DNA from: Candidatus Latescibacterota bacterium
GTDB lineage: Bacteria; Latescibacterota; UBA2968
Direction of reading: 5' to 3'
Length of the DNA stretch: 64,000 nucleotides
Assembly: GCA_965222605.1 (NCBI GenBank)
Contig: OZ244960.1
Location: forward strand, 256,001-320,000
Shown here: piece by piece, positions 1 through 64,000 of the stretch
How positions within the stretch are numbered: position 1 is the first letter of the stretch
How the letters are laid out: each line of letters begins with the position of its first letter
Notes under the pieces: generated by a model
The model's input: only the letters and a program-made list of their open reading frames with translations
The model's database searches: none
What the model was told of the DNA's origin: nothing
Program-made: the position numbers and the translations under genes

Positions 1-1
1 G

Positions 2-325
2 CAGACCGGACGGCCAGAGGATGGCGAGGAGGGCAGTAGCGCATTTGCCGATAGCGATATATGGGGCGAGACAAAGGTTTATACGAGCAGTGGACAGGTC
101 CATCACATCGCTGCTGAGGACTTGAAGATCAAGCGGGCAAAAGATGGCGATTTGACCCGTACAGTGACAGCCAATTACGAAGGCAATCGAGAAGATGATT
201 TCACGTATTTGCAGATTGATGTGAACCAGGTGCCTGAAGGAATTTATCAATTAACGGTATTGGCACAGGACAAGCAAACAGAGCAGACGGATAGGAAATA
301 CGTTTATTTTCGGGTTGTAAAGTGA
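2..325 (+). CDS. C-terminal part of a GWxTD-domain protein paralog (5' end outside the window)
   Basis: Frame 2 reads QTGRPEDG...DSDIWGETKVYTSSGQVHHIAAEDLKIKRAKDGDLTRTVTANYEGNREDDFTYLQIDV...KYVYFRVVK*, nearly identical to the C-termini of 5014-7479 and 8369-10741. Confidence 0.85.
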   Translation, partial: QTGRPEDGEEGSSAFADSDIWGETKVYTSSGQVHHIAAEDLKIKRAKDGDLTRTVTANYEGNREDDFTYLQIDVNQVPEGIYQLTVLAQDKQTEQTDRKYVYFRVVK

Positions 326-368
326 AGAACGATACCAATTCGCCGGTTGTGTCTTGATATTCGTCCTG

Positions 369-403
369 ACCGCCCAGCAACAACGGGCGGTTTTTTATTT
401 TTT
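369..403 (+). terminator. Intrinsic terminator
   Basis: ACCGCCC-9 nt-GGGCGGT hairpin followed by a T-rich tract, downstream of the GWxTD stop. Confidence 0.75.
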
Positions 404-437
404 AGTCAACTACAACCTTCTGTGCATTTAAAAACAC

Positions 438-520
438 TGCTAATTTTTTCGCTATTTGGGCTTGACAACGAATTTTTAATAGGATATTTTTCTGAAAACT
501 GATATGCTAATTTTTTCGCA
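438..520 (+). promoter_or_regulatory. Sigma70-type promoter of blaI-blaR1 flanked by two putative operator copies
   Basis: TTGACA(462-467)-17 bp-TATTTT(485-490); exact 15-bp repeat TGCTAATTTTTTCGC at 438-452 and 505-519. Confidence 0.65.
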
Positions 521-554
521 TGGTATCATTCAGATTAATAAAAAGGAGCTAAAA

Positions 555-938
555 ATGGCAAGACTGCGACAAGAGGGTTTGACTGCCCGAGAGATAGAAC
601 TCATACAGGTACTCTGGCAACAGAAAGAAGCAACCGTCGAGATGATCCAGGCAAAATTGCCCGACCGATTAGAAGGCTCAACCATTCGCACACTCCTGCA
701 AATCATGGAAGACAAGGGCTATGTGGCACACGAAAAACAAGGACGCGCCAATGTGTACCGCCCCATAATCGAACAACAGCGGGTCCAATCCTCTGCAATG
801 AAACACATCATTCAGAAACTATTTGGTGGATCAACCGAACTCTTGCTGGCGCGACTGGTTGAAGACGAAGAGATAGACATGGACGATGTGGCGCGATTGC
901 GTGAGAAACTCAAGCAACACAAAGGAGGCACATCATGA
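555..938 (+). CDS. BlaI/MecI/CopY family transcriptional repressor
   Basis: LTAREIELIQVLW...STIRTLLQIMEDKGYV...GRANVYRP winged-helix pattern; AAGGAG RBS before ATG 555; 4-bp overlap with the M56 gene. Confidence 0.9.
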   Translation: MARLRQEGLTAREIELIQVLWQQKEATVEMIQAKLPDRLEGSTIRTLLQIMEDKGYVAHEKQGRANVYRPIIEQQRVQSSAMKHIIQKLFGGSTELLLARLVEDEEIDMDDVARLREKLKQHKGGTS

Positions 939-3900
939 TCGACACATTGGTCAATGTCCTGGAACCCATTGCCATCTTCCTCCTCGATGCGACTATCAAG
1001 ACCACCTTATTTATGGGTCTTGTTCTACTTGCCGTGTGGCTCCTGGACACACGACAGGCAGCCAAACGCAGTTTGCTTTTGAGTTGGTGTCTTGTCGGCG
1101 TGCTGGTCATTCCCATCGCGTCTTTGTGTATGCCTTCACTGCGATTTCAATTTGATGCACCATCGCCACCTTCGGAATCGGCTATTCCATCTCCCCAACC
1201 TGTAGTTGTCCCTGACACACCTCTGGCAAAATCTACACCTGCATTGAAGCAACAAAGGGTATCTGATAGGGCGTTTTCAGAAAACCCAGAACTATCTCAA
1301 AACTTCGTATCTCCCCCGCCTGCACAAATTGTTTTCGCCAAAAATGCCGGGACAAAATCAGTCATTTGGACAGCCTATATACTGAATGAAATCACTTCAG
1401 TACATGCTTTATATGGTGTGATCGCACTCTATGCTATTGGCGTATTGGTTTTACTAATCCGGACAATCTATTGTCTAATCATGGTTTGCAAGTTTCGTCG
1501 ATCTCTATTGCCCTGTGAAGACGAACAGCTTCAAAATGATTTACAGGTCTTAAAGAATCAATTGGGTATTCGGCGATCCGTCGCACTCGCCATCAGTGAC
1601 CAAATCGGCAGTCCAACTCAAGTCGGACTCCTGAAGCCAGTAGTCGTATTGCCCACGCTTATGGTCAAATCGCGCGACCAGTTGGAATCGATTTTGATTC
1701 ACGAACTCATTCATGTGAAGCGATGGGATTGCCTGTATCGTCTGCTCGCAATGGTCGGCATGGCGTTTTACTGGTTCAATCCCCTATTCCACCGCGCTAA
1801 ACACCTGCTTTTTGAAGTTCAAGAACAAGCCTGCGATGATTGGACAATAACGACAACTGGCAATTCTGAAAGCTATGCGGATACGCTCCTGAATGTAGCA
1901 ACCCAACTACATCCTCGTCCTGCGATGGCTCTGGGCATGGACATGGCGCGAACAACTCAGGTCATGGAACGCGTCAATCGCATTATCACTCTCGGCGGCC
2001 ATGTGACCCCGCGCGTTGGTCGCGTGTCGGCACTGGTGTTGGCAGTGGTATTTATCGGTGGGGCGACAGCCATTGGCAGCCTGACCACTGCAAAGGTCGA
2101 TCAGAATGAAAAAAAAGTTGTGTTTGAGGGCGGCATTGCCGTAACCGATACCAGCGACGTATCGCAGCGAACACTTCCAATGAAAATGCGCGATGGTCGC
2201 CTGTGGTGGCGTGGCGAGAATGGGCTCTATTTGCAGGATGGAGATGCGTGGCAAAAGTTCACATTGCCGGAAGGTGGTTCATTCGACCATATACATGCCT
2301 TTATGCAAGCGCGCAATGGCTCAATGTGGTTTGCCGGTATATATATAAATGGGCCAATTGTCGTGAACTTTAGCGGAAAGACATGGCAGATATGGGATTC
2401 AAAAACAACGGGCTTGGGAAAAATTACCGCTGGATATGACTTTGCCGAAGATGAGGATGGCGGTATCTGGATTTCCCACCACGGTATGGGAAATATCAGA
2501 GCACACGGAGGCTCCGATCGCTTCAAAGGTGGAAACGGTGTCTTGCATTTTGATGGCAAAGTATGGCGCAACTATACCGTGAAAGATGGATTGATTCACA
2601 ATCGGGTTTATAATGTGGAAGCCGATCCCAAAGGCGGCGTGTGGATCGCAACCCTTCGCGGATTGAGCCACTACAAAGATGGAAAATGGACCTCTCATAT
2701 TGTCGATAGCGTGCCCGTAGAGGGCGTGCGTAATGGCAATATATATGATGGCCACAAGGTATATAAACTACTTTATGATCGGGAAGGCACGCTTTGGGCC
2801 GTGCATGGATCGAATATTGGGCGCACTATAACGCAATACAAAGGAGGGATTTCCAGCTTTGACGGCACAGCCTGGACCCATTACAACGCGCAGGCGGGAT
2901 TGCCCATCAATGCTTCTCGAAATATCTGGCAAACAGAAAATGGCGATCTGTGGTTTGGTACGCATCAAGGTGACCAAACGGTGGTAGAAGCCAGAGGCTT
3001 GATGCGGTATAAGGATGGAATGTGGTTGCGATTGACACGCAAGCACGACCTACCCGGCGATTCTGTATGGGGCCTGGTTGAAAAAGGCGATGGGTCTTTT
3101 TATCTGGGTGTTTCTGGTATTGTATCTTATAAGCCTCCTATCGATCACCTATCAACAATATCTGGTAAAGTGATCGATCAGCGCGATGGCCACCCCGTAG
3201 CAAATATGAGAATATGGATCGAATACGACGATGGCGAGGTGCATGCGGGAACCGCAACAGATGAAAATGGTCACTATCGCGTTGAAGTCACCCCCGGATC
3301 GTATCGCGTGCGGATCGCGTCTAAGAATGCTGCTGAACCCGTGACCGTTGAGGCAAAACCCGAGAGTAAAATTGAAAACATCGACCTGCTCTTGCTCAAC
3401 TCGCGCCGCATCTCTGGTCGCGTACTCGACAAATTCGATAATCCGATTGCCAATGCTGTTGTGGTGATTTCCGATGATACTTCGGAAGACCGAAGATTGT
3501 CTCCTCAGATCGTGACCACAGATGCCAATGGAAAATTTGAAGGCTGGCAGGTCTCGGGCCCGAAGGCTACTTTTGAAGTGGCAGCAAAAGGATATGCACA
3601 AATCGCGCGGGAAGTTGAAAATGCTATTGAAAAGCAAGTAGTGATTAGTCTCAAAAAAGGAACGATGTTTCGCGGTCGCGTTGTGGATGAGTTGGGCAAA
3701 CCCATTGCCTGGGCGCGCGTTGGTCCTGGGCCTCCACCGGATCCTGAAAAGAAAGTATATGTATTGCCCGCATTACCCTTTCAGCGCAATACTTATACCG
3801 ATGCGTCAGGTCTGTTCACTCTAAATGACGTAGCGAGAGGCCACATCTGGGTGAATCATCCCGAGACCGGAATTGTGAGTCAAGAGGTTATGCCTGCCGA

Positions 3901-4975
3901 TGATGTGATAGATATCCGCGTAGAACGTTTGCGTTTGTACTCTATTTCAGGTAGGGTATCGCTAACTGGCGTGCCCGTAGAAAGGCTAACGGTCAGAACC
4001 ATTGCCCTTAATGGAGCAGAATCCAGACCCCAAGTAGGCCGCCCTGACGCTAATGGTGCATATCGTCAGGAGGGTCTGGAGCCAGGGAAATATCATATTT
4101 CCGTAACCGTACCCGAAAAAGAGGAAAGGGATGGACGCACAATCGTAATCAATCGCAGAGTTCAATCTCAGGTGCTGGTAATCAAAGACCGCGATGTAAT
4201 ATTGAACTTTGCGCCTCTGGGCGATGCGCGAATTACAGGTGTGGCAACTTACAAGGGACAGCCCGTTTCAGATGTTGCCATAAGCGTCCATACTATAGGC
4301 GATGATCCTGAGAATTTTGTCTCAATAGAAGGCAAAAAAACAAACAAAGAGGGCCGGTTTGAATTACGCGATCTACCTTCTGCACGGATTACCATTTCTT
4401 TTCGTAAAATGGAACGCCTCGGCCCTGGTGGAAAACGCTGGAGCAAAGTCGATAGGATTGATCTGACGAATAAAAAAGAATTGAGTTATATAGCAGAATT
4501 GGAAATGGAGGAACGTCCGACCTTGAGCCTGGGTGATATAGCACCCGAATTTGAAGCCAAACAGTTGGATGGTTCAACATTCCGGCTCTCAGATTACCGG
4601 GGCAAAAAAGCCGTGTTGATCGACTTTTGGGCAACGTGGTGTGGCCCGTGTATCGATGAAATTCCGATGATCAAAAGCATTGCCGAAACATATCGGGATC
4701 AGGGACTGGAAGTTGTGGGCGTGAGTTTGGACCGGGATGAGCAGGCACTACGAGATTTTGTAAAAAAGGAAAAGCTGAGCTATGTGCAGGTATTTGAAAA
4801 AGAAAAAACGCGAGCGATTTCAAAATCCTACGGTGTATGGGGCATCCCATCGGTATTTCTGATAGATAAAAATGGCGTCATCAACGCGATGAAGCTACGC
4901 GGAACTCGCACAGAAGTGGCGGTAAAGGCGTTATTGGCCAATGATCTACAGACGGCTGATGGAAATTCGCGATAA
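935..4975 (+). CDS. BlaR1-like M56 metallopeptidase with sensor beta-propeller, carboxypeptidase-regulatory-like repeats and C-terminal TlpA/thioredoxin domain
   Basis: N-terminal TM helices; HELIHVKRWD and EQACD M56 motifs; two-component propeller repeats (NYTVKDGL, GGVWIAT.GL); GRVLD...PIANA repeats; DFWATWCGPC. Confidence 0.88.
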   Translation: MIDTLVNVLEPIAIFLLDATIKTTLFMGLVLLAVWLLDTRQAAKRSLLLSWCLVGVLVIPIASLCMPSLRFQFDAPSPPSESAIPSPQPVVVPDTPLAKSTPALKQQRVSDRAFSENPELSQNFVSPPPAQIVFAKNAGTKSVIWTAYILNEITSVHALYGVIALYAIGVLVLLIRTIYCLIMVCKFRRSLLPCEDEQLQNDLQVLKNQLGIRRSVALAISDQIGSPTQVGLLKPVVVLPTLMVKSRDQLESILIHELIHVKRWDCLYRLLAMVGMAFYWFNPLFHRAKHLLFEVQEQACDDWTITTTGNSESYADTLLNVATQLHPRPAMALGMDMARTTQVMERVNRIITLGGHVTPRVGRVSALVLAVVFIGGATAIGSLTTAKVDQNEKKVVFEGGIAVTDTSDVSQRTLPMKMRDGRLWWRGENGLYLQDGDAWQKFTLPEGGSFDHIHAFMQARNGSMWFAGIYINGPIVVNFSGKTWQIWDSKTTGLGKITAGYDFAEDEDGGIWISHHGMGNIRAHGGSDRFKGGNGVLHFDGKVWRNYTVKDGLIHNRVYNVEADPKGGVWIATLRGLSHYKDGKWTSHIVDSVPVEGVRNGNIYDGHKVYKLLYDREGTLWAVHGSNIGRTITQYKGGISSFDGTAWTHYNAQAGLPINASRNIWQTENGDLWFGTHQGDQTVVEARGLMRYKDGMWLRLTRKHDLPGDSVWGLVEKGDGSFYLGVSGIVSYKPPIDHLSTISGKVIDQRDGHPVANMRIWIEYDDGEVHAGTATDENGHYRVEVTPGSYRVRIASKNAAEPVTVEAKPESKIENIDLLLLNSRRISGRVLDKFDNPIANAVVVISDDTSEDRRLSPQIVTTDANGKFEGWQVSGPKATFEVAAKGYAQIAREVENAIEKQVVISLKKGTMFRGRVVDELGKPIAWARVGPGPPPDPEKKVYVLPALPFQRNTYTDASGLFTLNDVARGHIWVNHPETGIVSQEVMPADDVIDIRVERLRLYSISGRVSLTGVPVERLTVRTIALNGAESRPQVGRPDANGAYRQEGLEPGKYHISVTVPEKEERDGRTIVINRRVQSQVLVIKDRDVILNFAPLGDARITGVATYKGQPVSDVAISVHTIGDDPENFVSIEGKKTNKEGRFELRDLPSARITISFRKMERLGPGGKRWSKVDRIDLTNKKELSYIAELEMEERPTLSLGDIAPEFEAKQLDGSTFRLSDYRGKKAVLIDFWATWCGPCIDEIPMIKSIAETYRDQGLEVVGVSLDRDEQALRDFVKKEKLSYVQVFEKEKTRAISKSYGVWGIPSVFLIDKNGVINAMKLRGTRTEVAVKALLANDLQTADGNSR

Positions 4976-5013
4976 AATTTTATGGCGTTGATGATCATTT
5001 GAAAGGGTGAAGA

Positions 5014-7479
5014 ATGCGATTCACAATTCATATCGGATTGATCGCGTTGGCTTGCCTTTGGGGTTCTGGCTCGTCCAAAGGCGAAACCACAATAGACGCG
5101 CTGTTTCAGAATGCAAGGGAGCAAGTTGATCAGGTGAGTCGTGCGGAAAGCATTGTGGCTTTGGAGGAGATTATTTCCAAAGATAGAGATTATGCACCTG
5201 CATACAACGAATTGGCCAAACTACATCTGTTGGACCACACCGTAAATGGCCGACAGCGCGCAATGCAGATGATACAGCAGGCAATCGAAATTGATCCCGA
5301 CAATATTGAGTATCAGCTAACGCGAGGAAAGATTTTGTGGCATCAAGGCTTTCGGTCACGGGCATTGAACCAATTCAAAGACATGACCCAAAAGCATCCT
5401 GAAAATACGGATGTCCTCAATAGTATAGGTATGTTTTGGGTGTATGACTTCCTGTCACAGAAGGATAGAAGAGCACCATTAAGAGAGATGAACATGAGGT
5501 CCCTTATATTCAAAGATTTCAATAAAATGGCAATGCGATCCAGAATAAAAGATTTCAAAATCTTTGCCCAGGAAGCCAAACAAGAAGCAATTCCGATCTT
5601 GCGAAAAAGCATCGAATTGGATGCCACTGATCAGCAATCCTATTATTTGCTGGGCATCCTCTACTTTGAAGATGAGGACTGGTATGCGTTTCAAACCTTG
5701 ATGCAAGACTTGTACGCGCAATATCCAGATGACAAAAATGCACTGTTGTTCTGTGGCCTTGCCGCTTATCAGATTGGCGAATTTAATGAATCGCATGAAT
5801 ACTATCAACGTGCCCTTGACTTGATGCGTGTTGAAGAACGCGAGTTGCTCGAATCTATTGACCTGCTCGTGCCTGAAGAAGGGCATGCATCCCGCGATAC
5901 GACGCAGGCAATTGATGAGTCATTGGAACGCGAGATCTTTTGGAAGCGCCAGGATCCGCTCTATTTGTCTGATTTTAACGAAAGAAAAATGGAGCACTTT
6001 GGTCGCATAGCGTATTCGAATTTGCGGTTCAGGCGATTTTCAGATGATGTTGAGGGCTGGCAGACGGACATGGGGAAGACCTATATCAAATTTGGAAGAT
6101 ATAGACGTCGCATGACAACCTATAAAGGGACATGGGATTCTGAAGAGGTCCAGGGTGCCGCAATGGTGGAGTTCTGGTATTACGAAAATTTCCAGTTCAA
6201 ATTTTGTGGTACTAGGGATGATATCTGGCATTTCTGCGGCGGTGCTGTAGGCTACCTCCCAAGCACGGTGCCTACAGTAAGAATCAGTACCTTTACTTAT
6301 GAGAAGGTAATATCATATGCTGATACTGCGGGAGTACGACCGTATTTTATGCAAAGAAAATCACGGTCTTCTTTTGTCCCACGTACATTGGAAGGGACCT
6401 CTTACACCTTTCGGAAAACAGCCCAACGCTTTATCGATCCGTATTTAAATCGCAAATACACCTTGCCTTATCAGATCGCCGCCTTTGAAGAACGAGACAG
6501 CATGCGAGTCGAACTCAGCTATATGATTCCCAAGGACCGATTAACAGAAAATCCTGAAATGGGCAAAGTGAGTTTTTGGGATGGGGTATTCTTCTTCGAT
6601 CAGCAGTGGAATGAGGTGTATAAATATCGCAAATCCGTGAGCTTTGTATTGCCGCCGCAGAAGCCAGCCTCCAATGCTGCTGCACGGCATCGCAACGATC
6701 ACCTGTTGATCTCCCGCACATTGTCTGTACCTCAAGGCAGCTATCATGTTTCTGTAGAATTATTGGATCAGACATCCGGCGCAATTGGTATTGCACGCAA
6801 TGAGGAACAATTTTTGTATGACCAGGAGCCCTTTCATCTGAGCGATCTGCTCGTCGGCAACGATATTCAAACGAAGAAAGCATTGCCAGAAAGCCGCGAC
6901 GACCTGCACATCACACCCAATCCCGTCCGTACATTTTCACCATCTGAACCGGTCTTTATCTATCTGGAACTATATGATCTCCAGCGCGACGCTTTCGGCA
7001 GCACGCAATATGAGATCTCCTACACCATCGGCAAGCCAGAGGTGGATACGCTATCGCCCACATTATTCGCCTCTCAAGATCTGATTGAGACGATGGGAAA
7101 AACAGAGATTGATCTGAGGAGTGAACAAGCAGACCAAATTGCTGCCGAGAATTTGCAGACCGGGCAATCACAGGATGACGATGTGCTCGATAGCGTATTT
7201 CCCGATAGCGATATATGGGGCGAGACGAGGGTTTATACGAGTGGTGGTCAAGTCCATCACATCGCCGCCGAGGGCTTGAAGATCAAGCGATCAAAAGATG
7301 GTGATTTGACCCGCACTGTCACAGCGAATTACGAAGGCAATCGAGAAGATGATTTTACATACTTGCAGATTGATGTGAACCAGGTACCCGAGGGGGTTTA
7401 TCAATTGACCGTATTGGCAAAAGACAAGCGGACGGAGCAGACGGATAGGAAATATGTCTATTTCCGTATCATAGAATAA
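5014..7479 (+). CDS. Exported TPR + GWxTD-domain protein
   Basis: Signal-peptide-like N-terminus, TPR helices, FWKRQDP...NER..EHFGR...GWQTDMGKTYIKFG signature. Confidence 0.88.
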   Translation: MRFTIHIGLIALACLWGSGSSKGETTIDALFQNAREQVDQVSRAESIVALEEIISKDRDYAPAYNELAKLHLLDHTVNGRQRAMQMIQQAIEIDPDNIEYQLTRGKILWHQGFRSRALNQFKDMTQKHPENTDVLNSIGMFWVYDFLSQKDRRAPLREMNMRSLIFKDFNKMAMRSRIKDFKIFAQEAKQEAIPILRKSIELDATDQQSYYLLGILYFEDEDWYAFQTLMQDLYAQYPDDKNALLFCGLAAYQIGEFNESHEYYQRALDLMRVEERELLESIDLLVPEEGHASRDTTQAIDESLEREIFWKRQDPLYLSDFNERKMEHFGRIAYSNLRFRRFSDDVEGWQTDMGKTYIKFGRYRRRMTTYKGTWDSEEVQGAAMVEFWYYENFQFKFCGTRDDIWHFCGGAVGYLPSTVPTVRISTFTYEKVISYADTAGVRPYFMQRKSRSSFVPRTLEGTSYTFRKTAQRFIDPYLNRKYTLPYQIAAFEERDSMRVELSYMIPKDRLTENPEMGKVSFWDGVFFFDQQWNEVYKYRKSVSFVLPPQKPASNAAARHRNDHLLISRTLSVPQGSYHVSVELLDQTSGAIGIARNEEQFLYDQEPFHLSDLLVGNDIQTKKALPESRDDLHITPNPVRTFSPSEPVFIYLELYDLQRDAFGSTQYEISYTIGKPEVDTLSPTLFASQDLIETMGKTEIDLRSEQADQIAAENLQTGQSQDDDVLDSVFPDSDIWGETRVYTSGGQVHHIAAEGLKIKRSKDGDLTRTVTANYEGNREDDFTYLQIDVNQVPEGVYQLTVLAKDKRTEQTDRKYVYFRIIE

Positions 7480-7563
7480 ATATTGGATACCAATGCATGG
7501 TTAGCTATATTTTTTAAAGAGAATATAAACCTTGACTATCACACTCCAAAAAGAGGATACAAA

Positions 7564-7848
7564 ATGGAACCTCTTATTATTCAAATTGGTCGTCAACGGG
7601 ATGGTTGCACTTACCAACTACACCCATCTTCTCGTGTCCAACTTAAAAAAGCGTTCCCGAATGTACGCTCGGTCCCCAGTGTTTTTATAGGTTACGATAC
7701 GCAATCAGACTTTGAGGTATTGCACGGCCCTCTGTGGAAGCAAGTCGCTATAATGCTAACGGGACTGTCATGGAAACGAATTGAAGACTTAGGTGGCATT
7801 AAAATTTACGATCCTGTACAAGAAATAGCAGTTGAACAGGTCTTGTAG
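7564..7848 (+). CDS. Hypothetical protein (94 aa)
   Basis: GAGG RBS before ATG 7564; abuts the next gene; no family recognised. Confidence 0.6.
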   Translation: MEPLIIQIGRQRDGCTYQLHPSSRVQLKKAFPNVRSVPSVFIGYDTQSDFEVLHGPLWKQVAIMLTGLSWKRIEDLGGIKIYDPVQEIAVEQVL

Positions 7849-7849
7849 C

Positions 7850-8323
7850 ATGTCGCGACGCAATCTCTACATCGGCAAGAGCGGACAGATGGCTGTCATG
7901 GCCGAATATCTTGCCCGCGGATACAATGTGGCCATTCCCGAAGTGGATATTGGTGACGACATCTTTGTCGTACGCGATGAAATTGGTGAATTCTCTCGAA
8001 TCCAGGTTAAATCCGCCACAGCCAGAAATAGAACGGGCGGATTTACCGCCCAGTTTAGTGTGCTGTTCAGACAACTGCAAACACCATTGATTCCTGACCT
8101 TTACTATGTGTTCACTACGCGCCGCAAAGAACGATGGGAAGAATTTTTGATCTTTGGACGACGCGAACTCTACGACTGCCACATCAACAACAACGTGGGC
8201 ACGCGCACCAGGCAGAACGTCATATTTCGTTTTTCTTTTTTTAATTCTGATGTGATCTGTCAGAAGCAGAGCTTTCAGGCGTACAGAAACAATTGGTCGA
8301 ACTGGCCGACAGTTGAGCACTGA
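7850..8323 (+). CDS. PD-(D/E)XK superfamily nuclease-like protein
   Basis: G..GQ.AV...L..GYNVAIPEVDIGDDIFV...IQVKSA pattern (D...QxK variant). Confidence 0.7.
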   Translation: MSRRNLYIGKSGQMAVMAEYLARGYNVAIPEVDIGDDIFVVRDEIGEFSRIQVKSATARNRTGGFTAQFSVLFRQLQTPLIPDLYYVFTTRRKERWEEFLIFGRRELYDCHINNNVGTRTRQNVIFRFSFFNSDVICQKQSFQAYRNNWSNWPTVEH

Positions 8324-8368
8324 CCGGGACCTGCTTGCATCTAATGGTGCAGCGAAAAGGAATGATCA

Positions 8369-10741
8369 ATGAGGAAGCGATTCATAATTCGCCTGGGGCT
8401 GGTCGTGTTGATCAGCTTTTTTGGTCCTGGCTCGCCCAAAGGGGAAACAACAATAGACGCGCTGTTTCAGGCGGCAGAGCAGCAAGTCGGCAAGGTGAGT
8501 CGGAAGGAAAGCATCAAGGCGTTCGAGGAGATTGTTTCTAAAGATAGAGATTATGCCCCTGCATACAACGAATTGGCCAAACTGCATCTATTGGACCACA
8601 GCGTAAATGGCCGACAGCGCGCAATGCGGATGATACAGCAGGCAATCGCAATTGATCCCGACAATATTGAGTATCGGCTGACACGCGGAAAGATTTTGTG
8701 GCATCAAGGCTTTCGGTCACGGGCATTCCACCAATTCAAAGACGCGATCGAAAAGCATCCGGAAAATACAGATATCCTCAATGGGCTGGGTATGTTCTGG
8801 GTGTATGAGTTTCTAAGAATAAAAGATAATTCCCAAACCCGGGATTTTAGGGGATTTGCCCGGGAAGCGAAACAAGAAGCAATTCAGGTCTTGCGAAAAA
8901 GTATCCAATTAGATGGGACCAATCAGCAACCCTATTATTTGCTGGGCATATTTTACTTTGAAGATAAATACTGGGATGCTTTTCATGCCTTGATGCAAGC
9001 CCTGCACGCGCAATATCCAGATGACAAAAATGCGCTGTTATTCTGTGGCCTTGCCGCCTATCAGATTGGCGAATTCAATGACTCGCATGACTATTATCAA
9101 CGCGCTCTTGACTTGATGAGTGTAGAAGAGCGCGAGTTACTGGACTCTATCGACCTGCTTATGCCAGAAAAAGATCATGCATCCCACGATACAACGCAGA
9201 CAATTGATGAATTATTAGAGCGCGAGATGTTTTGGAAGAGCCAGGACCCGCTCTATTTGTCTGATTTTAACGAAAGGAAAATGGAACACTTTGGTCGTAT
9301 GGCATACTCGAATTTGCGGTTCAGGCGATTTTCTGATAATGTCGAGGGTTGGCAGACAGATATGGGAAAGGCTTATATCAAATTCGGAAGATATAGAAGT
9401 AGAAAAACCTTTTATCTTTCAAAAGGTGGATCAGAGTTTCGTGCGTTTTACGAGATGCGGGAGACATGGTTTTACGAAACATTTAAGATCGAATATTGTG
9501 GGAATGGCGGTGATCGGTGGGGGTTCTGTGGTGGTTACGGGGTTGGCGGTGTCAGTTTTATTCCCCCAAATAATAGTCTCTTTGACTACTGGCGCGAAGC
9601 ACCTGATAATGCTTTTAGACGGCGAACATTTTCTTTTCCCAGTACACTTCAAGAAGCCTCGCATCATATATTCAGAAAAACAGCACAGCGTTTTATTGAT
9701 CCCTATCTCAATAGAAAATACACCCTCCCCCATCAAATCGCCGTCTTTGAAGAACGAGACAGCGTACGCGTCGAACTCAGTTATATGATTCCGAAAGACC
9801 GATTAGAAGCAGATACCGAGACTGGCGAAGTGAGTTTTTGGGATGGCGTATTCTTATTTGATGAGCATTGGGATGATGTATATAACTATCGCAAATCTAT
9901 GAGCTTCGCGCTTCCGCCTCCCCTGCCAGCCCAAAACGCCGCTGCACGGCATCGCAACGATCACTTGCTGGTCTCACGCATGTTATCCGTCCCTCAAGGC
10001 AGCTATCATTTTTCAATAGAATTGTTGGATCAAACATCCGGCGCGATTGGCATAGCACGCAATGAGGAGCAGTATGTCTATCACAATGAGATCTTTCATC
10101 TGAGTGATCTATTGGTCGGTAGCGATATTCAAGCGCGCAATGCGTTGCCAGAGAGCCGTAACGACCTGATCATCACGCCCAATCCTGTCCGCACATTTTC
10201 ACGGTCTGAACCGGTCTTTATCTATCTGGAACTGTACGACCTCAAACGCGACGATTTTGGCAGCACACAGTATGAGATCTCCTACACCATCGGCAAGCCA
10301 GAGGTAGATACCCTATCGCCCACATTGTTCGTGTCTCAAAACCTGATTGAAATGATGGGTAAAACAGAAATTGACCTGCGTAGTGGACAAGGATATTACA
10401 TCGCTTCCGAGGGTTTGCAGACAGGGCGACCACAGGAGAGTGATGAGATCGGTAGCATATTTGCCGACAGCGATATATGGGGAGATACAAAGGTTTATAC
10501 GAGCGGTGGGCAGGTTCATCATATCGCAGCAGAAGGCTTGAAGATCAAGCGATCAAAAGATGGCGATTTGGCGCGCACCGTGACAGCCAATTACGAAGGC
10601 AATCGAGAAAATGATTTCACGTATTTGCAGATTGACGTGAACCAGGTGCCATCGGGGATCTATCAATTAACGGTATTGGCAAAGGACAAGCGGACAGAGC
10701 AGACGGATAGGAAATATGTCTATTTTCGCATTATTGAGTAA
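8369..10741 (+). CDS. Exported TPR + GWxTD-domain protein (paralog)
   Basis: GWQTDMGKAYIKFG motif; colinear with 5014-7479 except for variable segments. Confidence 0.88.
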   Translation: MRKRFIIRLGLVVLISFFGPGSPKGETTIDALFQAAEQQVGKVSRKESIKAFEEIVSKDRDYAPAYNELAKLHLLDHSVNGRQRAMRMIQQAIAIDPDNIEYRLTRGKILWHQGFRSRAFHQFKDAIEKHPENTDILNGLGMFWVYEFLRIKDNSQTRDFRGFAREAKQEAIQVLRKSIQLDGTNQQPYYLLGIFYFEDKYWDAFHALMQALHAQYPDDKNALLFCGLAAYQIGEFNDSHDYYQRALDLMSVEERELLDSIDLLMPEKDHASHDTTQTIDELLEREMFWKSQDPLYLSDFNERKMEHFGRMAYSNLRFRRFSDNVEGWQTDMGKAYIKFGRYRSRKTFYLSKGGSEFRAFYEMRETWFYETFKIEYCGNGGDRWGFCGGYGVGGVSFIPPNNSLFDYWREAPDNAFRRRTFSFPSTLQEASHHIFRKTAQRFIDPYLNRKYTLPHQIAVFEERDSVRVELSYMIPKDRLEADTETGEVSFWDGVFLFDEHWDDVYNYRKSMSFALPPPLPAQNAAARHRNDHLLVSRMLSVPQGSYHFSIELLDQTSGAIGIARNEEQYVYHNEIFHLSDLLVGSDIQARNALPESRNDLIITPNPVRTFSRSEPVFIYLELYDLKRDDFGSTQYEISYTIGKPEVDTLSPTLFVSQNLIEMMGKTEIDLRSGQGYYIASEGLQTGRPQESDEIGSIFADSDIWGDTKVYTSGGQVHHIAAEGLKIKRSKDGDLARTVTANYEGNRENDFTYLQIDVNQVPSGIYQLTVLAKDKRTEQTDRKYVYFRIIE

Positions 10742-10811
10742 AGAACAGATACCAACTCGCAGATTGTGCCCGATATTCCTCCTATTCAATCAATATCAAT
10801 CAGAAATTCAC

Positions 10812-11036
10812 TCATTTCTCATACCTATGCTGATCGCGAAGGTTACGAACATAAGAGATACCATCAGAAATGTCTTCTCGATCTTTCCAGAGACCAAAAA
10901 ATGAAAATGACTTCATCGCTTCCACTTTGTCCGCTTCTTGAATATGAACCTCTCCTGTGACCCCTTCATCAATTCCCCGCAGTGTTTCAAGCGGTATGAA
11001 GACACCATTCTCATATTTTACAGGAATTGATCGCAT
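10812..11036 (-). CDS. Antitoxin-like protein (AF2212/DUF104 type), no adjacent toxin
   Basis: MRSIPVKYENGVFIPLE N-terminus and FGLWKDREDI..YVR.LR C-terminus; GAGGAG RBS; promoter TTGACC-17-TAAATT at 11132-11104. Confidence 0.7.
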   Translation of the reverse strand: MRSIPVKYENGVFIPLETLRGIDEGVTGEVHIQEADKVEAMKSFSFFGLWKDREDISDGISYVRNLRDQHRYEK

Positions 11037-11146
11037 AATAAATACTCCTCTTTAAGTAAAAACAAACCCTCACTGCTATCCAATTTATGCTACCCGTGTG
11101 AGAAATTTACTCAGCTTTGGGACATAGGTCAAGGAATCCCCCTCCT

Positions 11147-12313
11147 TCACCCCACCCGCTCTGCGCCATTGACTGCTGAACAAACGTAAATCTCAGGGGT
11201 CAAACCAGTTATCCTGGGATACTGCTCATTTACCGCATCTGTCAGGGCTGGCACAGCGTCCCATTCAACGATATTCACAGTACATCCTCCAAAACCCGCA
11301 CCGGTCATCCGCGCACCGAGCACCCCCGGTACATTTAGAGCGATATCTACCAGCAGATCGAGTTCTTTTCCACTCACATTGTAATCATCTCGCAAACTCT
11401 CGTGGGATGCGACCATCAACGCGCCAAACCTCGACAGATCGCCCTTTCTCAGTAATGCAACCGCCCACTGCGTGCGTTCATTTTCCGTTATAACATGGCG
11501 GCACCGCTTCAGCACGGTTTCCGATAGCGCGCCACCGTAAACATCCAGCATCTCCATCGACACATCGCGCAGTGCCCGTATATCTGCTCCCATCGCCCGT
11601 GCGAGAAGCGAAACCCCACTTTCACAGGCAGACCGCCGATCATTATATGCCGAATCCGTCAGCCCGCGCGTCACGCCCGAGTTACAAATCACAATCTGCA
11701 CACCATCGCCAAAAAGTGGCACAAGCTCAAACGAAAGATCGCGGCAATCGAGAAACAGCGCGTGACCTGCCCTGCCATTTGCCGAGATAAACTGATCCAT
11801 GATCCCGCAATTAACACCCACAAAATGATTCTCTGCGCGCTGTCCCAAAAGCGCCAGATCAGGGCCACTTATCTCAATACAATTTAACGCAACCATCCCC
11901 TTTCCCACAGCCATCTCAACAGCAGCCGAACTGCTCAATCCCGCCCCCATAGGCACATTGCCCACAATCGCAGCATCAAAACCACACAGCGAATGCCCGA
12001 GTTTTTGAAACTCGCGCACCACCCCCTTTGGATAATCTGTCCAATTGCCCTGCGCCTTCAATACATCATCAACCTGGAACTCAGCCACCTCTTCGTGCAT
12101 CGCCGAGTAAATCCGCACCCGCGAATCGACCCTCGACCGCGCAGCGACAACCGCCCAGCGGTCAATCGCCGCGGGAAACACAAAGCCCTCATTGTAATCC
12201 GTGTGTTCTCCAATCAAATTGACGCGCCCCGGTGCCTGTACCGTGATATCCGCCTGTCCCTCAAAAACCAACTCAAAAGCGTCTCGCGCCTGTGCAATAA
12301 TAGAATATAACAT
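11147..12313 (-). CDS. galK: Galactokinase
   Basis: APGRVNLIGEHTDYN, GAGLSSSA, CGIMDQ and GARMTGAGFGG motifs. Confidence 0.96.
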   Translation of the reverse strand: MLYSIIAQARDAFELVFEGQADITVQAPGRVNLIGEHTDYNEGFVFPAAIDRWAVVAARSRVDSRVRIYSAMHEEVAEFQVDDVLKAQGNWTDYPKGVVREFQKLGHSLCGFDAAIVGNVPMGAGLSSSAAVEMAVGKGMVALNCIEISGPDLALLGQRAENHFVGVNCGIMDQFISANGRAGHALFLDCRDLSFELVPLFGDGVQIVICNSGVTRGLTDSAYNDRRSACESGVSLLARAMGADIRALRDVSMEMLDVYGGALSETVLKRCRHVITENERTQWAVALLRKGDLSRFGALMVASHESLRDDYNVSGKELDLLVDIALNVPGVLGARMTGAGFGGCTVNIVEWDAVPALTDAVNEQYPRITGLTPEIYVCSAVNGAERVG

Positions 12314-12319
12314 TGGAAA

Positions 12320-14488
12320 CTACTCCTGCCGATCAACCCGTACAACTTTTCGCATTGCCCATCGGATCTCCTCCGCCGTCATATTCGGATCTGAGGGATT
12401 GATGAGATTGCCAAAAATATCTGCCCCCACCACATGTTTTCGCAAACCAGGCCCTCGCAAAAGCGATGTAATGTGGATTTGCATGTGATAACCGCGATCC
12501 ACGCCATCTGTTGGTGTTTGCATCAATGCCAGAGTGTAGTGATACGGCGCGGCAAACAACCCGTCTAAGCCGCAGAGAACATCGCGCAATCCCGCAGCCA
12601 GATCGCACCGTTCTTCCCTTTCCAAATCCAGCAAACTCGCAGCGTGTGCCTTCGGCACAATAATCACATCGTAGGGAAATTGCGCGGCAAACGGAACATA
12701 AACCAGTAAATGAGAACGATCAACGATCACCCGCCGTCCATCCCCGGTTTCCACGCGATTGGCATCGCACACAAAACAGCGCCCTGTTTTCTCGCGATGG
12801 GACTCAAACGCAGCCAATTGCGGTTTCACCATCAAATCGGGAATCTCGCAATACGCATACACCTGCCCGTGTGGATGCGGTTGTGAATTGCCCATCACCG
12901 TGCCCCGGTTCTCAAAAATTAGCGGATACACAATCTCAGGCACCTCCCCCAAGCGCCCGTAAATCTCCGCCCATGCGTCAACCACCTGCACGAACGCGTC
13001 CAAAGACAGCGTCGACAAACGCTGTGCGTGATTCGGCGCATAGACCACAACCTCGCACACACCCCGAGATGTGCGCGAAAGATATGGTCCCAATTGTGCC
13101 TGCGTTTGATAGGCGTCCAATACCAGCGTGGGAAAATCATTCTCAAATGCCCACACATCCTTATAATTGGGATTCACATCGCCCGTCGCGCGCGTATTCC
13201 CGGGACAGAGATAGCATTCGGGATCATAAGCTACATCATCTGAACCCTCCATAAGTTGCGTTTCTCCGCGCCAGGGCCTGTCTGCGCGATGGGCGGCGAT
13301 ATTGACCCACCGATTCCAAAAGGGATTGAATCGCTCCTCCTGCACAACCCGATATCCGTGCGGATGAAGCCGATGCCAGTGCCAGGCGGATTCCAGCGTC
13401 TCGTGTAGCGTTTCCCTCGCAGCCCATCCCATATCGCGCTGAATGCGACTCGCATCGGCGATAAGCGTTGCGGGATCGCCACTTCGCCGCGGCCCAATCG
13501 TTTCGGGAATCGCATGACCGGTCACTGCACGCGCGGCTTCCAAAATCTCCCGTACACTCACGCCCTGTCCCCTGCCGAGATTGTACGTCGCAGACCGCCC
13601 CCCTGCCAACAACATATCCAAACTCTTAATATGTGCATCGACCAATTCCACCACAGAAATATAATCTCGCACAGCCGTGCCATCGTGGGTTGCATAATCA
13701 TCGCCAAATACGGTCATCTTCTCGCGCTGCCCCAAAGCCACTTGCAAAACAATGGGGATCAAATGCGTCTCGGGTTTGTGATCTTCACCGATCAACCGCG
13801 AGGAATCGGCACCTGCGGCATTAAAATAGCGGAGAACAACATATCGCCCACCGGTCTCTTGCTCGGCATATCGCAACATGCATTCATCCATCATTTTCGT
13901 AATGCCATAAACATTCGTGGGAATTTTTAGCAGGGCAATATCTTCTTCGCATAATTTGAAAACGATGTGTTTTTCATACCACCCCAAAAGCATCTCAAAA
14001 TTTACCGCAGCGGGCATCAATTGGCTGTTCTCAAAGCCGCCATCTGCGATCCATTCCCGCTGATAATTTTCCTTTAGCGGAATATGTTCTGCGCGAGGTT
14101 CGCCATACGTCGCCGCCGTAGATGATTTCACAATGGGCAATCCCTTGCCCATATCCAATAAATTCTGAAAAGCAATCACATTATTCTCAAAATACCTGTA
14201 TGGCTCATCTTGGGACTCTCCCACCAGCGTCCGGGCGGCAAAATCGATAATACCGCAAAAATCGTGCCCCTCAAAAACAGAGGCCAGAGCACTGCGATCG
14301 AGCAAATTGACATGCTCGAAACAGAATTGCTCTGGCCCATACACCCGTTCAAACAAGGTGACAACTTCCCGGTGTCCCGTTGACAGGTCATCCAGTACCA
14401 CAACCCGGCGATGGTCTTCCAACAGACGCCGAACCGTGTGACTGCCAACATAGCCCACCCCACCCGTCACCAAAACAGCGTCCATCAT
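12320..14488 (-). CDS. galE-galT: Fused UDP-glucose 4-epimerase / galactose-1-phosphate uridylyltransferase (GalE-GalT)
   Basis: N-terminal VLVTGGVGYVGSH, YGITK, LRYFNAAGA; C-terminal RFNP....W...A.HR..RPW, CYLCPGN, FENRG..MGNSQPHPHGQ in one ORF. Confidence 0.9.
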   Translation of the reverse strand: MMDAVLVTGGVGYVGSHTVRRLLEDHRRVVVLDDLSTGHREVVTLFERVYGPEQFCFEHVNLLDRSALASVFEGHDFCGIIDFAARTLVGESQDEPYRYFENNVIAFQNLLDMGKGLPIVKSSTAATYGEPRAEHIPLKENYQREWIADGGFENSQLMPAAVNFEMLLGWYEKHIVFKLCEEDIALLKIPTNVYGITKMMDECMLRYAEQETGGRYVVLRYFNAAGADSSRLIGEDHKPETHLIPIVLQVALGQREKMTVFGDDYATHDGTAVRDYISVVELVDAHIKSLDMLLAGGRSATYNLGRGQGVSVREILEAARAVTGHAIPETIGPRRSGDPATLIADASRIQRDMGWAARETLHETLESAWHWHRLHPHGYRVVQEERFNPFWNRWVNIAAHRADRPWRGETQLMEGSDDVAYDPECYLCPGNTRATGDVNPNYKDVWAFENDFPTLVLDAYQTQAQLGPYLSRTSRGVCEVVVYAPNHAQRLSTLSLDAFVQVVDAWAEIYGRLGEVPEIVYPLIFENRGTVMGNSQPHPHGQVYAYCEIPDLMVKPQLAAFESHREKTGRCFVCDANRVETGDGRRVIVDRSHLLVYVPFAAQFPYDVIIVPKAHAASLLDLEREERCDLAAGLRDVLCGLDGLFAAPYHYTLALMQTPTDGVDRGYHMQIHITSLLRGPGLRKHVVGADIFGNLINPSDPNMTAEEIRWAMRKVVRVDRQE

Positions 14489-14609
14489 ACCTGCTCCTCT
14501 ACAAAACTGAAAGAAAAATTATCCCTTTGCACAATTAAATATACACATTGTACAAGCAGAGACTGAACTATTTTTAGAACGCGATTATGCCCTTGCATTT
14601 GTTTTCAGC

Positions 14610-14638
14610 TTGACATCTCGCCATAAAGGTCTTATTTT
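14610..14638 (+). promoter_or_regulatory. greA promoter
   Basis: TTGACA-17 bp-TATTTT. Confidence 0.6.
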
Positions 14639-14687
14639 TTGTATATATAGACAACACACAGCTCTTTATCTGTTATGTCGTGTGTAA

Positions 14688-14740
14688 AAAAGTCTATCTC
14701 GAAACCCAATATCGGCTTCCGAGATAGACTTTTCATTTCA
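14688..14740 (+). terminator. Terminator/attenuator hairpin in the greA leader
   Basis: Perfect 14-bp inverted repeat AAAAGTCTATCTCG / CGAGATAGACTTTT followed by CATTTC, between promoter and start codon. Confidence 0.65.
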
Positions 14741-14752
14741 TGGGATATTATT

Positions 14753-15226
14753 ATGAACCGCGTTTACCTAACCAAAAGCGGGTATGAGAAAATTCGAACC
14801 GAATTGATCCGTCTGCAAACCAAAGAGCGACCAAATGTCATTGCGGCGATCAAAAAGGCGCGCGAGTTCGGCGACCTGAGCGAAAACGCCGAATATCATG
14901 CGTCCAAAGAGCGACAGGCATTTCTCGAAAAGAAAATTGCCGAATTGCAGGAAAAATTCACGAACTCGGAAATTATCGACGAAAGCCAAATCCCCAAAGA
15001 CAAAGCCTATTTGGGTGCGACGGTTAAATTACAAGATAAAAAAAATGGCAGAGAAATGCAGTACACGCTGGTCACTGTAGATGAAGCCGATTTTGACCAG
15101 AAAAAAATATCGACAGCATCTCCCATTGGCAAAGCTCTGTTGGGCAAAGGCGTTGGCGAGGTCGTCGATGTACAAGTGCCCGTCGGCATATTCACTTATG
15201 AGATTCTCGATATATCAAGAGACTGA
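14753..15226 (+). CDS. greA: Transcription elongation factor GreA
   Basis: YLTKSG...AREFGDLSENAEYHASKERQ and ISTASPIGKALLG motifs. Confidence 0.96.
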   Translation: MNRVYLTKSGYEKIRTELIRLQTKERPNVIAAIKKAREFGDLSENAEYHASKERQAFLEKKIAELQEKFTNSEIIDESQIPKDKAYLGATVKLQDKKNGREMQYTLVTVDEADFDQKKISTASPIGKALLGKGVGEVVDVQVPVGIFTYEILDISRD

Positions 15227-15242
15227 GTTTTTTATATAAACC

Positions 15243-15328
15243 AAAAGGCGACAATTGATATTGTCGCCTCTTTTTTCGTGAAACCTAAAAAAGGGCAAAT
15301 CGACAGATGTCGATTTGCCCTTAAAAAA
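15243..15328. terminator. Two back-to-back terminators between convergent greA and rplQ
   Basis: AGGCGACAAT/ATTGTCGCCT plus T-tract (15246-15276); AAGGGCAAATCGACA/TGTCGATTTGCCCTT (15291-15322) flanked by A-tracts. Confidence 0.8.
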
Positions 15329-15339
15329 TACAGAAAAAG

Positions 15340-15786
15340 TCAAGCGTCTTTTTTGTTTTCTTCTACCACCTCGTCTTCTTCAGCAGAAGTGTCAGACTCA
15401 GTTTCCACATCATCGGTTTCGGATATTGCGCCATCGACCACCAGCTCAATCAAACACAATTCGCTGCTGTCACCTCGTCTGGGACTGAGCTTGAAAATGC
15501 GCGTATATCCGCCACTTCGGTCGGCAAATGAAGGTCCAATTTCTTCAAATAACTTCGTAAGTACCACCTTATTCTGAATGCGCCGCAAAACCTGGCGTCG
15601 CGCATGCAAGTCGCCACGCTTGGCAAAAGAGATCAATCGTTCGGCGACGCCGCGCAATTCTTTTGCCTTTGGCAGTGTAGTACGCACCTTGCCATTGGCA
15701 AACAAAGATGTGGCCATATTGTTGAGCATAGCTTTTTTGTGGCTCGCCGTGCGACCCAGCTTTCTGCCCCTTTTCCCGTGCCTCAT
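15340..15786 (-). CDS. rplQ: 50S ribosomal protein L17 with acidic C-terminal tail
   Basis: MRHGKRGRKLGRTASH; TTLPKAKELR; GGYTRI. Confidence 0.97.
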   Translation of the reverse strand: MRHGKRGRKLGRTASHKKAMLNNMATSLFANGKVRTTLPKAKELRGVAERLISFAKRGDLHARRQVLRRIQNKVVLTKLFEEIGPSFADRSGGYTRIFKLSPRRGDSSELCLIELVVDGAISETDDVETESDTSAEEDEVVEENKKDA

Positions 15787-15797
15787 TGGTTTCCTCG

Positions 15798-16814
15798 TTA
15801 AAAATCGTCGTCCAAAATCGAGACGTGCTCAAATTTGGAAGCGACTTCTTGATATTTGCTCACATCAATGCCAAATGCGATGCCCAAATTTTCGAGAATA
15901 GCTGTCAATTCATTGAGTGATTTGCGACCAAAATTTCGGAATTTGAGCATTTCATTTTCCGTTTTTTGGACGAGATCTTCAAGTGTTATAATATTGGCTG
16001 CTTTTAGGCAATTGGCCGACCGCACCGACAGTTCCAACTCATCTACAGGCATCTTGAGCAGTCCTGCAATGCGGCGCGTTTCTTCATCGACAACTTCCTC
16101 TAATTCTTCTTCTGGCTCTTCTTCAAAGTTGATAAACAATTCGAGATGATCTTTCAATGTTCTCGCAGCATGAGCCACCGCATCTTCGGGGCGCACAACG
16201 CTGTTTGTCCAAACAGCTAATGAAAGTTTATCATAGTCGGTCTGCTGTCCCACTCGCGCATTATCGACTTCATAATGCACTTTGCGGATTGGCGAAAAAG
16301 CAGCATCCATCACAATAGTCCCCATGGGCTGCTCTACCTGCTTGTTTGCTTCTGCCAGCACATAACCCCGGCCTTTTCCAACGGTGATTTCCATGTCGAT
16401 CACACCGTCTTTGTCGAGTGTTGCAATATGCAAATCGGGATTCATCACTTCGACATCAGCATCGACTTGCAAATCGCCGGCCTTGAGTTCACCCGGCCCT
16501 TCTTTTTTTACATATAGCAGTTTGTCTGCATCTGTATGCACGCGCAGACAAATTTCCTTGAGATTTAGAACGATTTCCGTCACATCTTCCTCGACGCCCT
16601 CAACCACGGTAAACTCGTGCTGAATTCCTTCAATTTTCACGGCCTTAATAGCCGCCCCCTCAATGGAGGAAAGCAAGACACGGCGCAAAGCATTTCCAAT
16701 CGTAGCACCAAACCCACGCTCGAGAGGCTGAACACTAAACAGGCCGTAATTGTCACTCAGGCTTTTTTCATCGATCTGTACAAATCGAGGCATTTGAAAA
16801 TTTTTTGCGTCCAT
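15798..16814 (-). CDS. rpoA: RNA polymerase alpha subunit
   Basis: PLERGFGATIGNALRRVLLSS; LELSVRSANCL; NFGRKSL. Confidence 0.98.
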   Translation of the reverse strand: MDAKNFQMPRFVQIDEKSLSDNYGLFSVQPLERGFGATIGNALRRVLLSSIEGAAIKAVKIEGIQHEFTVVEGVEEDVTEIVLNLKEICLRVHTDADKLLYVKKEGPGELKAGDLQVDADVEVMNPDLHIATLDKDGVIDMEITVGKGRGYVLAEANKQVEQPMGTIVMDAAFSPIRKVHYEVDNARVGQQTDYDKLSLAVWTNSVVRPEDAVAHAARTLKDHLELFINFEEEPEEELEEVVDEETRRIAGLLKMPVDELELSVRSANCLKAANIITLEDLVQKTENEMLKFRNFGRKSLNELTAILENLGIAFGIDVSKYQEVASKFEHVSILDDDF

Positions 16815-16840
16815 AAACAAAAGCTCCTGATGCGCGTCTA

Positions 16841-17470
16841 TTACTTAGAGTAAAGCTCAACAATGAGTTGCTCTTCAACAGGCGTCGGTATATCATCTCG
16901 CTTGGGATATTCTACAAGCGTACCACTCAAGTTCACTTTATCTACCGAAAACCAGGACGATTGACCTGCATCACCTGTGCGCTTGAGTGCATCGTGAATA
17001 AGTTGCAATTGGCGACTTTTTTCTCGCACCTGCACAGTATCTCCCGGCGAAACCTGGAATGAAGGAATATCCACGGTTCGCCCATTGACAGCAATGTGGC
17101 GATGCCTCACGAGTTGCCGCGCTGATTTTCGAGATGGCGCAAAACCCAAACGATATATCATGTTGTCCAGACGACATTCGAGCATCTGCAAAAGCAATTC
17201 ACCCGTCACGCCCTTTCTGCGAGCGGCTTTTGAATAATACGTGCGAAACTGATTTTCCAGCACGCCGTAGATACGCTTTGTTTTTTGTTTTTCGCGGAGC
17301 TGAAGTGCGTATTCCGATGGCTTTCGACGCATGTTTTGTCCATGCATGCCGGGCGCATAACTGCGTCGGTCAAATGAACATTTGTCCATTTGACACCGCG
17401 CACCTTTGAGAAACAATTTCATGCCTTCTCGGCGACACAATTTACAATTTGGGCCAGTGTATCTCGCCAT
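16841..17470 (-). CDS. rpsD: 30S ribosomal protein S4
   Basis: MARYTGPNCKLCRREG; LECRLDN; IVELYSK. Confidence 0.98.
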   Translation of the reverse strand: MARYTGPNCKLCRREGMKLFLKGARCQMDKCSFDRRSYAPGMHGQNMRRKPSEYALQLREKQKTKRIYGVLENQFRTYYSKAARRKGVTGELLLQMLECRLDNMIYRLGFAPSRKSARQLVRHRHIAVNGRTVDIPSFQVSPGDTVQVREKSRQLQLIHDALKRTGDAGQSSWFSVDKVNLSGTLVEYPKRDDIPTPVEEQLIVELYSK

Positions 17471-17493
17471 TCAATATCTCCCTGTTTTCTGTG

Positions 17494-17877
17494 TTAAACG
17501 CGACGGCGCTTAGGAGGGCGGCAACCATTGTGCGGAATTGGGGTAACATCTTTGATCGCTGAAATTTCCAATCCAGCCGCCTGCAGCGATCGCACAGCGG
17601 CTTCTCGTCCCACGCCAGGTCCTTTGACCCAGACTTCCACCCGGCGCAAACCCATTGCCATCGCTTCTCTCGCCGCATCCGTAGCGGCCAACTGAGCAGC
17701 ATAGGGCGTGCTTTTTCTCGATCCTTGAAACCCGACTTTCCCCGTTGATGACCAGGAAATAACTCTGCCTTCACGGTCACTCAGGGTGACAATAGTATTG
17801 TTAAAACTGGCATTGACATGTGCGACGCCATGGGCATCGACGCGTCTATTCCGTCGTCTCCCTCTTCTCTCTGCCAA
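17494..17877 (-). CDS. rpsK: 30S ribosomal protein S11
   Basis: ASFNNTIVT; [18 protein letters not shown]. Confidence 0.98.
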
Positions 17878-17911
17878 ACGACTCCTCCTTTGATTGTCGT
17901 GCCGCGTTTAG

Positions 17912-18286
17912 TTATGCGCTTCGTCTTCGACTGCCAATACCGGGTTTCTTTCCCTTGCGCGTCCTGGCATTGGTACGCGTCCGCTGACCTCTCACCGGCA
18001 AACCGCGACGCCATCGCAAACCGCGATAGCATCCAATATCCATCAATCGCTTGATGTTCATTGCAACTTCGCTTCGCAGGTTTCCTTCAACCTTGTATTC
18101 GCCTTCAACAACTGAGCGCAATTTGGTGACTTCCTCATCAGTCAAAGCATCTACGCGCGTATCAGGCGAAATTTGCGTCTGTGTCAAAATTTTTTGTGAC
18201 GTGCTCAAACCAATGCCCAAAATATATGTCAACGCAACTTCCACGCGCTTTTCTCTAGGAATATCTACACCTGCAATTCGGGCCAT
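17912..18286 (-). CDS. rpsM: 30S ribosomal protein S13
   Basis: [10 protein letters not shown]; [18 protein letters not shown]. Confidence 0.98.
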
Positions 18287-18307
18287 GTGATTGCGTCTCC
18301 TATGAGG

Positions 18308-18424
18308 TTATCCCTGTCGCTGTTTGTGTCGCGGGTTGACTTTGCAAATCACGCGCACGACACCGCGTCGGCGAATGATCTTGCAGTGATTGCAACGACG
18401 GCGAACAGATGATTGGACTTTCAT
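18308..18424 (-). CDS. rpmJ: 50S ribosomal protein L36 (below the ORF-track size cutoff)
   Basis: Manual translation [38 protein letters not shown]. Confidence 0.95.
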
Positions 18425-18451
18425 AAATAAATCTCCAGCATTTTGAGTAAA

Positions 18452-19795
18452 TCAGGCTCGGCGCCCTCGAATGCGACCTTTTTTCATAAACCCATCGTAG
18501 TGACGCATCAGCAAATGCGATTCAACCTGCTGTAAAGTGTCGAGTGCCACACCGACCATAATCAACAAACCCGTGCCGCCAAATACTTGTTCGAGGCCAG
18601 GATGCACCCCCATAGAATTAATAATAAAGTATGGGCCAACGGCTATTGCTGCTAAGAAAATCGCACCTGGCATGTTGATTCGCGTAAGTACCCGATCAAT
18701 AAAATCTGACGTGCGTTTGCCCGGTCTGACGCCGGGAATAAATCCACCTTGCCGTTTCATATTATCAGCCAGATCAATCGGATTAAACACAATGGCGGTA
18801 TAAAAATAAGCAAAGAAAATAACCAGCAAGGAGTAAATAGACCAGTAGGGCAATGACACCCAGGACATGCTCGGCGTAAACGCAGCCGCGAGATTTTGCA
18901 TAAATACATTATTAGGGGCAAATCCGGCCATTGTCGCAGGTAAAAACATAATGGCTTGAGCAAAAATAATAGGCATCACGCCAGACGTATTGACTTTGAG
19001 CGGTATATGCGTGCTTTGCCCACCATATACCCGTCGTCCAACAACGCGTTTGGCGTATTGTACTGGAATTTTACGCGTGCCCTGTGTGATGAGCACCACC
19101 AGGGCGGTCAATGCAACAACGATAACTAAAACAGCTATTTCGATCAAAATAGGCTTGTCATTGGTCACAAAATCCCGATACTCCTGCCGCACGACAAAGG
19201 GCAATGCCGCAATAATGCCAATAAAAATGAGCAGCGACATCCCGTTGCCAATACCGTGTGCATCAATCTGCTCGCCCAACCACATAATAAACACGGTTCC
19301 GGCAGTAATTGTCAATACCGTCAACAACCGGAAGCCCCACCCGGGATAGAGTACGACCGAAAGTCCGGTATCTGGCGACTGAAGGCTTTCCAGGAAAAAA
19401 CTCACCCCCAAAGACTGCGCTGCAGCCAGTGCAACTGTGCCATACCGCGTATATTGAATGATTTTTTTTCGGCCTGCTTCCCCTTCTTTTTGAAGCTTTT
19501 GCAGGGATGGCACCACAGCACCCATCAATTGAAAAATAATGGACGCACTGATATAAGGCATAATACCCAGTGCAAATACCGTCGCACGGGTAAATGCCCC
19601 ACCTACAAACATGTCGTAGAGACCAAAGATCGTTTGGCTGGTGCCTGCAAAGAATTCACCCAGGGCAACCCGATCTATTCCGGGTATGGGGATCTGCCCA
19701 CCCAGGCGATAAATCGCCAGAATACCCAGCGTAAATAATACCTTATTTCGCAGCTCCGGAATCTTAAAAACGCTCTTGACGCTCTCGAGCAACAC
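18452..19795 (-). CDS. secY: Preprotein translocase SecY
   Basis: FALGIMPYISASII; PLKVNTSGVMPIIFA; GFIPGVRPG. Confidence 0.98.
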   Translation of the reverse strand: MLLESVKSVFKIPELRNKVLFTLGILAIYRLGGQIPIPGIDRVALGEFFAGTSQTIFGLYDMFVGGAFTRATVFALGIMPYISASIIFQLMGAVVPSLQKLQKEGEAGRKKIIQYTRYGTVALAAAQSLGVSFFLESLQSPDTGLSVVLYPGWGFRLLTVLTITAGTVFIMWLGEQIDAHGIGNGMSLLIFIGIIAALPFVVRQEYRDFVTNDKPILIEIAVLVIVVALTALVVLITQGTRKIPVQYAKRVVGRRVYGGQSTHIPLKVNTSGVMPIIFAQAIMFLPATMAGFAPNNVFMQNLAAAFTPSMSWVSLPYWSIYSLLVIFFAYFYTAIVFNPIDLADNMKRQGGFIPGVRPGKRTSDFIDRVLTRINMPGAIFLAAIAVGPYFIINSMGVHPGLEQVFGGTGLLIMVGVALDTLQQVESHLLMRHYDGFMKKGRIRGRRA

Positions 19796-19814
19796 CGCCT
19801 CCTCTCAGCCGTGC

Positions 19815-20285
19815 TCAGTCGGTTTTGGCCGCACCACCGATGTTGGCCTCAACATGTCCGCCAGCTGCAAGAATTTTTTTTGCTGCCGCAGCTGATATCG
19901 CCTGAACCCGAATCTGCAATGGTACTGAAATTTCGCCTCGCCCCAAAATTTTCACAGGGCGTTTTGTAGAGGCAATCAAACCCGTGGCTTTGAGCACTTC
20001 GGGCGTAATCTCGCCCGATAGTTCCCTGCTCGCCAAATCATCGAGGTTTACAATCTGATAGGTCACCCGAAAAGGATTATTAAACCCAACTTTCGGCAAG
20101 CGCTGTTGCAGGGGCGTTTGCCCCCCTTCAAACCAAGCTTTGCGCTTGGATCCCGAGCGCGCCCGCTGCCCTTTGTGCCCTTTGCCCGCAGTTTTGCCTG
20201 TCCCAGAGCCAGGACCAATACCCAAACGTTTCTTTTTAGAAGTTGCCCCTTGGGGCGGAGAGAGATTTCCAAGTTTCATTCTCAT
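19815..20285 (-). CDS. rplO: 50S ribosomal protein L15
   Basis: GSGTGKTAGKGHKGQRARSG; FEGGQTPL; start at 20285 or 20279. Confidence 0.96.
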   Translation of the reverse strand: MRMKLGNLSPPQGATSKKKRLGIGPGSGTGKTAGKGHKGQRARSGSKRKAWFEGGQTPLQQRLPKVGFNNPFRVTYQIVNLDDLASRELSGEITPEVLKATGLIASTKRPVKILGRGEISVPLQIRVQAISAAAAKKILAAGGHVEANIGGAAKTD

Positions 20286-20295
20286 ATCCCGCGTT

Positions 20296-20484
20296 TTAAT
20301 TTTCTTCAACTTGGACCAGATGTGCAACAATCGCCAGCATGCCGCGCAATTGAGGAGAATCAGCGTGTTCCACAGTATGCCGAATGCGGCGAATTCCCAA
20401 TGCATCCAGTGTTCGTTGTTGTTTTTTTTGCCGCCTAATTGAACTGCGAACTTGTGTAATCCGCAGTGTTTTTTGCTCGCCCAT
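20296..20484 (-). CDS. rpmD: 50S ribosomal protein L30
   Basis: LRITQVRSSI...TLDALGIRRI...RGML..VAHLV. Confidence 0.95.
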   Translation of the reverse strand: MGEQKTLRITQVRSSIRRQKKQQRTLDALGIRRIRHTVEHADSPQLRGMLAIVAHLVQVEEN

Positions 20485-21002
20485 CACTGCCCCCGTACAG
20501 AAACCAATTCGGATTCTTCTACACCGCGCAATAGTGCAAACATTCTCGCATCTTTCAACCGCGTTAATCCTTCCATCGCGGCTTTAACAGCATTCTGAGG
20601 GTTTTGAGAACCCAATGACTTTGTCAACACATTTTGAACACCAGCCAGTTCCAAAACCGCACGCACACCGCCTCCTGCAATAATTCCCGTGCCAGGCGCG
20701 GCGGGTTTGAGCAAAACGCGAGAAGCGCCAAACCGTCCAATAACCTCGTGAGGCAATGTGCCATCAACAACTGGCACGCGCACCAGATTCTTTTTTGCAT
20801 CGTCAGCAGCTTTGCGAATGGCTTCGGAGACTTCGCCCGCTTTCCCCATCCCAATACCCACAATGCTTTTTTTATCACCAATTACACAAAGCGCATTAAA
20901 AGCAAAACGTCGTCCACCTTTGCGAACGTGAGATACCCGTTTGATGCTGTTGTTGATGACGATTTCCGTCAGATCTAAACCCGTGGCTTCAATTCTGCTC
21001 AA
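20484..21002 (-). CDS. rpsE: 30S ribosomal protein S5
   Basis: KGGRRFAF; [12 protein letters not shown]; KSLGSQNP. Confidence 0.97.
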
Positions 21003-21018
21003 AATCGACTCCTTAACA

Positions 21019-21393
21019 TTAAAATTTCAACCCGCCTTCGCGTGCACCTTCTGCCAATGCTTTGACACGACCGTGATAGAGATAACCAGCGCGGTCGAAA
21101 ACAACCTGCGAAATTCCGGCTTCCTGCGCTCTCACGGCCAAAGCTTTGCCCACTTCGCGGCTCTTATTGCATTTGCCTTCAATAGTTTGCAACTGATCTT
21201 TGAGCTGCGGAGCATTTGAGGATATACCCATTAGAGAACATCCATTCACATCATCAATCAATTGCGCCTGAATATGTTTTAGGCTCCTAAAAATCGTCAG
21301 ACGCGGGCGATCGGCCGTTCCCAAAAGTCTCTTCCTAATACGCATTTGACGACGTCTGTGCATCTTTGTCTTTTTAATTTGCTTATCTGCCAT
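21019..21393 (-). CDS. rplR: 50S ribosomal protein L18
   Basis: [13 protein letters not shown]; [18 protein letters not shown]. Confidence 0.97.
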
Positions 21394-21409
21394 TGAACAA
21401 CCTCAAAAT

Positions 21410-21976
21410 TTAAGCTACTGATGCCTTGCCGGCCTTGCGCCGCACGTATTCGTTACTGTAGCGGATACCTTTCCCCTTATAGGGTTCGGGAGGCCGAATA
21501 CTTCGGATATTCGCCGCTGTGCGTCCTACGAGTTCTTTGTCGGCTCCACTGATCTTAACCAGTGCCTGGGAATTTTCGATCTCAGAGGGAGGGGCATCAA
21601 CACTAAATTCAATTCCCTGAGGAGCTTCAACCGTCACTGGATGGCTGAACCCCACGTTGATGTCCAAATTTTTTCCTTTCATATCTGCGCGATATCCCAC
21701 CCCAACAACCACCAGTTGCTTTTCAAAGCCAGCCGAAACGCCCTGAACAGCATTTGCCAATAAAGCACGCGTAAGACCCCAAATAGATTTGTGATGCCGG
21801 TCTTCGGGATCTTGCACCGTGACAGAAAGGGATTCACCTTCTTGATTGGCCTGCGTGAGCGGATGTAAAGGCACCTGCAAAGTCCCTTTAGGACCTTTTA
21901 TTTTCGCCTGTGTGGTCCCTATTTGCACATTGACGTCCCCTGGAACGACAATCGGCTGCTTACCAATTCTCGACAC
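21410..21976 (-). CDS. rplF: 50S ribosomal protein L6
   Basis: MSRIGKQPI; RPPEPYKGKGI. Confidence 0.97.
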   Translation of the reverse strand: MSRIGKQPIVVPGDVNVQIGTTQAKIKGPKGTLQVPLHPLTQANQEGESLSVTVQDPEDRHHKSIWGLTRALLANAVQGVSAGFEKQLVVVGVGYRADMKGKNLDINVGFSHPVTVEAPQGIEFSVDAPPSEIENSQALVKISGADKELVGRTAANIRSIRPPEPYKGKGIRYSNEYVRRKAGKASVA

Positions 21977-21996
21977 GATGCACTCCTTCCAGACTT

Positions 21997-22392
21997 CTAC
22001 CAGACGCTACAAAGAACTTCGCCGCCAACACCTTCTCGACGCGCAGTTCGATCTGTCAAAATACCTTTTGATGTCGATAAAATAGCGACACCCAATCCAT
22101 TGAGTATTCGAGGAATTTCGTCTTTACCCACATATTTTCTCAAACCAGGGCGACTTTCGCGCTTCAATCCTAGAATCGCGCTTTCCTCATCGGGACTGTA
22201 TTTGAGATAAAGGCGCAAATAACCCTGTCGGTTGTCATCAATATACGCATAATTGTGAACAAAACCGCTTTCTTTTAAAATGCGGGCAATCTCGCGCTTC
22301 ATCCTGGAACTCGGAATATCCACCTTGCGATGTCCGGCGCGACATGCATTTCGCACACGCGTCAACATATCGGCAATCGGATCCGTCATCAT
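21997..22392 (-). CDS. rpsH: 30S ribosomal protein S8
   Basis: [14 protein letters not shown]; SRPGLRKY; GGEVLCSVW. Confidence 0.97.
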
Positions 22393-22409
22393 GTGTGCTT
22401 CCCCCTCAG

Positions 22410-22595
22410 TTACCAACTGGCCTTTGTCACGCCGGGAATCTCACCAGCGAGGGCCAACTCGCGAAAACATATACGGCAAATACCAAATTTGCGCAAATAA
22501 CCGCGTGGCCTGCCGCATCTGTGACACCGATTATAGCGGCGGACTGCAAATTTCTGTTTGCGCTTTGCTTTGGCAATCATAGATTTTTTAGCCAT
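22410..22595 (-). CDS. rpsN: 30S ribosomal protein S14, zinc-binding (type Z) form
   Basis: MAKKSM...RCHRCGR...GICRICFR...PGVTKASW. Confidence 0.96.
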
Positions 22596-22621
22596 ATCAG
22601 ATCTAACTCCGTATTGATTCG

Positions 22622-23170
22622 TCAATCTTGTTTTTGAAACGGCATGCCCATTTCATTGAGCAGTTCAAAAGCCTCTTCATCGGTAGAGGCCGTAGTGACC
22701 AGGGTCACATCAAGGCCGCGAATTTTGTCGATTTGATCGTAGTCGATTTCGGGAAAAATAATTTGTTCCTGAATACCGACCGTATAGTTGCCACGGCCAT
22801 CAAATGAGCGCAGTGAAAGGCCGCGAAAGTCGCGAACACGCGGTACAGAAAAATTAAAAAACCGATCGAGAAATTCGTACATTCGAGATCTGCGAAGAGT
22901 GACAGCACAGCCAATGGGTACACCCTGTCGCAGCTTAAAATTTGAAACGGCTTTTCGCGCCCTGCGAATTGAGGGCCGCTGTCCTGCAATGCGGGTCAAA
23001 TCTTCAACAGCATTTTCAATAACTTTGGCATTGAGGACGGCTTCACCAACGCCCATGTTTAAGACAACCTTTTCCAATTTGGGCACCTGCATGCGATTTT
23101 TATACCCAAACCGCTGGATGAGCGCAGGTACGACTTCATTCTCGTAGTATTCTTGTAATCGCGTTGCCAT
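22622..23170 (-). CDS. rplE: 50S ribosomal protein L5
   Basis: [14 protein letters not shown]; PRVRDFRG; FDGRGNY. Confidence 0.97.
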
Positions 23171-23180
23171 GTCGTCCTCG

Positions 23181-23501
23181 TTATTCAACTTCGGGAATTT
23201 GCTCACCACTTTTTTGAGCAATGCGCACACGCGTCCCGTCTTCAAAGCGCTGAATGCGAATCCGGGTCCGCTCATCGGTTTGTGAATCGACAACCATGAG
23301 ATTCGACACATGCAAGGGAGCTTCCTTTTCCACGATGCCACCTTGCTGGTTATTGGGATTGGGGCGCGTATGACGCTTGATGTTATTGATCCCTTCTACC
23401 AACACGCGTTCCTTTTTGGGCCACACATGCAAAACACGCCCTCGTTGACCGGTATAAACACCGCTTATCACCTCAACTTGATCACCCTTGCGAATCCTCA
23501 T
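23181..23501 (-). CDS. rplX: 50S ribosomal protein L24
   Basis: [15 protein letters not shown] motif; [14 protein letters not shown]. Confidence 0.97.
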
Positions 23502-23524
23502 CTCAACACACTTACCTTTCTTTT

Positions 23525-23893
23525 TTATATCACTTCGGGTGCCAAAGAAACAATGCGCATAAATCGTCTCTCTCGCAACTCGCGGGCGACAGGTCCAAAT
23601 ATGCGGGTCCCTCGAGGTTCGCCCTCTGCACTGATCAAAACCGCGGCGTTGTCATCAAATCGAATATAGGACCCATCTGCCCTTCGCGTCTCTTTCTTTG
23701 TACGGACGATCACGGCACGCGCAACATCACCGCGCTTCACTCCGCTGTTTGGCTGTGCATCTTTAATGGAAACCACGATGGTATCACCGAGTTTGCCATA
23801 CTTGCGTTTGGTGCCCCCTAAAATGCGGAAGCACATCACCTTTCGGGCACCCGTGTTATCCGCACAATTCAATACCGAATATTCCTGGACCAT
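23525..23893 (-). CDS. rplN: 50S ribosomal protein L14
   Basis: ADNTGA; FDDNAAV; GTRIFGPV; SLAPEVI. Confidence 0.98.
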
Positions 23894-23904
23894 GTTCTCT
23901 CCAC

Positions 23905-24165
23905 CTATTGCGCCTTTTTTATAATTTCCACCAACCGCCAGCGTTTGGTCTTGCTCAAAGGCCGCGTTTCAACAACCATCACCTCATCGCCAGCTCTGGC
24001 CTCATTGTTCTCATCGTGTGCCGCCAATTTTGAACGCCTTTGCATAACTTTTCCATAAAGAGGGTGTGGCACCTGCCGCCTCACCTCAACGACAATTGTT
24101 TTATTAGATTTATCGCTGACCACCAGCCCTACACGTGTTTTCCGATGCCTGCGAGTTTGCACCAT
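23905..24165 (-). CDS. rpsQ: 30S ribosomal protein S17
   Basis: [14 protein letters not shown]; HPLYGK; [11 protein letters not shown]. Confidence 0.96.
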
Positions 24166-24185
24166 ACAGCGATTCTCCTTAAAAA

Positions 24186-24398
24186 TTACGCATTGGGAAG
24201 TTCGCGAATGCCCAGTTCGTGTTCGCGCAACACGGTCTTTAGCCGGGCGAGATCCTTGCATGCATCTCGAAACGCAATTGGATTATCGAGCTGGCGCGTA
24301 GCCAACTGAATGCGAAGATTCACGAGTTCATCTTCTTGTTCGGCAATTCTTTCCCTTACATCATTTGCAGTTAGATCTCGGATTTCACTCGGTTTCAT
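24186..24398 (-). CDS. rpmC: 50S ribosomal protein L29
   Basis: MKPSEIR...[14 protein letters not shown]...ARLKTVLRE; operon position. Confidence 0.95.
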
Positions 24399-24814
24399 TC
24401 GTCGTGTCTCCCGCGTTCTACAAAACGGCCTTTAATGGGCAATTTTTGGCTGGCCAATTTGATTGCGCGTTGCGCGCTTTCGCGTGGCACTCCCTCAATT
24501 TCAAACATGATCCGCCCGGGTTTGATGACTGCTACCCAGTATTCGGGATTGCCTTTGCCTTTTCCCATACGGGTCTCTGCAGGCTTAACTGTAAGAGGTT
24601 TATCTGGAAAAACGCGAATCCAAACTTTTCCACTACGCCCCAAAGCCCTGGAAATCGCTACGCGGGCTGCTTCAATCTGCCTGTTGGTAATCCATCCCGG
24701 TTCGAGAGCCTGCAAACCGTATTCGCCAAAAGAAATATTGGCCCCTCGAGAGGCCATACCTTTGCGACGCCCCCTCTGCTGCTTTCTCCATTTGACCCGT
24801 TTTGGCATTAACAT
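24395..24814 (-). CDS. rplP: 50S ribosomal protein L16
   Basis: [11 protein letters not shown]; RMGKGKG. Confidence 0.98.
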
Positions 24815-24835
24815 AATAGCCGCTCCTGTCCCAAC

Positions 24836-25486
24836 TTAAGTTGCCAGATGGGCGTCGTGACCCACTTTTTCTCCATGACAGATCCAAACTTTTACCCCTA
24901 CTGTACCCGAGGTTGTATAAGCAGTAGATCTGGCATAGTCTATATCAGCGCGAAGCGTGTGGAGTGGAACGCGTCCTGCAGGCTCTGATTTTTCAACGCG
25001 AGACATTTCTGCTCCACCAAGACGGCCCCCACACACCACTTTAATCCCTTCAGCCCCCATGCGCACCGCTGAAGCAACGGCTTTTTTCATTGCACGGCGA
25101 AACGAGACGCGTTGCTCGAGTTGTCGGGAGATATTATCGGCGACGAGTTGGGCGTTGAGTTCCGGTCGCTTAATTTCGTTAATGTTGATATAAATTTCTT
25201 TCCCTGTCAGATGCTTTAACTCATCTCGCAATTTATCGACCTCTGCGCCTTTCCGCCCAATTACAATACCAGGACGAGCGGTGTAAATCGAAATTGTCAC
25301 CCGCTTGGGCGCACGCTCAATGTCTATTTGTGCGACGCTTGCCCGCTGCAGACGGCTGGTAATATATCGCCTGAGCATGAGATCTTCTTGAAGCAGGCTG
25401 GCAAAATCGCGATTGGCAAACCAGCGGGAATGCCAGTCTTTGACAATTCCCAACCTCACTCCGATTGGATGCGTTTTCTGGCCCAA
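24836..25486 (-). CDS. rpsC: 30S ribosomal protein S3
   Basis: [12 protein letters not shown] (TTG start); [10 protein letters not shown]; [13 protein letters not shown]. Confidence 0.97.
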
Positions 25487-25496
25487 AGTGATTCTC

Positions 25497-25838
25497 CTAT
25501 TCCTCGTCTGAAACAACCAGCGTGATGTGGCTATATCGCTTGAGAATCATGCCGGCAGCACCGCGTGGCTGAGGACGCAACCGCTTTAACGCGATACCAC
25601 CATCGACAAATGCTTCTTTCACAAAGAGCACTTCTTCAACCGCGGATTCTTCTTCGCGGTTGACCGCATTTGCAACCGCGGATTGCAAGGTGCGCGCTAC
25701 AATACGCGCGGCCTTTTTAGGTGTAAATTGCAGGATGTGGAAAGCTTCCTCCACATCTTTACCCCGCACGAGATCAACCACCTGTCGCACTTTGCGCGGT
25801 GAAATTCTTGAATAGCGCAATATCGCCCGAGCTTCCAT
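25497..25838 (-). CDS. rplV: 50S ribosomal protein L22
   Basis: [16 protein letters not shown]; SAVANA; SHITLVV. Confidence 0.97.
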
Positions 25839-25860
25839 TTAAAATTCCCATCTCAAAATA

Positions 25861-26148
25861 TCACTGCAAAGAAGTGGCGCGTTCAGTAGATCGACCTCGC
25901 CCCCCCCGATGCGTACGCGTGGGAGCAAATTCCCCGAGTTTGTGTCCAACCATGTTTTCCGTAATATAAACGGGGATAAATTTATTTCCATTGTGTACAG
26001 CCAGCGTATGTCCCACAAACTCTGGCGCAATTGTCGATCGTCGCGCCCACGTCTGAATAACCCGCTTATTACCAGCCTTATTCATCTGCTCGATCTTTTT
26101 TGAGAGACTCGGCTCAATAAAAGGCCCTTTTTTGATTGACCGTGCCAT
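25861..26148 (-). CDS. rpsS: 30S ribosomal protein S19
   Basis: RSIKKGPF; [13 protein letters not shown]. Confidence 0.98.
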
Positions 26149-26164
26149 AAAATAATGCTCCTGA

Positions 26165-26989
26165 TTACTTGCGCCGCTGAATGATCATTTGATCAGATTT
26201 ATTTTTCTTTTTTCGCGTTTTATATCCCTTTGTGGGTTGCCCCCAGGGCGTCACTGGATGCCTGCCGCCTGTTGCTCGCCCCTCTCCTCCACCATGTGGA
26301 TGATCGATTGGGTTCATTGCAACACCACGCACTTTCGGACGTCTGCCCAACCAGCGACCCCGTCCTGCTTTTCCGACAACGACATTTTCATGCTCTAAAT
26401 TACCAACCTGCCCAATGGTCGCATAACACGATACCGAGACCAACCGCCGCTCGCCAGAAGGCAAACGCAGGGTTGCAAAATTGCCTTCTTTGGCCATCAC
26501 CTGAATTTCAGCACCCGCCGAGCGACCAATTTGTCCACCTTTTCCTGGTTTGAGTTCAACATTGTGTACATTGCTACCCAAAGGAATACTCGCCAAAGGA
26601 AGCGCGTTGCCGGGACGGATATCTGCATCTGCACCAGACGCGACTTTATCGCCAACACTTAGACCAATTGGTGCCAGAATATAGCGTTTTTCACCATCGA
26701 CATAATGCAAGAGTGCAATGCGGGCTGATCGATTTGGATCGTACTCAATGCTATGCACAATTGCAGGCACACCCACTTTATCGCGCTTGAAATCAATTCG
26801 ACGATACTGGCGCCGATGCCCGCCACCGCGACGACGGCTCGTGATACGCCCCCGATTATTGCGTCCCCCAGATTTTTTATTGGGTTCAACAAGTGATTTC
26901 TCTGGCGTATTTTTAGTAATCTCTTCAAAAGAAGAGACTGTCTTAAATCGCAACGAAGGCGTTAATGGGCGAAACTTCTTGACCGGCAT
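26165..26989 (-). CDS. rplB: 50S ribosomal protein L2
   Basis: EYDPNRSA; [17 protein letters not shown]. Confidence 0.98.
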
Positions 26990-26994
26990 GAGAT

Positions 26995-27282
26995 TTATCC
27001 TTCAAAGAAGTCGATGCTGTGTCCATCGGCAAGGGTGACAACAGCCTTTTTCCAGTTGGAACGGCGTCCCTGAAACCGTCCAAGTCGCTTGATCTTGCCG
27101 TGCATTGTGCTCGTATTGACCTTTACGACCTCGACATCAAACATGGCTCCAACCGCACGCTGAATATCGACTTTGTTTGCACCGCGGAGAACTTCAAATA
27201 CATATTTATTCTGGCTTTCCTGCAAATTAGAAGCCCGCTCTGTAATAACGGGACGCCGAATAATCTGCATAGAATTTTTCAC
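26995..27282 (-). CDS. rplW: 50S ribosomal protein L23
   Basis: IIRRPVITE; WKKAVVTL. Confidence 0.96.
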
Positions 27283-27911
27283 GAGGCCCCCCACAGAGCA
27301 CGAATGCGAGAAACTGCACTGCACGTGAGAACCAGAACATCTGCATTGACCACGTCATAAGTTGAAACTTGCGAAACGGGTAATACGGAAAGTCTGGGGA
27401 TATTTCGACAGGATTTGACGGTATTTTCAGCGATACCATCCGTCAAGAGCAATACCTTTTGCCCTTGAATTTCAAGCATTTGTGTCATTTGTGCCATTCG
27501 CTTTGTTTTGGGCACCTCAAGCTCAAAATCGTCCAGGATAGATATGGCTTTACCGAGTGCTTTTTGTGAAAATGCCGAGCGTATGGCCAGCTTTTTGACT
27601 TTCTTGGGCACGCGTTCCCGAAAATATCTCGGCCTGGGACCGTGGGCTACCCCACCGCCGATCAGAATAGGCGATCCAGCAGTGCCCTTACGGGCACGAC
27701 CAGTACCTTTTTGTCGGTACATCTTCCGTTTTGACCGATTGACTTCTGCGCGGGTTTTTGTCGAGGCATTGCCTTGCCGCTGATTAGTCAAATACGCTTT
27801 AACGACATAATAGATCGCGTCAGCCGATGGTTCAATTCCAAAAACTGTTTCGGGTAGCTCCATCGAGCCAACTTCTTCACCTTCAAGATTGCAAACCTCA
27901 ACAGATGCCAT
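27279..27911 (-). CDS. rplD: 50S ribosomal protein L4
   Basis: RQGNASTKTR; RQKGTGRAR; GGGVAHGP. Confidence 0.97.
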   Translation of the reverse strand: MASVEVCNLEGEEVGSMELPETVFGIEPSADAIYYVVKAYLTNQRQGNASTKTRAEVNRSKRKMYRQKGTGRARKGTAGSPILIGGGVAHGPRPRYFRERVPKKVKKLAIRSAFSQKALGKAISILDDFELEVPKTKRMAQMTQMLEIQGQKVLLLTDGIAENTVKSCRNIPRLSVLPVSQVSTYDVVNADVLVLTCSAVSRIRALWGAS

Positions 27912-27928
27912 AATCGCCTTACCTCAAA

Positions 27929-28552
27929 TCAGTTGCGTTTCTCAATAACAACCGTAGCTCCCTTACCGCCTGGCACGGCACCTTTTAGGAGGAGCAAATT
28001 TTGATCGGTATCTACACCCACGACCTTTAAGCCCCGAACAGTTACCCGCTCGTCACCCATATGGCCTGCCATGCGCATACCCTTAAACACCCGTGAAGGA
28101 GTCGAGCTTTGACCTATTGAACCGGGCGCGCGATGTCGATCTGATTGTCCATGGGTTTTGGGGCCACCTCTGAATCCGTGACGCTTGACACTGCCCTGGA
28201 ATCCACGACCTTTTGATCGGGCAGTAACATCGACAACCTCGCCTGCCTCAAACATGCTGACATTGAGCATCTCGCCTATAGCATATTCGGAGACATCATC
28301 AACTCGAAATTCTGCAAGACCTCGATGGGGATTAACACCTGCCTTCTTGAAAATCCCCTGATCCGCACGATTTAGCCGATTGACCCGAGTCTCATCATAC
28401 CCAACTCTCAAAGCCAAATACCCATCCGAATTCCTATCTTTAATCTGAACAATGGGACACGGAACAACTTCGAGGACTGTGACAGGCGCCAGCATTTCTG
28501 CATCATCAAATGCCTGAGTCATACCGATTTTTTTTCCAATCAATCCCAGCAC
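27929..28552 (-). CDS. rplC: 50S ribosomal protein L3
   Basis: GKKIGMTQ; SKGRGFQG; HRAPGSIG. Confidence 0.97.
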   Translation of the reverse strand: MLGLIGKKIGMTQAFDDAEMLAPVTVLEVVPCPIVQIKDRNSDGYLALRVGYDETRVNRLNRADQGIFKKAGVNPHRGLAEFRVDDVSEYAIGEMLNVSMFEAGEVVDVTARSKGRGFQGSVKRHGFRGGPKTHGQSDRHRAPGSIGQSSTPSRVFKGMRMAGHMGDERVTVRGLKVVGVDTDQNLLLLKGAVPGGKGATVVIEKRN

Positions 28553-28554
28553 GA

Positions 28555-28863
28555 TTACACCTTGATTTCAATATCGATACCCGCAGGCAGATCCAGTTTC
28601 ATCAGGGCATCTACCGTTTGGGGTGTTGAGTTGTGAATGTCGATAAGGCGCTTGTGTACGCGCATTTCAAACTGCTCGCGCGATTTTTTATCGACATGTG
28701 GAGATCGCAATACCGTGTAGAGCGAGCGCTTCGTCGGCAGAGGAATGGGGCCTGAAATAAGCGCCCCAGTCCGTTTTGCCGTCCGAACGATTTCTTCAGC
28801 AGAGCGATCCAGCGCATTGTGGTTGTATGCTTTCAGTCTAATTCTAATTTTCTGTGCAGCCAC
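28555..28863 (-). CDS. rpsJ: 30S ribosomal protein S10
   Basis: IRIRLKAY; GPIPLPT; [14 protein letters not shown]. Confidence 0.98.
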
Positions 28864-28883
28864 GAGGTACCCCTTCGCAGTTC

Positions 28884-30077
28884 TTATTCAACAATTTCAG
28901 TAATCACACCCGAGCCAATGGTTCGACCACCTTCCCGCACGGCAAATCGCAGTTCGATTTCTATAGCGATTGGCGTAAACAGTTCTACAGACATGGTCAC
29001 ATTATCGCCAGGCATCACCATTTCTACGCCATCGGGCAACTCTACCTTGCCAGTCACATCCGTTGTGCGAAAATAGAACTGGGGTTGATAACCCGTAAAG
29101 AAAGGTTTGCTGCGTCCACCTTCTTTGTCTGTCAGCACATAAACTTCGCCTTTAAACTTTTTGTGAGGTGTCACTGAGCCTGGCTTGGCAACCACCATGC
29201 CGCGTTCAATTTCATTTTTGTCAACACCGCGAAGCAACAAACCGACATTGTCACCAGCCCTGCCCTCATCGAGCAATTTGCGGAACATTTCCACACCAGT
29301 AACTGTTGTCTTGCGACTCTCGCGAATGCCCACAATCTCAACTTCCTCATTGATATTGATCACACCGCGTTCAATACGCCCAGTACCGACTGTACCGCGC
29401 CCCGTAATCGTAAATACATCCTCAACCGGCATCAAAAAATCTTTGTCAATCTCGCGCACAGGCTCTGGGATATTTTCATCTACGGCTTCCATCAACTCCC
29501 AGATACAGGCGCAATCTTCGGAATCGGGATCGTCAGACTCTAAAGCTTTGAGAGCAGACCCCTGAATCACTGGCACATCATCGCCGGGAAAATCGTATTG
29601 ATCCAACAACTCGCGGACTTCCATATCGACCAGTTCGAGCAATTCCTCATCATCGACCATATCGACCTTATTCATAAATACCACGATAGAAGGCACATTG
29701 ACCTGGCGTGAAAGCAGAATATGCTCGCGGGTCTGAATCATGGGACCATCTGCGGCACTAACGACCAAAATCGCGCCATCCATCTGCGCGGCACCCGTGA
29801 TCATGTTTTTCACATAGTCAGCATGTCCGGGACAATCTACATGAGCGTAGTGCCGATTTTCCGTCTGATACTCCACATGAGCCGTATTAATGGTGATTCC
29901 ACGCTCTTTTTCTTCGGGTGCTTTATCAATGTCGTCAAAGGGCATATAATCGGCAAGCCCCTTGGCTGCCAGCGTCTTGGTAATAGCGGCTGTCAGCGTG
30001 GTTTTACCGTGATCAACATGCCCGATTGTCCCGATATTGACATGGGGTTTGTCCCGTTCAAATTTTTCCTTCGCCAT
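28884..30077 (-). CDS. tuf: Elongation factor Tu
   Basis: [11 protein letters not shown]; [15 protein letters not shown]; NKVD. Confidence 0.99.
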
Positions 30078-30122
30078 ATTTTCCTCCTAAAAAGATCGAA
30101 CGAAAATAGAAGCCGCGTTCGC

Positions 30123-32216
30123 TTAAGTTGCAAATACATTAACTGAAGAGAGAATGTCTTCAGCTATGCTCTGCGGCATTTCCTCAAATTTGGAAAATTC
30201 CATCGAATAAATCGCGCGGCCCTGTGTAATAGACCGCAACCTTGTTGCATAACCAAACATCTCACTTAGCGGCACAGTGGCCGAGATAACTTGTGTATCG
30301 GGGCGGTTGACTATGCCTACAATATGCCCTCGACGCGCATTTAAGTCACCCATAACATCACCCATATAATCTTCGGGCACAACGACTTCCACATCAAAAA
30401 CAGGTTCCATAAGATAAGTTTTAGCCCTTCTGGCAGCCTCTTGAAAAGCTATTGAACCTGCAATTTTGAAGGCTATTTCAGACGAATCAACATCGTGGTA
30501 AGAACCGTTAAACAGTTCAACTTTGACGTCATCTATTGGATATCCCGCCAGGACGCCACCCGTCATCGCTTCCCGAATTCCCGCACGCACGGCAGGAATA
30601 TATTCAGACGGAATTGCACCGCCTGTAATTTTGTTTTCGAAAACAAGTCCCGTACCTGGCTTACCTGGTTCCAGGTTGATAACCACATGACCGTATTGAC
30701 CGCGACCACCACTTTGTCGAACAAAGCGCCCGTGAATATTTTGAACGGCCTTGCGGATGGCCTCTTTGTAAGTGACCTGTGGTTTGCCGACATTGGCCTC
30801 AACCCTGAATTCGCGTTTGAGACGATCCACAATAATCTCCAGGTGCAATTCACCCATTCCCGAAATAATGGTCTGTCCGGTGTCTGGATCAACAGCTACG
30901 TGAAAAGTCGGGTCTTCTTCGGTCAGCTTGCTCAACGCGACGCCAAGTTGATCCTGATCAGCCTTGGTTTTTGGCTCAATTGCCACAGAAATTACGGGCT
31001 TGGCAAATTCCATTGATTCCAATATTACAGGCTCTTTTTCATCGCACAGCGTCTCTCCTGTTGCCGTGTCTTTTAGTCCAACAACCGCTGCGATATCACC
31101 CGCGGACACCGCATCGATCTCTTCCCGCTTATTTGCGTGCATTTGCAACATACGTCCGATGCGTTCGCGCTTCCCCTTGTTGGCATTGAGAACATAAGAA
31201 CCTTTATTTAACTGACCGGAATATACGCGGAAGTAAGTCAACCGCCCGACATAGGGATCTGTCATCACTTTAAAAGCCAAAGCAGCAAAAGGCACTTCGT
31301 CGGAAACTGGACGAGAAACCCCGATGTCGAAATTTTTGAGATCGTGTCCCACAATTTCAGGGACATCGTGAGGCGAGGGCAAATATGCGATAATAGCATC
31401 TAACAAGCGCTGCACGCCTTTGTTCTTAAATGCCGACCCACAAAGCACGGGCACGGCAGCACTGTTGATTACAGCTTGGCGCAAAGCAGCTTTAATCTCT
31501 TCTTCACTGATATCTTCGCCTTCGAGAAATTTTTCCATCAAAGTGTCGTCAAAATCAGAGACAGCTTCCAGCAATTGTTCGCGGCCTTCATAGGCGCGTT
31601 CTGCCAGATCGTTTGGAATACTATCTTCCGTAAACATGGTGCCTAAAGAATCATCTTCGTAGGTCACGAGTTTCATCTTGATCAAGTCAATCAAACCCGT
31701 AAACATCTCGCCAGACCCCACAGGCAACTGAACGGGAACAAAATTGGATACCAATCTTTCACGCATCATTTCTAATACGCGGTCAAAATCGGCACCTGTG
31801 CGATCCATTTTGTTGATAAATGCAATCCGAGGTACGGAATATTTGTCTGCCTGACGCCAGACAGTTTCAGATTGGGGTTCAACGCCTCCAACTGCACAAA
31901 ACAGCCCTACAGCACCATCTAAAACGCGCAACGACCGCTCGACTTCGGCGGTAAAATCAACGTGTCCCGGCGTATCGATAATATTGATGCGATGGTCATC
32001 CCAAAAACACGTTGTAGCCGCCGACGTAATGGTAATGCCGCGCTCGCGCTCTTGAGCCATCCAGTCCATGGTGGCAGCACCATCGTGCACCTCACCCATT
32101 CTGCGTAAAATACCCGTATAATAGAGAATGCGCTCAATTGTCGTGGTTTTGCCTGCGTCAATGTGCGCCATAATTCCGATATTTCGGGTGCGCTCCAGGT
32201 CGTATTTTCTCACCAT
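30123..32216 (-). CDS. fusA: Elongation factor G
   Basis: [15 protein letters not shown]; DTPGHVDF; GMGELHLE. Confidence 0.99.
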
Positions 32217-32225
32217 CTTATTCAC

Positions 32226-32693
32226 TTACCAACGATAATGTGCAAATGCGCGATTGGCTTCTGCCATGCGGTGCGTTTCTTCACGTCGCTGCATTGCACG
32301 TCCTTGCCCGTTTGATGCATCCATAAATTCACCGGCCAAACGCTGAGCCATCGTCTTTTCGCTTCGTTCTCTGGCAAATAAAATCAACCAGCGAATAGAC
32401 AACGCAAGGCGTTCATCGGGACGGACTTCTTCGGGCACCTGGTAAGTCGCACCACCAACGCGGCGCGACCTCACCTTGACAACCGGTTTGACATTGTCAA
32501 GTGCCTTTTCAAAAATCTCTAAACCGGAATTCTCACTTCGCTCTTCAACCAGATCAAGTGCCTCGTAAAAAATTCGTTCACCCACACTCTTTTTGCCCTT
32601 GCGAAACAAGCAGTTGACAAAACGCGTCACCAACAGACTGCTGTATTTGGGATCTGGAGCCAAGTGTCGTTTTTCCGCTCGCCGTTTTCGCAT
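32226..32693 (-). CDS. rpsG: 30S ribosomal protein S7
   Basis: [12 protein letters not shown]; [15 protein letters not shown]. Confidence 0.98.
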
Positions 32694-32780
32694 ATCGGGA
32701 TATACCCTCTTTTTACAATAAGGGGGATACACCACCAAGGTGGTATCCCCCCCTGTTTATCGAATAATAGGCACTTGAGA

Positions 32781-33152
32781 TTAACCCGCTTTTTTGGTGC
32801 CGTATTTGGAACGACCCTGTTTGCGGTCTTCCACGCCAGTTGTGTCGAGTACGCCCCGAAGAATATGATACCGAACCGAAGGAAGATCCTTGACGCGACC
32901 GCCTCGGATGAGTACCACAGAGTGCTCCATGAGATTGTGTCCTTCACCCGGAATATAGGCTGTTACTTCAAGACCATTAGTCAACCTGACACGCGCTACT
33001 TTGCGCAGAGCTGAATTGGGCTTTTTGGGCGTTGTGGTATAAACGCGTGTACAAACACCACGTTTTTGAGGACAGGCTCTCAGAGCAGGTGCAGAAGAGC
33101 GTTTGCGCTTGGCTTTTCGCCCCTTCCGAACCAGCTGATTAATTGTGGGCAA
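32781..33152 (-). CDS. rpsL: 30S ribosomal protein S12
   Basis: PTINQLVR (TTG start); [11 protein letters not shown]; GGRVKDLP. Confidence 0.98.
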
Positions 33153-33182
33153 CTCAAACTCCTTATTCATTGGGAGACTTAT

Positions 33183-33211
33183 AATATACCAGGTGCAATG
33201 ATAGCTGTCAA
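33183..33211 (-). promoter_or_regulatory. Internal promoter for the str operon, -35 overlapping the rpoC stop
   Basis: TTGACA-17 bp-TATATT on the minus strand. Confidence 0.6.
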
Positions 33212-36200
33212 GCATTAATTGGAGGTAGTCCAATGCTTTCTGTGCTCTCTTCTGCGAGGGCTTCAAAAACCTGCGATTCTTCCATCACATCTGTATCCAA
33301 ATCGCGGTATTTCAAAGCACCTGTACCGGCGGGAATAAGGTGTCCGATAATCACATTTTCCTTTAATCCCAACAGCGTGTCAACTTTGCCCTGCACTGCT
33401 GCTTCGGTAAGCACTCTTGTAGTTTCCTGAAAAGATGCTGCAGAAATGAAACTCTCGGTCAAAAGAGAGGCTCGAGTAATCCCCAACAAGACGGGATTGT
33501 GAGTTGCGGGATCGCCCCCTTCAGCGAGAATCTTGTCATTTTCATCGAGGAAGCGGAATCGGTCAACGAGTTCGTCTTCGAGAAAATTGGTATCTCCAGG
33601 ATCTGTCACCTGCACTTTCTGCAACATTTGCCGGACGATAGTTTCAATATGCTTGTCATTGATTTTAACACCCTGGAGCCGATAAACCTGCTGAATTTCG
33701 TCAACGAGATACTCCTGGACTTTTCGATCTCCCAAAATAGCCAGAATATCGTGTGGATTTACCGAGCCTTCAGACAGACGATCACCCGCGGTTACGCGAT
33801 CACCTTCCTGTACGCGCAGATGTCGTCCGTAGGGAATGGTGTATTTTTTTTCTTCGCCCTCATCAGCAGTAACCAGGACAATGCGCGAGCCTCTCACCAT
33901 ACCGCCAAAGCGCACCGAGCCGTTGATTTCTGTTACCACAGAGGCCTCTTTGGGCCGACGCGCCTCAAAAAGTTCAGCCACACGCGGCAAACCACCTGTA
34001 ATATCTCGTGTTTTGCTGCGTTCACGCGAAATTTTAGCCAGCGTATCACCAGCTGCTACCTGGTCGCCATCGTGCACTACCAGTCGCGCCCCCAGGGGAA
34101 TGATGTAATGGCCCAGTTCTTCGCCATTTTCATCAACAACCAAAATCTGCGGCGATAAGGTGCGGTCTCGGTGCTCAATCACGACTAATCCGGCAATGCT
34201 GGTGGTTTCATCGATCTCTTCGCGATATGTCACCCCTTCTACGAGATCCACAAACTGAACCCTACCAGCGTTGGGCGATACAATCACATTGTTATAAGGA
34301 TCCCATTCGTAGAGTGCCTGGTCCTCTTCCACATTTTGGCCCTCCTGCACCCGCAACACGGCTCCATGCGGCACATGGTAGTGCCCTCCCCGTACACGGC
34401 CCTGATCATCTTGCACTTCGATTTCGCCATTTCGACCGACCACAACCCACGAACCTGCATCGCGCTGGACAAACTCGAGATGCTTAAAGATAACTATTCC
34501 CGCACGCTTTGCACCAATCTCGGCCTGTTCGGCAATGCGGCTGGAAGTACCCCCAATATGAAAGGTGCGCAATGTCAATTGCGTTCCTGGTTCGCCCACA
34601 CTTTGCGCTGCGATAACACCCACGGCCTCTCCAATATCAACGGGTAGCCCGGTGGCGGGGTTGCGACCATAACAGGCTATACAGACCCCTCGTCGGGTTT
34701 CACACGTCAATACGGACCGCACAAAGACCTGATCTATACCTGCATCGGCAATTTTGTCAGCCAATTTTTCATCCAATAAAACGCCTGCTTCAACAATGCG
34801 GTCCCCCGTAATGGGATCTTCTACATCATCCTGGACCGTGCGTCCTACAATGCGGTCAGACAGCGATTCAACAACTTCTTCGCCTTCTTTCAAAGCTTCC
34901 ATCTCAATGCCCAATATCGTTCCGCAATCAGTTTCAGAAATAACCACATCTTGCGATACATCCACCATACGACGCGTCAAGTAGCCCGCTTCGGCGGTCT
35001 TCAAGGCCGTATCGGCCAGCCCCTTGCGACTGCCGTGCGTCGAAATAAAATACTCAAGCACGGTCAGACCTTCTTTGAGTGACGAAATAATAGGCGTTTC
35101 AATAATTTCGCCAATCGCTCCTGTCAATTTCTTTTGCGGTTTATTCATCAGCCCGCGCATACCGCCGAGTTGCTTGATCTGATCGTCGTTGCCTCGCGCG
35201 CCCGAGTCCTTCATAATCCAGATCGAATTGAAGCCCTCTTCGGCTTTTTCAAATGCACCAATCATGGCCTGGGCAATGTGATTAGTCGTATGCTGCCACA
35301 CATCAATCACTTTGTTGTAGCGTTCGCCCTCAGTAATAGCCCCGATCGCGTGTTGTTCAATAATTTTTTCGACTTCGACCATAGCACCGGTAATCAATTC
35401 TTCCTTTTCGGGAGGCACGACTACATCGCTCACCGCAATCGAAATACCCGACCGAGTCGCATAATCGTATCCCAATTGCTTCAAGCCATCGAGAAAATCT
35501 GTCGTAATGCGGTTGCCATACCGACTGTGAACTTCAGAAGAAACTTTGCGGATACCTTTGTCATCGATCAATTCATTGATAAAAGGCATCATTTCGGGCA
35601 TAATTTCATTAAAAATGACGCGCCCAACCGTGGTTATTAAAAGCTCACCATCAATGCGAACGCGTACGGCTTCGTGCAGGCCAATGCGTTCAAAATCATA
35701 CGCCATGCGAGCTTCACCAGTACTGCTAAAGGTTTTGAGGTTTTCTTCCTTGCCGTGAACAATTTTTGTCAGATAGTACAGACCCAGCGCTATTTCCTGG
35801 GGTTTATCAACCACCACAGGAGACCCATCGGCAGGTTTGAGCAAATTGTTTGAAGACAGCATCAACACCCGCGCTTCAATCTGGGCCTCGAAAGAAAGTG
35901 GCAGGTGCACGGCCATCTGATCGCCGTCAAAATCGGCATTAAATGCTGCACAGACCAGAGGGTGAATGCGAATGGCTTTGCCTTCTACGAGCACAGGCAA
36001 AAATGCCTGAATGCCCAGACGATGCAATGTCGGAGCGCGGTTGAGCAAAACGCAGTGATCCTGGATAATTTCTTCAAGGATATCCCATACTTCGACGCGC
36101 TCGCGTTCGACTAATTTTTTCGCACTTTTAACGGTTTGAACGAGGCCTTTTTCTTCGAGCCGCCGAATAATAAATGGCTTGAATAATTCCAGAGCCATAT

Positions 36201-37299
36201 GTTTGGGCAGCCCGCACTGATAAAGCCTCAAATGAGGATCGACCACAATCACAGAACGGCCTGAATAATCGACGCGTTTACCCAAAAGATTCTGACGGAA
36301 TCGGCCCTGTTTACCCTTGAGCAGATCGGAAAGCGACTTGAGGGATCGGTTGCCATCACCGCGAACAGCGCGAGACCGACGACCATTGTCAAACAGGGCA
36401 TCTACAGCCTCTTGAAGCATACGTTTTTCATTGCGTAAAATGACTTCGGGCGCTTTGATTTCAATCAGTTTTTTTAGCCGATTATTTCTATTGATCACGC
36501 GGCGATACAAATCATTGAGATCCGACGTTGCAAACCGCCCGCCCTCTAAGGGTACAAGAGGACGCAAGTCGGGAGGGATGACGGGAATCACATCGAGAAT
36601 CATCCAATCGGGCTGATTATCCGATTGACGGAAAGCTTCAACGACCTTGAGGCGTTTGAGCGCCTCTTGTTTGCGCTGCACCGAAGTCTCGAAACGAGCT
36701 TGCGTTCGCAGTTCAGCAGATAGATCCTCAATATCGATCGCCGCCAACAGTTTTTTGATAGCGCCAGCCCCCATATCGACCTCGAATGAATACCCTTCAT
36801 CTTCGAGATCAATCACCTCATCTTCAGTGAGCAAATCCTTGGATTTGAGATCGGGCGCATCGCCGGGATCGAGCACCACATAAGATTCGTAGTAAATGAT
36901 CCGTTCGAGATTGCGAACGGAAAGATTGAGCAAATATCCCATGCGAGATGGCAGAGACTTAAAAAACCAGATATGTGTCACTGGAACAGCCAATTCGATG
37001 TGCCCCAGACGTTCTCGTCTGACCTTCGATTGGGTCACTTCTACCCCACACCGATCGCACACCACCCCCCGGTATCGAATGCGCTTGTATTTACCGCAAT
37101 GGCACTCCCAGTCTTTGACAGGACCAAAAGTGCATTCACAAAATAATCCGTCGCGCTCGGGCTTAAAAGACCGGTAATTGATGGTTTCAGGTTTGGTAAC
37201 CTCGCCGCGTGACCACCCGCGGATGGTATCTGGCGAAGCCAGTTGAATACGAATAGAATTAAAGTCTAAGGGTTGATTGGCAAAATTGGTATTGGCCAC
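33208..37299 (-). CDS. rpoC: RNA polymerase beta' subunit
   Basis: [12 protein letters not shown] catalytic motif; N-terminal Zn ribbon. Confidence 0.99.
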
Positions 37300-37329
37300 G
37301 AGAGAACCCCCTTTTCAAATCTTATGTCG

Positions 37330-40300
37330 TCAGTCAATTTGCGCGTTTTCGAGTACCACGTCCAAACACAGGCTTTGCAATTCTTTAACCAGAACATTAA
37401 ATGATTCTGGCACGCCGGGTTCGGGTGGGTTTTCTCCCTTCACAATGGTCTCGTAAATTTTGGATCTGCCCGCTACATCGTCGGATTTGACAGTGAGCAT
37501 TTCCTGTAACATGTGTGCAGCACCATAAGCTTCGAGTGCCCAAACTTCCATTTCTCCAAAGCGCTGTCCGCCAAACTGGGCTTTGCCACCCAAAGGTTGC
37601 TGTGTGACCAGTGAATAGGGTCCAATCGAACGCGCGTGAATCTTATCGCTGACCAGATGCGACAGTTTCAACATATAAATGATGCCGACCATCACTTCTT
37701 TATCAAATGGTTCCCCTGTTTTGCCATCGTAAAGAAGCGTTTTTCCGTTTTCGGGCAAACCAGCTTTTCGCAACATATCCTGGACATCGTCCATGCTCGC
37801 GCCATCAAACACAGGGGTCGCAAAGTGAAGGTCCAGTTTGTGGGCTGCCCAACCCAAATGGGTTTCGAGGATTTGGCCGAGATTCATGCGAGAGGGAACA
37901 CCGAGTGGATTCAAAACCAGATCAATAGGTGTACCATCGGGCAAATAGGGCATATCTTCTTCGGGCACGATAATCGAAATCACACCCTTGTTGCCGTGTC
38001 GTCCGGCCATTTTATCCCCTACCATCAGCTTTCTTTTTCGGGCGACATAGACCTTGACCAGTTGCACAATGCCCGGCGGGAGTTCATCTCCACGCGCGAT
38101 TTTTTCAAGCTCTCGCTCGCGTTCTTCTTCTGCCTGCTGCATCACGTGGGCGGCCAGTTCAATCAATCGATCCACCCTTTGGCTTGTCGCTGGACTGTCA
38201 CACCAATCCCCGTCGGGTATCACTGTGCCCAAGTCAAAATTTTCCAGTGACCTTTCATTCAACGCCGTGCCAGCTTTTACAACCACCTCGCCGTCTTCAT
38301 CGCGCAGGGTATTGACTCTGCGGTTCTTGAGAAGAGCCAGGACCTGCTGATCGCGGCTTTGTTTTAATGACTCAATCTTGGAGGAAATGCGTTTCCTGGC
38401 CGATCTGGTCTTTTCCTTGTCTTCATTTCGCGTCTTTTCGTCGCGTTCTTTGCGAGAAAAAACTTTGCGATCCATTACCACGCCATCCATTCCCGGGGGG
38501 GCTTTGAGCGATGCATCGCGTACATCGCCGGCCTTTTCGCCAAAAATCGCACGCAACAAACGCTCTTCGGGCGACAATTCAGTTTCGCCCTTTGGGGTCA
38601 CCTTCCCAACGAGAATATCGCCCTGATTGACTTCTGCCCCCACGCGAATAATGCCGTGCTCATCGAGATTGCGAACAGCCTGCTCACTCACGTTGGGAAT
38701 TTCACGCGTAATTTCTTCTGTGCCGCGTTTGGTATCGCGAACCTGGAGCTCAAACTCTTCAATACTAATTGACGTGAAAATATCCTTTTTAATGAGCCGC
38801 TCAGAGACAATAATGGCATCTTCGAAATTGTACCCATGCCACGACATAAACGCCACGAGCACATTGGCACCGAGCGCGAGATCTCCTCGATCTGTGGCAC
38901 AACCATCGGCCAATAACTGCCCCTTTTCAACTTTATCACCAACCTTTACAACTGGACGCTGGTTGATACAAAAATCTTGATTAGATCGCTTGAATTTGGT
39001 CAGGTCGTAAATGTCTTCATCAGACAGCGAAATGGTTTCAATACTGCGACTCTTTCTGCGCTTAACAACAATTTTGTTGGCACTGACATATGTCACAACA
39101 CCGGCGTTTTTCGCAATGATCACAGCTTTTGAATCAACGGCAACTTTGTGCTCGAGACCTGTTCCAACACGCGGGGCATCCGTAATTAAGAGAGGCACAC
39201 CTTGCCGCTGCATATTAGACCCCATCAACGCTCGGTTGGCCTCATCGTGCTCAAGGAAAGGAATGAGTCCGGCGGCGGCACTCACAAGCTGGACGGGTGA
39301 AACGTCCATATAGTCAATCGCTTTGGGACCGATCACGGGAAAATCGCCACGCCGCCTCGCCTGCACGACATTATTTTGAAACTCGCCCTTGTCATCAAGA
39401 GCCAGATTGGCCTGTGCAATGGTATGGCGATCTTCTTCGTCGGCAGGCAAATACACAATATCCTGTGTAACTTTGCCATCTTTGACCTTCCGATAGGGCG
39501 TCTCGAGAAAGCCAAAGGGATTGACCTTGGCATAAGTTGCCACAGACACAATCAGGCCGATATTTGGACCTTCAGGCGTTTCGATGGGACAAATGCGGCC
39601 GTAGTGCGTGTGATGTACATCGCGCACCTCAAACCCCGCCCGATCGCGCGTTAATCCTCCCGGCCCTAATGCCGACAAACGGCGTTTGTGGGTCAGTTCG
39701 TCAAGCGGATTGATTTGCTGCAAAAACTGCGACAATTGGCTGCTGCCAAAAAAGGCTTGAACCACAGTAGATACAGTCCGCGCGTTGACCAGATCATGGG
39801 GGGTAAGTTGCTCAGAATCACGCAAACTCATACGCTCTCTAATCGTGCGCGCCATGCGTGCCAAACCAATACTAAATTGCTTGGAGAGCAGCTCGCCAAC
39901 AGAGCGCACCCGCCGATTGCCCAAATGATCGATATCATCGGTAAACCCTCCCCCCATAGCCAGGCTGAGTAGATAGCCAATGACTTTAATAAAGTCATCA
40001 ATACACAGCATGGTGAAGTCAAGCGGAATATTATCGACCATATCCAAACGCTGGTTAATGCGATAGCGCCCAACAGTACCCAGATTATAACGTCTGGGAC
40101 TAAAAAAATGTCGCTCAAGCAATCCGCGAGCAGTTTCAATATTGGGTGGATCGCCTGGGCGCAGCAGGCTATAAATCCGCGAGAGTGCTTCTTCCTCATT
40201 GTCACACGGATCTTTGTCCAGCGTATTGGTAATAATCCCGCCATCGTTTTCGGGATCGATATCCATTGCGGTAATTTTGCCGATCTGATTTTCCTGAAGC

Positions 40301-41103
40301 GCAACGATATGCTCTTCCGTCAACGTGGTATATGCTTCTACTATCACTTCTCCTGTCTTTTTATTTACCACATCTTTAGTAACAACGCAATCGACGAGTT
40401 CTTCAGTAACTTTAACTGTGGCATCGCCGTGAAAAATGCCCAAAATTTCCTCGGACTTGTCAAACCCCAAAGCTCTCAATAAAGTCGTGACTGGCAATTT
40501 GCGTTTGCGGTCGATATGAACGTACATAATATCGTTGATATCGAGACTAAATTCGAGCCATGCTCCGTTGTCGGGAATAATTCTGGCGGAAAATAAACGC
40601 TTGCCATTTGGATGAATAGAATCGTCAAAAAATACGCCCGGGGACCGGTGTAATTGGCTGACGATCACGCGCTCTGAACCGTTGATGACAAATGTACCTT
40701 CATCGGTCATCAACGGCAGTTCGCCTAAGAATACCGTCTGCTCGACGATATCTTTAACGCGAAATTTGCTATTTCCCTGTTTTTCTCGAGAAATCAGACG
40801 AAGCGTTGAACGCAGAGGCACGGCATAAGTCGTACCGCGTTCGAGACATTCTTGCACATCGTATTTGGGAGTTCCAACGGAATAATCTACAAACTCTAAA
40901 GAATAGAGATTGTGGGCGTCTGTGATCGGGAAGATACCGTGGAAGACCGCCTGGAGGCCCTGTTTCTCGCGTGCTCCAGGCGGTGTATCCTTCTGTAAAA
41001 ACCAGTCATAAGAATCGAGCTGGATATCCAGCAGATTCGGCATTTCGATTGCAGACGTGAGAGTTCCATACGATTTCCGGTCAATAAATCCTCTATCTGC
41101 CAA
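37330..41103 (-). CDS. rpoB: RNA polymerase beta subunit
   Basis: [12 protein letters not shown]; [16 protein letters not shown]. Confidence 0.99.
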
Positions 41104-41175
41104 GGGCTCACGCTCCTGTGCTGGAAGGCTAACGGTCAGTTACGGATTTGTACACTGCACAAACTTACGACAACC

Positions 41176-41550
41176 CTATTTGAGTTCCACCACCGCACCG
41201 GCTTCTTCCAGTTCTGCCTTAACCTGTTCAGCTTCTTCTTTTTCTACGCCTTCTCTGACGGTATTGGGGGCCCCATCAACCAGAGCTTTGGCTTCTTTAA
41301 GGCCCAACGAGGTAATGCTGCGAACAACCTTGATCACCTGAATTTTTTTGTCTCCAGGAGAAGACAAAATCACATCAAATTCTGTCTGCTCTTCAACAGC
41401 GGGAGCAGCATCACCGCCACCGCCGCCAGGTGCTGCAACAACAGCTGCCTGTGCAGTCACGCCAAACTTTTCCTCAAGTGCTTTGACCAATTCAGCCAAC
41501 TCGAGCACCGAGAGTTTTTCAATTTCGCTAATAATGGATTCAACAGCCAT
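41176..41550 (-). CDS. rplL: 50S ribosomal protein L7/L12
   Basis: EEKFGV; EQTEFDV; [10 protein letters not shown]. Confidence 0.97.
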
Positions 41551-41595
41551 GAACATACCTCCGTCCAGCAATGAATTGGGTGTGTGATAAGCGGT

Positions 41596-42129
41596 CTATT
41601 CGCCGCCTTCTTCCTTTTTTTTCTCAGCAACAGCTTGAAGTGTACCAACGAGTTTTTGCAAAATGCCATTCAGCGTAAAAGCAAGGCCACTTATCGGGCT
41701 TTGTATTGCAGATACCATCTGGCCCAGCAGAACATCGCGCGAAGGTATTTGAGCCAGTCTCTCGATCTGGTCTGCGACAAATATCTCGCCATCAATATAC
41801 CCGGCTTTAATCGTGGGCTTGCCATCGGTTTCTTCAGCGAATTTGGTCAGCACGCGGGCCGGTGCTATGGGGTCTTCGTCGGCGCAAACAAGCCCCGTGG
41901 GACCGAGGAATACATCGTCGAGCCCTTCGACTCCGGCTTGTTTAATAGCCAATTTAGCCAACCGATTTTTTATTACGCGGTAGGAGACCGATTCTTCGCG
42001 AAGTTGCTTTCGCAACAGGGTAATTGAAGGAACGTCTAACCCCGTAAAATCAGTTAGATACAACCCTTTGGCCCGTTTTAAGATATCTGTCAATTCTGCG
42101 ACAGTAGCCTCTTTTTGAGCAGTTGGCAT
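41596..42129 (-). CDS. rplJ: 50S ribosomal protein L10
   Basis: DFTGLDV...LRKQLR...VIKNRL; operon position. Confidence 0.96.
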   Translation of the reverse strand: MPTAQKEATVAELTDILKRAKGLYLTDFTGLDVPSITLLRKQLREESVSYRVIKNRLAKLAIKQAGVEGLDDVFLGPTGLVCADEDPIAPARVLTKFAEETDGKPTIKAGYIDGEIFVADQIERLAQIPSRDVLLGQMVSAIQSPISGLAFTLNGILQKLVGTLQAVAEKKKEEGGE

Positions 42130-42146
42130 TTCTGTACCTTTCTCAA

Positions 42147-42848
42147 TCAATTGGCCGCCAGCGCCGTGCGGTCCAGGCGAATACCCGGCCCCATAGTAGT
42201 CGATAATGTGACCGAACGCATGTATTGTCCTTTTGTAGCAGATGGACGCGCTCTGATAATTGCATCGATCAATACCTGAGCATTTTCCTGAAGGCGCTGT
42301 GCATCAAAAGACGCTTTGCCCACAGGCGTATGTACATTGGACGTTCTATCGACCCGATATTCTACGCGCCCCGCTTTGGCTTCCCGCACCGCACGCGCCG
42401 CATCGGGCGTCACTGTGCCACTCTTGGGATTGGGCATCAGGCCTCGAGGTCCAAGAATGCGTCCCAATCGTCCGACCTGTCCCATCATGTCGGGCGTGGC
42501 AACAGCCACATCGAAATCCGTCCAGCCGCCATTGATCTTTTCCACCAGGTCTTCGGCTCCTACAAAATCTGCACCCGCCGCTTCGGCAGCAGTAGCGGGC
42601 TCGCCCCTGGCAAAAACTGCAACGCTCACGGATTTGCCCAGCCCGTGTGGCAAGACGACTGTGCCGCGCACGAGTTGGTCGGCTTGCCGCGGATCAATGC
42701 CCAGCCGAAACGAGAGCTCAACCGTTTCGTCAAATTTCCGAATAGGCATTTTTTTTAAGATGTCAATAGCGTCGGCCAGACCGTAATGCGTTTGGCGGTC
42801 AAAAAGTGCAGCCGCTTGTTTATAGCGTTTGGATTGCCCTCGTGCCAT
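42147..42848 (-). CDS. rplA: 50S ribosomal protein L1
   Basis: KFDETVE; [15 protein letters not shown]; STTMGPG. Confidence 0.98.
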
Positions 42849-42860
42849 ACATACCTCCGG

Positions 42861-43286
42861 TCAATTGTTGACGGTCAGCCCCATACTACGAGCTGTTCCC
42901 GCAATCATGCGCTTGGCAGCCTCGATGCTGGCCGCATTGAGGTCTTGAACTTTCATTTCTGCAATTTCCTGAAGTTGGGCATCGGTCACGGACCCCACTT
43001 TGTCTCGGTTGGATTCTGGCGACCCTTTGACAATCCCCGCTGCCCTCTTGAGCAATACGGCCGCAGGTGGACTCTTCAACTCAAAAGAAAAACTCCTGTC
43101 CGCGTAAACCGTGATAATTGCGGGAATTATCAAACCCTGTTTATCCTGAGTTTGTGCATTAAAAGCTTTGCAAAATTCCATAATATTGACGCCGTGCTGT
43201 CCCAAAGCTGGACCAACCGGTGGTGTGGGCGTCGCCTGCCCAGCGGGAATTTGCAACTTGATTGTTGTGAGAATTTTTCTGGCCAT
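42861..43286 (-). CDS. rplK: 50S ribosomal protein L11
   Basis: [23 protein letters not shown]; GTARSMG. Confidence 0.98.
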
Positions 43287-43298
43287 TGATACCTCTTG

Positions 43299-43835
43299 TT
43301 ATCGCGATTCGATAGCTTCTTCAACCTGCAAGACATCTAATTCCACGGGTGTGTTGCGCCCAAAGATGCTAACCATCACTTTGATTTTGCTCTTTTCTGG
43401 ATTGATGTCGTCAACCAGCCCAATAAAATCGCTGAAAGGTCCATCGATCACCTTGACCCGATCGCCTACTTGATAGGGAACATCAGAGGTTTCCTCGACC
43501 GGACGACGCTCAATTTGCCCCAAAATGCGGTTCACCTCTTCTTCTCGCAGAGGTTGTGGTCTTCGGCCTGGACCGACAAAGCTCGTCACACCCGGTACAC
43601 TGGTGACAAAATAGAGAGACTCTTTGTCCATATCCAGTTCAACCAAAAGGTAACTGGGCAAAAATTTCTTGAGGGAGGTCGTTTTCCGTCCATCCTTCAT
43701 CTCGACGACTTCCTCAGTTGGCACAATCACCCGACCAATTTTGTCGCCAACATCGATGTTTTCTTTGGCGGCCTCAATATAGCTCTTGACCTTATTTTCG
43801 TGCCCAGAATAGGTGTGGACAACGTACCATTTCAT
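43299..43835 (-). CDS. nusG: Transcription termination/antitermination factor NusG
   Basis: WYVVHTYSGHENKV; KOW GDRVKVIDGPF; IFGRNTPVEL. Confidence 0.97.
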   Translation of the reverse strand: MKWYVVHTYSGHENKVKSYIEAAKENIDVGDKIGRVIVPTEEVVEMKDGRKTTSLKKFLPSYLLVELDMDKESLYFVTSVPGVTSFVGPGRRPQPLREEEVNRILGQIERRPVEETSDVPYQVGDRVKVIDGPFSDFIGLVDDINPEKSKIKVMVSIFGRNTPVELDVLQVEEAIESR

Positions 43836-43865
43836 CGGTCGAAAACTCCCTGACAAAAAATCCCG

Positions 43866-44051
43866 TTAAATCAGGATAAACGCCATAATACTCGCCAAAA
43901 AAGTATCTACAATATAAATGAATCCGGCCAGTACAAGTGACAATATAAGTACAATTATAGTCGATGATTTGAGTTCGTCACGAGTAGGCCAGGTGACCTT
44001 TCCCATTTCAACGTGCACTTCGCCGAGAAATTGACTGATTTTATCAAACAT
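43866..44051 (-). CDS. secE: Preprotein translocase SecE
   Basis: EMGKVTWPTRDEL followed by one TM helix. Confidence 0.93.
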   Translation of the reverse strand: MFDKISQFLGEVHVEMGKVTWPTRDELKSSTIIVLILSLVLAGFIYIVDTFLASIMAFILI

Positions 44052-44066
44052 AAGAAAATATAAAAA

Positions 44067-44142
44067 TGGCAGGCCAGGCAGGACTTGAACCCGCAACCGT
44101 CGGTTTTGGAGACCGATGCTCTACCAGTTGAGCTACTGACCT
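44067..44142 (-). tRNA. tRNA-Trp (CCA)
   Basis: AGGTCAGTAGCTCAACTGGTAGAGCATCGGTCTCCAAAACCGACGGTTGCGGGTTCAAGTCCTGCCTGGCCTGCCA cloverleaf. Confidence 0.96.
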
Positions 44143-44154
44143 ACCCAAAAATAA

Positions 44155-44230
<76 letters not shown>

Positions 44231-44255
44231 GTTGGGAATTCCCCACTTGAGGTTC

Positions 44256-44332
44256 TGGAGCGGGAAACGGGACTCGAACCCGCGACCCTCAGCTTGGAAG
44301 GCTGACGCTCTGGCCAACTGAGCTATTCCCGC
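44256..44332 (-). tRNA. tRNA-Gly (TCC)
   Basis: GCGGGAATAGCTCAG...CAGCCTTCCAAGCTG...GGTTCGAGTCC...TCCA. Confidence 0.96.
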
Positions 44333-44408
44333 CCGGCTATGTATAAAAAACAACCCTTTTCTGCAAAAGGGATCGGTATTGCCAAAAAATATTCTTCCGA
44401 GAATTAGC

Positions 44409-44437
44409 AAGATATGGAAAATACGGTCTAAGGTCAA
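44409..44437 (-). promoter_or_regulatory. Promoter upstream of tRNA-Gly
   Basis: TTGACC-17 bp-TATCTT. Confidence 0.55.
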
Positions 44438-44557
44438 GAGAATTTTGTATAAACTCAAACCTGTGATAGATCAACCCAAAATGGTAAGTCGGCATCTTTA
44501 ATAATGTAGGCAGGGCACGCCTGCTTTGGTATTGGAGGAAGAAACTATTGGAGATTT

Positions 44558-44643
44558 TGGTGGGGGGTGGCGGATTCGAACCACCGAAGGCATAAGCCAG
44601 CAGATTTACAGTCTGCCCCAGTTGGCCGCTTTGGTAACCCCCC
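44558..44643 (-). tRNA. tRNA-Tyr (GTA)
   Basis: GGGGGGTTACCAAAGCGG...GCAGACTGTAAATCTGC, long variable arm, GGTTCGAATCC...ACCA. Confidence 0.96.
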
Positions 44644-44661
44644 AAATTGTACAGGCTTCGA

Positions 44662-44748
44662 AAAATACCAGAAGATATTTCGATAGTCAAGACCAAAATC
44701 ACTCAGCGCCAATTGCAGATTGACAAATCTGCCTACCTTTGCTATTTT
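44662..44748. promoter_or_regulatory. Divergent promoter pair (tRNA-Tyr on minus; epimerase gene on plus)
   Basis: Minus: TTGACT(44690-44685)-17-TATTTT(44667-44662). Plus: TTGACA(44720-44725)-17-TATTTT(44743-44748). Confidence 0.6.
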
Positions 44749-44809
44749 CCGAGTTCAATTTTCCGCAGTTAATCTTCTCTTGTCAGATGCCTGTTGCGAA
44801 AGGAGCAAA

Positions 44810-45724
44810 ATGACCGACCCCATTCAAAACTATGCGCGTATTGGTATTGTTCACTTTATGGCCTATAAAGCCTGCATTGGCGGCGAGGGGCCCATTTTGG
44901 AAACCCTGGAAAAAATCGCCCTTGACCCCTATTTTCAGGTCGTTGAAGTCACCCACATGAAAGACCCGCAAGTGCGCGCACAAGCACGCGACTTGCTCAC
45001 CGCTGCCCACATGGATGTGGCTTTTGGAGCGCAACCCATTTTGCTCGGCAACCAGCTCAATATCAATGCCCCCGATATCGCCCACCGTCAAAGTGCTGTT
45101 GACGCCGTCAAAGCGGGAATTGACCAGGCCGAAGAACTTGGTGCCCCAGGGTGTGCCCTGCTTTCAGGCGTAGATCCAGGTCCCGAAGGCCGCGAAGAAG
45201 GTCTCGACCTGCTGGTAGATTCTTTGAGCCAACTCTGCGAGTATGCCGGCGAAAAAAATATGGACATTGTACTTGAAACCTTTGACCGTGTACCTTACGG
45301 GAAAAATTGTATTGTGGGACCTAACGCTCTCGCCGTTGAAGTCTCAAACCGCCTCAGACGCCAGTATCCCAATTTTGGCCTGATGCTCGATTTGAGCCAT
45401 TTCCCACTTCAGGATGAAGGCACAGTTTACGCCATCAACATCGCACGGGATCACATCGTCCACATGCATGTTGGCAATTGCGTGATGTCCAACCCCGATC
45501 ATCCGGCCTATGGCGATAACCATCCCCGCTTTGGCTGCGAAGATGGCGAAAACGATGTACCCGAAGTTGTAGAATTTCTCCGCGAACTGCTCAATATCGG
45601 TTATCTCGACCCCGATAAGCGTCCCATCCTGAGCTTTGAAGTCTCTCCGATGGAAGGAGAATCTTCGGAAATCATTATTGCCAATGCCAAGCGCGTGCTC
45701 GACGAGGCCTGGGCGCAAGTCTAA
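44810..45724 (+). CDS. Sugar phosphate isomerase/epimerase family protein (xylose-isomerase-like TIM barrel)
   Basis: IVLE, LMLDLSH, HMHVGN and SFE metal-ligand pattern; AAGGAG RBS before ATG 44810. Confidence 0.82.
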   Translation: MTDPIQNYARIGIVHFMAYKACIGGEGPILETLEKIALDPYFQVVEVTHMKDPQVRAQARDLLTAAHMDVAFGAQPILLGNQLNINAPDIAHRQSAVDAVKAGIDQAEELGAPGCALLSGVDPGPEGREEGLDLLVDSLSQLCEYAGEKNMDIVLETFDRVPYGKNCIVGPNALAVEVSNRLRRQYPNFGLMLDLSHFPLQDEGTVYAINIARDHIVHMHVGNCVMSNPDHPAYGDNHPRFGCEDGENDVPEVVEFLRELLNIGYLDPDKRPILSFEVSPMEGESSEIIIANAKRVLDEAWAQV

Positions 45725-45741
45725 ACGCGCGCTCAAACTAC

Positions 45742-45785
45742 AATAGCCGGACATTTCCTTTTCGGAAAGCCCGGCTATTTTTTAT
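45742..45785. terminator. Terminator between convergent genes
   Basis: AATAGCCGG...CCGGCTATT stem followed by a T-tract. Confidence 0.7.
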
Positions 45786-45799
45786 TAACCACGAGACGT

Positions 45800-46558
45800 T
45801 CAATTCCAATATTCACTTTGTGCAGGTGGTCCAGACCTTAATGCACTGCGAATCAACAGGCCCAAAACCCGGGTAAACACCACCATCAAAAAAAAATTAA
45901 ACATCGAAGCCAGCACCAAACCCACCCAGGACAAATGTCCCAATATCAAACTGCCGAGCAGAGATATCCCAAACAGACCAAAACACGCTTGAACGTAGTC
46001 TGCCCGAAAAATCTGGCGCAAATCCCGCCAAACAGGCCCCGGCTCAAATGCCATCCACACACGCCCGTTGGCGGCAAATCGCGTAAATACAATGGGGAAA
46101 AAACCGTGAAAAAAGATGACCATAAGTGTAAACAACAGCAACAGAGGCCCGGCTTCTTCTACAGAACTCGGTATCAAACCCAATACCGAAATCACCATTG
46201 AAAAACTCGCAAATCCAATGACGCTATATCCCAGGACAATGAGGAACAACCAAAATCCCGCTAATCCATAAGCCCACCAATTGCCCCACGAAGGCAAGTT
46301 CAGCGATTCAGTACCGTTGAGCGCATCGACAAAAATCCGGTATAAGTAACCCCAGGTAATGAACAAAAGTCCAAAGGTTACAATCAACAACACGATCCCC
46401 ATCTCAAGCCCAATTTGCCCAGTGAGAATCAGACTCAGCACCAGCGCGGGTAGCAAATTTAATACACCGCCAGGGACAATTTTTTGCCACCAGCCAGGCG
46501 CCTGAAACACAGTTCGGAGTGTGTTAAATAAAATAATGCCAAACATAGCTTTCCACAT
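45800..46558 (-). CDS. Integral membrane protein, DUF4013-like
   Basis: W..K...GG, WGY, LPSW..W...G pattern; multiple TM helices; start uncertain (46558 or 46546). Confidence 0.65.
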   Translation of the reverse strand: MWKAMFGIILFNTLRTVFQAPGWWQKIVPGGVLNLLPALVLSLILTGQIGLEMGIVLLIVTFGLLFITWGYLYRIFVDALNGTESLNLPSWGNWWAYGLAGFWLFLIVLGYSVIGFASFSMVISVLGLIPSSVEEAGPLLLLFTLMVIFFHGFFPIVFTRFAANGRVWMAFEPGPVWRDLRQIFRADYVQACFGLFGISLLGSLILGHLSWVGLVLASMFNFFLMVVFTRVLGLLIRSALRSGPPAQSEYWN

Positions 46559-46559
46559 G

Positions 46560-47753
46560 TTAGACTGCGTCGAGCGCCCGTCCAACATCGGCGACAATAT
46601 CCTCAGCGTCTTCAATTCCCACGGCATAGCGCACCAACTCATCGGCAATGCCAATTGCCAATCGATCTTCGCGCGTCAACTCGTAATACGAAATAGATGC
46701 GGGATGCGAAACGAGGCTCTCTACACCTCCCAGACTGGCCCCGATACACGGGATTTGCAAGCGGTCAATAAAATCCAGGGTACCCGCCTCATCCGCATCT
46801 AAATCAAAACTCACCAGCCCACCAAATCCACGCATCTGCGCTTTGGCAACACTGTTGTGTGGATGGCTTTCCAAACCGGGATAATACACGCGCTTTACCC
46901 GATCGTGCTTTTCCAAAAACCGCGCCAACATTAGCGCCGTTTCATTTTGCTTACCCATTCGCAGTGGAAAAGTCTTGATCCCCCGGATCAGCAAATAAGC
47001 ACAATGCGGATCAATCACCCCTCCCAAAATACCTCGATAGTCTCGAATCGCATCAACAAGGGGCGCATTACCCAGCACAGCGCCAGCCATCAAATCGTTG
47101 TGCCCTCCCAAATACTTGGTCGCCGAATGAATGACCAGATCGACGCCAAATTCGAGCGGGCGCTGGTTTAAGGGCGTGGCAAATGTGCTGTCAATAATCG
47201 TCTTTACCCGATGCCTTTTTCCAATGTCAACCAGCTTTTCGAGATCGATCACATTGAGATGTGGATTTGTCGGAGATTCGGAAATAATCACCCGCGTGTT
47301 ATCCTTGATCGCGCCTTCCAATTCGGCGTAATCACCTGCGTGAACAAATGTGGTTTCAATGCCAAATTTTTTTAACACCATCTGGCAAAATTGTGCGGTC
47401 TTGCGATAGCAGTCGTCCATAATCACCGCGTGGTGCCCGGTTGACAGCATACCCAGAAGCGTGGTTGTCACAGCACTCATACCCGACGAAAATAAAATAG
47501 CGGCCTCTGCGCCTTCCAATTCTGCCAGCTTGGATTCTGCGGCATGCTGTGTTGGATTGCCGTAGCGCCCATAGTCAATCTGTGGGTTTTTGCCCGCCAC
47601 AAACGCTTTAACCGCTTGCGTATCTTCAAATACATAAGTCGATGTCTGCACAATGGGCACTGTCAGAGATTTTCCCCAGTGTCCTCTTTCTTCACCTGCA
47701 TGTACAGCCCGTGTCCCGGAACAGGGCGCGTGCGTTTCGCACTTTTCAGACAT
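46560..47753 (-). CDS. metB: Cystathionine gamma-synthase family PLP enzyme, plant-CGS-like
   Basis: YGRYGNPT, SGMSA, DCYRKT, ESPTNP, DSTFATPLNQ and SATKYLGGHND motifs; GGAG RBS; SAM riboswitch upstream. Confidence 0.85.
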   Translation of the reverse strand: MSEKCETHAPCSGTRAVHAGEERGHWGKSLTVPIVQTSTYVFEDTQAVKAFVAGKNPQIDYGRYGNPTQHAAESKLAELEGAEAAILFSSGMSAVTTTLLGMLSTGHHAVIMDDCYRKTAQFCQMVLKKFGIETTFVHAGDYAELEGAIKDNTRVIISESPTNPHLNVIDLEKLVDIGKRHRVKTIIDSTFATPLNQRPLEFGVDLVIHSATKYLGGHNDLMAGAVLGNAPLVDAIRDYRGILGGVIDPHCAYLLIRGIKTFPLRMGKQNETALMLARFLEKHDRVKRVYYPGLESHPHNSVAKAQMRGFGGLVSFDLDADEAGTLDFIDRLQIPCIGASLGGVESLVSHPASISYYELTREDRLAIGIADELVRYAVGIEDAEDIVADVGRALDAV

Positions 47754-47764
47754 GCGCCATCTCC

Positions 47765-47827
47765 AAAAAAAAGCGGAGCCACAAAAGCTCCGCGCAGTAC
47801 GCAAAAAAACCGGACTAAAAAGCCCGG
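47765..47827 (-). terminator. Two tandem intrinsic terminators in the metB leader
   Basis: CCGGGCT/AGTCCGG + T7 (47827-47803); GCGGAGC/GCTCCGC + T8 (47793-47765). Confidence 0.75.
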
Positions 47828-47839
47828 AATTTGGAATAA

Positions 47840-47890
47840 CTTTTTAGCGACTTGTTTAAAGTGGCTGCAATATGCCGCAAATCACCACTC
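47840..47890 (-). ncRNA. SAM-II (SAM_alpha-type) riboswitch aptamer
   Basis: GAGTGGTGATTTGCGGCATATTGCAGCCACTTTAAACAAGTCGCTAAAAAG matches the recalled SAM-II pattern GUGGUGAUUU...UUGCAGCCAC..AAA.AA.UCGCUAAA; sits upstream of a Met-biosynthesis gene. Confidence 0.85.
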
Positions 47891-47909
47891 GCCATAGCTG
47901 TGTTTGAGA

Positions 47910-47938
47910 AATATAACCAAAACTCCCAACCCTGTCAA
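47910..47938 (-). promoter_or_regulatory. metB promoter abutting the thrC stop
   Basis: TTGACA-17 bp-TATATT. Confidence 0.65.
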
Positions 47939-49303
47939 CTATCGGTTGCCTTCAATCCGGTCGAGAATCGCCTTTTTGACAGCATCAACTTTGGGCGGCA
48001 ACACAACGGGTTCATTGCAGTAATGCGGACTTACGCCCCAGTCCTGTAACTGATCTCGATGATACCCGAGCTTAAACTCGGTAAACTTCAATCCGTGAGC
48101 CGTTGAAATCACAACCACGCGATCGCTTTTCTGAATCACACCCCTGTCAGCCAACTTGAACAATGCCGCGAAAGCCACCCCTGTGTGCGGGCATGCAAAC
48201 AAACCCGTGCGATCGGCACGCGCAGCCGCATCGGCCAATTCTTGCTCACTGGCTTGCTCTACGACGCCGCCAAATATTTTGAGCGTTTTGATCGCTTTTT
48301 CCCGACTCACCGGATTGCCAATTTGGATCGCACTGGCCAATGTGGGCTGTGCCTGAATCGGTTCAAAACTATCGAAATTCTTTTCAAAACTACGGTAGAG
48401 CGGATTTGCCATATTGGTCTGTGCGACTACAATACGCGGCAGCCGATCAATTAGCCCAAGTGCTTCCATTTCGAGAAAACCCTTGCCGAGCGCACTCACA
48501 TTGCCCAGATTTCCGCCGGGAATCACAACCCAATCGGGCACTTCCCAATCAAATTGCTGTACCAACTCGATGCTGATTGTTTTTTGCCCCTCTACCCGCA
48601 GTGAATTCATCGAATTGGCCAAATAGATATTTTCCTCGTGGCAAATCTCCTGCACGAGTCTCATACATCCATCAAAGTCGGTCTCCAAACTCAGCACCAG
48701 CGCACCATTGGCCAAGGGCTGCAAAAGTTGTGCAGTCGAAATTTTGTCCCTCGGCAAAAAGACCACCGACTGTATGCCCGCCGCCGCACAATACGCAGCC
48801 AATGCCGCCGAGGTGTCTCCAGTAGATGCACAGGCAACCGCAGGAATACGCGCCCCCTCAAACAGCATCTGTTTCACCATCGACACCAGCACGGTCATGC
48901 CCAAATCTTTGAATGATCCCGTATGGCTATTGCCGCATTGCTTAACCCACAAATCCTCAACCCCAATTTCTCTGCCCAAACGCTCGGCCCAAAACAGATT
49001 GCTTCCCCCTTCGTACATCGACACCACATTGTCTTCGTGAACTACGGGACAGACCAGTTCTTTTTTTCCCCATACAGAACTGCCATAAGGCCATCTCGTA
49101 GTCATATAACGCTTATCAAATAACCCGCGCCAATAACTGCTCGACTTGCGTTTGAGCACCTCCATATCGTGCGCCACTTCGAGCAACTCCCCGCACTTTG
49201 GACATGCGTAAATCACATCTGTCAACGCATATCGCCCCTCACACCCGCGAAAACACCGAAACCACGCATTGTAAGTTGTATCATTCATATTTTCGTTACG
49301 CAT
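47939..49303 (-). CDS. thrC: Threonine synthase, plant-type
   Basis: [43 protein letters not shown] and STAHGLKF motifs; start 49303 or 49288. Confidence 0.93.
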
Positions 49304-49361
49304 TATGACAAAACCCAGCACAAATGCACCAAACTCGCCAACACTACCACATATCACAGAG

Positions 49362-49622
49362 TTATTCTAATGGAGCTATTTTGCCTGGATCCTCTAAATC
49401 TTGTACTCTTTCCCAGGCTACCCGCAATTCCGCTTGATGCAAAGACGCCCAGCGAAGCACAAGTCGTTGCTCTCTTGTCGGTAAGAATCCTTTTAGTATT
49501 TCAAGAGTTTCAATTCCGATAACAGCCTGATTACCACCATACAGTGCGTGAAAATGCGCTGGCGGATGTTCTCTAAAATGAATTTGGATAATAATTCCGT
49601 AAAAGCGACAAAGTTCAGGCAT
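49362..49622 (-). CDS. DUF4160 family protein (DhiT-like toxin)
   Basis: [12 protein letters not shown]...[10 protein letters not shown]...WA..HQ.EL...W. Confidence 0.85.
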
Positions 49623-49899
49623 TCTCAATCGCAACTTGTGCGCCCGGCATCACTTCGTCCACAGACTTGCCCGTGAGTTCCATATATAGCGCGTCAGAAC
49701 AAATATCCAGATCATCGCCCCAAGCTATTGCACCTCCTTCTGCCACTCGCACAGCTTCGAAGAATGCGCGGTCATTCCAGGCTGCAAACACGCCACGTCC
49801 AGCCATATCTGATAAGTCTATCTGACCCTCAATTCCATCCGAATAGCGCACCCAGATGCAATAACCATCACGCGGTTCCACTGCAATTGGTCGTATCAT
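49615..49899 (-). CDS. DUF2442 family protein (DhiA-like antitoxin)
   Basis: V.P..GY.IWV.YSDG..G..DL...GVF...F..V...IAW...DI..DALY. Confidence 0.85.
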   Translation of the reverse strand: MIRPIAVEPRDGYCIWVRYSDGIEGQIDLSDMAGRGVFAAWNDRAFFEAVRVAEGGAIAWGDDLDICSDALYMELTGKSVDEVMPGAQVAIENA

Positions 49900-49925
49900 T
49901 GCACTTCTCCTTTTGCTACCGTGTC

Positions 49926-49974
49926 AATTATCCCAACAAACAAAAGTGTAGCAACAACGCGATTTTGTCAACCG
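49926..49974 (-). repeat. 49-bp promoter-like repeat, copy 1
   Basis: AATTATCCCAACAAACAAAAGTGTAGCAACAACGCGATTTTGTCAACCG; near-identical copy at 50667-50715. Confidence 0.8.
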
Positions 49975-50050
49975 CATCAAACGTTTTTTTGTAATTGGTC
50001 ACCTCGCACAGAGTTGTCCATGCACTTAACCAATGGTTACAAGGTTTCTC

Positions 50051-50302
50051 CTATTTATGCCACATTTCTTTTCGGACTTCAGCTATATATCGAGCGGTTA
50101 TTGGCGTTATCTGATCCCACAGGCCTTCGGGATTAAAGAGCTTGCCTTGATCAGATTCAGACGAACCTGGTGCATTTGCCATAGGAACGAGTTGAAAGGC
50201 CGAACCATCTTCCTGCGTAATAACCACTTTCTCCCCATTGGCCGCTTCTTTGACCAATGCAGCAAGACAGTTTTCCGCTTCTGTAAGATCAATTTTGTGC
50301 AT
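50051..50302 (-). CDS. Phd/YefM-like antitoxin, no adjacent toxin
   Basis: MHKIDLTEA...L..LV..A..GEKVVIT...LVP pattern; start 50302 or 50326. Confidence 0.65.
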   Translation of the reverse strand: MHKIDLTEAENCLAALVKEAANGEKVVITQEDGSAFQLVPMANAPGSSESDQGKLFNPEGLWDQITPITARYIAEVRKEMWHK

Positions 50303-50380
50303 GTTTTTCGCCCCTTTGGTGTTCATTATTGCTTCTAACGACTGAGCGCAGTTCTCATGTGATTTTAGCAGAGGGGATGA

Positions 50381-50641
50381 CTATAGATTCCTGGCACTGG
50401 AAATATCCTTTGCCAATTCTTCTGCAGTAAGATTGATAGGGGATGCCTGGTAGGACTTTAAAGCATCTAAGAACACAACGCGCTCCATGCCCGCAAACCG
50501 AGCCGCCTGGCCCGATGACAAACGTCCGAGTTCAAACAGTTTGACGGCGATGAGCATTCGGCCTTGTTCGGCGAATTGTTCAGGCGTTTCACTGAGGGTC
50601 TGCAGAATATCATCTGGACATTCAAATGTGACTTTTAACAT
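50381..50641 (-). CDS. UPF0175 family protein (antitoxin-like), no adjacent toxin
   Basis: AVKLFELGRLSSGQAARFAGM.R..FL...EL..D. Confidence 0.85.
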   Translation of the reverse strand: MLKVTFECPDDILQTLSETPEQFAEQGRMLIAVKLFELGRLSSGQAARFAGMERVVFLDALKSYQASPINLTAEELAKDISSARNL

Positions 50642-50666
50642 GTGCGCTCCGTTCTATCCATATTTG

Positions 50667-50715
50667 AATTACCCTTACAAACAAAAGTGTAGCAACAACG
50701 CCATTTTGTCAACCG
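50667..50715 (-). repeat. 49-bp promoter-like repeat, copy 2
   Basis: AATTACCCTTACAAACAAAAGTGTAGCAACAACGCCATTTTGTCAACCG. Confidence 0.8.
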
Positions 50716-50820
50716 GATTTCAAAACATTATCAGGATGTGCAGAGCCTGCACTGGAAGGATTTTATCCAGTGATGTAAGGATAGACAGCCCACCCGCCCA
50801 GGCCCCCCAGCCGAAACCCT

Positions 50821-51046
50821 TGTCAGAATCAGGATGGGCAGGATGTAAGGATGGGCAGGATACCCGCCCGCCCCCCAAGCCACCCATTCAAAACCCATCC
50901 CACACATGCTGTCACAGCCTTGCCCTTTTTATAGCAAAACACCCTGCCCTCAAACTTGCAAACACAGCGAGTCAAAGCACCGCCTTTCATCCTGTTCATC
51001 TTCTCATCCTGTTCATCTTCTCATCCTGTAAATCCTGATTCAGACA
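50821..51046. mobile_element. Non-coding MITE/REP-like element with CAGGATG iterons
   Basis: Terminal inverted repeats TGTCAGAATCAGGAT / ATCCTGATTCAGACA (14/15); internal (A)GGATG arrays; 17-bp tandem TCATCCTGTTCATCTTC x2. Confidence 0.6.
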
Positions 51047-51084
51047 GTGGTTACCCATTCGTAAGCCGGTCAGCTATTGCCATT

Positions 51085-52008
51085 TCACCGCAGTTTAAGA
51101 ATCGTTTGAATAAGGGCAAAAAGCCGATGAAAGAGATAATCGACATGTTCACTTCTGGCGAGTCGCTCTTGATTCCTTTCGGAATGGCGTATTTGAAAGT
51201 GATTGCCTATCCTCGTTAGTTCGTTGGCCTCCCTCTCCAATGCTTCTCGGAACTTAGGAGAGGATGAGCCAGCAGTTTGGTCAAGAAGAGACTTGATTTG
51301 CGTCTTCTTATCTGACCCATCGCCCAACGTCTTTAGTCTCTCCCACGCATCCCACAGGGAGTCTAAGGCTTCGCGCCGTATCGCCTCGTTGGGATTGATA
51401 AATTTGCACCGCGCTGTTTCTAACATACGATCAAGGTCGGCATCGCCTGTGTGAGACTGAGCCGAAGCAAGTTCCTCACGTAGTTCTATAGGCACAAGTC
51501 GTTCGATATGACCGTGCTCTGTCAGTTCGTAGGCGAGACCGTTACAGCGAAATATCCGATTGATATCATCTCGAAATACGTCTTGGCCTGCCTCGATATC
51601 GAAGTCCAGATGCTGGTGTTTAAAATGCTTGTGATATTCTTGTCGAATGGGCTTGCCAATACACCGCCAGCAGAACTCAATCATGTCGAGGATATCCAGG
51701 GTTCGCTGCGGCTTTTCGTTCCAAGGATGGTACTCCTGCTCCTGCAAATTTGGGATATCGGCTCGCATGGCCTGTTCAAACGCACCCTCATTGGTGCCTG
51801 TGATTCCTCCACCGTCAGGGCAGATTGTTGGATAGCTTGTACCAAATGAACCGTCACCAATCCGTGCCTGAATAAGTGCTTGGATACCGCCCCATGCATT
51901 GTCGCCGATTTCCTCGTTCTCTCGGGAAATTTCCCCCTCTTCTCGCTCACTAAAATATGTCATGGGGGTAGGCTCCTTTATCCCGAATATATCCTTAAAT
52001 TTAGGCAT
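51085..52008 (-). CDS. AbiJ-like abortive-infection protein (NTD4-type N-terminus, HEPN-like C-terminus)
   Basis: YFSERE N-terminal motif; ILDMIEF; INRIF....AYEL; LWDAWERLKT...GNHFQIRH. Confidence 0.65.
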   Translation of the reverse strand: MPKFKDIFGIKEPTPMTYFSEREEGEISRENEEIGDNAWGGIQALIQARIGDGSFGTSYPTICPDGGGITGTNEGAFEQAMRADIPNLQEQEYHPWNEKPQRTLDILDMIEFCWRCIGKPIRQEYHKHFKHQHLDFDIEAGQDVFRDDINRIFRCNGLAYELTEHGHIERLVPIELREELASAQSHTGDADLDRMLETARCKFINPNEAIRREALDSLWDAWERLKTLGDGSDKKTQIKSLLDQTAGSSSPKFREALEREANELTRIGNHFQIRHSERNQERLARSEHVDYLFHRLFALIQTILKLR

Positions 52009-52083
52009 GATATTATCATCCTCGTTGATCTGTTTTCTGCAATAACACTGTGAACAATTTTAGATGTCACCAAGAGGCACGAT

Positions 52084-53128
52084 CTATGTCCCTTCCTTAC
52101 CGAAGTTGCTGGCAAAGATCAGAGAATCGCCGATTCCAATGGTGTTATCGCCATCCAGATCATACCGTGCGTCATATCCTTTATCACCTTGACTTAACCC
52201 GAACTGTGCTACAAATAGCAAAAAATCGGTAATATTAACAGTACCATCGCCATTAAAGTCGGGATTAGGGGTTTGACGTTTGGTATAAGACGACATATCC
52301 CACATAATAATCGTACCATTCCCATCCCAAGACCCTGCCCCCGAAGCAAGGGTTGTCCCATCGGGCGAAAATGACACAAAAAAGATAGGCTGAGCATGAC
52401 CAGAGGGTTGATCGGCAATCCAAGGACTATCATAGGTTGAAGAAATATTATCTATGTGTCTATAGGTCGCGATATTTTGTCCTGTCGCCACGTCCCACAG
52501 CTTGACTGCGTTATCCCATGACCCTGAGACATTATCCTCTGCCCCAGAAACAAGGACTGCCCCATCGGGTGAAAATGCCACTGAACGGACCGAAGACCTA
52601 TGTCCCTCAAACGTGGCGATATTTGTTCGCGTCGCTACATCCCACAGAATGACCGTTTCATCATCTGACCCAGAGGCGAGCGTTTTACCATCAGGTGAAA
52701 ATACCACAGAGTTGACACGCCCATTATGTCCCTCAAGTGTAGCTATGATCTCTCTTGTCGCTACATCCCACAACCTAACCGCGGCTGCATCCACTGAACT
52801 ATTTCCACCCCATGATCCCGTTGCAAGGGTCTTGCCATTGGGCGAGAATGCAACCGACTCAACCCAGTGCTCATGTGCAAATGTGGCGATATTTGTTTGC
52901 GTCGCCACATCCCACAACTTAACCTCCCCAAATGAACACGAAGCGAGGGTCATCCCATCTGGTGAGAACGCCACCGAACTTACAAAATGCCTATGCCCTG
53001 AAAGTGCAATGATATCGCGTCCTGTCGCCACATCCCACAGCTTAACCGCTCTATCATTCGATCCTGCAGCGAGTATGTTGCCATCGGGTGAAAATGCCAT
53101 TGTGCTATCCTGTGCCCCTGAAGCATAA
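52084..53128 (-). pseudogene. 5'-truncated WD40-repeat protein with C-terminal dockerin/EF-hand-like domain
   Basis: Repeated GH...V.SVAFSPDG..LASGS.D..V.LWDV units; tail PDFNGDGTVNITDFL...YDLDGDNTIGIGD; begins mid-repeat (ASGAQDST fused to AFSPDG), no signal peptide. Confidence 0.7.
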
Positions 53129-53249
53129 CAATTTGTGTGCTTAACACACTTGAAGGTGTGAAACGAAGAATGGGGGGGTTCATTCGTATTGTGCTCCTTA
53201 TCAACGAAGTATAGCGTCTCAGCTACTGCGTTACACCTGCTTATTATGT

Positions 53250-53921
53250 CTATTTATCGACATGCTCAAGAATCATCTCTTCCGTGAATTCAATGGTAGT
53301 CTTAAGGTCGTTATCATCAAATTCATCCCACTGAGCGTGAGTAGCCTTGTTACGAACATCTGCAGCGACACGCGCCCTCTTCGCCTTAGTCGTCGAAAGG
53401 ACATTAGATTTAGCCAACAGGCTAATCAGTTCGTCGAGTTTCTCCCCACTTTCTGAAATGCTGTGCTTACGACATACTCGCCGCATAGTGTCTTCAAATA
53501 CAACTCCTGCGATCACCCCGGCTTCATTCTTACGCCCATTATTCATATATGATTTGGCATGATCCAAGAAGTCATCAAAGACCTCCGCCCGTACCTGATC
53601 TGCCACAGACGACAATAGTCCAGACTGGCTGTCCCTGATGAGATTCACGAGAATCGCGGCGACCTCTCCGACTGCGTTATCAATTGCGTTTCCGTGATCT
53701 GCCTCTGCAATCTTTTCGACACTCTTTCGATACCCCGCCTCTGAATTTGGGAGTACTATCTGGACTATGTTTACTGCTGCGGCGAGCCAGCCGCGACACT
53801 TCTGAGCTTGTGCATCCCAATGCCTCTCATCGTAATCATCGTCCTCATCGTATTGGCTTAATACTGAGGCCTCTACAACCAACTCATTGAGTCTTGCGAC
53901 GATTGATTCTTCAATAGACAT
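53250..53921 (-). CDS. DUF4145/HEPN-domain protein
   Basis: AGVIAGVVFE..MR...RNKATH (RxxxxH); GGAGG RBS. Confidence 0.7.
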   Translation of the reverse strand: MSIEESIVARLNELVVEASVLSQYDEDDDYDERHWDAQAQKCRGWLAAAVNIVQIVLPNSEAGYRKSVEKIAEADHGNAIDNAVGEVAAILVNLIRDSQSGLLSSVADQVRAEVFDDFLDHAKSYMNNGRKNEAGVIAGVVFEDTMRRVCRKHSISESGEKLDELISLLAKSNVLSTTKAKRARVAADVRNKATHAQWDEFDDNDLKTTIEFTEEMILEHVDK

Positions 53922-53985
53922 CTCAGATACCTCCGGCCAAAAGGGTTTTATTTAGTGCATATGCTAATATATGTTGGTCAGTACA

Positions 53986-54741
53986 TCATCTTCTGAATTT
54001 TCTTTCTCCCCAAGCATGCATAACATCAGTTGGGGATATACTACTCTCAAGAAGTCCACAGATCGCAGATGACCATTTGACCGCGTCATAGGCAGTCTGA
54101 CGAAGAGCTGGCTTTGAACCATGGGTATCGCCCATAGTGCGACGAAGTACTTGGAGAGCCTGTGCTGCATGGTTAGATGCCTTCTTCATTTGGTCAATAA
54201 GTTCAGATGCATCGTCGGGTTTCATACCAATATCCACAAACTCCTGTTTCAGGTTCTCGAATACGCGCAACTGTCTGAAGGCAGTATTCACCTTGGTTTG
54301 GAATGAAGCGTGTCCCGGATTGCCCAGATTATGATTTTCATAAATAGCTTGCGTCACCAAGTCCACTGCACCGCAGGCCGATGTGATGGAACCACTGTAG
54401 TCACCTTCGATAAGCCGAGACATTGCTCGACCAATCTCAGTTGCAGCAGATGGTGGGATAAACTGGGCTTCCCTTGCATCGAGTTCCTGAACGGGGACGA
54501 AGTTGCCATCTATAAACTGATAACCATGACGGCCCAGAATATCTTTGGTACTGGCTTCCAATTCAGAATTGTGCTCTATAAGCCGCTCAGCCAGAATACG
54601 TAATGCTGTCTCTTGAGCAGATTCGCTCATCTGTCCAAACAACCGATCCACGGCTGGCATCACCTCGGCTCTACTCCCAAGACCGCTACGTGCTTCGGCT
54701 TTGGCTGTGATCTGAGAGACATCAAACCCTGCTGCAGCGGT
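53986..54741 (-). pseudogene. Abortive-infection (Abi_C-like) protein, 5'-truncated by IS256
   Basis: GDYSGSITSACGAV...LRRTMGDTHG...A motif; the frame runs into the IS end and its only start codon lies in the TIR. Confidence 0.6.
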
Positions 54742-56202
54742 CAAGTCCTATTTTTAGTTGAAATAATCGAGGCCGGTGGTTTCAATCAGCAGCAAGCGCG
54801 TCTTGCCAGTCCGTATCTATCTTCAAGTCCTTTTGAAGCGCGCGCCTGAGCGTGGGCAGGCTTCGGAAGCCTTTAACCCTTCGCAAGCGCGGTTCAATAT
54901 CCAACAGCGCAGTGGCCAACCAGCGTGTGCGTTGATTCGAGTTTGTCCATCGCTTCACATGAACGTGTCTGGAAAGCGACACGTTGTACACCATCCCTGG
55001 TGATTTGTGCCACCATTGAGTTAAGGGACTCAATGCAGTTGGTAGTACGAAAGGACTGCTTCAACTGCGGCATGAGTCCCAAGCGATGTAAGCTCAGGGT
55101 TTCTTCAAGACCTTCTTCAAGGCTTTTTGTCGCGTCTTCGTTGATCAAAGTCAATTCAGGTTTAAGGGCATCAAGAGCAGCTTTAGCTTCCCGATAGGTG
55201 GGCAGATCGTAGGCATTTTGGAGGGCCTTTTTGATCTCATCTTGTTTGCCTTTGGGCAGATAGGAAGTGACGTTCTCGCGTTTGTGCCACTCTTTACGTT
55301 GAATAACCACATAGCCAGAAAGTGCCTTTGTAAGGGCAGCATACAAGCCTTTCGAGCCGTCAATAAGACACAGCAGGCCCTTGTGATAGACCAGATCACG
55401 CTTTAGGAGAGACCGTATAAACTGCCGACAGACGCGCTCGTTCTCGGTGGCGGCCTGGATAAAGCCGAGTGGGATTTTGTCTCCTTTTATGGTCACGCCA
55501 AGGGCAATGATCATCTCCTCGTCTGCAAAGGTCTTGCCATCTATAAACAGGGCGACGAGGTCATACTGTGCTAAAGACCGATTTTGAAACTGCTTCAACT
55601 TTTGTGCCGACGCCTTGATAAAGCGTCTCGATACGGTAGATGAGGAGAGCCCAAAGGCTTCGGGTATCGCCTCAGCACAGGCTTGATAAGCGCGTGTGGC
55701 AATGCCTTTTATCATACGAAGGAGCAGCCCTTCATCCATATGTCGGGGACGCTGAAGATGATGATAGGTCTGTAAGGAGACTTCCTCCTCGGTCACGACA
55801 TTACGTACCCTGGGAACAGGTATGGGCACTTTCTGATCGCTTAGATACACCGAGCCTTGTTGACTGCCCCACCGACGATTGGGGTTTTGGGTGTCTTTGC
55901 GTGTGTATCTGTGACCTGCCAAGCGGGTCACTTCTTCTTGCAATTCTTCTGCCACGGCGTCTAATCCGAGTGGAATCAAGGCCTGGATCAACGCGATGCG
56001 TGTATCCCGTGCGCCCAGTTCTTCTTCAAGGGGGGTCTCTGGCGTTGCATCGTCTTTGTGGATGGCCTTGACTTTGGGGGCGTTGTGCGATACTTTTTTC
56101 ATCACGGGCTCCTTTGGTTGAGGACACAGCGTTTTCTGCGGTGAATTTGCTGTATCCAATTTACATTGGAGCCTCTACTATTTCAACTAAGATAGGCACA
56201 TC
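54742..56202 (-). mobile_element. IS256-family insertion sequence, decayed
   Basis: Imperfect TIRs sharing the core TTAGTTGAAATA.T.GAGGC at 54754 and (reverse) 56190; Mutator-type transposase inside; no target-site duplication. Confidence 0.85.
54782..56102 (-). pseudogene. IS256 transposase, frameshifted near the C-terminus
   Basis: FIDG, LIDGSKGL, WHKREN and TTNCIESLN motifs; C-terminal VKRWT...ALLDIEPRLRRVKG lies in another frame after an insertion at 54962-54995. Confidence 0.85.
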
Positions 56203-56330
56203 GTCTGTTTTTCTGCACCATCGTCAATAGAAAAATCGTGATGTTGCACAGCTTCGTCAAGAAGTCTCAAAAAACCCCTAAAAGAGACCTCAATATTGCC
56301 ATCCAAAGAATGAGGGAAATCAAACAATGA
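56202..56330 (+). pseudogene. C-terminal remnant of a RelE/HigB (Gp49-like) toxin
   Basis: Manual translation RLFFCTIVNRKIVMLHSFVKKSQKTPKRDLNIAIQRMREIKQ*; starts at the IS end and overlaps the antitoxin start. Confidence 0.8.
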
Positions 56331-56620
56331 TGACACACAAAGAACTAAAAATGAAGGCACTCGCAGACCCTGAAACCAGAGCCGAGTATGAAGCTCAAAA
56401 ACCTGAGTTTGAGTTGCTCGACAAGCTGTTAGAAGCCCGAAAACGCGCTGGTTTGACGCAGGATCAGGTCGCCGAGAAGATGGGCACCAAAGCAACGGCG
56501 ATCACCCGCTTAGAGTCTGCGAATAGCAATCACTCGCCATCTGTTCACACGCTGCAAAAATTCGCCAAAGCTGTCGGATGTCAGCTCAAAATCGAACTGA
56601 TTCCCCAGAGTACGCGATAA
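56327..56620 (+). CDS. XRE-family HTH antitoxin (HigA-like)
   Basis: ARKRAGLTQDQVAEKMGT....TRLES...PS..TL.K.A.A.G. Confidence 0.88.
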   Translation: MMTHKELKMKALADPETRAEYEAQKPEFELLDKLLEARKRAGLTQDQVAEKMGTKATAITRLESANSNHSPSVHTLQKFAKAVGCQLKIELIPQSTR

Positions 56621-56698
56621 GCGGTTTACAACTGCACACGCGCAGCACAACGTCAGTATAGCAGTTCAATATGGCCTTTGGTGTCGTTCCGTGAGATT

Positions 56699-57073
56699 CT
56701 ACCACACAGCGTGCTTAAAGTGGGTTAAAATTGTTTGATCTTTGGTTACGAGTATATTGTCGTTCAATGCCGCCTGCGCCACGATGATGCGATCAAAGGG
56801 ATCGCGTGTCCATGAATACTGTTGGGCACACTGGACAATTTGAAAGAAATTTTTATCACACACGTTCAGCCCTATTGCCTCTGATAACGCGGAAATAACC
56901 GTTTGTGGTCTTGGGGTGATGCGTTTGATCTCGAACAGATATTGCAATTCTAAACTGGCTATTGGCGAGATATAGATGTCGTTGTCATTGATGCAATATC
57001 TGGCCTTTTCGCTCAATTTCTCGGTTTGACCAGCATATAACCACACCACAACATGGGTATCAAGGTAGATCAA
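56699..57073 (-). CDS. vapC: PIN-domain VapC toxin
   Basis: YLDTHVVVW; SPIASLE; RDPFDRIIVAQA; LVTKD. Confidence 0.9.
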   Translation of the reverse strand: MIYLDTHVVVWLYAGQTEKLSEKARYCINDNDIYISPIASLELQYLFEIKRITPRPQTVISALSEAIGLNVCDKNFFQIVQCAQQYSWTRDPFDRIIVAQAALNDNILVTKDQTILTHFKHAVW

Positions 57074-57296
57074 GATTCACCTCCTTGTCCCAGGTGATGT
57101 GGACCAGATCCTCGGGATCGCCTTTAATCACATGCTTCCTTCTTCGCAAGTTCTGAAGTTTGTCTATACTTTCGATCGGGGCGATAATGAGTTTTCGATC
57201 TCCTTTATTGATTTTCACGGGAACCCCCGTATTCAAGATCTCATCCAATATCTGGTAGATATTCCCCCGCAATTCGGTTGGCGTGATTGTTTTCAT
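57060..57296 (-). CDS. Phd/YefM-type antitoxin paired with vapC
   Basis: MKTITPTELRGNIYQILDEILNTGVPVKI; overlaps the toxin start. Confidence 0.85.
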   Translation of the reverse strand: MKTITPTELRGNIYQILDEILNTGVPVKINKGDRKLIIAPIESIDKLQNLRRRKHVIKGDPEDLVHITWDKEVNLDLP

Positions 57297-57345
57297 GTCA
57301 ATTCCCCCATGCAAATAGACCGCTTCACGACAGGCTGTGAAAGTC

Positions 57346-57392
57346 AAAATAAACAAAAAAACGTACGTGTCAAGATTTAACACGTACGTTTT
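57346..57392 (-). promoter_or_regulatory. TA promoter with palindromic operator
   Basis: 13-bp inverted repeat AAAACGTACGTGT / ACACGTACGTTTT overlapping TTGACA (57373-57368); TATTTT 16 bp downstream. Confidence 0.7.
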
Positions 57393-57468
57393 GGGCTGAG
57401 TGCTCGGTTGCCCCGTATTTCAAAACATATCTCGCATTGCGTGCCAATCACAAGCCAACCAACAAAAT

Positions 57469-57488
57469 CCCTTGTCAGAATCAGGATG
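57469..57488. repeat. Solitary copy of the MITE-like end
   Basis: CCCTTGTCAGAATCAGGATG, identical to 50817-50836. Confidence 0.7.
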
Positions 57489-57622
57489 CTCATTTTTCCA
57501 GTTAAACTCAGCTTGGTCACGACAATAGCGACATCCGAACCAGACGTTCGACCTTCTACGAGATATTTCCACTCGCCTGTTCGATAGTCTTTCTGCCTTT
57601 CGACACCAGAAAAATTTAGCAC
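57489..57622 (-). pseudogene. Fragment of a DUF4258-like gene
   Basis: ERQKD..TGEWKYLVEGRT.....VVTKLS.TGK; lacks an N-terminus and is cut by the repeat at 57488. Confidence 0.5.
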
Positions 57623-57625
57623 CGC

Positions 57626-58261
57626 TCAATAAGCCACGCCCGCTGGCTCATCCCACGACTGCTCTATGACGATTTGTCTCAATACGCCTTCCATAGGCAC
57701 CAACACAGCATTCACCGCTGAGACTGCCGGATTCAAGATGCCATCCTGATATGACGGGTGTCCCATTTTGACCATCTCGCGCTTCAAACTCCCCTTGCTC
57801 ACTCTCAACCGCGTGGACCGAGGTGACTTCGCCTTCAATATCTCAAGGGCTGCATCTGCCAGACCGATGCACAGGTCTTGCAGGTGTGCTTCATTCATTA
57901 CCTCCCCCCAACGGGGTGAATCGAGCAGGTCCTCATACACCGAGTTCGCAATTATGTACCGGAACCAATTCTCCCATGTCCGCTCCGCAGTCGTAATCCA
58001 GAACCGAGACTCGGGAATCTCGTCCGCTTCAGAATGGTACTCATCTTCCTCAGACTCACCAGATATACCGGAACGCAAGAGGGTATGCCAAATGATCCCG
58101 GTTACGAGGCCAGCAATCATAGATAGCAGGGCACCCTCGAACAGAGAGAAGGGTAGGAAAAGCGTCAAGAGCCAGCCGATCAGAAGAAAAATGCCGAGGA
58201 CAAGGGCAAGACTGATAATAATCAGGACAACCGTCAGAAGACCTGGAAGAATGGCACCCAT
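57626..58261 (-). CDS. Hypothetical membrane protein
   Basis: Two N-terminal TM helices, acidic linker, soluble domain; AAGGA upstream. Confidence 0.6.
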   Translation of the reverse strand: MGAILPGLLTVVLIIISLALVLGIFLLIGWLLTLFLPFSLFEGALLSMIAGLVTGIIWHTLLRSGISGESEEDEYHSEADEIPESRFWITTAERTWENWFRYIIANSVYEDLLDSPRWGEVMNEAHLQDLCIGLADAALEILKAKSPRSTRLRVSKGSLKREMVKMGHPSYQDGILNPAVSAVNAVLVPMEGVLRQIVIEQSWDEPAGVAY

Positions 58262-58324
58262 AACTCTATATCCTTCACCAAAACGTGTTCTACGTCAAAA
58301 ATGGTTAGAAAGATTATCTCCATC

Positions 58325-59158
58325 TCAAATCCGCTCCAACGCCTGCGCCTCTATCCAGCCGCCCAGGCCCGAGTGCAGGCGCACCAGCAACCACCCGCCT
58401 TCAACGCGCTCAATCTCGACCTTGGTGCCTTCGTGGAGCGTGAACACCTGTAAAAAATCGGGGCCAGGTCCGCTGCGGCCAATGGCCTCATCCACCAAAA
58501 TGATAGCTTTGGAAATGCTGTGTTGATGCGCCTTAAACGCCAGCATAGCCGCACTGCCCAAAAATCCGCCCACAAAAACCACCAGCAACCCCCCCCACAG
58601 CAAGCGACGGACGGGCAAATAAATCCAACACACCACCACACCGCCCACACAAAAAACAAACACACAAACCATAACTGCCAGCGCGTCGAGAGTAAAAAAT
58701 GCAAAAACCGATTGCAAAACCCGCGTCAAAATATTGACCTCATCTTCGCTTTCTCGATCTATCTTTTGGGCATTGGCAAATTGCAAATTCCCCAGAACAT
58801 CCCGATCGTCCGGCATCAAATTCAACGCGCGTTCATAAGATAAAATCGCACGCCCGAGCTGCGCGTTTTTGAAATACGCATTGCCCAGATTATAATACAC
58901 CTCACCGTTGTTCAGCCCCTGTGCGATAACGCGCTCATAAGCCGAAATCGCCGCATCAAAATCCCCTGCGCGATAGTGTTCATTGCCCCGATTGTACAGC
59001 GCGACGAGAGCTTCTGAGGCGAATACTGCATCCACGCCAAGTATCGCAACCGCGACAATGGGGTATAACAGCCGTTTGATCATCACCCCAACGGGCGGGC
59101 ACAGGGGCACCGCCCCTACATTGTACAGCCGCGATAGCTGATCAATCAACACCCTCAT
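58325..59158 (-). CDS. batE: BatE-like TPR + TM + SH3b protein
   Basis: YYNLGNAYFK..LGRAILSYERA; two TMs; RSGPG...LHEGTKV...GWI; start 59158 or 59083. Confidence 0.85.
   Translation of the reverse strand: MRVLIDQLSRLYNVGAVPLCPPVGVMIKRLLYPIVAVAILGVDAVFASEALVALYNRGNEHYRAGDFDAAISAYERVIAQGLNNGEVYYNLGNAYFKNAQLGRAILSYERALNLMPDDRDVLGNLQFANAQKIDRESEDEVNILTRVLQSVFAFFTLDALAVMVCVFVFCVGGVVVCWIYLPVRRLLWGGLLVVFVGGFLGSAAMLAFKAHQHSISKAIILVDEAIGRSGPGPDFLQVFTLHEGTKVEIERVEGGWLLVRLHSGLGGWIEAQALERI
59093..59120 (-). repeat. GTAG-type REP-like palindrome
   Basis: TGTAGGGGCGGTGCCCCTGTGCCCGCCC on the minus strand. Confidence 0.55.
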
Positions 59159-59167
59159 AACTTTGCC

Positions 59168-61024
59168 TTAAATACACCGCTCCAGCGCACCGATCAAATC
59201 TTCGGTCTGCGCGAACAACGCCTGCATCTGCTCTTCCGAAATCTGCCCTGGCGCAAACCGCGCCTGATCGCATTGACCAAATACGTCTTGAACGCCTACA
59301 ATCACCTGTGCATCTACACCGTAATCCACCAGCACAGCACCAATATGATCCGCCGTCAAACCCGCCGCCGCGAGATTGATTCGATCTGCGACAAACTGCG
59401 ACAAAGACCTGTGAACTTCACCGTGAAAACCCGCGCTATCGCCCGCCTCCATTAACCCTTTGGCCTTGCCCAAACGCCGCTGTGCTTCCGAGCGCGAACG
59501 CCTTCTGCGCGCATAGGCCACATCGCCTTCTAAACGCACGCGATGACGCCGATAAGCATAAGCACCAGCCACCCCCAAAACAGGAACCAACTGCAAAAGC
59601 CAAAACCCACTGCGCTGATAGAGCAACAAGCTCTGATCTCCTAAATGGATTCGGTCGGGCTTGATATACCGAATATCGCTCCCCAGCGCACGCACTTCTT
59701 CGCCCCTCAAACCGTCAACCGGATGTGGTGCCAGTTCACCCGGCGTCACGTGCAACGCAATAGGTTTGGTCTGCACGGTTTTATACCTCCCCTGCCCAGG
59801 ATCAAAATAGGCCAGTGTAAAAGGCGGCAATATCACCTGCCCTGCTTTTTGAGGAATCGCCACATACTCAAAAGTTTTTTGTCCACTTATGCGCGTGCCT
59901 TGCTTTCGTGTTTCCAAATTCGTCTTGGGATCGTAAAACTTAAAACCCGACCGCTCAGGGCGAGTAGGTTCTGCAATCGCATGCAAATTTCCCTCACCCT
60001 GCACCACCACCTTCACAGCAACGGGATCGCCGGCTTTCACCGTACCTGGAATCGCCTCTGCGCGCATCTCAAATTGTCCAACAGCACCGCCAAAACCCTT
60101 CGGTGCACCAGCAGGCAATGGTTTCACCTCAATTTCAATCTCTCCCGACCGCACCGTTACCTGCTGCGTATCAAACGCACCAAATGGATCAAAACCGAAC
60201 AGACTGCGCGACCGCCGCCCCGCAACAATTTCGCAATTCACCTCGAGTTGCTCCAGAGCGTGCTTGCCCGCGGTTGTCGGAAACAGTGCCAAACGCTTGA
60301 GCAACGCCGTATTAAACGCGCGCCCATCGACGACCTCCCGCTGCATATTCAAACGCTGGGCATCAAAAACAGTCTCTGCCCAAAACCCCGTAAATGTCGG
60401 CACATGGCCGTATTGCACATTTCGCAAATCATAGCGCGTAAACAATTTATAGGTCACGTCCATCTGTTCACCCACATAAACCACTCGCTTTTCGGGAATC
60501 GCCTGCAAAAACAAATTTTGTTCAATCTCTCGAATCTCTGATCGTCCCATTGACCGCCCTGTTGATGGCGCAGGGCGCGTCTGCGGGCGACCACTCCTTT
60601 TCACCACCTCAACGCGCACCTGATCGGACCGAATCGTCTTACCTTCATGGGTCAACTGTGCCGGACCGAGCACATAAGTACCCGCTCGCTGTGCGCGAAA
60701 AGAGAAAACATACGCCGTCGTGCGCTTTGTTGTCATCGCGCCATTGACAATATTGACGGACATCGACGTAGAGGACGTACTCCCCGTCAATTGCAACCCA
60801 TCCGGCGTGGGGACCTGAGGGGCAGATACACTCCCCATCTGCGCTGCCTCCACCTCCACAGTGAACTGAATCAGATCGCCAACTTCTACCCGAGTGCGAT
60901 CCACTGAAGCCTGCACCGTCACATCCTGTGCATCAGCCCCCTGTGCCCATAACAGACATATACAGATAGCAAGCAAAATACTGCACAAAAATATCCATAC
61001 TTCCCTACCACGCATTGCCATCAT
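59168..61024 (-). CDS. batD: BatD family protein
   Basis: Signal peptide; ASVDR...GD; YVGEQ; GAVGQF; G.GNL; C-terminal TM and ARFAPG. Confidence 0.88.
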   Translation of the reverse strand: MMAMRGREVWIFLCSILLAICICLLWAQGADAQDVTVQASVDRTRVEVGDLIQFTVEVEAAQMGSVSAPQVPTPDGLQLTGSTSSTSMSVNIVNGAMTTKRTTAYVFSFRAQRAGTYVLGPAQLTHEGKTIRSDQVRVEVVKRSGRPQTRPAPSTGRSMGRSEIREIEQNLFLQAIPEKRVVYVGEQMDVTYKLFTRYDLRNVQYGHVPTFTGFWAETVFDAQRLNMQREVVDGRAFNTALLKRLALFPTTAGKHALEQLEVNCEIVAGRRSRSLFGFDPFGAFDTQQVTVRSGEIEIEVKPLPAGAPKGFGGAVGQFEMRAEAIPGTVKAGDPVAVKVVVQGEGNLHAIAEPTRPERSGFKFYDPKTNLETRKQGTRISGQKTFEYVAIPQKAGQVILPPFTLAYFDPGQGRYKTVQTKPIALHVTPGELAPHPVDGLRGEEVRALGSDIRYIKPDRIHLGDQSLLLYQRSGFWLLQLVPVLGVAGAYAYRRHRVRLEGDVAYARRRRSRSEAQRRLGKAKGLMEAGDSAGFHGEVHRSLSQFVADRINLAAAGLTADHIGAVLVDYGVDAQVIVGVQDVFGQCDQARFAPGQISEEQMQALFAQTEDLIGALERCI

Positions 61025-61781
61025 ATCTCCTGCCCCGCAACTTCAATTTGCGTCGCTTCTGGGATTCTTCCTCTCGCGCCTTCATCGCATTGAGAATCCG
61101 AGCCGCCTCCTCAGGCGTCATCTCTACAGGGTCGGGCTGCTGCCCCTGCTGTTGCTGTTGCTCATCTCGCTGATCCTGCCCATCCTGCTGATTCTGACCT
61201 TGCTGATTCTGTTGATCCTGCTCATCCTGATTCTGATTTTGACTTTGATCTTGCTTATCCTGCTGATCCTGTTGATCCTGTTGATCCTGTTGATCCTGTT
61301 GATCCTGCTGATCCTGCTGATCCTGCTGATCCTGCTGATCCTGCTGATCCTGCTGATCCTGATTTAGTTTTTCCAACGCCAATTCCAAATTAATTTTGGC
61401 GTCTATATCATCCGGCTTCAGTTCCAGTGATTTTTTATAAGCCCCCACAGCCTCCTGGAACTTCCCCTGCTGAAACAGGGCATTGCCCAAATTGTAATGG
61501 GTAGCAGCGGACATATCCGGATGTGTGCCTTCGGCGGCACGACCCATTTCCTGCATAGCCTCGGCATATTTGCCCTGCTTGTAGAGTGCATCGCCAGCAT
61601 TAAAATGCAACTCCGGTCGCGTCCGCCCCTCTTGTTGCGCTTCCAAATACCGACGCAATGCCGCTTCGTACTCCCCCTTCTCAAATAGCGCATTGCCCTC
61701 TTCATTCTTTTTTGCCACGGGATCGAGAAATGTCCATCCCAAAAATGGCAACACCAGCAAAACATATAAAAATCGCGTCAT
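61005..61781 (-). CDS. batC: BatC-like TPR protein with D/Q-rich linker
   Basis: TPRs (HYNLGNALF...YKKSLELKPDD.DAK.NLELA); EEAARILNAM...W C-terminus. Confidence 0.85.
   Translation of the reverse strand: MTRFLYVLLVLPFLGWTFLDPVAKKNEEGNALFEKGEYEAALRRYLEAQQEGRTRPELHFNAGDALYKQGKYAEAMQEMGRAAEGTHPDMSAATHYNLGNALFQQGKFQEAVGAYKKSLELKPDDIDAKINLELALEKLNQDQQDQQDQQDQQDQQDQQDQQDQQDQQDQQDQQDKQDQSQNQNQDEQDQQNQQGQNQQDGQDQRDEQQQQQGQQPDPVEMTPEEAARILNAMKAREEESQKRRKLKLRGRRYDGNAW
61260..61358 (-). repeat. In-frame 9-bp tandem repeat encoding (DQQ)11
   Basis: GATCAGCAG/GATCAACAG units, 11 copies. Confidence 0.9.
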
Positions 61782-61798
61782 AATCTCACGTCCATAAT

Positions 61799-62824
61799 CT
61801 ATGTCTCAAATCGCCCTCGCCACACTTCTTCACTGCGCCGCCGATCCGATAACAGGGCTTCGCCCAAAAAACACAACAGCGCGAAAGCCAACGGCCATTG
61901 GAACCTGTGAATATACTGTGCATAACGCTGCGTACCCAAATCGCGCTTCTCCATCTCTGCAATCCGTTCATGCACCGCCTGCAACCCAATCCCGCCGCCG
62001 CTGGCGCGCACATATAACCCATCGGTCACACGCGCAATCTCCTTCAAAGTTGCTTCATCCAACCGCGTCTTGACAATCTTGCCCTCAGCATCCTTCAAAT
62101 AATCTACCCTATCGCCATCGCGGATCGGGATCAACTCACCTTCCGCAGTCCCCACACCCACAGCAAAAATTCTCATATCTTCTTCCGCTGCCGCTCGCGC
62201 TGCTGCAATGGGATCACCCCCGTGATTTTCACCATCCGTAATCAAAATGAGCGCTTTGTATTTCCCATTGCGCGACCCAAATCCTCGAATGGCCGCGCGA
62301 ATCGCTTCGGCAACTGCCGTACCCTGCTCTGAAATCAATGTGACATCGGCCTGTCCCAAAAACATCTTTGCCGCGCCATAATCCAACGTAAGCGGACAGA
62401 GTACATGGCTATAACCGGCAAAAGCTACTAAACCGATGCGGTCGCCTTCGAGACGATCAATCAACCCTTCAATTTCAAAACGCGCGCGATCCAGCCTATT
62501 GGGCTTAATATCCTCGGCCAACATACTCAACGACGTATCCAGAACAATCACCAGATCCACGCCCCGGCGATGAATCAATTCCAATTCGGTACCAAACTGC
62601 GGTTGCACCAGTGCCAGAATTAAAAAAACAAACCCGACACACATCAGCGCAGATTTTATGCCCTGCCGCATGCGACTGACACCCGAAGCGAGTTTATCCA
62701 TCAACCCGGGAGCGCCAAACGCATATAGTGCCCTGCGCTTGCGCCGAAATGACCACCAGTAAAAAAGCGCGAAAACCGGCACGCAGAAAAGAAAATAAAA
62801 AGCCTGCGGATCGCCAAATTTCAT
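61799..62824 (-). CDS. batB: BatB vWA-domain protein
   Basis: DTSLSM MIDAS; DIKPNRL; DRIGLVAFAG; LITDGENH. Confidence 0.9.
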   Translation of the reverse strand: MKFGDPQAFYFLFCVPVFALFYWWSFRRKRRALYAFGAPGLMDKLASGVSRMRQGIKSALMCVGFVFLILALVQPQFGTELELIHRRGVDLVIVLDTSLSMLAEDIKPNRLDRARFEIEGLIDRLEGDRIGLVAFAGYSHVLCPLTLDYGAAKMFLGQADVTLISEQGTAVAEAIRAAIRGFGSRNGKYKALILITDGENHGGDPIAAARAAAEEDMRIFAVGVGTAEGELIPIRDGDRVDYLKDAEGKIVKTRLDEATLKEIARVTDGLYVRASGGGIGLQAVHERIAEMEKRDLGTQRYAQYIHRFQWPLAFALLCFLGEALLSDRRRSEEVWRGRFET

Positions 62825-63820
62825 CTAAGGCAACCTCCGAAATCGCGTATTGCCCAGCACCAATTCCAATGATAGCAGTGCCAAACCCGGATAGAGAAAC
62901 AGGTGAAACAACTCGCGATAATCCACATACTCGCGCACTTTGATCTCGGTCTTTTCCATTTCGCCAATCTCGGCGTATATCTCTTCCAGCTTTTCTTCAC
63001 TCGTCGCTCTGAAATATTTACCACCTGTTGCATCGGCCACTTTTTTTAGCGTCTCTTCATCAATCTCAACTTTGACAGGCACAAATCGCTTTCCAAAAAT
63101 CCCGTCAACCTCCTGCATAATCGTTCCCCTGCTACCCGCACCAATCGCATAAATGCGGATACCCACAGCCTCTGCTGCGCGCGCTGCGGTCATCGGATCG
63201 ATCTCACCGCGATTATTTTTCCCATCCGTCAACAAAATAATCACCTTGCTCTTGGCCTCAGATTCGCGCAAGCGATTTACCGCAGTTGCGATCCCCAAAC
63301 CAATCGCAGTGCCATCCCAGTCTTTGCCGGCAATTTCAACACCATCGAGAAAACTCAAAAACACGCCGTAATCCAGCGTGAGCGGGCATTGTGTATAGGC
63401 TTCTGCGGCAAAAACCACAAGCCCCAAACGATCATTGGCGCGCCCCTGTGCAAATTGCGCCACCACCTCTTTACACACTTCCAATCGAGTCTTGCGCTGG
63501 TCCGCCAGGTCTTTGGCCTCCATACTGCTCGACACGTCAATCGCCAGCGCAATATCAATGCCCTGACTTAAAATTTCGCGCCCTTCGCGCCCCGACTGCG
63601 GCCGCGCCATCGCCGCAATGAGCAAGGCCAGAGCCACACAGCGAAACGCGATCAAGCTGTGCCGCAACTTCAGCGAAAAGGACGGAGCAATACGCCGAAA
63701 AAGGCGCGTATCGGAAAACCGAATACGCCCCGACTTGCGCTTTTCGCGCCCAATATAGCGATAGATGAGCACCGGAATAAACAACAGGAGCAGCAACCAC
63801 TCCGGATTGGCAAAACGCAT
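62825..63820 (-). CDS. batA: BatA vWA-domain protein
   Basis: ARPQ; DVSSSM; PLTLD; GTAIG; SKVIILLTDGKNNRG; TGGKYFRA. Confidence 0.92.
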   Translation of the reverse strand: MRFANPEWLLLLLFIPVLIYRYIGREKRKSGRIRFSDTRLFRRIAPSFSLKLRHSLIAFRCVALALLIAAMARPQSGREGREILSQGIDIALAIDVSSSMEAKDLADQRKTRLEVCKEVVAQFAQGRANDRLGLVVFAAEAYTQCPLTLDYGVFLSFLDGVEIAGKDWDGTAIGLGIATAVNRLRESEAKSKVIILLTDGKNNRGEIDPMTAARAAEAVGIRIYAIGAGSRGTIMQEVDGIFGKRFVPVKVEIDEETLKKVADATGGKYFRATSEEKLEEIYAEIGEMEKTEIKVREYVDYRELFHLFLYPGLALLSLELVLGNTRFRRLP

Positions 63821-63999
63821 CACTGGACTGTCTCCTGCGTCACAGAAGGTGTAACCAGAGTGCTCACAATGCCGCGCACGCCATCCATCGCCTCGCGCGC
63901 CATGTAATCACGCGGTGCAAATTTGGCAAATTTGACCCGATCCGCTTCATTCAAAAAGCCTTCGATAGCCATCGCCAATTGATCGTCAAACGCATGAGC
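63820..63999 (-). CDS. C-terminus of the conserved gene preceding batA (partial)
   Basis: Manual translation ...FLNEADRVKFAKFAP...QETVQ*; ADxVKFA motif; TGATG overlap with batA. Confidence 0.65.
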   Translation of the reverse strand, partial: AHAFDDQLAMAIEGFLNEADRVKFAKFAPRDYMAREAMDGVRGIVSTLVTPSVTQETVQ

Positions 64000-64000
64000 A

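Follow-up and report, generated by a model that had tools for sequence, protein, structure and literature searches.

The window analysed here, a 64,000-nucleotide stretch of a Latescibacterota genome, carries a plant-type threonine synthase gene (thrC, 47939-49303), a SAM-II riboswitch aptamer and a gene of the cystathionine gamma-synthase (CGS) family (46560-47753) in a row, all on the minus strand. The thrC open reading frame covers 47939..49357, and an in-frame ATG at 49303 gives a threonine synthase (TS) of 454 aa; the next Met, an alternative start at 49288, is the start in most thrC relatives. Directly after the thrC stop codon lies a putative sigma-70-like promoter (TTGACA-17-TATATT, 47910..47938) with 11 of 12 consensus matches, and then the SAM-II aptamer (SAM_alpha, RF00521; 47823..47898), which scores 44.5 bits against a gathering score of 36. 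Two hairpins come next: a first, terminator-like one of 7 pairs (CCGGGCUUUUUAGUCCGG with a U run, 47803..47827), and a second terminator hairpin of 8 pairs, 6 of them G-C (GCGGAGC...GCUCCGC with U8, 47765..47793). The second stands directly 5' of a GGAG Shine-Dalgarno sequence (47764-47761), which precedes the likely ATG of the CGS-family gene at 47753; this start yields a protein of 397 aa within an ORF of 46560..47804. The preliminary description of this DNA had reported adjacent, co-oriented thrC and CGS-family genes with a SAM-II riboswitch before the latter, and all three are present at or close to the places where it had them. The plant-like motifs that it quoted for the two enzymes, among them SYYELTREDRLAIGI, are likewise all found in the translations and align to the plant proteins.

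The TS carries a fold-type II PLP domain (PF00291, 204.9 bits) and passes the TIGR00260 thrC equivalog (221.9 bits, cut-off 167.1). It is a member of the plant-type subgroup of class I threonine synthases, an assignment made from a gap in PDB scores: Arabidopsis TS (1e5x/2c2b) matches it with 553 bits over residues 15-442, N-domain included, whereas the next solved TSs, from Thermus, Aquifex and Mycobacterium, reach 181 bits. The N-domain is homologous to that of the Arabidopsis enzyme, and the alignment to 1e5x covers it from query residue 15 (chain residue 46) onwards; matches to the other solved TSs set in no earlier than query residue 84-86. From its N-terminus the protein consists of a zinc-ribbon-like stretch with four Cys, this N-domain and, bearing the SFKD PLP-lysine motif, the PALP catalytic domain. 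Arabidopsis TS1/MTO2 (1E5X, 2C2B, 2C2G) has the N-terminal domain and the PLP-lysine motif in common with the window TS and, by prediction, the same substrate and place at the branch point. The bacterial protein differs in its four N-terminal Cys (CxxxxC...CxxC), none of which occurs in Arabidopsis TS and which are also kept in a Nitrospira fusion protein, and in the absence of a transit peptide and of about the first 30-45 residues of the crystallised Arabidopsis chain; its genome differs in encoding a second TS, of the PRK08197 type, besides the plant-type one. Relatives of the window TS are 64-97% identical to it, and the best 120 matches are all bacterial.

The CGS-family protein has the PLP fold of Cys/Met metabolism (PF01053, 438.5 bits). 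Its best solved match is tobacco CGS (386 bits), followed by methionine gamma-lyases (327 bits), and E. coli MetB (1CS1) scores 239.5 bits. It reaches no NCBIfam cut-off among the best 25 of the 55 families matched; the closest is PRK08249 (403.2 bits, cut-off 600), and among the families listed it stays below the canonical MetB, MetZ, MetY, MetC and methionine gamma-lyase (MGL) equivalogs. None of 29 representatives of its clade has an NCBIfam family match at E<=1e-135. In a FastTree phylogeny the protein falls in a clade of 47 of the 146 rows (support 100) with plant CGS inside, and IQ-TREE recovers an ingroup holding both (SH-aLRT 97), in which the plant clade (100) is nested; plant CGS was placed in the tree through P0254, which groups with the named proteins of Hibiscus and Brassica. 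Outside this clade are the paralog from the same genome and the CGSs fused to MetX. The window protein hence groups with plant CGS, apart from relatives of the MetB, MetC, MetY, MetZ and MGL types, and the earlier view that both enzymes are of plant type holds up.

Residues of the active site tell a similar story. The PLP-lysine motif SATKYLGGH and the DCY of the window CGS align to tobacco K261 and Y163, the latter being the PLP-stacking Tyr in the numbering of PMC8428831, as far as its accessible text goes. The window, Hibiscus and Brassica proteins all read DCYRKT, with equivalents of both Tyr163 and Lys165 of tobacco CGS. From the stacking Tyr onwards the motif reads Y-R-K in the window and in plants, Y-[RK]-[RK] or Y-M-[RK] in CGSs linked or fused to TS, and Y-G-G in most of the 99 rows outside the clade and wherever CGS is fused to a MetX-like hydrolase. 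Steegborn is said to have found in 1999 that Lys at the tobacco 165 position fixes the phosphate of O-phosphohomoserine (OPH), with Gly there in bacterial CGSs. The idea that two basic residues (Y-R/K-R/K) mark genomes without MetX was dropped, as motifs set against MetX content showed no clean relation; the regular expression used there mis-picked the motif in about 11 of 89 loci. These comparisons also bear on the possibility that the CGS-like enzyme has a degradative role, as a methionine or cystathionine gamma-lyase, in an organism that takes up methionine. Methionine gamma-lyases do follow tobacco CGS among the solved matches, and TIGR01328 scores 389.5 bits, though its cut-off is 549.7; the aligned MGL, however, has Y-G-C where the window CGS has Y-R-K, and the trees put the latter with plant CGS and not with the rows outside the clade.

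The leader of the CGS gene speaks to the same point. The aptamer before this gene is the sole copy of RF00521 in the 6.34 Mb genome, and 7 of 11 related loci with a TS-CGS pair have it in the same place (39.7-46.2 bits). Eight leaders could be aligned: the TTGACA -35 box is invariant in all eight, as is the aptamer core, and all 8 keep a hairpin and U run at the second terminator, with sequence differences in both of its arms. From its consensus match and conservation we infer that the promoter at 47910..47938 drives the CGS leader. The apex of the first hairpin is complementary to the aptamer 3' strand (CUAAAAAG; duplex -9.2 kcal/mol), and this hairpin may be the antiterminator partner of the aptamer tail. 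Among the aligned leaders it occurs only in the window and in L020; in L021-L025 and L027 the second hairpin carries the complement of the aptamer tail. In 8 of 8 leaders, about 10 bp of the tail are matched by a complement in a terminator hairpin further downstream (-9.2 to -11.3 kcal/mol). Since both terminators form in the unconstrained minimum-energy fold of the leader without SAM, the switch would have to be kinetic. The combination of an own promoter, an aptamer and a conserved terminator at the CGS gene points to SAM-dependent termination, a prediction made from leader anatomy. The CGS gene would then be a transcription unit of its own, with promoter, SAM-II aptamer, intrinsic terminator and Shine-Dalgarno sequence. 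When SAM is plentiful, the A-rich 3' strand of the aptamer would be held in the SAM-bound pseudoknot, the terminator would form and the CGS mRNA would be cut short; when SAM is scarce, the 3' strand would pair with the 5' arm and loop of the terminator, and transcription would read through. The usual role of SAM riboswitches is to turn off genes of biosynthesis, in keeping with a synthase rather than a lyase. A riboswitch and terminator that lower expression at high SAM are the opposite of what a degradative enzyme needs, and together with the motif and the trees they leave a gamma-lyase hardly credible.

In plants, TS and CGS compete for OPH; SAM activates TS allosterically, with four SAM at the dimer interface, and represses CGS through the MTO1 nascent peptide. 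Plant CGS (tobacco 1QGN/1I41; Arabidopsis CGS1/MTO1) belongs to the same clade as the window CGS, shares its DCYRKT and PLP-lysine motifs, and has SAM-responsive expression through its own mRNA, as we propose for the window gene. The means differ: nascent-peptide-mediated stalling and mRNA decay in plants, a riboswitch and terminator in the 5' leader here. The MTO1 N-terminal region, which concerns regulation in plants and not catalysis, is absent from the window CGS, which starts level with roughly residue 56 of the tobacco chain; the MTO1 motif RRNCSNIGVAQ and about 150 extra residues were seen in the plant representative P0254 only. Because this region is absent, the earlier notion of a riboswitch replacing MTO1 is reasonable as a functional analogy. 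SAM-II riboswitches of Proteobacteria control met genes (Leyn et al. 2014, PMC4239095, in the text accessible); they belong to the same aptamer family and also precede a methionine biosynthesis gene. The window example differs in its host phylum, Latescibacterota, in its regulated gene, a plant-type CGS, and in an expression platform that looks like an intrinsic terminator and not like Shine-Dalgarno sequestration.

The preliminary description had also suggested that methionine is made here without MetA or MetX, and the gene content agrees with this. The host genome is a single contig of 6.3 Mb, 98.68% complete. It encodes ThrB (306.6 bits), homoserine dehydrogenase and MetH (1647 bits), while MetA, MetX, the HcyBio route and MetE were not found in it. 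As MetH serves in the recycling of homocysteine too, its presence alone is no proof of de novo synthesis. The strong Cys_Met_Meta_PP genes number just two, the CGS gene and a paralog; the latter is below every NCBIfam cut-off and has methionine gamma-lyases as its best solved matches. The canonical E. coli MetA-MetB-MetC and MetX-MetY routes use the same enzyme superfamily and lead to the same end product as the route of the window CGS, but they begin with MetA or MetX, and the comparison again sets Y-R-K against the Y-G-G of most rows outside the clade.

We consider that this bacterium probably makes methionine from OPH as plants do, with a probability of roughly 0.65. Plant-type enzymes, gene content, linkage and regulation together make OPH-dependent synthesis the best reading, and the use of OPH in particular is read from gene content, the linkage and fusion with TS, and the active-site motif. 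The locus would encode two enzymes competing for OPH, the product of homoserine kinase. TS would convert it to threonine, and the CGS-family enzyme would swap its phosphate for the sulfur of cysteine to give cystathionine, from which homocysteine would be released by the Cys/Met-family paralog, encoded at another place in the genome, or by a different lyase; alternatively, the CGS-family enzyme would take sulfide and give homocysteine directly. MetH would then methylate the homocysteine. No acyl-homoserine would be needed, which would explain the missing MetA and MetX.

The one-step variant, in which the enzyme is an O-phosphohomoserine sulfhydrylase and no cystathionine beta-lyase is required, strikes us as unlikely, although it has some points in its favour. 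The only other family member in the genome cannot be assigned as a beta-lyase, several related lineages (family f10) have a single family member, and CGS, MetY and MetZ functions interconvert within the family, where many NCBIfam scores are nearly equal; plant CGS, moreover, can use sulfide in vitro. Set against this, the characterised relatives nearest to it are genuine plant cystathionine gamma-synthases, and the paralog is kept in most genomes with the CGS gene in the window's family and order (f1 and f2) and in family f3, such that the two family matches per genome fit a two-step route.

The pairing of the two genes extends well beyond the window. In 70 of the 76 sampled Latescibacterota genomes holding both, the coordinates put TS on the strand of CGS and less than 1 kb upstream of it. 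Of 111 long relatives, 64 carry both enzymes in one fused protein that begins with TS, and in these the TS part is 64-71% identical to the window TS. Fusion of CGS with TS points to a shared substrate. Among the 41 relatives sampled from the window's family and order, MetX was found in none and MetA in 3, all of one genus, in which G114 and G117 have MetA together with the plant-type pair. Incompleteness of the MAGs softens each such absence outside closed genomes, and related genomes in these counts are not independent samples. MetX is present in 13 of 41 genomes of family f3 and 10 of 13 of family f10, as well as in 24 of 50 genomes of other phyla carrying the window's CGS clade. The last figure and the 23 of 54 for f3 and f10 together rule out the candidate rule that this clade never coexists with MetX. 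A narrower pattern holds, with no MetX in the window's family and order and few cases of MetX or MetA where the plant-type TS is present: MetX or MetA occurs in 2 of the 14 other-phylum genomes with a plant-type TS (at least 62% identity), compared with 25 of the 36 without one.

These counts have to be weighed against a further alternative, that the enzyme uses an acyl-homoserine supplied by an unrecognised acyltransferase or by uptake and that its link to thrC reflects shared aspartate-family regulation only. The frequent MetX of the broad clade speaks for it, as does f10, where a MetY-like second match is missing. Plant CGS complements an E. coli metB mutant, according to the accessible portion of PMC8428831, and so accepts O-succinylhomoserine. 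Yet neither MetA nor MetX is found in the closed genome or in 38 of the 41 relatives from the window's family and order; where MetX does occur in other phyla, 23 of 24 genomes also have a MetY to partner it, often adjacent; the forms fused to MetX-like hydrolases make up a different clade, with Y-G-G; and the fusion partner of the window's clade is TS. An acyl-homoserine substrate thus appears improbable for the window enzyme. The f10 gene is a case of its own: it is 52-55% identical, has the motif Y-G-K/R and is apparently the sole family member, and a plant-type TS was found in 0 of 13 f10 genomes. Its product may use O-acetylhomoserine while keeping the basic residue.

Two further ThrC-like genes accompany the plant-type TS in the host genome, and one of them, of the PRK08197 type, could itself make homocysteine from OPH and a sulfur-carrier protein in the manner of MetM, with CGS as an accessory. 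Such a bacterial route, which starts from OPH and bypasses MetA and MetX as proposed here, is described for Streptomyces MetM/MetO (Hasebe et al. 2024, AEM, as tabulated in the accessible text of GapMind 2026); it relies on a ThrC-family enzyme and a thiocarboxylated carrier, whereas the window has a fold-type I Cys/Met-family enzyme of plant CGS type. MetM is a ThrC homologue using OPH (GapMind 2026, same text), and the PRK08197-type gene co-occurs with the plant-type pair in 28 of 28 f1, 12 of 13 f2, 29 of 41 f3 and 0 of 13 f10 genomes. But its product passes the NCBI threonine synthase equivalog (597.7 bits, cut-off 303), all of its solved matches are TSs, and no gene for a small carrier protein lies beside it. 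We regard a MetM-like role as very improbable.

Three observations run against a simple OPH picture: the CGS clade often occurs with MetX, plant CGS takes O-succinylhomoserine, and extra ThrC-like genes are present.

If OPH-dependent synthesis is true, methionine synthesis in many uncultured bacteria does without MetA and MetX and follows the textbook plant route. Clear cases would be the Latescibacterota together with those genomes, whatever their phylum, that have a plant-type TS. Methionine auxotrophies predicted for these groups from genomes would then have to be revised. This significance is drawn from sequence, gene context and phyletic patterns. To our knowledge, no bacterial member of the plant-type TS or CGS clade has a known enzyme activity, and a literature search, in which subscription journals were mostly uncovered, returned no description of a bacterial OPH-dependent CGS or a TS-CGS fusion.

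A non-cyanobacterial origin of the plant enzymes is discussed by Reyes-Prieto and Moustafa (2012), in the part of that paper accessible, and the linked or fused TS-CGS pair would offer a concrete bacterial context for it. The preliminary description had gone further and seen in the locus a relative of the donor of the plant pathway. Plant CGS nests within a broad bacterial radiation, the window's clade is not the sister of plant CGS, and a donor relationship of this lineage is only loosely supported. Tentatively, and with some doubt, one may suppose that the plant logic predates plants, with SAM turning bacterial TS on and CGS off, the latter here through a riboswitch, and that a TS-CGS module of this kind, linked or fused in several bacterial phyla, gave plants both enzymes together. 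On this supposition, the OPH branch point would be a widespread third start of bacterial methionine synthesis beside MetA and MetX, at present taken for a missing pathway step or for auxotrophy in Latescibacterota, Gemmatimonadota, Nitrospirota and others. The bacterial pair would, if the OPH route is true, provide a tractable way to ask whether SAM activation of TS is older than plants. It would also place two unrelated SAM controls of CGS mRNA side by side, a riboswitch with a terminator and the MTO1 nascent peptide.

On the minus strand of the window, a threonine synthase gene (thrC, 47939-49303), a 185-base spacer with a SAM-II aptamer and a gene for a Cys/Met-metabolism PLP enzyme of the cystathionine gamma-synthase (CGS) family (46560-47753) follow one another, an arrangement reported in the preliminary description and confirmed here by ORFs, profile scores and Rfam. 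The threonine synthase (TS) has 454 aa when read from the ATG at 49303, the start in most relatives being the next Met at 49288, and passes the NCBI thrC equivalog (221.9 bits against a cut-off of 167.1). The CGS protein of 397 aa scores 438.5 bits against PF01053, and among the matches listed no NCBIfam family reaches its curated cut-off. The motifs that had been quoted for the two enzymes are all present in the translations, and all align to plant proteins. The window lies within a single 6.34 Mb contig with a rated completeness of 98.68%; the closest named relatives are Candidatus Latescibacterota MAGs, with a CGS identity of 96%. Directly downstream of the CGS gene is a gene for a DUF4013 membrane protein (45800-46654, minus strand; PF13197, 60.9 bits), whose true start is probably later because the longest ORF overlaps the 3' end of the CGS gene. 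Three tRNA genes in a row (Rfam; 44070-44332, minus strand) stand beside ORFs that resemble, as judged by eye from the translations, ribosomal protein L11 and NusG (42861-43856, minus strand).

Among solved structures, the TS matches the Arabidopsis enzyme (1E5X, 2C2B, 2C2G) with 553 bits over residues 15-442, whereas those of Thermus, Aquifex, Mycobacterium and another bacterium reach just 176-182 bits, in alignments that begin at residue 84-86. The bacterial TS therefore has the N-terminal domain that distinguishes plant TS. It differs from the Arabidopsis chain in four N-terminal cysteines (CxxxxC...CxxC), which the Arabidopsis chain lacks and which are also found in a Nitrospira homologue. 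The TS may be activated by SAM, as the preliminary description supposed, but the strong conservation of the N-terminal domain is evidence of common descent and not of SAM binding.

The best solved match of the CGS is tobacco CGS (386 bits), followed by methionine gamma-lyases (327 bits); Escherichia coli MetB scores 239.5 bits. When 1.84 billion cluster representatives were searched with the window's CGS, the plant CGS representative P0254 ranked 14th; this protein contains the MTO1 motif and clusters with the named proteins from Hibiscus and Brassica. In a FastTree phylogeny of 146 rows, with 15 short hits left out, the window's CGS falls in a 47-row clade (support 100) together with the plant and algal group, and an IQ-TREE analysis of 68 rows gives the ingroup a support of 97 and the plant/eukaryote clade 100, and the plant likeness of the CGS, noted earlier from motifs, holds in both trees. 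The clade excludes CGSs fused to MetX-like hydrolases as well as the second family member of this genome. Of 29 representatives of the clade, none matches an NCBIfam model at E<=1e-135, and thus no curated family covers this clade. P0241, P0243, P0346 and P0362, together with about 16 proteins of 755-770 aa, have two tandem Cys/Met-PLP domains (about 760-800 aa), and some of them are placed among the eukaryote or plant-type branches of the tree.

The preliminary description had also raised the possibility that the locus is a relative of the donor of the plant pathway. The plant/eukaryote CGS clade is indeed nested among bacterial lineages in the IQ-TREE phylogeny, but the window's own clade of eight rows (support 99) is a neighbour of it, not its sister, and there is no more than loose support for the donor idea. 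Plant TS and CGS are listed as non-cyanobacterial in origin by Reyes-Prieto and Moustafa (2012).

The active site offers a clue to the substrate. The residues that follow the PLP-stacking tyrosine are Y-R-K in the window's CGS and in the Hibiscus and Brassica proteins, Y-[RK]-[RK] in most of the 47-row clade and Y-M-[RK]-R in proteins in which TS and CGS are fused; most of the 99 rows outside the clade have Y-G-G. A lysine at this position is said to fix the phosphate of O-phosphohomoserine (OPH) in plant CGS, and bacterial CGSs reportedly have a glycine in place of the plant lysine. Family f10 of the same phylum and Smithella have Y-G-[KR]. The basic residue is a weaker diagnostic of OPH use because f10 keeps one yet has MetX, without a plant-type TS or a second family member. 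The stacking tyrosine corresponds to Y163 of tobacco CGS (PMC8428831).

The gene content of the genome carries the argument further. That the locus would work without MetA or MetX had been proposed from the window, and the genome of 98.68% completeness agrees: there is no match to MetX (TIGR01392), to MetA (TIGR01001, PF04204) or to the HcyBio route, while homoserine kinase (ThrB, 306.6 bits), homoserine dehydrogenase and MetH (1647 bits) are present; for MetE there is only one weak hit of 24.8 bits. Since no way to acylate homoserine was found, OPH is the sole activated homoserine for which a synthesis route is seen in the genome. There are just two strong Cys_Met_Meta_PP genes, the CGS and a 388-aa paralog (contig position 1923032) with the motif Y-G-G-T, which is under all NCBIfam cut-offs and has gamma-lyases as its nearest solved proteins. 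We infer that a plant-type branch point at OPH, to which we assign a probability of about two in three, is the best-supported reading of the locus.

Two further ThrC-like genes are encoded in the genome. One (388 aa; contig positions 2442032-2443195, 1333-2499 of the extracted locus L014) belongs to the PRK08197 equivalog (597.7 bits against 303), a family that matches only two methanogens among 14 control genomes. Its distribution tracks the plant-type pair: it occurs in 28/28 genomes of the window's family (f1), 12/13 of f2 in its order, 29/41 of family f3 and 0/13 of f10, and in 69 of the 79 sampled genomes with a plant-type TS. This protein may serve as a constitutive TS next to a regulated one, or it may be a paralog with another job, for example a MetM-like synthase; no carrier gene adjoins it. 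The MetM/MetO route is treated as the novel bacterial OPH pathway in GapMind (2026). The third gene (356 aa; 768984-769895, 1357-2427 of locus L015) encodes N-terminal cysteines (CxxC...CxC) and scores 141 bits, under the thrC cut-off, and 278.9 against 301 for PRK06450, just under.

The pair is a general feature of part of the phylum. We sampled 121 Latescibacterota genomes, the window's own included, and took E below about 1e-125 as the threshold for a plant-type CGS and an identity of 64% or more for a plant-type TS. The CGS was found in 26/28 genomes of f1, 12/13 of f2, 34/41 of f3, 2/2 of f4, 1/1 of f5 and 1/1 of f7, and the TS in 28/28, 12/13, 34/41, 2/2, 1/1 and 1/1 of the same families and in 0/13 of f10. 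Both genes occur in 76 genomes, and in 70 of these the coordinates place a co-oriented TS less than 1 kb upstream of the CGS; the other six (G102, G085, G060, G001, G059 and G106) include several at contig ends. MetX was found in no genome of f1 (0/28) or f2 (0/13), and in 13/41 genomes of f3, 10/13 of f10 and 5/5 of f8. MetA was found only in one genus of f1 (3/3 genomes, two of them with the plant-type pair too). Searches for either enzyme thus gave no hit in the window's genome and in 38 of the 41 f1 and f2 relatives sampled, many of them single-contig. In f10 (for example loci L103-L107), 11/13 genomes have a CGS-like gene that is more divergent (52-55% identity; motif D-A-Y-G-K/R), and neither PRK08197-type ThrC (0/13) nor a second family member at E<=1e-60 was found in that family. 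Although it is near the plant-type clade, the f10 enzyme probably works on O-acetylhomoserine.

The SAM-II riboswitch in front of the CGS gene, recognized earlier from the sequence, is matched by Rfam in the spacer (RF00521; 47823-47898, minus strand; 44.5 bits against a gathering score of 36), with no second copy in the genome. A near-consensus promoter, TTGACA-17-TATATT (47938-47910, minus strand), begins right after the thrC stop codon. The aptamer is followed by two hairpins, each with a U run (47827-47810, then 47793-47773, minus strand), and these by GGAG and the ATG. Eight leaders were aligned, the window's and those of L020-L025 and L027; the -35 hexamer, the aptamer core and a terminator hairpin with its U run are conserved in them, both hairpin arms varying. 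In each of the eight, part of the 5' arm and loop of a downstream terminator could pair over about 10 bp with the 3' strand of the aptamer (CUAAAAAG and two further bases), with a duplex energy of -9.2 to -11.3 kcal/mol. Two mutually exclusive pairings would follow, a SAM-bound pseudoknot with the terminator or a free tail with an antiterminator. Both terminators form in the unconstrained leader fold anyway, so the choice would be kinetic. The CGS arm is probably controlled by the riboswitch, through termination. The riboswitch does not control thrC, because thrC lies upstream of the promoter and the aptamer. Of 11 loci that have the TS-CGS pair, 7 carry the aptamer, which is absent, at the gathering score, from L047, L058, L065 and L084; in these four and in the f3 genomes the gap between the genes is about 30-110 bases. 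The riboswitch is therefore an insertion characteristic of the family and order to which the window belongs.

Members of the CGS clade are also found in Gemmatimonadota, Anaerolineae, Myxococcota, Planctomycetota, Hydrogenedentota, Thermodesulfobacteriota, Fibrobacterota, Spirochaetales, Leptospirales, Nitrospirales and Bacteroidales (597 of 600 pattern hits confirmed, 80 loci kept). A TS of 66% identity or more lies just upstream of the CGS in 11 of the 80 loci, a TS-like gene of 41-45% identity lies nearby in nine, mostly Anaerolineae and convergent, and no TS was seen within the flanks of the remaining 60. In L033, L037, L038, L041, L044, L048, L071 and L090, from Anaerolineae and relatives, the TS-like gene is convergent just downstream of the CGS. 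This TS-like protein is 41-46% identical to the window's TS and aligns from about residue 15-21, and thus includes the N-terminal domain; this convergent arrangement is a second, different conserved TS-CGS layout.

For 50 of the 80 loci, the source genome was searched for the same functions. MetX is clear in 24/50, with one further weak hit, MetY is present in 27/50 and MetA in 3/50. MetY accompanies MetX in 23 of the 24, often adjacent, so in those genomes MetX comes with a partner of its own. A plant-type TS, taken here as one of 62% identity or more, occurs in 14/50; MetX or MetA is found in 2 of these 14 versus 25 of the other 36, a tendency and not a test, because the completeness of the MAGs is unknown and related genomes are not independent. 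The complete chromosome of a Phycisphaerales MAG (CP070806; L064) has MetY (694.5 bits) and a CGS-clade gene, with no match to MetX or MetA.

In the literature consulted, OPH-dependent CGS is treated as a plant trait, and we found no description of a bacterial OPH-dependent CGS or of a TS-CGS fusion in the literature searched, which lay mostly outside subscription journals. The distribution described here suggests that the plant pathway would be widespread in bacteria, where a riboswitch or a fusion would replace the plant-specific controls. Such fusions make up 64 of the 111 proteins of more than 697 aa that match the CGS at E<=1e-60. They are about 848 aa long, some are named from Nitrospira and Nitrospirae, and the TS part (64-71% identical to the window's TS) always precedes the CGS part (44-55%). 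CGSs fused to MetX-like hydrolases are 35-39% identical to the window's CGS and all have Y-G-G, and in PALP fusions, such as one from Microbacterium, the PALP domain is not a TS and the motif is Y-G-G-T. Judged by their domains and motifs, these non-TS fusion partners mark other chemistries.
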